Source of the DNA: Candidatus Eiseniibacteriota bacterium
GTDB taxonomy: Bacteria; Eisenbacteria; RBG-16-71-46
DNA: 29,189 nt
Reading direction: 5' to 3'
NCBI GenBank assembly: GCA_044222065.1
Contig: JBGAOA010000042.1
Coordinates: 6,769-35,957 of the forward strand
The translations under genes were made by a program, and so were the position numbers. Positions within the stretch are counted from its first letter, which is position 1. Each line of letters starts with the position of its first letter. Below are positions 1 through 29,189 of this stretch, piece after piece. The notes under the pieces are model-generated. The model saw only the letters and a program-made list of their open reading frames with translations. It ran no database searches and was not told where the DNA came from.

Positions 1-1716
1 TACGACGCGGACTTCGATCTGCCGAGCCCGCCGCAGGCGCCGCTCGCGACCGGCTCGCCGCGCGAGGGCAACGTCTACCTGAACTGGGACACGCGCGCCG
101 AGAACTACAACGGCGGGGCGTACCAGTTCGAAGGCTACGTCGTCTATCAGGGCGCATCGGTCGCCGGGCCGTTCACGCGGCTCGCGACGTACGACATCGA
201 GAACGGCATCACGAACGTGATCGACGACGACTTCAACGAAGAGCAGGGACTCATCCTGCCGATCGGCAAAGCGTTCGGTCAGGACGTCGGCATCCGCTAC
301 CAGCACCAGACGAACGCCGACGCCGTGCGCGGCGGGCCGCTGAACAACGCGAGCACGTACTACTACTCGGTGAACTCGTACGCCGTGTGCGACTCGTGCT
401 TCCCGAAGGTGCTCGAGTCCGCGTTCAACGTGTTCGCCGTTACGCCGCAGACGCCCGCGGCCGGCGTGGACTGGGCGTCGGCGGGGCTCGGCGGGCTCAC
501 GCAGTCGCAGCGCTCGACCGGCCCGATCCCGACGACCGACGTCGTGATCCCGGGCATCGTGGATCCGAACGCGGTCGTGACCGCCGACTGGGAGATCGGC
601 TTCAAGCCCGCGGCCGGTTCACGCGTGTGGTACCTCGTGCGCCGCATGGGCACCTCCGTGGACACGGTCGTCAACAACTGGCCGAACTTCTCGGGCGACG
701 AGAACTACCCGATCGTGAACGGCATCCAGGTGAAGCTCACGAGCAAGCCGCTCGGCGTGCTCTCGCAGGCGTTCTACCAGGACACGACGGGCGGGAACCC
801 GACGCCGCTCGAGGGCGTGGACTTCGGGCTCGAGTACTTCGGCGGCGGCGCCGGTTACGGCGCCGACCAGGCCGGCTCGACGATCCCGAGCCAGAGCATC
901 GGCCCGAACGTCACGATCCGCTTCGGCGGCGCGACGAACATCGGCACGGCCTACCACTACAAGCGCCGCCCGCTCCCGACGGGGACGGTCTACGAGTACA
1001 TCGACAAGGTCGCTGTGCCGTTCGTGCTCTACGACAGCGACGCTCCGGCGACGCGATTCGCGGCCGGCTTCCTCGAGACCGAGGGCGCCGCGAGCGACGA
1101 CAACCAGTGGATGCCGTCGTCGGCCGGCAACGGCGGCCGCGAGATCATCTTCATGTTCAACCGCTCGTACACCGATCCGGGCAACGACGCGTTCTTCGCC
1201 TCGCCGGCGAACGCGGACATCCTGTCGGGCAACCTGCCGATCCTCTACGAGCTCGTGCCGCGGCGCCTCGACGACGCGGCGGTGATCGACGCGGGTGACA
1301 AGTTCCGCTTCATCACGAGCATCCCGTCGAACGCGAACGACGTCTTCACGTTCTCGACGACGGCGGCGGACCGCTTCAATGCCGCGCTCGCGAAGGACGA
1401 GCTCGCGAAGGTGCTCGCGGTGCCGAATCCGTACTTCGCGCACTCGTCGTTCGAGCCCGATCAGTTCAACCGCGCGGTGAAGTTCACGCACCTGCCGGCG
1501 CGCTGCACGATCCGCCTGTTCAACCTCGCGGGCGACCTCGTGCAGACGATCGAGAAGAACGACGATTCGTCGCAGGCGTCGTGGAACCTGAACACCTCGA
1601 ACGGGCTCCCCGTCTCGAGCGGCATCTACATCTTCCACGTGGACGCTCCCGGGGCGGGAACCCACATCGGCAAGGTCGCGATCTTCATGGAGAAGGAGCG
1701 CCTCAACCGCTTCTGA
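1..1716 (+). CDS. Large secreted protein with T9SS-type C-terminal sorting domain (5' partial)
   Basis: Frame 1 is open from base 1 (YDADFDLPSPPQAP...YQFEGYVVYQ), so the gene starts upstream of the window. The C-terminus VLAVPNPY...CTIRLFNLAGDLV...SWNL...VSSGIYIFHV...GKVAIF has the Por/T9SS CTD pattern. Confidence 0.8.
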   Translation, partial: YDADFDLPSPPQAPLATGSPREGNVYLNWDTRAENYNGGAYQFEGYVVYQGASVAGPFTRLATYDIENGITNVIDDDFNEEQGLILPIGKAFGQDVGIRYQHQTNADAVRGGPLNNASTYYYSVNSYAVCDSCFPKVLESAFNVFAVTPQTPAAGVDWASAGLGGLTQSQRSTGPIPTTDVVIPGIVDPNAVVTADWEIGFKPAAGSRVWYLVRRMGTSVDTVVNNWPNFSGDENYPIVNGIQVKLTSKPLGVLSQAFYQDTTGGNPTPLEGVDFGLEYFGGGAGYGADQAGSTIPSQSIGPNVTIRFGGATNIGTAYHYKRRPLPTGTVYEYIDKVAVPFVLYDSDAPATRFAAGFLETEGAASDDNQWMPSSAGNGGREIIFMFNRSYTDPGNDAFFASPANADILSGNLPILYELVPRRLDDAAVIDAGDKFRFITSIPSNANDVFTFSTTAADRFNAALAKDELAKVLAVPNPYFAHSSFEPDQFNRAVKFTHLPARCTIRLFNLAGDLVQTIEKNDDSSQASWNLNTSNGLPVSSGIYIFHVDAPGAGTHIGKVAIFMEKERLNRF

Positions 1717-1765
1717 GGCTCACCCCGTGATCGATCGCACTCTCTCGCACAAGGAGCGAAACGAG

Positions 1766-2788
1766 ATGAAGACCCTGAGAGTCATCGGGATCGCGATCGC
1801 GATCCTGTCGCTCGCAGCGACCTTCGCCGGTGCCGGGACCGAAACGCGTCTGGGCACGAGCGGCGCGAGCGAGCTGCGCATCCCCGTCGGCGTGCGGGGC
1901 ATCGCGCTCGGCGGCGCGGACATCGCGTCCGTGACCGGCGCCGAAGCGATGTTCTACAACCCGGCCGGCATCGCCGGCACCGAGAACAAGACGGAGCTGC
2001 AGTTCTCGAACACGCAGTACATCGCGGACATGAAGCTCAACTACTTCGCCGTGAGCCAGAACCTCGGCAACCTCGGGTTCGTGGGCTTCAGCGCGAAGGT
2101 GCTGAGCATCGGCGACATCACGTACACGACGGAGACCGCGCCGGACGGAACGGGGGAGGTGTTCTCGCCCACGTTCAGCACGCTCGGCCTCACGTACGCG
2201 CGCGCGATGACCGACCGCGTGAACTTCGGCGGCACGATCTACTACGTCGCCGAACGCATCCTGCAGGAGACCGCGGCCGGAGTGGCGTTCGACTTCGGCT
2301 TCCAGTACGACACGGGGTACCGCGGAGCAAAGCTCGGGCTCTCGATGAAGAACTTCGGGCCCGCGCAGAACTTCACGGGCTCGGACTTCGAGCGCAACCT
2401 GCGGCTGCCGGAGGACGACCCGCAGGCGGGCAACCGCACCGTGGCGCTCGGCACGGCGGAGTACGAGCTGCCTTCGTACTTCACCGCGGGCGCGAGCCTG
2501 CCGCTCGTCCAGGGCACGAACACGCTCACGGCCCACGTGCTGTACGCGAGCAACAGCTTCGGCGTGGACGACGGCCGGATCGGCGTCGAGTGGTCGTGGC
2601 GCGGCGACGTATCGCTGCGCGCGGGCTACAAGCTCACGTCGAGCGACGACGACCTGTTCGACGTGAGCTACGGCGCGGGCTTCCGGGTTCCGGTCGGCTC
2701 GAGCCACCTGACGGTGGACTATGCCGGCCAGCGCGTGAGCGACTTCTTCGACGACGTGCAGCACGTCGGAGTCGGCTTCACGTTCTAG
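1766..2788 (+). CDS. PorV/PorQ family outer-membrane beta-barrel (T9SS shuttle-like)
   Basis: AAGGAG precedes ATG at 1766. It has a signal peptide, the motif ELRIPVGVRGIALGGA...AMFYNPAGIA, alternating beta-strand patterns and a C-terminal Phe. Confidence 0.8.
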   Translation: MKTLRVIGIAIAILSLAATFAGAGTETRLGTSGASELRIPVGVRGIALGGADIASVTGAEAMFYNPAGIAGTENKTELQFSNTQYIADMKLNYFAVSQNLGNLGFVGFSAKVLSIGDITYTTETAPDGTGEVFSPTFSTLGLTYARAMTDRVNFGGTIYYVAERILQETAAGVAFDFGFQYDTGYRGAKLGLSMKNFGPAQNFTGSDFERNLRLPEDDPQAGNRTVALGTAEYELPSYFTAGASLPLVQGTNTLTAHVLYASNSFGVDDGRIGVEWSWRGDVSLRAGYKLTSSDDDLFDVSYGAGFRVPVGSSHLTVDYAGQRVSDFFDDVQHVGVGFTF

Positions 2789-2805
2789 CCTCGCCGGCAT
2801 CTTCA

Positions 2806-2843
2806 GGGCCCCCGGGCGTCAGGCCCGGGGGCCCGTTTCATTT
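2806..2843 (+). terminator. Intrinsic terminator after the PorV-family gene
   Basis: Perfect 12-bp stem GGGCCCCCGGGC/GCCCGGGGGCCC with a 5-nt loop, followed by GTTTCATTT. Confidence 0.8.
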
Positions 2844-2895
2844 CCGCCGGCGGGAGAGCGAGGGCGGCACCCGCGTGCCCAGGACCGCATACCGG

Positions 2896-2925
2896 TTGAC
2901 CAAAGTCGTGCGAATCCACTAGGTT
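2896..2925 (+). promoter_or_regulatory. Putative sigma70 promoter of the merR-suf operon
   Basis: TTGACC (2896-2901), 18-nt spacer, TAGGTT (2920-2925), in a locally AT-richer patch. Confidence 0.5.
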
Positions 2926-2933
2926 CTGCGCCC

Positions 2934-2955
2934 ACTCTAACGTTCACGTAAGGGT
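2934..2955. promoter_or_regulatory. MerR-family-type operator palindrome
   Basis: ACTCTAACGT-TC-ACGTAAGGGT is an inverted repeat with 8 of 10 positions matched and an ACGT-N2-ACGT core. It ends 1 nt before the merR ATG. Confidence 0.65.
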
Positions 2956-3507
2956 ATGAGCGCCTCCGCCACCGACCTCCATTCGCCCGCCCTCCTCCGT
3001 GTCGGCGACCTCGCGCGAGCTTCTGGAAAGACCGTTCGCGCGATCCACCTGTACGAGGAGCTGGGCCTGCTGCAGCCCGCCTCGCGCACGAGCGGCGGGT
3101 TCCGGCTGTACGCGCCTTCCGCAATCGAGCGCGTGCGCTGGATCGACCTGCTGTCCGGGCTCGGGTTCTCGCTGCAGGAGATGCGCGACCTGATCCGCAG
3201 CTGGGCCGGGGCCGACGTCGCGCCGCGGGCGATGGAGGACTTGCGGGCGCTGTTCCAGCAGAAGCTCGGTGAGACGCGCGAGCAGGTCGCGCGCTTCCAG
3301 CAGCTCGAGCGCGAACTCCGCGAGGGGCTCGCGTATCTCGAAACCTGCCGCGAGTGCAGCACGCCGTCGTCGACGACCGCGTGCCGCGACTGCTCGCAGG
3401 ATCACGGCACGAAGATCGAGCCGGCGCTCGTCGCCGGCTTCACGTCCGCACCGGGACGCGCGCGTCCTTCGCGTCCCGGATTCGTTCGCATCGAGGACAT
3501 CGGGTAG
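2956..3507 (+). CDS. MerR-family transcriptional regulator with C-terminal CxxC-x8-CxxC motif
   Basis: MerR HTH (LRVGDLARASGKTVRAIHLYEELGLLQPASRTSGGFRLY, LGFSLQEM), a coiled coil, then CRECSTPSSTTACRDCSQDH. Confidence 0.9.
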   Translation: MSASATDLHSPALLRVGDLARASGKTVRAIHLYEELGLLQPASRTSGGFRLYAPSAIERVRWIDLLSGLGFSLQEMRDLIRSWAGADVAPRAMEDLRALFQQKLGETREQVARFQQLERELREGLAYLETCRECSTPSSTTACRDCSQDHGTKIEPALVAGFTSAPGRARPSRPGFVRIEDIG

Positions 3508-3512
3508 GAGCC

Positions 3513-3878
3513 ATGGAACTTCCGATCGTGGGTGTTTCCGGTCAGTCCGTTCGCGGCGTCGCGCTCTCCGCGGTCGCCGCCGACAAGGTCCGCGAGCTGC
3601 TCGCGCAGCGCGGCACGGCGGGACAGTCGCTCCGCATCGGCGTGCGCGGCGGCGGCTGCTCGGGCAACTCGTACTTCATGGAATTCTGCGACGGCCCCGA
3701 GGCCGGCGACGAGCTGATCGAGAGCGGCGGCGTGCGGCTCGTCGTGGACGGCAAGAGCCTGATGCTGCTCAACGGCACGACCATCGACTACGTCACGGGG
3801 CTCATGGGCTCCGGCTTCAAGTTCAACAATCCGAACGTTCGGCACAGCTGCGCCTGCGGCGAGAGCTTCTCGGCGTAG
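3513..3878 (+). CDS. iscA: A-type Fe-S carrier protein (IscA/SufA/HesB family)
   Basis: Motifs GGGCSG and [19 protein letters not shown] precedes ATG at 3513. Confidence 0.92.
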
Positions 3879-3951
3879 AACGACGATTCACCCGGGACGC
3901 CGCGTGCGTCCTTCGCATCGCCGCACACGCGGCCGGAGAACACGACTCGAC

Positions 3952-4751
3952 ATGAGCCAGACGCCTGATCTGATCGTCCAGGACCTCCACGTCGCGGTGG
4001 AGGGGAAGGAAATCCTGAAGGGCCTCAACTTGCAGGTCCGCCGCGGCGAGATCCACGCGATCATGGGCCCGAACGGTTCGGGGAAGAGCACGTTCGCGAA
4101 CACGCTCATGGGCCACCCGCGCTACGAAGTGACGAGCGGCGACATCGTGTTCAAGGGCCAGAGCATCCTCGAGATGGAACCGGACGAGCGTTCGCGCCTC
4201 GGGCTGTTCATGGCGTTCCAGTACCCGGTCGCGATTCCCGGAGTCTCGGTCGCGAACTTCCTGCGAACCGCGCTCAACGCGCGGCTGAACCCGCCCGACG
4301 CCGAGGCCGAGGGCAAGGTGCCGGCGAAGCGCGGCATCAATCCGAAGGACTTCCGCGCGCTGCTCAAGGACAAGATGGCGCTGCTCAAGATGGACGAGTC
4401 GTTCGCGACGCGGTACTTGAACGACGGCTTCTCGGGCGGCGAGAAGAAGCGCGCCGAGATCCTGCAGATGGCGTTGCTCAAGCCCGAGATCGCGATCATG
4501 GACGAGACCGATTCCGGTCTCGACATCGACGCGCTGCGCATCGTCTCGGAGGGCGTGAACGCGCTCGCGGGTCCCGAACTCGGCGTCGTCGTGATCACGC
4601 ACTACCAGCGCATCCTGAACTACATCAAGCCGCATCACGTGCACGTCATGATCGACGGCCGCATCACGCTGTCGGGCGGTCCGGAACTCGCTCAGCAGCT
4701 CGAGACGAAGGGCTACGACTGGGTCCGCGAGGCGAAGGAGGCGGTCAGCCG

Positions 4752-4755
<4 letters not shown>
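3952..4755 (+). CDS. sufC: Fe-S cluster assembly ATPase SufC
   Basis: Motifs [33 protein letters not shown] and [11 protein letters not shown] at 3952 follows GGAG. Confidence 0.97.
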
Positions 4756-6157
<1,402 letters not shown>

Positions 6158-6161
<4 letters not shown>

Positions 6162-7498
6162 GCGCGAACCTCCAGGCGGTGGCCGGACTCGACGCGGAGA
6201 AGGCGGCGCGCGCGGAAGCGCGCGCGAAGGACGCGCGCGAACCGCAGTGGGCGCTCGACCGGCGCCGGGCGGCCGCGGGCACGTTCGGCGCGATCGGGTT
6301 CCCAAAGCGCGACGACGAGCTGTGGCGTCGCACGGACTTCCGCACGCTCGACGGCGCGCTCGCGGGCCTCGACCCGTTCGCGGCCGGCGCGAAGGCTCGC
6401 AACCTCGACGACCTGCCGGCCGGGCTGATCGCGCGGCTCGCGGGCGAGACGACCGGTTACGCGCTCGTCGCCCAGCGCAACGCCGACGTCGTGCTCGAGC
6501 AGACGCATCCCGAACTCGAACGCCAGGGCGTGTTCGTGGGCTCGCTCGAACGCGGCCTGCGGGAACGCGGCGACGCGCTGCGCGAGCGCTTCGGCGCGCT
6601 CATCCACGAGGACTACGACGGCTACACGGCCTTCGCGTCGGCGGTCCGATCGGGCGGGGCGCTCGTCCACGTGCCGGCGGACGTCGAGGCCGCGCTGCCG
6701 ATCCGGCTGTTCCAGTGGCTGGACGGCCCGGGGCTGCTGTCGGCGCCGCGCACGGTCGTGATCGTCGAGCGCGGCGCGAAGGCGACGATCATCGAAGAGC
6801 AGCTGTCGGACGCCGCCGACGGCCTGTCGGCGCACTGCGGCGGCACCGAGGTGTTCGTCGGCGAGGGTGCGCACCTCACCTACGGCACGCTGCAGGACTG
6901 GGGACGCAACGTGTTCCACTACGGGAACCAGCGCGCGCGCGTCGAGCGCGACGGCGAACTGCAGTGGATCCAGACGCTGCTCGGCGGACGCGTGACGAAG
7001 ACGAACTCGTACTTCGACCTCGCCGGCCAGGGCGCGCGCGCGTTCGTGCACGGCTTCATGTTCGGCGACGAGCGCCAGCACTTCCACCTGCACACGCTGC
7101 AGCGGCACCTCGCCCCCCACTGCACGAGCGACTTGCTCATCAAGGGATGCCTGAAGGACCACGCGCGCAGCGTGTACCAGGGGCTCATCCAGGTGAGCGA
7201 AGGCGCGCAGCGCACCGACGCCTACCAGGCGAACCGCAACCTGCTGCTCTCGGACACCGCTCGCGCCGACAGCATTCCCGGCCTCGAGATCCTCGCGAAC
7301 GACGTGCGCTGCACGCACGGCGCGACGATCGGCCACGTGGACGGGGAGCAGATGTACTATCTGATGGCGCGCGGGCTGCCGCGCGTCGAGGCCCAGCGCC
7401 TGATCGTCGAAGGGTTCTTCGCTCCGGTGCTGGACCGCATTCCGCTCGAGCACGTGCGCGCGCAGCTGCGCGACGAGATCGAGCGCAAGATCGGCTGA
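6158..7498 (+). CDS. sufD: Fe-S cluster assembly protein SufD
   Basis: ATGA overlap with the sufB stop. Motifs [34 protein letters not shown] and YYLMARG. The longer 5300-7498 ORF is a shadow extension. Confidence 0.95.
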
Positions 7499-7502
7499 CG
7501 AC

Positions 7503-8774
7503 GTGACTCTTTCGGTTCCGGGCGGGGCGGCGGAGGCCGCCCCGAAGCGCGCGTTCGATCCGCGGGTGATTCGCGAGGACTTCCCGATCTTCCGGACGCC
7601 GCGCGCGAAGCGGCTCGTGTACCTCGACTCGGCGGCGACGTCGCAGAAGCCCGAGTCCGTGCTCGGGGCGATGGACCGCTACTACCGCACCTCGAACGCG
7701 AACATCCACCGCGGCGTGTATTCGCTCGCCGAGGAGGCGACCGCCGCGTACGAAGACGCGCGCCGCAAGGTGGCGGCCTTCGTCGGCGCGTCGAGCCCGC
7801 GCGAGCTGGTGTTCACGCGCAACAGCACCGAGGCGCTGAACCTCGTCGCGCATGCGTGGGGGCGCGCGATGCTGCGCGCCGGCGATGCGATCGTGCTCAC
7901 CGAGATGGAGCATCACGCGAACCTCGTGCCCTGGCAGCTGCTCGCGGCCGAGAAGGGCGTCGAGCTGCGGTTCATTCCCGTGACGCCCGAGGGCGAGCTG
8001 GACCTCGAGGCGTACGACCGGCTGCTCGCGGACGGGCGCGTGAAGCTCGTGTCGTTCGTGCACGTCTCGAACGTCCTCGGCACCGTGAATCCCGCGGCCG
8101 AGATCGTCGCACGCGCGAAGGCGGCGGGCGCGGTCACGGTCGTGGACGGCTCGCAGAGCGCGCCGCACTTCGCCGTGGACGTGAAGGCGATCGGTTGCGA
8201 CTTCTTCGCCTTCACGGCGCACAAGCTGCTCGGCCCGACGGGCATCGGCGCGCTGTGGGGCCGGCGCGACCGGCTCGAGGCGATGCCGCCGTTCCTCGGC
8301 GGAGGCGAGATGATCCGCGAGGTGAAGCTCACGCAATCGACCTGGAACGAGCTGCCGTGGAAGTTCGAGGCCGGAACGATGGCGATCGCCGAGGCCGTCG
8401 GCTTCGGCGCGGCGACGGACTACCTGCTCGCGCTCGGACGCGAGCACGTCTGGGCGCACGACCGCGCGCTCGTCGCCTACGCGCTCGAGCGCGTGCGCGA
8501 GGTGCCGGGACTGCGCGTGCTCGGCCCGGGCGCGGACCGGCGCGGCGGCGTGCTCGCCTTCACGCTCGAGGGCGTGCATCCGCACGATGTCGCGACCGTG
8601 CTCGACGCCGAGGGCGTGTGCGTGCGCGCGGGCCACCACTGCGCGATGCCGCTCCACGAGAAGCTCGGCGCTCCGGCCTCGACGCGCGCGTCGTTCCACT
8701 GCTACTCCGTGAGCGAGGACGTGGATGCGTTCGTCGCGGGCCTGCACGTCGCCCGCAAGGTGTTCGCGCGATGA
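7503..8774 (+). CDS. sufS: Cysteine desulfurase SufS (group II)
   Basis: Motifs YLDSAATSQKP, EHHAN, TAHK (PLP lysine) and RAGHHCA. Confidence 0.96.
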   Translation: MTLSVPGGAAEAAPKRAFDPRVIREDFPIFRTPRAKRLVYLDSAATSQKPESVLGAMDRYYRTSNANIHRGVYSLAEEATAAYEDARRKVAAFVGASSPRELVFTRNSTEALNLVAHAWGRAMLRAGDAIVLTEMEHHANLVPWQLLAAEKGVELRFIPVTPEGELDLEAYDRLLADGRVKLVSFVHVSNVLGTVNPAAEIVARAKAAGAVTVVDGSQSAPHFAVDVKAIGCDFFAFTAHKLLGPTGIGALWGRRDRLEAMPPFLGGGEMIREVKLTQSTWNELPWKFEAGTMAIAEAVGFGAATDYLLALGREHVWAHDRALVAYALERVREVPGLRVLGPGADRRGGVLAFTLEGVHPHDVATVLDAEGVCVRAGHHCAMPLHEKLGAPASTRASFHCYSVSEDVDAFVAGLHVARKVFAR

Positions 8775-9178
8775 GCGGCGGCTGGGAAGACCTGTACCGC
8801 GAGAACGTGCTGGACCACTACCAGCACCCGCGCTGCCACGGCACGATCGAGAGCCCCGACCTCACGTACGAGGACGCGAATCCGCTGTGCGGCGACCGGC
8901 TGCGGATGGACTTCCGCATCCGCGACAACCGCATCGAGCAGGTGCGCTTCAGCGGCCACGGGTGCTCGATCAGTCAGGCTGCGGCCTCGATGCTGTGCGA
9001 GCGCATCGAGGGCCGCTCGCTCGACGAAGTGAAGTCGATCGGGCGCGACGACGTGCTCGAGATGATCGGCATCGAGCTCGGGCCCGTGCGCCTCAAGTGC
9101 GCGCTGCTCGCGCTCAAGACGATGAAGGCCGGCGTCTACGGTCTCACCCAGTGGCCCGGCGAGGAGGAAGGCGCGTGA
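8771..9178 (+). CDS. sufU: SufU/IscU-family sulfur-transfer or scaffold protein
   Basis: Motifs LDHYQHPR, NPLCGD, GCSISQAAAS and RLKCALL. ATGA overlap with sufS. Confidence 0.9.
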   Translation: MSGGWEDLYRENVLDHYQHPRCHGTIESPDLTYEDANPLCGDRLRMDFRIRDNRIEQVRFSGHGCSISQAAASMLCERIEGRSLDEVKSIGRDDVLEMIGIELGPVRLKCALLALKTMKAGVYGLTQWPGEEEGA

Positions 9179-10008
9179 GCGGCAACGGCGGATTCGTGAC
9201 GGTCGCGAGGCTCGGCGACATCCCCGAGGGCGGCGTGCGCGTCGCGCGCGTCGGCGAGACGGAGATCGCGGTGTTCCACGTGGACGGCGCGTACCACGCG
9301 CTCGAGGACGTGTGCACGCACGACGGCGGTCCGCTCGCCGAAGGCGCGCTCGAGGGCCACGAGATCGAGTGCCCGCGCCACGGCGCGCGCTTCGACGTGC
9401 GCACCGGCGCCGTCACGCGCATGCCCGCGACCGCCGCCGTGCCGCGCTGGGTCGTGCGCGTCTTCGACGGCGAGATCCAGGTCGCGCCTCCGGGCACCCC
9501 GGCGGGCGAGTCCGCGACGCCGCCGATCAACCGGCACACGGGCCAGCCCTATCCCGCGGGCGAACTCGACGCGACGACGTTCGGCGCGGGCGCGGCGTTC
9601 GCGGCCGACGCGGCGAACGCGCCCGGCGGGCAGTCGTCCGTGCGCCGGGCGGCCGAAGCGGCGCCGTCCGCGGCCCCCGCGGCGACCCCGCAGGCATCGG
9701 GCGCGGCGCCGAGCCAGCAGGAGCTCGCGATCCGCTCGGCGCTCGAAACCGTGATGGACCCCGAGATCGGCCTGTCGGTGATCGATCTCGGCCTGATCCG
9801 CGAGGTGCTGTTCCTCACCGACCCCTCGCGCACGCACGTCCGCATGATGCTCACGACGCCCTTCTGCCCGTACGCGCCGCAGCTCGTCGCCGAGGTGAAG
9901 CAGGCCGCCGAGAGCGTCGTGCCGCAGGTCTGCGACGTCGAGCTGATGCCCGATCCCTGGAGCCCGGACCTGATGCCGGACCCGGGGCTGCTCGGCTACT
10001 CGTTCTGA
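9175..10008 (+). CDS. Rieske [2Fe-2S] ferredoxin fused to a SufT/DUF59 domain
   Basis: GTGA overlap with sufU and GAGGAGG upstream. Rieske motifs CTH and CPRH, an Ala/Pro-rich linker, then DUF59 motifs DPEIGLSVIDLGLI and TTPFCP. Confidence 0.88.
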   Translation: MSGNGGFVTVARLGDIPEGGVRVARVGETEIAVFHVDGAYHALEDVCTHDGGPLAEGALEGHEIECPRHGARFDVRTGAVTRMPATAAVPRWVVRVFDGEIQVAPPGTPAGESATPPINRHTGQPYPAGELDATTFGAGAAFAADAANAPGGQSSVRRAAEAAPSAAPAATPQASGAAPSQQELAIRSALETVMDPEIGLSVIDLGLIREVLFLTDPSRTHVRMMLTTPFCPYAPQLVAEVKQAAESVVPQVCDVELMPDPWSPDLMPDPGLLGYSF

Positions 10009-10223
10009 TCGGCGACGTGCGCACGCCGCGTGCCGGCGTGGCCCTCGGCACCCGGGACGGGGCGAGGCGGCGGTCCGGACGTGCGGGCGGCGTTCGTCTC
10101 CCGTAAACTCCCCGCAGAACTCGCAGCTCCCGGAGCCGGCACCGTGCTTCGGGCGGCCTCGTCCGCGGATCCACCCGCTGAGTCTTCCATCGCGTCCTTC
10201 GCTCGGGACGCCGGAGGTGTGCC

Positions 10224-12901
10224 GTGCTTCGGCGTGCTCGTCGCTTCCCTCGCCTCGCCGCGATCGCCGTCGCGGCGCTCGCCCTCGCCTCGATCGCGAA
10301 TCTCGCGCTCGCTCGGCCGCCCTACCGCTCGTCGTTCTTCAACGCCTACCCCTCGGCCGTCGGAACGCGGCTCGCGGACCTGCCGAGTCACGCCGGCCAC
10401 TGCGGCCAATGCCACTTCAACTTCAATGGCGGCGGCGCGCGGAACAGTTACGGGCGCCGCGTCGAGTCGCTGCTCGGCAGCTTCCCGTCCACGGACGCGG
10501 GCCGGCAGGCGCTCTATCACTCGATCGAATCCGAGGACTCCGACGGCGACGGCTATTCGAACCTGACCGAGATCACGAGCAGCGTGTACGCGAACACGCC
10601 GACGTTCGCCGGGCTCGTGCCCGGCAACGTGGATTCCACGTCGAACGTGCCGGTGCTCGCCGAGATCTCTCCGTACCTCGTGCCGACGCTCGGCGCCGAC
10701 ACGACCCCGCCGGTCGTCGCGGTGACGTCGCCGAACGGCGGCGAGAGCTTCGCCGCCGGTTCGTACCACGTCGTGACGTGGACCGCGACCGACAACGTCG
10801 GCGTGAGCGCAGTGGACGTGGCGTACTGGGACTCGGGGCTCGCGCGCTGGACGCTGCTCGCGAACGCGATGCCGAACACGGGCGCATTCGGCTGGTTCGT
10901 TCACAACACGCCGGGCGCCTTCACGAAGGTGCGCGTGATCGCGCGCGACGCCGCGGGCAACGCGGGCGCCGACTCGAGCAACGCCGCGTTCACGATCACC
11001 GCGGTCGCGGGCGCGCGCGTGCCGACGACGCTTCGCGACTTCCACCAGCCGGGCACGCAGCCGCTCGAGGCGGGCGGCGTGTTCGAATCGAGCGAGGCGT
11101 GCGTGTCCTGTCACGGCGGCTACGACCCGGCCGTCGAGCCCGGCGGCCACTTCCAGGGCACGATGATGGGACAGGCCGCGCGCGATCCGCTGTTCTACGC
11201 GTGCCTCGCGATCGCCGAGCAGGACGCGTCGTCCTCGGGCGACCTGTGCATTCGTTGCCATTCGCCGCCGGCCACAGCCAGCCGACCGACGCCTCGCAGC
11301 TCGACGCCTTCGACCGCGACGGCGTCGCGTGCGACGTGTGCCACCGCATGCTGAATCCCGACTACGAGGCCGGCGTGAGCCCGGCGCGCGACCTCGTCGT
11401 GCTGAGCGGCATGCTTCCCGCGCACGTGCCCGGCGGCTACGGCAACGGGCAGTACGTCATCGACGCCGATCCCGCGAAGCGCGGGCCGTTCTCGGATCCG
11501 CTCGCGCCGCACCTCTACCAGCACTCGCCGTTCCACACCTCGTCCAACTTCTGCGGCACGTGCCACGACGTCTCGAACCCGGTGTTCGAGCGCGTCGCGG
11601 GCGCGGACTACGCGCCCGGCCCGCTCGACGCGGCGGTGGACTCCGTCGTCTCGAGCCGTCACTTCCCGCTCGAACGCACGTTCAGCGAGTGGGCGAACAG
11701 CGAGTTTCCCTCGGGCGTGTACGCGCCCGAGTTCGCGGGCAACGAACCTACCGGCGTCGTTTCGAGCTGCCAGGACTGCCACCTGCGCCCCGTGCAGGGC
11801 CGCGGGTGCAACGACCTGCAGGCGCAGATCCGGCCGAACCTGCCGCTGCACGACATGACCGGCGGGAACACCTGGATGCCGGGCGTGATCGCGTCGCTGT
11901 GGCCGTTCGAGACGTACCCGTCGGCGCTCGCCGACGCGGCCGCGCGCGCGCAGGCGCTGCTCGAGAAGGCGGCGCAGGTGGACGTGAACGTCGCGGCCGC
12001 GGGCGACAGCTTCGCCGCGACCGTCACCGTGACGAACCGCACCGGGCACAAGCTGCCGACCGGCTATCCGGAGGGCCGTCGCATGTGGCTCCACCTCGTC
12101 GCGCGCGACAGCGTCGGGGCCGTGATCTGGGAGAGCGGCGGCTACGACGCGGCGACGGGCGTGCTCGACCTGACGCCGTTGCCCGTCGTGTACGAGGCGC
12201 ACCTCGGGCTGTCGCCCGCGCTCGCGAGCGCGCTCACGCTGGCGAACGGGCCGTCGTTCCACTTCGCGCTCAACGACACGGTGTACAAGGACAACCGCAT
12301 CCCGCCGCGCGGCTACACGAACGCGGCGTTCGCGGCCTTCGGCGGCAACGCCGTCGAGGCCGGGCACCCGGCGCCGCGCTATCCGGACGGCCAGCACTGG
12401 GACGCGCCGGTGTACGGGCTGCCGCGCGCGGCGCGCCGGCTGACGGCGGAACTGCTGTACCAGACGACCTCGAAGGACTACATCGAGTTCCTGCGCGACG
12501 AGAACTCGACGAACACCGCGGGCCAGACGATGTACGACGCGTGGGTCGCGAACGGCCGCGCGGCGCCGGTGTGGATGGCGGCCGACTCGGCCACGTTCCT
12601 GCCGACGGCGGTCGAGACGGAGCTGCCGACCGCGCTCGCGCTTTCGATGCTCGTCAATCCGTTCCGCGACCTGCTGAGCGCCCGGCTCGACCTCGAGCGC
12701 CCCGCGATCGTGTCGTGCGCGCTGCTCGACGTGCAGGGACGCGTGCGCGCGCGGCGAGAGCTCGGGCTCCTCGGCGCCGGCGCGCAGCGCATCGACTGGC
12801 GCCCCGGGGACGGCGGGGCGGCGCTCGAGCCCGGCGTCTACTGGCTGCACGTGAAGGTGGACGGGCGCGGGCTCACGCGGCGCGTCGTGCGCGTGAACTG
12901 A
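10224..12901 (+). pseudogene. Secreted six-heme cytochrome c with T9SS-like CTD, interrupted by a frameshift near 11265-11270 (pseudogene or assembly error)
   Basis: GGAGGT precedes GTG at 10224, followed by a signal peptide. CGQCH, CVSCH and CIRCH lie in the first frame. CDVCH, CGTCH, CQDCH, GHKLPTGYPEGRRMWL and the CTD (NPF...DVQGR...PGVYWL...TRRVV) lie in the second frame, ending at 12901. Confidence 0.8.
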
Positions 12902-12930
12902 CCCGCGCCGCCGCTGCCGGCGCCGCCGAC

Positions 12931-12969
12931 GAAGCGGCCCCGGACCCTTGCGGGTCCGGGGCCGTCTTC
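12931..12969. terminator. Probable bidirectional terminator between convergent genes
   Basis: 13-bp perfect stem CGGCCCCGGACCC-TTGC-GGGTCCGGGGCCG flanked by GAAG and CTTC. Confidence 0.7.
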
Positions 12970-12982
12970 ACGCCGGCGTGGA

Positions 12983-13543
12983 TCAGAGGCGGAAGGACAG
13001 CCCCCAGTTGAGCTTCAGCTGCCGGTAGTCGGAGACGTGGTGGTACTTCGCTTCGACGAAGTTGTCCACGCGGCTCGAGAGCGGGAACGTCACGCCGCCG
13101 AGCAGCGAGACGCCGCCCTTCATGACCGAGTTCTCCGCCGAGTAGAGCCCGAGCGACGGCGCGTTCACCTCGCTCGACAGGAAGTGCACGCCGAGACCGC
13201 CGCCGATGTAGGGCGTCCAGTGTTCGCGGCGGAAGTTGTAGCGGATGTCGCATCCGAGCGTGGCGTCGCGCCGCGACGTGCGGATGTCGAACGGCTCGAC
13301 GGTGTTTCCGTTCCGCCAGTATTCGAACGTCGGCAGCAGTTCCCAGCCTTCGATGAGCCGCACCGTAGTCACGCGCGCACGCAGGGCGATGCCCGAGAAC
13401 GAACTCTGGCCTTCCTGCAGAACGGTGGACGTGAGGGCGTCGATGCCGGCGAACGACGAGGCCGCGCGGGCGGGAGCGGCGGTGAGGAGGCACGGCACGG
13501 CGGCGCAGAGGATGGCCGCCCGGGTGAAGCCACGACGAATCAT
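12983..13543 (-). CDS. Small outer-membrane beta-barrel protein (OmpW/OmpA-like)
   Basis: AAGGAG precedes ATG at 13543. Signal peptide, motifs PYIGGGLG and FVEAKYH, C-terminal WGLSFRL. Confidence 0.85.
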   Translation of the reverse strand: MIRRGFTRAAILCAAVPCLLTAAPARAASSFAGIDALTSTVLQEGQSSFSGIALRARVTTVRLIEGWELLPTFEYWRNGNTVEPFDIRTSRRDATLGCDIRYNFRREHWTPYIGGGLGVHFLSSEVNAPSLGLYSAENSVMKGGVSLLGGVTFPLSSRVDNFVEAKYHHVSDYRQLKLNWGLSFRL

Positions 13544-13608
13544 TCCCACTCCTTCGAGGATCCTTCCTCGGAGAGACGGTCCGTGTCGCAAGGGAGCGAA
13601 TGCGCGGG

Positions 13609-13637
13609 ACTATAGACAGGCGGTGGGGTGCCGCCAA
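13609..13637 (-). promoter_or_regulatory. Putative sigma70 promoter of the beta-barrel gene
   Basis: On the minus strand: TTGGCG, 17-nt spacer, TATAGT. Confidence 0.55.
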
Positions 13638-13788
13638 GCGGAAAGGCGAGTCCTGCGCGTCGGGCCCGGCGCGGCAGCTCGAGCGGAGCCGTGGCGCGAG
13701 GGTGGCGTCTGCGAAGGGAAGCGGGGCGGCGGCGGGGGCGACGGGACCGCCGTCGCGGAACGACTCCCCTCGCGCTGCCGCGCCGCGC

Positions 13789-15414
13789 TCAGCGCACGAC
13801 GAAGCCCACGGTCACGCCCGGAGCACGCGCGATCGGGTGGTAGTCGAGGCCGAGCGCCGTCGCGAGTTCCGACGTGGGCGCCTCGGGGCCGACCATCCAA
13901 ACGCGCCGGCCGCCGCCGGTCCAGGCGACGAGCGACTCGCGCGACGCCGTCACGCGCTGGAGCCTGCGCGCGGTGTCGAACTCGCGCTCGCGCGGGACCT
14001 CGAGCAACCGCACGGGTTCGCGCAGGTAGAACGGATAGCCGGCGGCGAAGTGCAGGTACTCGACGACCGGCTCCTGCGGCGCGCGGTGTTCGGCGAGCAC
14101 GCGCGCGAGCGGACGAGGGCTTCCGAGCCGCGCTTCGAACGGCGCGACCGCCACGAACAGCAGCAGCACGCCGATCGAGAACAGCGCGGCCGCGGGCGCG
14201 AGCCGCGCGCGCCACGCCCACGTGGCCGCGTAGCCGAGCGCGAACAGTCCGGCGTGCGCGGCGAACGGCAGCGGCACGCTCGCGGTGCGAACGAGCCCGA
14301 CGAATTCGGCGAACACGTGGGGGCCCGCGATCCAGCCCGCGGCCGCGAGGCCGGCGAGCAGCACGGCCGTCGCGCCGCGCGCGAGCGGGCCGCACGCGGG
14401 CCAGCCGCGCGCGACGAGCAGCGCCGCCGCGGGGAACGCCGGCAGCAGGTACGCGGGCAGCTTCGAGCCCGAGAACGACAGGAACACGACCGGCACGAAC
14501 AGCCAGGCGAGCAGCAGGCGCGACTCGAGTCGCGCGCGGTCGCGCCACGTCGCCGCGAGCCCGCGCACGAGCGCGAACGTCCACGGCAGGGCGCCAAGCA
14601 CGAGCACGCCGACGAAGTACAGCGGCGCGCCGCCGCGGTGATGGCGCGTCGAGGCGTAGCGGCCGACGACCTGGTCGCCGAGCCAGTACTGGAGCAGGCC
14701 CGGCACGGTCGCGATCAGCACGACGTACCACGTAAGCGCGACGACCGCGAACACGAGCCAGCCGCGCGGCGGGCCGAGCAGGCGTCGCGCTTCCCGGCCG
14801 TCGCGGCCGATCGAGGCGACGAGCACGGCGAGCACCGTCGGCACGAGCACGACCGGTCCCTTCGCGAGGAAGCCGAACCCGAGCGCCGCCGCGGCCCACG
14901 CCGACGGCGCGAGCGCCCACCACGCGGCGACGCTCGCCGCGAGGAACGGATCGGTCGCGACGTTGCGGCCGAGCGCGAGCGCCGCGACCGTGCTGCCGAG
15001 CGCCCACACGGTGAGCGCGGGGGAGACGCCGAGCGGCGCGAAGCGGCGCCGCGCGGCGATCGCCGCGAAGGCCAGCGTGAGCGCGGAGGCGAGCGCCACC
15101 GGCAGCCGCGCCGCCCAGTCGTGCGGGCCGAACGCGGCGAAGCTCGCGCCCGTGAGCCAGTAGGTGAGCGGGGGCTTGTGCAGGTGCGCGATGCCGTTGA
15201 GCCGCGGCATCAGCCAGTCGCCGCTCGCGACCATCTCGCGCGCGATTTCGGCGTAGCGCGTCTCGGTCGTTTCGAACAGTCCGGCGAGCGGCGCCGTCGC
15301 GAGCAGCGCGAGCGCGAAGAACGCGAGCGCGGCCCGCGCGCCCTCGAACGGAACCGGAGCGCGCGGCGCGGCGCCCGCGTCCGGCGGCGTCGCGGCGACG
15401 CCGGACGAACTCAC
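13789..15414 (-). CDS. ArnT/PMT-like GT-C membrane glycosyltransferase
   Basis: Motifs ETRYAEIAREM, HKPPLTYW, AARLP, FLAKGP and SKLPAYLLP, with many TM helices. Confidence 0.88.
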   Translation of the reverse strand: MSSSGVAATPPDAGAAPRAPVPFEGARAALAFFALALLATAPLAGLFETTETRYAEIAREMVASGDWLMPRLNGIAHLHKPPLTYWLTGASFAAFGPHDWAARLPVALASALTLAFAAIAARRRFAPLGVSPALTVWALGSTVAALALGRNVATDPFLAASVAAWWALAPSAWAAAALGFGFLAKGPVVLVPTVLAVLVASIGRDGREARRLLGPPRGWLVFAVVALTWYVVLIATVPGLLQYWLGDQVVGRYASTRHHRGGAPLYFVGVLVLGALPWTFALVRGLAATWRDRARLESRLLLAWLFVPVVFLSFSGSKLPAYLLPAFPAAALLVARGWPACGPLARGATAVLLAGLAAAGWIAGPHVFAEFVGLVRTASVPLPFAAHAGLFALGYAATWAWRARLAPAAALFSIGVLLLFVAVAPFEARLGSPRPLARVLAEHRAPQEPVVEYLHFAAGYPFYLREPVRLLEVPREREFDTARRLQRVTASRESLVAWTGGGRRVWMVGPEAPTSELATALGLDYHPIARAPGVTVGFVVR

Positions 15415-15689
15415 GCCGCCGCGTCCTTCCGGTGCAGGACGAGGTTGCGCGCGTAGATGAACAGCCCGAGCCCCTGGCCGACCGCGAACACCGGGTCGCG
15501 CTTGTGCAGCGCGTAGGCGAACAGCGCGGCGCCGCCCACGGCGCTCAGGACCCAGAACACCTCAGGGATCACGATGCGCCCGCGCTTCTCGGACGCGATC
15601 CACTGCACGATGAAGCGCGAACCGAACAGCACCTGCCCCACGAATCCCAGCGCCGTCCACTGGAACGGCGTATCGAACCAGCCGTGCAT
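15411..15689 (-). CDS. Lipid A biosynthesis N-terminal domain (LAB_N) small membrane protein
   Basis: Motifs GQVLFGSRFIVQWIASEK, PEVFWVLS and DPVFAVGQ. GAAGGAGG upstream. Confidence 0.88.
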   Translation of the reverse strand: MHGWFDTPFQWTALGFVGQVLFGSRFIVQWIASEKRGRIVIPEVFWVLSAVGGAALFAYALHKRDPVFAVGQGLGLFIYARNLVLHRKDAAA

Positions 15690-15732
15690 CCGTCCTCCTT
15701 CGGGAACGCGAGGGCGCGCGCGGTGCGGGCCG

Positions 15733-16461
15733 TCAGCGATCGATGACGCGATAGCGAATGAGCCGCGACTTGAGCCAGCGCACGCCGACGAGGTCCGCGA
15801 GGCCGCGGCCGAGCCGGTTCGCGATGCCGTACTTCGAGACGCCGTGACGGCGCGCGCGGTGCGCGAGCGTGACCTCGACGAGCCGCGCGCCGCGGAACTG
15901 GCAGAGCGCCGGCAGGAAGCGGTGCGCGCCGACGAACAGCGGCAGGCCCTCGAGGACTTCGCGCCGGTAGGCCTTGAACGAGCAGCCGATGTCGGTAACG
16001 GTGTCGCCGAGCACGAGGCGGCGGGTCCCGTTCGCGATCCGCGACGACACGAGCCGCACCCACGAGTCCTGCCGGTCGCCGCGCACGCCCGAGACGACGT
16101 CGGCGTCCCGCAGCGCGTCCAGCACGCGCGGCAGGTCGGCGGGGTCGTTCTGCAGGTCGGCGTCGAGCGTCACGACGACCTCGCCGCGCGCGCGCAGCAG
16201 TCCCGCGGCGAGCGCGGCGCTCTGGCCCGAGCGTTCGGCGAGAAAGACGGGCCGGAGCGCCGGATCGCGGGCCGCCTCGGCGCGCAGCCAGTCGGCGCTG
16301 CCGTCGTCGCTGCCGTCGTCCACGAGCACGATCTCGGCCGTGCGGGCGCAGGCATCGAGCGCGGCGCGCAATTCGGCCAGCAGCACGGGCAGGTTGTCGA
16401 ACTCGTTGAAGGCGGGCACGACGATCGAGAGCGCCGGAGGCCCGGCGGGCGGGACGTTCAT
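15733..16461 (-). CDS. GT2 polyprenol-phosphate glycosyltransferase (ArnC/Dpm1-like)
   Basis: Motifs SIVVPAFNE, VDDGSDDGS, GQSAA, LDADLQNDP and HRFLP. Start placed at ATG 16461, just before the domain. Confidence 0.88.
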   Translation of the reverse strand: MNVPPAGPPALSIVVPAFNEFDNLPVLLAELRAALDACARTAEIVLVDDGSDDGSADWLRAEAARDPALRPVFLAERSGQSAALAAGLLRARGEVVVTLDADLQNDPADLPRVLDALRDADVVSGVRGDRQDSWVRLVSSRIANGTRRLVLGDTVTDIGCSFKAYRREVLEGLPLFVGAHRFLPALCQFRGARLVEVTLAHRARRHGVSKYGIANRLGRGLADLVGVRWLKSRLIRYRVIDR

Positions 16462-16579
16462 GGCGGGGCCGGAGGATTGCAGAGCCGGCGGACCTCTGTC
16501 GAGCACGGCGGTTGCCGCTTCCTTCGGGCCTGTGCTACACAGTCGGGCCGTGCATGCCGCACTCGACGCTTCCAGGGAC

Positions 16580-17212
16580 GTGAAGCGCCCGCGACGCACG
16601 CGACGGATCGCGCCGCTCGAGCAGATGTCGCTCGAGCTCGGGCCGGATCGGCCGCGCTGGACGTATTCGCGCCTCGTGCTGCGATCGCCCCACCTCGCGC
16701 GCCTTCGCGAGCGCACGGAATTCGTGCGCCGCTTCTTCCCGGAACTCGACGGGATCACGATCCGGCTCGGCCTCGCGCAGAAACCCGGCGTGCTCGGCTG
16801 GGGTTCGCTCGACCCCGATCGCCCCGGCATCTGGGTGCGTCCGCGCCGGCTCGAGTACTTCACGATCGCCCACGAGCTGACCCACCTGCTGCAGGCGCGC
16901 GGCGAAGTGCCGCGCGGAGAGCGCGCCTGCGACCTGTGGGCGCTCGCTCGCTCGTCGCTGCTGATCGATTCGCCGCCGGGCTACCTGCGGCTGCCGCTCC
17001 GGATCCGGCGCCAGCGGCCGCTGAACGCGACCGACGCCGGATTCCTGTGCGACGCCGCGCGCCGCGCGATCGAGTTCCGTTCCGCGGGCGACCGGCGCTA
17101 CCTGCAGCGCTTCGAGCGCGAGGTCGCCGAGCGTTACGGCTTCGCGCAGAGCGCGCGCCGCGCGGTGCGGCGGCTCGGGCGGGCGCGGCTGGGCGCGCCC
17201 GCCGCCGGGTGA
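16580..17212 (+). CDS. Hypothetical protein with HExxH metallopeptidase-like motif
   Basis: FTIAHELTHLL followed by GERACDLWA. The start is uncertain (GTG 16550, GTG 16580 or a downstream ATG). The stop overlaps the NUDIX start. Confidence 0.65.
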   Translation: MKRPRRTRRIAPLEQMSLELGPDRPRWTYSRLVLRSPHLARLRERTEFVRRFFPELDGITIRLGLAQKPGVLGWGSLDPDRPGIWVRPRRLEYFTIAHELTHLLQARGEVPRGERACDLWALARSSLLIDSPPGYLRLPLRIRRQRPLNATDAGFLCDAARRAIEFRSAGDRRYLQRFEREVAERYGFAQSARRAVRRLGRARLGAPAAG

Positions 17213-17610
17213 GCGGGCGCCGGCGCGTCCGCGTCGTCGCCGCCGTCGTCCGCGACGGCGACCGCATCCTGCTCACGCAGCGGCCGCCCGGGGGGCCGCT
17301 CGGCCTCCAGTGGGAATTCCCCGGCGGCAAGATCGAGCCCGGCGAGAGCCCGGAACACGCGCTCGCGCGCGAAGTGCGCGAGGAGCTCGGCGTCGAGGCG
17401 ACGGTGTTCGAGACGCTCGCGGTGCACACCCACGACTACCCGCACGGACTCGAGGTCGAGCTGACGTTCCTGCGCTGCGCGCTCGCTTCGCACGACTTCA
17501 CGCCGAGCGAAGCCGTGCACGCGTGGCGCTGGGCGAAGCCGTCCGAGATCGCCCTCGCCGACGTACTCGAGGGCGATCGGGACTTCCTGCGCGCCCTCGG
17601 GGCGCGCTAG
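17209..17610 (+). CDS. NUDIX hydrolase, MutT/NudG-like
   Basis: Nudix box WEFPGGKIEPGESPEHALAREVREELG. GTGA overlap with the upstream gene. Confidence 0.92.
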   Translation: MSGRRRVRVVAAVVRDGDRILLTQRPPGGPLGLQWEFPGGKIEPGESPEHALAREVREELGVEATVFETLAVHTHDYPHGLEVELTFLRCALASHDFTPSEAVHAWRWAKPSEIALADVLEGDRDFLRALGAR

Positions 17611-17798
17611 CAGGCGGCTGAAAAGCGCCGATCACTGCGTTGGCTCGGTCGGTCGTCTCTGCGGAGTATCCTGCGGATGCTTCTCGTTCCTCACTCCCTC
17701 GCCGCCTTGTCCTAGGCTCTTTCGGCAGCCTGCTAGGCTCCCGGCCCTCGAATCCCGTCGCACGACCGCCCGCGCGCGGGCGAACCTCGGAGGACGCT

Positions 17799-17951
17799 CT
17801 GCTTCCCAAGGGACTCGAATTCCTGTCGCTCGGCTTCTGGTTCGTCCACGCGATCGGCGTCGCGTTCGTCTACATCTGGGGCTACAACCGCGGCCGCGGA
17901 GAAGAGCGCCGCGCACAGCGCGCGCGCGACCTCGAGCGCGGCAAGCCCTGA
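17799..17951 (+). CDS. Small single-TM membrane protein (50 aa), probable CTG start
   Basis: GGAGG (17789-17793) lies 5 nt before an in-frame CTG. The product has a hydrophobic segment (LGFWFVHAIGVAFVYIWGY) and a charged tail, and GC3-rich codons. Confidence 0.55.
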   Translation: MLPKGLEFLSLGFWFVHAIGVAFVYIWGYNRGRGEERRAQRARDLERGKP

Positions 17952-17992
17952 GCGCCGCGGCGCCCGGTGCGCCTCGCGTGAATTTCGTTCGA

Positions 17993-18979
17993 TCAGCGGT
18001 AGATCATCTTCACCGCGCCCCAGCTCTTGCGATTCGCGGGAACCGGGTTGCAGGTGTAGGTGCCGACGAGCTGCCAGTTGCCGCCCGTCGCGGTGCCGTA
18101 GTTGTCGAGGATCAGGTAGTAGGTCCCCGACGACGTGAACGTGTAGACGAGGTGCTCTGCGACGCCCGTCAGCGTCGCGTCGGCGCCCGCGACGCACGAG
18201 GTCGTCGGCGAAGCGCAGTCGGTGATGAGGTAGATCGAACCGTCGGCGACGCTCGTGTAGTTCACGTCGATCGCGTCACCCGAGGTGGCGTTGATGACGT
18301 ACACGACGTCCTTGCCGTTCGCGACGAAGCCCGTGCAGCCGCCGGTGCCGGACGCGAGCGGGGAGTAGTCGTTGTTCGCGAACTGCGAGGTGCCGTTCAG
18401 GGCGATCGCGCCGCACTCGAGCGGAATCGCGCCCGCGCACTGATCGTTCGCCGGCGGCGGCTGCGGAGCGACGCAGTTCACGAACGCCTTGTAGATGCCG
18501 AAGTACGAGTTGCTGAAACCGGCGATGCCGAGGTAGTAGCGGCCCGTGTAAGTCGCCGTGTAGGTGAGCAGCGAGTACGTGCCCGGACCCGAGTCATCAT
18601 CGCTCGCGACCACGGCGCCGCTCGCGTTGAAGAGCCGGATGCGCGAGTCGACGAGCTGGCCCGTCGTACCGTCGGCGTCCGTGCCGATCGTCATGACCGT
18701 ACCGGCCGTGACGTCGATGTAGAAGTAGTCCGTGTCGCCGGCCGCGCTGATCGTCGCGGGACGGAGCACGTCGCCGCACAGGAACTGCTGAGCGGTCGCA
18801 AGGCTGCCGTTCGGCTCGACTTCGGCGAAGTCGGCGAGCAGCGTGTTGCCCGTCTTCGTGGGATCCCACTTCTTCTCGTTCATCTCGACGCTCTTGTCCT
18901 GCGCCGCGGCAAGCGACGCGAGGCCGAGCGTCGCCGCGAGAGCGAGCGTGGCCAGTCCAGCCAGGTAGCGGTTGTGCAT
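17993..18979 (-). CDS. Secreted protein with pre-peptidase C-terminal (PPC)-like beta domains and C-terminal SWGxxKxxYR motif
   Basis: GGAGG upstream and a signal peptide. Motifs EVEPNG...A, GDTDYF, DSRIRLFN...ASDDDSG...TGRYYL and PANDQC. Ends RKSWGAVKMIYR. Confidence 0.85.
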   Translation of the reverse strand: MHNRYLAGLATLALAATLGLASLAAAQDKSVEMNEKKWDPTKTGNTLLADFAEVEPNGSLATAQQFLCGDVLRPATISAAGDTDYFYIDVTAGTVMTIGTDADGTTGQLVDSRIRLFNASGAVVASDDDSGPGTYSLLTYTATYTGRYYLGIAGFSNSYFGIYKAFVNCVAPQPPPANDQCAGAIPLECGAIALNGTSQFANNDYSPLASGTGGCTGFVANGKDVVYVINATSGDAIDVNYTSVADGSIYLITDCASPTTSCVAGADATLTGVAEHLVYTFTSSGTYYLILDNYGTATGGNWQLVGTYTCNPVPANRKSWGAVKMIYR

Positions 18980-19343
18980 GTTCGTCCTCCAGGGCGTTAG
19001 GGGACCGGCAGCGGCGTCTCGTGAGCGAGGCGAGCGACCGGAGAGGAATCCCCGCGCGAATCGAAGCGCGGGACTGCACCGGGAACCGTTACGGCTTCAC
19101 GCGCGAGGATCGTGTTCCCTCGAACCCGCGGTGGGCGAGGCGAGAGAGGGGCGGCCCGGAGCGCGTGACTCCGGATCCGGCCGCGAGCGAAGCGCGGAGC
19201 GCCATCTTCCGAACTCTCTCGGGAATCCGGGGGAGGACCGGGGCCGATTTCGCGGCGCCGCGTGCGAGACGCGGCCGTCGTGGATGGCCGCGGCCGTTCG
19301 ATGAACGAGCCGACTGCCCTTCGAACGCAAGACGGACTCGTCT

Positions 19344-19371
19344 TTCTTAGCACCGCATTGTGGGAATGCAA
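19344..19371 (-). promoter_or_regulatory. Candidate promoter for the secreted PPC-domain gene
   Basis: On the minus strand: TTGCAT, 16-nt spacer ending in TGC, TAAGAA, in an AT-rich patch. Confidence 0.35.
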
Positions 19372-19485
19372 GGACAATGTGAGGTCCGGACCGGCCGCGT
19401 AAGCCCGATGTCACGGGCGGCCATGCGCGCGTTTCGTGGCACCAAGCGGTGTGTCGCCCTCGCGAACACGCGCGCGGCGACGGGA

Positions 19486-19522
19486 GACGAAACGGGGCGG
19501 CTCCCGGAGGAGCCGCCCCGTT
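19486..19522 (-). terminator. Intrinsic terminator after the M16 peptidase pair
   Basis: 14-bp perfect stem AACGGGGCGGCTCC/GGAGCCGCCCCGTT with a 4-nt loop, 17 nt past the stop codon. Confidence 0.75.
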
Positions 19523-19539
19523 CGAAACCGCGCCGGAGT

Positions 19540-21690
19540 TCAGTTCGCCGGCTTCTTGAACTGCTCGTCGGTCACCTTCGGATCGAGGGTGATCGCCGTC
19601 ACCGTCTGATCCATGAACGGCTGGCCGCCCATCGTGACCTTCTGCGAGTGCGGGTAGCGGATCGACCCGACCGCCTTCCAGTCGGCGTACGTGACCGACT
19701 GCGCGGTCTGGCCCTGCGGCCCGCGGCCGAGGAAGTCCATGCGCGCGAGCTGTCCGTCGGGCGCGAAGAACAGCTGCCAGTCCTGGATCTTCTCGCTGCG
19801 CACGATCGCGACGTCGTACGCGATGCCGTCCACGGTCTGCTTCTCGGGCAGCGCCTGCACCTTGTACTGCTCGGGATGTCCGAACAGGCTGAAGAACGAG
19901 CGCTCCCAGTTCTCGGCCACCGTCGCCGCCAGCTCGGGCTGGTCGGCGACCTGGCCGAATCCCTTGCGCCAGCCGGCCGAGCCGTCGTAGCCCGACACCA
20001 TCTCGCCCATCGGCAGCTTCTGCGTGAGCAACAGCCGGTTCGGGAACGACCACACGGACCCGATGCCGAGCGCGAGCGACTGGCCCTGCATGGACACCTG
20101 CGCGCTCGCCTCCGACTGGAAGCCCTTGAGCGCCGCCCACGCGGCCGAACCGCCGTTGAGTTCGGCGGCGCGCTTGAGCCACTGCCGGCCCTTCGCGAGG
20201 TCCGCGTCGCTCGCCGCGCCGGCCTTGAGCTTCGAGGGCGGCGGGGGAATCGTCAGGTCGAAGCGCTCGAGCGGCATGCCCAGCGACTCGAGCGGCTTCT
20301 CGAAGTCCTTCTCCTTGCCGACGAGGATCGTGACGAGCTTGTCCGGGAACACGTGGCGCTTCGCGGCCTCGAGCACGGACTGCGGGGTGACCTTCGCGAG
20401 CGCCGCCTGGTAGCGCTGCAGATAGTCCGCCGGATAGCCGGCGACCTCGTAGAACGCCTGGCGGAACGCGACGTTCGAGGGCGACTCGTACTGGAACACG
20501 AGCGAGTTCTCGACCGACTCGCGGGCGATGCGCAGCTCCTCGTCCGAGAATGGCTCCTTCGTCACGCGCTCGACCTCCTCGCGCAGGATCTGGAGCGCGG
20601 TGAGCACCGAGTCGTTGCGCGTGAGCGAGACCGCGGTGAAGACGCCGGGGCGCAGGAAGCCGCCGCCCGCGTTCGCGCTCGAGTGGTACGCGAGCCCGCG
20701 CTGCGTGCGGATGCGGTTGAAGAGCCGCGACTGGAAGCCGCCGCCGAGCGCCTGTTCGAGCACGTCCATCGCGGCGACGTCGGGATCGTCGTTCTTGAAG
20801 CCGAGGTGGGCGAGGATCACGCCGCTCTGCGTCACGTCGTCCTTCGGCGCGAACACGATCCGGCCGCCCGGGCGCTCCTGGACCGGCGGCATCGCCGGCG
20901 GCGCGACCGCGCTCTTCTTCCAGTCGCCGAAGTTCGCGGCGATCAGCTTCTGCATCTCGGGCTTCGAGAAGTCGCCGTACACGACGAGGATCGCGCGGTC
21001 GGGGCTGAAGCACAGCTCGTGGAACTTCACGAGGTCCTCGCGTCCGATCGCTTCGATCGTCGCGTACTCGGGGATGCGCGCGTACGGGCTGTCCTTGCCG
21101 AACACGGACTGGCTCGCGACGCGCTGCAGCACCGAACCCATCTCGTCGTTGCGGCCCGCGATGCCGCGCCGCGCCGACACCTTCGCGAGTTCGATCTTGT
21201 CGTCGGGGAACGCCGGGCGGCGCGTGACCTCGGCGAGCAGCCCGATCACCTCGGCCAGGTTCTCCTTCAGGCAGTAGAAGCCGGTCGTCGCGACGTCCGT
21301 GCCCACGTTCGCGCTGACGCTCGCGCCGATCGCGCCGAGGCGGTCGTCGAGCCAGTCGCCGGGCTTCGCCGCGGAACCGCCGGTGCGCATGACCGAACCG
21401 GTGACGCCCGCGAGTCCCTGCTTGTCGGCCGGCTGCCACGTCGCGCTCGAGCGGAACGTCATCTGCCCGTACACGCGCGGCAGCGAGTGGTCCTCCTGCA
21501 GGTACACGACGATGCCGTTCTTGAGGACGGTGCGCTCCGGCGCGAACTTCGGAATCGGATGGAGCGCGGGAATCGTGAGGCGCCGGGGATCGAAGCGCGA
21601 ATCGTCGGCGGCGCCGGCCGGCGCGGCGAGCGCGCCGGAGAGGGCCGCGACGGCGCAGGCGCCGAGCAGCGTGCGGAGGAAGCGGCTCAT
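19540..21690 (-). CDS. M16B peptidase non-catalytic subunit with extra C-terminal domain
   Basis: Signal peptide, LKNGIVVYLQEDHSLP and LGGGFQSRLFNRIRTQRGLAY (R/Y pair). No HxxEH. About 220 additional residues follow a PPPP linker. Confidence 0.88.
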   Translation of the reverse strand: MSRFLRTLLGACAVAALSGALAAPAGAADDSRFDPRRLTIPALHPIPKFAPERTVLKNGIVVYLQEDHSLPRVYGQMTFRSSATWQPADKQGLAGVTGSVMRTGGSAAKPGDWLDDRLGAIGASVSANVGTDVATTGFYCLKENLAEVIGLLAEVTRRPAFPDDKIELAKVSARRGIAGRNDEMGSVLQRVASQSVFGKDSPYARIPEYATIEAIGREDLVKFHELCFSPDRAILVVYGDFSKPEMQKLIAANFGDWKKSAVAPPAMPPVQERPGGRIVFAPKDDVTQSGVILAHLGFKNDDPDVAAMDVLEQALGGGFQSRLFNRIRTQRGLAYHSSANAGGGFLRPGVFTAVSLTRNDSVLTALQILREEVERVTKEPFSDEELRIARESVENSLVFQYESPSNVAFRQAFYEVAGYPADYLQRYQAALAKVTPQSVLEAAKRHVFPDKLVTILVGKEKDFEKPLESLGMPLERFDLTIPPPPSKLKAGAASDADLAKGRQWLKRAAELNGGSAAWAALKGFQSEASAQVSMQGQSLALGIGSVWSFPNRLLLTQKLPMGEMVSGYDGSAGWRKGFGQVADQPELAATVAENWERSFFSLFGHPEQYKVQALPEKQTVDGIAYDVAIVRSEKIQDWQLFFAPDGQLARMDFLGRGPQGQTAQSVTYADWKAVGSIRYPHSQKVTMGGQPFMDQTVTAITLDPKVTDEQFKKPAN

Positions 21691-21691
21691 C

Positions 21692-23284
21692 TCACTTCCC
21701 TCCTTCGTTCGAAGCGGTCTTGGGATTCACGATCATCGCGACCGTGCGGTTGCCCTTGCGGATCGCGGCGCGTGCGGCCGCGTTCACGGACTCGGGCGTG
21801 AGCGTCGCGACGCGCTCCGCGCCGCGGAAGAACTCGCGCCAGTCGCCCTGCACGATCTGCGCGGTCGCGAGCGCGCGGGCGAGTCCCTGGTTGCCCTCGA
21901 CCTGCCCGATCATCTGGGCGCGCGTGCGCACGCGGAAGCCGTCCACCTCGTCGGCCGTGAAGGGCTTCGAGGCGAGCGCCTCCTCGACGACTTCGTGGAA
22001 CGCGGCCTCGACCGCGAGCGGGTCCTGTCCCGCAGCGGGCACGATGTAGGCGAACAGCAGGTTCGGGTACTTCTCGCCCGGGAAGCCGGTCGCGAACCCG
22101 ACGGTCGTCGCGATCTTCCGTTCCTTCACGAGCGCCTTGTAGATGCGCGAGTACTCGCCGCCGCCGAGCAGGTCGGCGGCCGCTTCGTAGGCCGGGTACG
22201 ACGGATCGGAGGCGGCCGGGATGTGCCAGCCGATGAAGATGAACGGCTGCGCCGGGTCCTCGAGCAGGATGCGGCGTTCGGCGCGCTGCTCGGGCTCGAC
22301 CGTCGCGACGGGCGCCGGCGCCGGAGCGTCGGAGAGGTCGGCGAAGTACTTCTCGGCGTACGCGCGGACGTCGGCGGCCTTCACGTCGCCGGCGACCGAC
22401 ACGGCCATGTTCTTCGCGACGTAGTGCTCGCGGTAGAACGCCTCGCCCTGCTTGCGCGTGAAGCTCTTCAGGTCGGACGGATAGCCGATGCCGCCGAAGC
22501 CGTACGGATGGGCCACGAACGCGGTCGTGATGAACTCCCAGAACAGGCGGCCCGTCGGCGAGGACTCGTAGCGCATGCGCCGCTCCTCGTAGACGACGTC
22601 CCGCTCCTTGTAGAACTCGCGGAACACCGGATGCGCCATGCGTCCGCCCTCGAGCAGCGCCCACAGTTCGAGGCGGTTCGACGGCAGCGAATAGAAGTAG
22701 GTCGTGACGTCGTTCGCGGTGCCGGCGTTCACGCCGACGGCGCCGTTGCGCTCGAGCAGCGCGGTGAACTCGTTCGAGGCCACCTTGTCGCGCGCCGCCT
22801 CCTGCGCCTTGCGGAATTCGCCTTCGAGGCGCGCGAGCGCGTTCGTATCCGCGCGCACGCCCTTCGCCTTCTCGGCCAGGATCCGCGAGTACAACGCGTC
22901 TTCGGCGTCGAGCAGCGGCTGCTCGCCGGCGTAGTCCTTCGTGCCGACGATCGCGGTGCCCTTGAACGCCATGTGCTCCATCATGTGCGCGATGCCGGTC
23001 GTGCCGACGTTCTCGTCGGCGGCGCCGGCGTTGACCACGGTCGCGAAGCTGAACACCGGCGCGGTGCTGCGCTCGACGACGAGGAACTTGAGGCCGTTCG
23101 CGAGCGTGAACTCCTGCACTTGGCTTTCGAGCGACTCGAGGCCCGTGACGACGCGCGCGGGCGCGGCCTTCGTCGCGGGCCTTGGCGCCGCGAACGCGGT
23201 CGCGCCCGCGACGGGCGCGATCGCGCACGCGAGCGCGAGGGCGAGACACGCGCGCGCGGGCGCGCGGTCGGACGTGTGGAACAT
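21692..23284 (-). CDS. M16B (pitrilysin/insulinase family) zinc peptidase catalytic subunit
   Basis: Signal peptide, GIAHMMEHMAFKG (HxxEH), NAGT...TTY and ERDVVYEERR. Confidence 0.92.
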   Translation of the reverse strand: MFHTSDRAPARACLALALACAIAPVAGATAFAAPRPATKAAPARVVTGLESLESQVQEFTLANGLKFLVVERSTAPVFSFATVVNAGAADENVGTTGIAHMMEHMAFKGTAIVGTKDYAGEQPLLDAEDALYSRILAEKAKGVRADTNALARLEGEFRKAQEAARDKVASNEFTALLERNGAVGVNAGTANDVTTYFYSLPSNRLELWALLEGGRMAHPVFREFYKERDVVYEERRMRYESSPTGRLFWEFITTAFVAHPYGFGGIGYPSDLKSFTRKQGEAFYREHYVAKNMAVSVAGDVKAADVRAYAEKYFADLSDAPAPAPVATVEPEQRAERRILLEDPAQPFIFIGWHIPAASDPSYPAYEAAADLLGGGEYSRIYKALVKERKIATTVGFATGFPGEKYPNLLFAYIVPAAGQDPLAVEAAFHEVVEEALASKPFTADEVDGFRVRTRAQMIGQVEGNQGLARALATAQIVQGDWREFFRGAERVATLTPESVNAAARAAIRKGNRTVAMIVNPKTASNEGGK

Positions 23285-23364
23285 GGAACCTCCGTGAAGG
23301 GACCGAGGGGACGGGGGAAGCGCGGGGGACTATGCCACACGGCGCGCGCGCGGGCGCGCGCCGC

Positions 23365-23928
23365 TCAGGCGCCGGCGCGGCGCGCGGCGCGCCCGAGCCC
23401 GAGCAGCAGGCCTTCGACGATCGCCGCGGGCGCGGGCGGGCAGCCGGGAATGCGCACGTCCACGGGCAGCACCGACTCGACGCCCTCGAGCGTCGCGAAC
23501 GAGCCGGCGCAGAACCCGCCGTGGCACGCGCAGTCGCCGATCGCGACCACGAGCCGGGGGCGCGGCGTCGCTTCGTCGGTGAGCTGCAGCGCCTCGACCG
23601 AGTGGCGGGCGGGCGGGCCCGTGACGAGCAGCGCGTCGGCGTGACGCGGGCTCGCGACGAAGTCGAGTCCGAAGCGCTGAAGGTCGTAGAACGGATTGAG
23701 CAGCGCCTGCAACTCGCTCTCGCACGCGTTGCACGACCCGGCGTCCACGTGCCGCAGCCGCATCGAGCGGCCGAACAACCGCTGCACCTCGACGCGCAGC
23801 GCCTGCCCGAGCACTTCGATCTCGCCCGCGGCGGCGCGTGGCGCGAGCGTCACGCCTTCGGGCACGACGAGCGGCTCGCGGCCCGAGAGCACGCCGCGCT
23901 GCAGCGAGCGCCTCAGCAGTTCCCACAC
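23365..23928 (-). CDS. Group 4 hydrogenase/Ehr small subunit (NuoB/HyfI-like, one [4Fe-4S])
   Basis: Motifs DAGSCNACESE, SPRHADALLVTGP, IGDCA and IPGCPPAP. Confidence 0.92.
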   Translation of the reverse strand: MWELLRRSLQRGVLSGREPLVVPEGVTLAPRAAAGEIEVLGQALRVEVQRLFGRSMRLRHVDAGSCNACESELQALLNPFYDLQRFGLDFVASPRHADALLVTGPPARHSVEALQLTDEATPRPRLVVAIGDCACHGGFCAGSFATLEGVESVLPVDVRIPGCPPAPAAIVEGLLLGLGRAARRAGA

Positions 23929-23950
23929 GGTGACGGCTCCCCGCGCGCGC

Positions 23951-25555
23951 TCATCGGTCCACGCACGCGTAGCAGAGGTTGAACGACTTGTTCACGAGCG
24001 GGAAGTCCGGAACGATGCTGTCGAGCACCGCGACGGCGAGCGCGGGCCAGTTCGCGTGCGACGCGGAACGCAGCCGCCACTCGTCCACGGTGCCGCCCGG
24101 GCCGGTGCGAACCCAGTGCGCGAGCCGTCCGCGCGGCGACTCGACGAGCCCGAGCCCCGAGGCGCCCGGCGGGATCTCGCCGAGGTGCGTCGTGAGCGGC
24201 CCGCCCGGCAGCCGCAGCAGCAGCTGATCGGCGACGTTCAGCGACTCGTGCAGCTCGTCGAAGCGCAGCTCGACGCGCGCGAGCGCGTCGCCGGCTTCGC
24301 GCAGCGGCACGACGAAGTCCACGTCGCGGTAGAACGCGTAGGGATGGTCGCGCCGCGTGTCGCCCGGCAGTCCCGCGGCGCGAGCGGCGGGGCCGACGAC
24401 GCCGAGGTCGCGCGCGGTCGCGGTCGCGAGCGTGCCCGCGCCGGTGAAGCGCTCCACGACCGAGGCGTTCGCGCGCAGCGCGCGCGCGAGCGACTCGAAG
24501 TCCGCGCGCACGTCGGCGAGCACGGCGCGCAGCCACGTCTGCTGCGATTCGTCGAGGTCGCGCAGCACGCCGCCGGGCACGGCGATGCCGCGCAGGAAGC
24601 GGTGTCCGAACGCCGCCTCGATCGCGCGCTGCAGGACCTCCTTCAGGCGCGCCGCCTCGATCGAGCCGACGACCCAGGCGACCGTCGAGAACGCGAGCGC
24701 GAGGTCGCTCGCGTGGTTGTAGAGGCGTTCGAACTCGGCCGCGAGCGTGCGCAGCGCGCGGGCGCGCGCCGGGGCGAGCACGCCCGTCGCCTCCTCGAGC
24801 GCCTGCGAAAACGCGAGCGCGTGCGAGAACGCGCACAGGCCGCACGCGCGCTCGGCGATCTCGAGCGCGCGGCCGGCGCTCGCGCCGCGCGCGAGCGTCT
24901 CGAGTCCGCGGTACGTCCAGCCGAGCCGCACGTCGAGCTGCGCGATCGCCTCGCCGACGCTCGCGAAACGGAAATGCCCGGGCTCGATGATGCCGGCGTG
25001 GATCGGGCCCACCGGGATCTCGAACACGCCTTCGCCCGCGACCGGGCGGGCCTCGAAGCGCGGCGCCCACGCGAGTCCCTCGGGCGGCGCGAAGTCGCGG
25101 CGCAACGGGTGCGTGCCGGCGGGCCAGCCGGCGTGCGCGACGAGCGGCCGCGGGTCGGGGTGTCCCGCCGGCACGACGCCGAGCAGGTCGCGCAGCTCGC
25201 GTTCGAGCCAGTGCGCGGCCGGGCAGCCCGGCGTCAGCGACGGATAGGACGGCGCGTCCTCGGGGACCGCGGCGACGAGCGTGAGCAGCGCGTCCTCCGG
25301 GGCCATCGAGAACACCGCGTGCAGCCGGAAGCGGCCGTGCGGATCGCGCTCGTCGAGCGCGAACGCCGTGACGAGGGCCCCGCCCCATTCGGCGTGCAGC
25401 GCGCGCGCGACGTCCGCGAGCCGCGCGGCCGGAACGACGACGAGGTGTTCGCGCACGCTGCCGCGGTCGGCGTCGATGACGGCGTCCGCGAAGCGCTCCT
25501 TGAGCCCGCGCAGCGCGCGCTCCAGCGGGAACAGCTCGCCGCTCTCGCGCTTCAC
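23951..25555 (-). CDS. Group 4 hydrogenase/Ehr large subunit (NuoC-NuoD fusion, HyfG/HycE-like)
   Basis: GTGA overlap with the hyfF-like gene. Motifs WLERELRDLLG, GPIHAGIIEPGHFRF, ERACGLC, VESPRG and C-terminal NKSFNLCYACVDR. Confidence 0.92.
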   Translation of the reverse strand: MKRESGELFPLERALRGLKERFADAVIDADRGSVREHLVVVPAARLADVARALHAEWGGALVTAFALDERDPHGRFRLHAVFSMAPEDALLTLVAAVPEDAPSYPSLTPGCPAAHWLERELRDLLGVVPAGHPDPRPLVAHAGWPAGTHPLRRDFAPPEGLAWAPRFEARPVAGEGVFEIPVGPIHAGIIEPGHFRFASVGEAIAQLDVRLGWTYRGLETLARGASAGRALEIAERACGLCAFSHALAFSQALEEATGVLAPARARALRTLAAEFERLYNHASDLALAFSTVAWVVGSIEAARLKEVLQRAIEAAFGHRFLRGIAVPGGVLRDLDESQQTWLRAVLADVRADFESLARALRANASVVERFTGAGTLATATARDLGVVGPAARAAGLPGDTRRDHPYAFYRDVDFVVPLREAGDALARVELRFDELHESLNVADQLLLRLPGGPLTTHLGEIPPGASGLGLVESPRGRLAHWVRTGPGGTVDEWRLRSASHANWPALAVAVLDSIVPDFPLVNKSFNLCYACVDR

Positions 25556-27015
25556 GGCCGCAGCACCTCGGCCGCGCGCTCGATCAGCGCGCGCACCGGC
25601 GCGGGCAGCCAGACGCCGAACAGCACGAGCAGCGCGGCGAGCCCCCAGAGCGGCGCGTGCGCGAACGCCGGGACGCGCATCCGCGCGTCGTCGCGCGGCC
25701 TGCCGATCGCCATGCGCGTCCAGTGGAACGCGAGCCCGGCGAAGATCACGGCGAGCGCGGCGAACGCGACGCCGACGGCGAGCACGTGTCCGCCCGCGAG
25801 TCCGCCGCCGAGCGCGAACCACTCCGAGAGGAACAGCGACGTCGGCGGCAAGCCCGCGAGCGCGATGCCGGACACGGCGAACAGCGGCGCGAGCGCGGGG
25901 AACGTCTCGACCACGCCGATCCAGCGGTCCATGCGCCGCGTGCCGTAGCCGGTCGCGAGCGAGCCGCCGAGCAGGAACGCGAGCGCCTTCGCGAGCGACT
26001 GGCCGACGAGGTGGAACAGCGCGCCCGTGACCGCGAGCGGCGTGCCGAAGCCGACCGCGAGCGTGACGAGGCCGGCGTTCTCGAGGCTCGAGTAGGCGAG
26101 CAGCCGCTTGTAGTCGCCCTGCAGCAGCAGGAACGGCACGCTCACGAGCAGCGACAGCGCGCCGAACACGACGAGCAGCCCGCCGGACCACGGCGACTCG
26201 AGTCCGCGAGCGCACAGCGAGTGGAAGCGGAACAGCGCGACGAGCGACACCGCGAGCAGTCCGCCGGACATCGTCGCGCTCACGGGCGTCGGCGCCTGGC
26301 CGTAGGCGTCGGGCGCCCAGGTGTGGAGCGGTGCGAGTCCGGCCTTCGCGCCGTAGCCGACGAGCGCGAACAGGAACGACAGCCGCAGCAGGCGCGCGTC
26401 GAGGTGCGGAGCGACCTCGCGCAGCGCGGCCCACTGCAGGCCGGCCGCGCCCTCGCCGAACACGCCGACCGCCGAGGCGTAGAGCAGCACGGTCGCGAGC
26501 AGCGCGAACACGACGCCGACCGAGCACAGGATGAGGTACTTCCACGCGGCCTCGAGCGCGCCGGGCCGCGGGTAGGCGCTCACGAGCACGGCCGAGGCGA
26601 GCGTGCTCGTCTCGATCGCGATCCACAGCAGGCCGAGGTTGTTCGCGATCGCGGCGACGACGAGCGATCCGACGAGCGCCTGGAAGAGCGCGTGGAAGCG
26701 CTGCGGCGTCCACCGCGCCCCGAGTTCCGACGCGACGAGCGGAAGGTAGCCGGCGCCGTACCACGACGACGCGAGCGCGACGACCGCGACGAGGCACAGC
26801 ACGAGCGCCGCGAGCGGGTCCGCGAGCAGCCAGCCGCCGCCGCCGACCGCCGGCGCTCCGCCGAGCGCGCCCGCCGCGACCGCGAGCGCGCCCGCGAGCA
26901 CGAGCGCGTTCGCGCCGATCGCGACGCGCGCCGGCGTGCGCGCCCCCGGGACCACGAGGCACGCGATCGCCGAGAGCGGCGGCAGCAGCGCGAGGGCGAG
27001 CAGCAGGACGTTCAC
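25552..27015 (-). CDS. hyfF: HyfF-like proton-translocating antiporter subunit
   Basis: Motifs LLWIAIE, LEAAWKYLILCSVG, GYGAKAGLAPLHTWAPDAY and KRLLAYSS. Confidence 0.88.
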   Translation of the reverse strand: MNVLLLALALLPPLSAIACLVVPGARTPARVAIGANALVLAGALAVAAGALGGAPAVGGGGWLLADPLAALVLCLVAVVALASSWYGAGYLPLVASELGARWTPQRFHALFQALVGSLVVAAIANNLGLLWIAIETSTLASAVLVSAYPRPGALEAAWKYLILCSVGVVFALLATVLLYASAVGVFGEGAAGLQWAALREVAPHLDARLLRLSFLFALVGYGAKAGLAPLHTWAPDAYGQAPTPVSATMSGGLLAVSLVALFRFHSLCARGLESPWSGGLLVVFGALSLLVSVPFLLLQGDYKRLLAYSSLENAGLVTLAVGFGTPLAVTGALFHLVGQSLAKALAFLLGGSLATGYGTRRMDRWIGVVETFPALAPLFAVSGIALAGLPPTSLFLSEWFALGGGLAGGHVLAVGVAFAALAVIFAGLAFHWTRMAIGRPRDDARMRVPAFAHAPLWGLAALLVLFGVWLPAPVRALIERAAEVLRP

Positions 27016-27022
27016 GCGCGCC

Positions 27023-27694
27023 TCATCCCTTGAGCGTCGTCAGACGCTTCGTGTCCGCGGACTCGAACGTCTCTTCGATGCGGCCGACGAACAGCCCGAG
27101 CAGAGCGACGCCGACGAGCACGTCGAGCAGCACGCCCATCTCGACGACGAGCGGCATGCCGTACGTGAGCGACACGGCAGCGAGGAAGATCGCGTTCTCG
27201 ACGATCACGAGCCCGACGATCTGCAGCAGCGGCTGCCGCCGAGTCACCATGAGGAACAGCCCGAGCAGCGCGGTCGCCATCGAGACGGGCAGGCACGAGC
27301 CGAGCACCGTCGCGGGCGAGCCGAACAGCTCGCGCGTCTCGGCGAACGCCAGCACGACGAGCGCGCCGCACAGCAGCGTGCCCACGGGGACCGCGACGAG
27401 CGGCGCGGGCTCGGCGCGCTTCGCGGCGTCGAGCGCGCGCGTGCGCAGCAGGAACGGAATGAGGACGCCCTTGAAGCCGAGCACGAGCGCCGCCGCGATC
27501 CAGATGTGCCGCGCGCCCGTGGAGCCCGCGACGACCGCGGCGATGAGCGCGAGGCTCACCGAGTTCCACGCGTACCCGGCCACGCAGTCGGCGGGGCGCC
27601 GCCGCGTCACGGCGTAGAGCGCGGACAGCAGGAACGCGCCCGCGAGCAGGTTGAGCGCGCTCGAGCGCGGCAGCCAGTCGAGTTCGGGGATCAT
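27023..27694 (-). CDS. hyfE: HyfE-like membrane subunit
   Basis: ATGA overlap with the hyfC-like gene. Motifs KGVLIPFLL, GLVIVENAI and GMPLVVEMGVLLDV. Confidence 0.85.
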   Translation of the reverse strand: MIPELDWLPRSSALNLLAGAFLLSALYAVTRRRPADCVAGYAWNSVSLALIAAVVAGSTGARHIWIAAALVLGFKGVLIPFLLRTRALDAAKRAEPAPLVAVPVGTLLCGALVVLAFAETRELFGSPATVLGSCLPVSMATALLGLFLMVTRRQPLLQIVGLVIVENAIFLAAVSLTYGMPLVVEMGVLLDVLVGVALLGLFVGRIEETFESADTKRLTTLKG

Positions 27695-28629
27695 CGGAGC
27701 AACGAGTCCGAGGACAGCGCGAGCAGCGAGAGCAGGAACGCCATGCCGAGGAACTCGGGGATGCGGAACAGCCGCAGCCGCGCGACGAGCGACTCGGTCA
27801 CGGCGACGACGAGCGCGAACAGCGCGAGCTTGAGCGCCCACGCGATCGCGCCCGCGAGCATCGCGCCGGGCTCGGCGTCGAGCGCGATGCCCCACGGCAG
27901 GAACAGGTTCGCGACGAGCGTGAACAGCGTGATCTGGCGCAGCGCCGCCGACCACTCGAGCAGCGCGAGGTGGCGCCCCGAGTAGTCGAGCACGAGGCCT
28001 TCGTGGACCATCGTCAGTTCGAGGTGCGTGACCGGGTTGTCCACCGGGACGCGGCCGGTCTCGGCGAGCGCGACGATCCACACGGCCGCGAGCGCGAGCA
28101 GGTGCGAAGGCGAGAGCCAGCCGTGCGGCGCGCGCGCGACGGCGCCGCTGATGCCTGCGAGATCGGTCGTGCCGGCGCCGAGAGCGAGCGTGAACACCGC
28201 GAGCATGAGCGCGGGCTCGGCGAGCGCCGACAGCGCGAGGTGGCGGCTCGCGGCCATGCCGCCGAACGTCGTGCCGCATTCGAGCGCGCCGAACGCGAGC
28301 AGCATGCGCACGCCGGCGAGCAGCGCGACCGTGAGCACGAGGTCGCCCGTGAACGACAGCGGGCCTTCGACCGTGAGGACCGGGATCCACGTCGCGATCG
28401 CGACCGAGGCGCCGAACACGACGTACGGCACGGCGCGCGCGAGCCACGACGCGTCGTTCGAGACGATGGACTCCTTGTGGAGCAGCCGCGCGAGGTCGGC
28501 GTAGCGCTGGAACAGCGGCGCCCCGCGCCGCATCTGGAGCCGCGCGCGCAGCTTCGCGATCGCGCCGGCGAACAGCGGCGCGAGCGCCACGAGCAGCAGC
28601 GTCTGGAGCAGCACGACGAGTGCGCTCAT
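27691..28629 (-). CDS. hyfC: HyfC/HycD (NuoH-like) membrane subunit
   Basis: Motifs ARLQMRRGAPLFQRYADL, FGGMAASR and AETGRVPVDNPVTHLELTMVHE. Confidence 0.9.
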   Translation of the reverse strand: MSALVVLLQTLLLVALAPLFAGAIAKLRARLQMRRGAPLFQRYADLARLLHKESIVSNDASWLARAVPYVVFGASVAIATWIPVLTVEGPLSFTGDLVLTVALLAGVRMLLAFGALECGTTFGGMAASRHLALSALAEPALMLAVFTLALGAGTTDLAGISGAVARAPHGWLSPSHLLALAAVWIVALAETGRVPVDNPVTHLELTMVHEGLVLDYSGRHLALLEWSAALRQITLFTLVANLFLPWGIALDAEPGAMLAGAIAWALKLALFALVVAVTESLVARLRLFRIPEFLGMAFLLSLLALSSDSLLR

Positions 28630-29189
28630 CGCGCGAACACCAGCAGCAGGACGAGCGTCACGAGCACGTAGGCGAGGTAGACGTGCAGGTCGCCGGCCTG
28701 CACGCGGCGCGCCTGCTCCGACGCCCACAGCACGCCCTGGACGAGCGGCTGGTACAGGCGCTCCTCGACGAACGAGCCGACCCCGCGGTGGCGCACGGAC
28801 TTCTTCGCGAAGTACGGCGCGCCCTGTTCGAGCACTTCCATCTCGTTCTCGTTGCGGAGCACGGGCGCGAAGATGAGGCGCAGCGGCTTCGTGAATCCGA
28901 GCGCCGAGTACTGCATGCGCGGGCCGAGCGCGACGCCGCACGACCACGAGGGCGCGCGCCGCACGCCGCCGCGCAGGCCCCGCAGCGTGCCCCACGCGAA
29001 CGCGAGCGCGACGAACAACAGCAACAGCGCGAGCACCGCGACGGGCGAGACGCCGCCCGGAGCGCCCGCGCTCGCGACGAGCACGAGGCCGCGGCCCGCG
29101 ACGAGCCCGGCGGGGGACGCCTCGGGGCCGAGCACGAGCCGCATCGGCGCGGTGAGCGCGGGGAGCCACACGGGCGCGGCCGCGCCCCA
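28626..29189 (-). CDS. hyfB: HyfB/HycC-like antiporter subunit (3' part only)
   Basis: C-terminal motifs WSCG...RMQYSALGFTKPL and VQAGDLHVYLAY. The gene runs off the window end. Confidence 0.8.
   Translation of the reverse strand, partial: WGAAAPVWLPALTAPMRLVLGPEASPAGLVAGRGLVLVASAGAPGGVSPVAVLALLLLFVALAFAWGTLRGLRGGVRRAPSWSCGVALGPRMQYSALGFTKPLRLIFAPVLRNENEMEVLEQGAPYFAKKSVRHRGVGSFVEERLYQPLVQGVLWASEQARRVQAGDLHVYLAYVLVTLVLLLVFAR

Follow-up and report, generated by a model that had tools for sequence, protein, structure and literature searches.

A MerR-family protein with four cysteines is probably an undescribed type of regulator for iron-sulfur cluster assembly in two bacterial phyla

The gene at the head of the suf operon in the window (the whole stretch of 29,189 nucleotides that was analyzed) encodes a MerR-family protein with four cysteines, which probably represents an undescribed third type of controller for Fe-S cluster assembly, found in two phyla. 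The discussion section of PMC9973013 gives Rrf2 proteins and SufR as the known dedicated regulators of Fe-S biogenesis. The four-cysteine family is real, conserved and apparently undescribed, and its scaffold is apparently not one known for control of Fe-S biogenesis. The regulator most likely works like IscR and RisR, on a MerR scaffold. The sequence-only reading had proposed control of Fe-S biogenesis, and this proposal is supported at the sequence level by a conserved operator, by mutual replacement with Rrf2 genes and by trans sites at sufB.

Regulator gene and suf operon

The following features were assigned to the regulator gene and its operon:

2806-2834, + strand, terminator-like hairpin closing the upstream gene (12 pairs, all G-C, short T-rich tail)
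2896-2901, + strand, predicted -35 hexamer TTGACC, inferred from conservation
2920-2925, + strand, predicted -10 hexamer TAGGTT, with TA..TT conserved
2934-2955, no strand, predicted 22-bp MerR-type palindromic operator, 8 bp past the -10 and touching the ATG
2956-3507, + strand, four-Cys MerR-family regulator (183 aa ORF; Pfam, subfamily HMM, homolog and model evidence)
3346-3393, + strand, CxxC-x8-CxxC motif (Cys131/134/143/146) at the end of the dimerisation helix
3513-3878, + strand, iscA-type A-type carrier (PF01521, TIGR00049)
3952-4755, + strand, sufC (TIGR01978, over cut-off)
4752-6161, + strand, sufB (TIGR01980, over cut-off)
6158-7498, + strand, sufD (TIGR01981, over cut-off)
7503-8774, + strand, sufS (TIGR01979, over cut-off)
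8771-9178, + strand, sufU (PF01592)
9175-10008, + strand, Rieske ferredoxin fused to SufT (FeS_assembly_P) in one 277-aa ORF (PF00355 and PF01883)

The regulator is the first gene of a tightly packed suf operon, as the sequence-only reading had stated. The order is merR-iscA-sufC-sufB-sufD-sufS-sufU-Rieske/SufT, with 5 nt between merR and iscA and subsequent gaps of 73, -4, -4, 4, -4 and -4 nt. The same reading began the feature at 2896, but this start had to be corrected to the ORF at 2956-3507: a frame opened by the TTG at 2896 is closed by a TAG stop at 2920, and thus 2896 is the -35 hexamer and not a gene start. It also placed the gene behind a terminator; a hairpin is present at 2806-2834, although the number of such hairpins in the scan (1 found versus 1.2 expected in shuffles) is by itself not above chance.

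A generic sigma-70 scan returned no promoters, TAGGTT falling below its threshold, and so the promoter was called from conservation. In the comparison of upstream regions, the window's lineage keeps TTGaC at a distance of 37-38 bp upstream of the operator, and the predicted promoter spacer is 18 bp in the window and mostly 17 bp in relatives. The RNA runs consisted of short contig pieces only, from which the transcript start, the strand and a single transcript could not be read.

Other features of the region were also recorded. The Rieske-SufT fusion (9175-10008) contains a long Ala/Pro linker, and the two domains are fused in 6 of the 40 related loci in which both were seen. In L031, L047, L053, L063, L065, L070, L077, L079 and L093, sufB was matched as two pieces with an insert of about 1 kb between them, possibly an intein or an intron. 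Genes for a Hydrogenase-4/Ehr-like membrane complex lie on the minus strand at 23365-29169, where the contig runs on past the window; one frame joins complex I 30 kDa and 49 kDa domains and carries CGLC and CYAC motifs, and other genes encode a small subunit and antiporter-like subunits. The genes upstream of the regulator, at 217-2788, encode a large secreted protein and a beta-barrel protein resembling PorV (PF19572 match below cut-off); the latter has at least six paralogs in the genome.

Cysteine motif and predicted structure

The Pfam models MerR, MerR_1 and MerR-DNA-bind (PF13411, PF00376 and PF09278) all scored over cut-off and define an N-terminal MerR winged helix-turn-helix (HTH). 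The protein has exactly four cysteines, Cys131, Cys134, Cys143 and Cys146, with codons starting at 3346, 3355, 3382 and 3391. Together with His150 (3403-3405) they give the CxxC-x8-CxxC-x3-H arrangement that the sequence-only reading had described. That reading had named conservation of the cysteines as a check, and homologs do keep them: the four cysteines and His150 were invariant in 120 of the 120 close homologs listed, from 2334 found, and the four-Cys motif was kept in 109 of 110 genome loci (one genome is counted twice), with the spacing C-x2/3-C-x7/9-C-x2-C. The full motif is missing from one family member, at L157. Of the 150 best distant representatives, 114 fit the four-Cys pattern and 36 do not, many of the 36 being visibly truncated or frameshifted, and the spacer between the CxxC pairs reaches up to 20 residues. 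Alignment A1 was built from sequences picked for four cysteines, so its invariant columns carry no evidential weight.

An equivalent of His150 was found in 70 of 71 Eisenbacteria-type loci versus only 2 of 38 Myxococcota loci. Since the histidine is absent from most Myxococcota loci it is not family-wide, and it was rejected as a fifth ligand for the family as a whole; it is specific to a lineage and probably not essential as a ligand.

In the AF2 model (mean pLDDT 88.5), a helix at residues 89-131 accompanies the MerR HTH and ends in the Cys loop. Fold searches returned MerR proteins, and SoxR was first in one of them (Z 12.8, rmsd 4.4, 103 residues), barely above other MerRs. Sequence and fold matches in the PDB covered the HTH and coiled coil, and no solved match over the Cys loop stood out. 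The long helix is predicted to form a MerR-type antiparallel coiled-coil homodimer, and residues of the Cys loop lie within the dimer interface of the model. The homodimer prediction scored 0.75 versus 0.00 for the best control, with contact agreement between runs of at least 79% and pLDDT of at least 79. The mark for this score is reached by 20 of 30 solved homodimers and by 1 of 23 single chains, and a cluster ligand is unscored in the prediction; the high score may stem from the protein's resemblance to solved MerR dimers. The ESM Atlas gave MerR clusters with automatic names only, and a cluster look-up for 10 proteins returned generic names and no cultured-strain record.

Comparison with characterized regulators

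The protein scored below the cut-off of every characterized MerR subfamily: 63.5 versus 147.4 bits for TIGR02044 (CueR), 58.8 versus 167.95 bits for TIGR02043 (ZntR), 37.3 versus 116.9 bits for TIGR01950 (SoxR) and 21.1 versus 175 bits for NF041849 (NmlR). These scores speak against membership in a characterized clade (ZntR, CueR or SoxR), which the sequence-only reading had listed as grounds against its proposal. The 108 aligned family members match the same subfamily models weakly (best E 5e-23). The Rrf2 domain PF02082 was unmatched on the protein, and the SufR model TIGR02702 had no match on the protein or in the genome.

The best HMM and PDB sequence matches were the metal sensors ZntR, CueR, CadR/PbrR and MerR, over the HTH and coiled coil only. 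The metal sensor models score 54-64 against cut-offs of 143-168, and no metal-efflux gene adjoins this regulator. In addition, CueR has a two-Cys loop in place of the four cysteines found here, and ZntR has a CCx3Hx4C loop and a Cys at the start of helix 5, both of which are absent. Database labels such as “copper efflux regulator” are unsupported.

SoxR is, to our knowledge, the sole Fe-S-binding MerR type otherwise known. It resembles the present protein in having the MerR fold and four cysteines after the dimerisation helix. However, its cluster motif, as given in the SoxR passages of the literature, is CIGCGCLSxxC and not CxxC-x8-CxxC, the putative targets of the present family are Fe-S assembly genes, and no 19-20 bp spacer encloses the operator here. 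In SoxR, [2Fe-2S] sits at the equivalent place in the MerR fold, according to the MerR passages of a 2024 review (PMC11672702), which name SoxR as the Fe-S member and name no such four-Cys clade.

IscR and RisR (the latter from Myxococcus xanthus; PMC9973013) share several traits with the present regulator. Each is encoded by the first gene of an Fe-S assembly operon, has conserved cysteines, has a palindromic site at both isc and suf promoters and occupies the same slot in sister lineages. They differ in having an Rrf2 fold with three cysteines, where the present protein has a MerR fold with four (CxxC-x8-CxxC), and in their operators, the RisR core being GAC-N7-GTC (PMC9973013) compared with the 22-bp palindrome found here. 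The same paper reports that holo RisR represses isc and suf, with the cluster demonstrated, and that cluster loss relieves the block; cluster and repression have thus been shown for RisR, and we infer them for the present family. SufR of Synechocystis and Mycobacterium is likewise a non-Rrf2 regulator recruited to suf, and it binds Fe-S, but its HTH is described there as ArsR-like (PMC9973013) and not of the MerR fold. MliR, a MerR-like iron regulator, is alike in family and in its iron-related role, but is without an effector domain and without cysteines in the passages that describe it (PMC9478572). The word MerR occurs nowhere in the main text of the RisR paper (PMC9973013). A search of the open full-text literature found no paper on a MerR regulator of isc or suf.

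Linkage to iron-sulfur assembly genes

A total of 41 related genomes were searched, and an ortholog was defined by E below 1e-45. An ortholog was found in 27 of the 41, in every case directly before iscA (26) or sufC (1). The best 80 of 407 matches were taken from a GTDB scan, in a survey that covers two phyla. In these best 80 loci the next gene was iscA in 63, iscS in 9 and sufC in 6, so that 78 of 80 precede one of these genes; the other 2 end at a contig edge. The closest named relatives among the GTDB matches listed are Candidatus Eisenbacteria. In the window's phylum, 86 of 151 genomes have a match at E 1e-28, and presence goes by whole families. The 151 Myxococcota genomes gave 42 strong matches in 37 genomes, 36 of them preceding iscS and 6 preceding an ECF sigma gene. 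A Nannocystaceae strain (L118) carries a family member. The linked machinery is suf in Ca. Eisenbacteria and isc in Myxococcota, and SUF and ISC, two non-homologous machineries, have this regulator family in common. The synteny check named in the sequence-only reading therefore tied homologs to Fe-S assembly genes in two phyla.

A quick tree, with SH-aLRT support only and with 44 of its 86 inner branches open, grouped the 67 core proteins with isc/suf linkage in one branch (SH-aLRT 94). Next to this core branch come the ECF-linked paralogs, and other four-Cys MerRs lie further out. In L167-L172 (G158, G118, G113, G153, G138 and G178) the ECF-linked paralogs precede an ECF sigma gene, with a similar operator, and L263 (G148) has an ECF sigma gene with the operator and no MerR beside it. 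These loci would form a second branch of the regulon.

Eleven weaker Myxococcota matches form a separate group, in which all 8 members examined keep the four cysteines and are without the operator and without an Fe-S neighbor. Sister-group MerRs (L173-L180, L026 and L274) have CxxC-x8/9-CxxC and no Fe-S linkage; their next genes include folE, a Lon N-domain gene and DUF2203. Two copies in G038 similarly keep the motif without operator or Fe-S neighbor. Since CxxC-x8/9-CxxC occurs in a clade that lacks Fe-S linkage, the motif alone is not an Fe-S signature. In G040 (L025:3223-3760) a distant four-Cys MerR from the outer tree group stands before iscS-iscA; its promoter has a 17-bp spacer and a palindrome that overlies the -35 box, and an Rrf2 gene heads suf in that genome.

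Exchange with Rrf2 genes

The position held by the four-Cys MerR gene is held by Rrf2 genes in other genomes. For example, 33 relatives have a sufC match, and in 7 of them the ortholog is missing from suf. Each of these 7, of which 6 belong to one family, has an Rrf2 gene some 1.6 kb upstream of sufC, and the order was rrf2-sufB-sufC in all 3 loci fetched from the 7. An Rrf2 gene over cut-off is also present in 6 of the 27 genomes with an ortholog, and in none of them does it directly head suf. In G013 an Rrf2 gene lies about 1 kb before the ortholog; it was rejected as a linked regulator, as another gene separates the two and the proximity looks incidental. In Myxococcota, 31 of 48 iscU operons are headed by a four-Cys MerR gene. 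The other 17 comprise 11 with Rrf2 directly before iscS, 5 with no regulator in the fetched region and 1 at a contig end, and no operator was found in these 17 (best -2.2 bits). Searches of the window's own assembly, which is 94% complete, found neither Fur nor SufR nor IscU, and likewise no Rrf2 over cut-off and no further protein that fits the family profile.

Predicted operator and trans sites

The palindrome at 2934-2955, which we take to be similar to MerR-type operators, was absent from the sequence-only reading. Its consensus in the upstream regions, A(A/C)TCTnAC(G/C)YnnRCGTRAGGGT, is conserved in both phyla. At 36.2 bits it is the sole site above 12 bits in the 4.2-Mb assembly, where no second such site was found and iron-uptake and peroxide genes have none. 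When 100 upstream regions were compared with the seed, their best matches covered 14-20 of its 20 letters; among 2000 shuffles, 2 reached 15 or more. With one mismatch allowed, the operator pattern matched 33 of the 37 Myxococcota genomes that have the family versus 3 of the 114 that lack it, and a reversed control pattern matched 3 of 37 and 16 of 114, respectively. The pattern matches in the three genomes without the family (G087, G104 and G106) are not on sufB contigs and were discarded, as they look like chance.

Sites were also found at unlinked genes. All six Myxococcota genomes that have both the family and a separate sufB carry a site about 35-130 bp before sufB (25.5, 24.7, 23.0, 22.4, 19.0 and 11.5 bits, the weak one in G153), and none has an Rrf2 gene adjoining sufB. 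The scoring matrix was trained without the sufB sites, and five of the six genomes are kin on one supported branch and so are not independent. As controls, 18 of the 82 sufB genomes without the family were used: none has a site (best 7.8 bits) and 14 have Rrf2 beside suf. Further sites lie before a lone iscA (G157) and the ECF sigma gene of G148, and three other matches in family-bearing genomes have no clear target. In G058 (L267 and L268), the operator recurs before a gene for a CRP-family regulator and before cysM-JAB-moeB, which encodes a sulfur-carrier route to cysteine. The trait of IscR and RisR of having their own site at both isc and suf promoters was thus found here, as sequence sites.

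Ligand and mode of action

From these sites and neighborhoods, the four-Cys MerR very probably binds the palindrome and controls these operons. In the proposed mechanism, a homodimer would bind the 22-bp palindrome, which covers the position where transcription of its own operon is predicted to begin. The holo form, with each subunit carrying an Fe-S cluster on its CxxC-x8-CxxC loop, would block transcription of merR-iscA-sufCBDSU-Rieske/sufT. Under iron shortage or cluster damage, the apo form would release or loosen its hold and the operon would be made. That the four cysteines hold an Fe-S cluster is reasonably likely, and given a cluster it is likely that the holo form represses in the window's lineage. 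We lean modestly toward the complete reading, in which a feedback regulator of Fe-S biogenesis on a MerR scaffold represses in its cluster-bound holo form and frees the operon on cluster loss, in a family of Eisenbacteria and a quarter of the sampled Myxococcota that trades places with Rrf2 genes.

The same regulator with the same targets might instead bind a Zn or Fe ion with its four cysteines, or use them as a thiol/disulfide switch, and sense iron or oxidative stress. We regard this as unlikely, although several observations fit it. Two CxxC pairs are the usual form of a Zn site and also of rubredoxin-type sites. The motif persists in the sister clade without Fe-S linkage, the spacer between the Cys pairs varies from 7-9 residues in genome loci up to 20 in distant representatives, and the lack of a Fur match in the assembly leaves the slot of an iron sensor open. 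However, the family is interchangeable with Rrf2-type genes at isc and suf, and the genome's sole strong site belongs to suf; genes for iron uptake or peroxide have none. In addition, a near-identical motif, CX2CX7CX2C, is a proven Fe-S site: anamorsin binds [2Fe-2S] with it, and [4Fe-4S] is reported for yeast Dre2, in the sections of PMC8251831 on these proteins. By this precedent such spacing can hold either type of cluster.

A second alternative accepts the cluster but has the protein act as a classical MerR, remaining on the DNA and activating by untwisting when the cluster is oxidized or lost, or as a dual switch that depends on the promoter. The layout of the promoter bears on this alternative, which we consider quite unlikely. 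Canonical MerR activators need the operator within a 19-20 bp spacer (PMC11672702, section 3.2.3). The window does not have this layout, as the operator lies 8 bp downstream of the -10 and the promoter spacer is 18 bp, and it thus fits repression. The promoter is wholly upstream of the operator in 44 of 55 loci of the window's lineage and the in-spacer pattern occurs in 0 of 55. The in-spacer pattern is also missing from the Myxococcota (0 of 37), where the distance to the -35 varies widely, against the fixed geometry of an activator. A second site is present at 13 of the 37 Myxococcota promoters. On the other hand, 9 of 16 loci in another Eisenbacteria subgroup have the operator inside an 18-bp spacer, between the -35, T(A/T)GAC, and the -10, TACGAT, a layout nearer to that of a classical MerR promoter. 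In the window's lineage a stretch resembling TATGA comes after the operator. Inducers generally leave the operator affinity of MerR proteins unchanged, as stated in the MerR passages of PMC11672702, and SoxR was the top fold match, if barely above other MerRs. Overall, the position of the operator suggests repression, as the feedback reading has it.

Lastly, a regulator that controls only itself or other targets, with its place before isc and suf an inherited gene order, would suit the single site in the window's genome, at the regulator's own gene, and the paralogs that head ECF sigma genes with the same kind of site, but this is very improbable given that the regulator lies 5 nt from Fe-S genes here and heads two different machineries, that Rrf2 is excluded from its slot and that sites occur at unlinked sufB and iscA.

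Significance

If the feedback reading is true, the family would be the second Fe-S-binding MerR type after SoxR, with the opposite logic. A MerR-fold solution would be added to those of Rrf2 and SufR, its operator, ligands and targets all being predicted. The common misannotation of these proteins as copper-efflux regulators would be corrected. The finding also bears on how MerR dimers can repress instead of activating, and it may explain how cluster supply is controlled in the many myxobacteria that have no IscR or RisR at isc.
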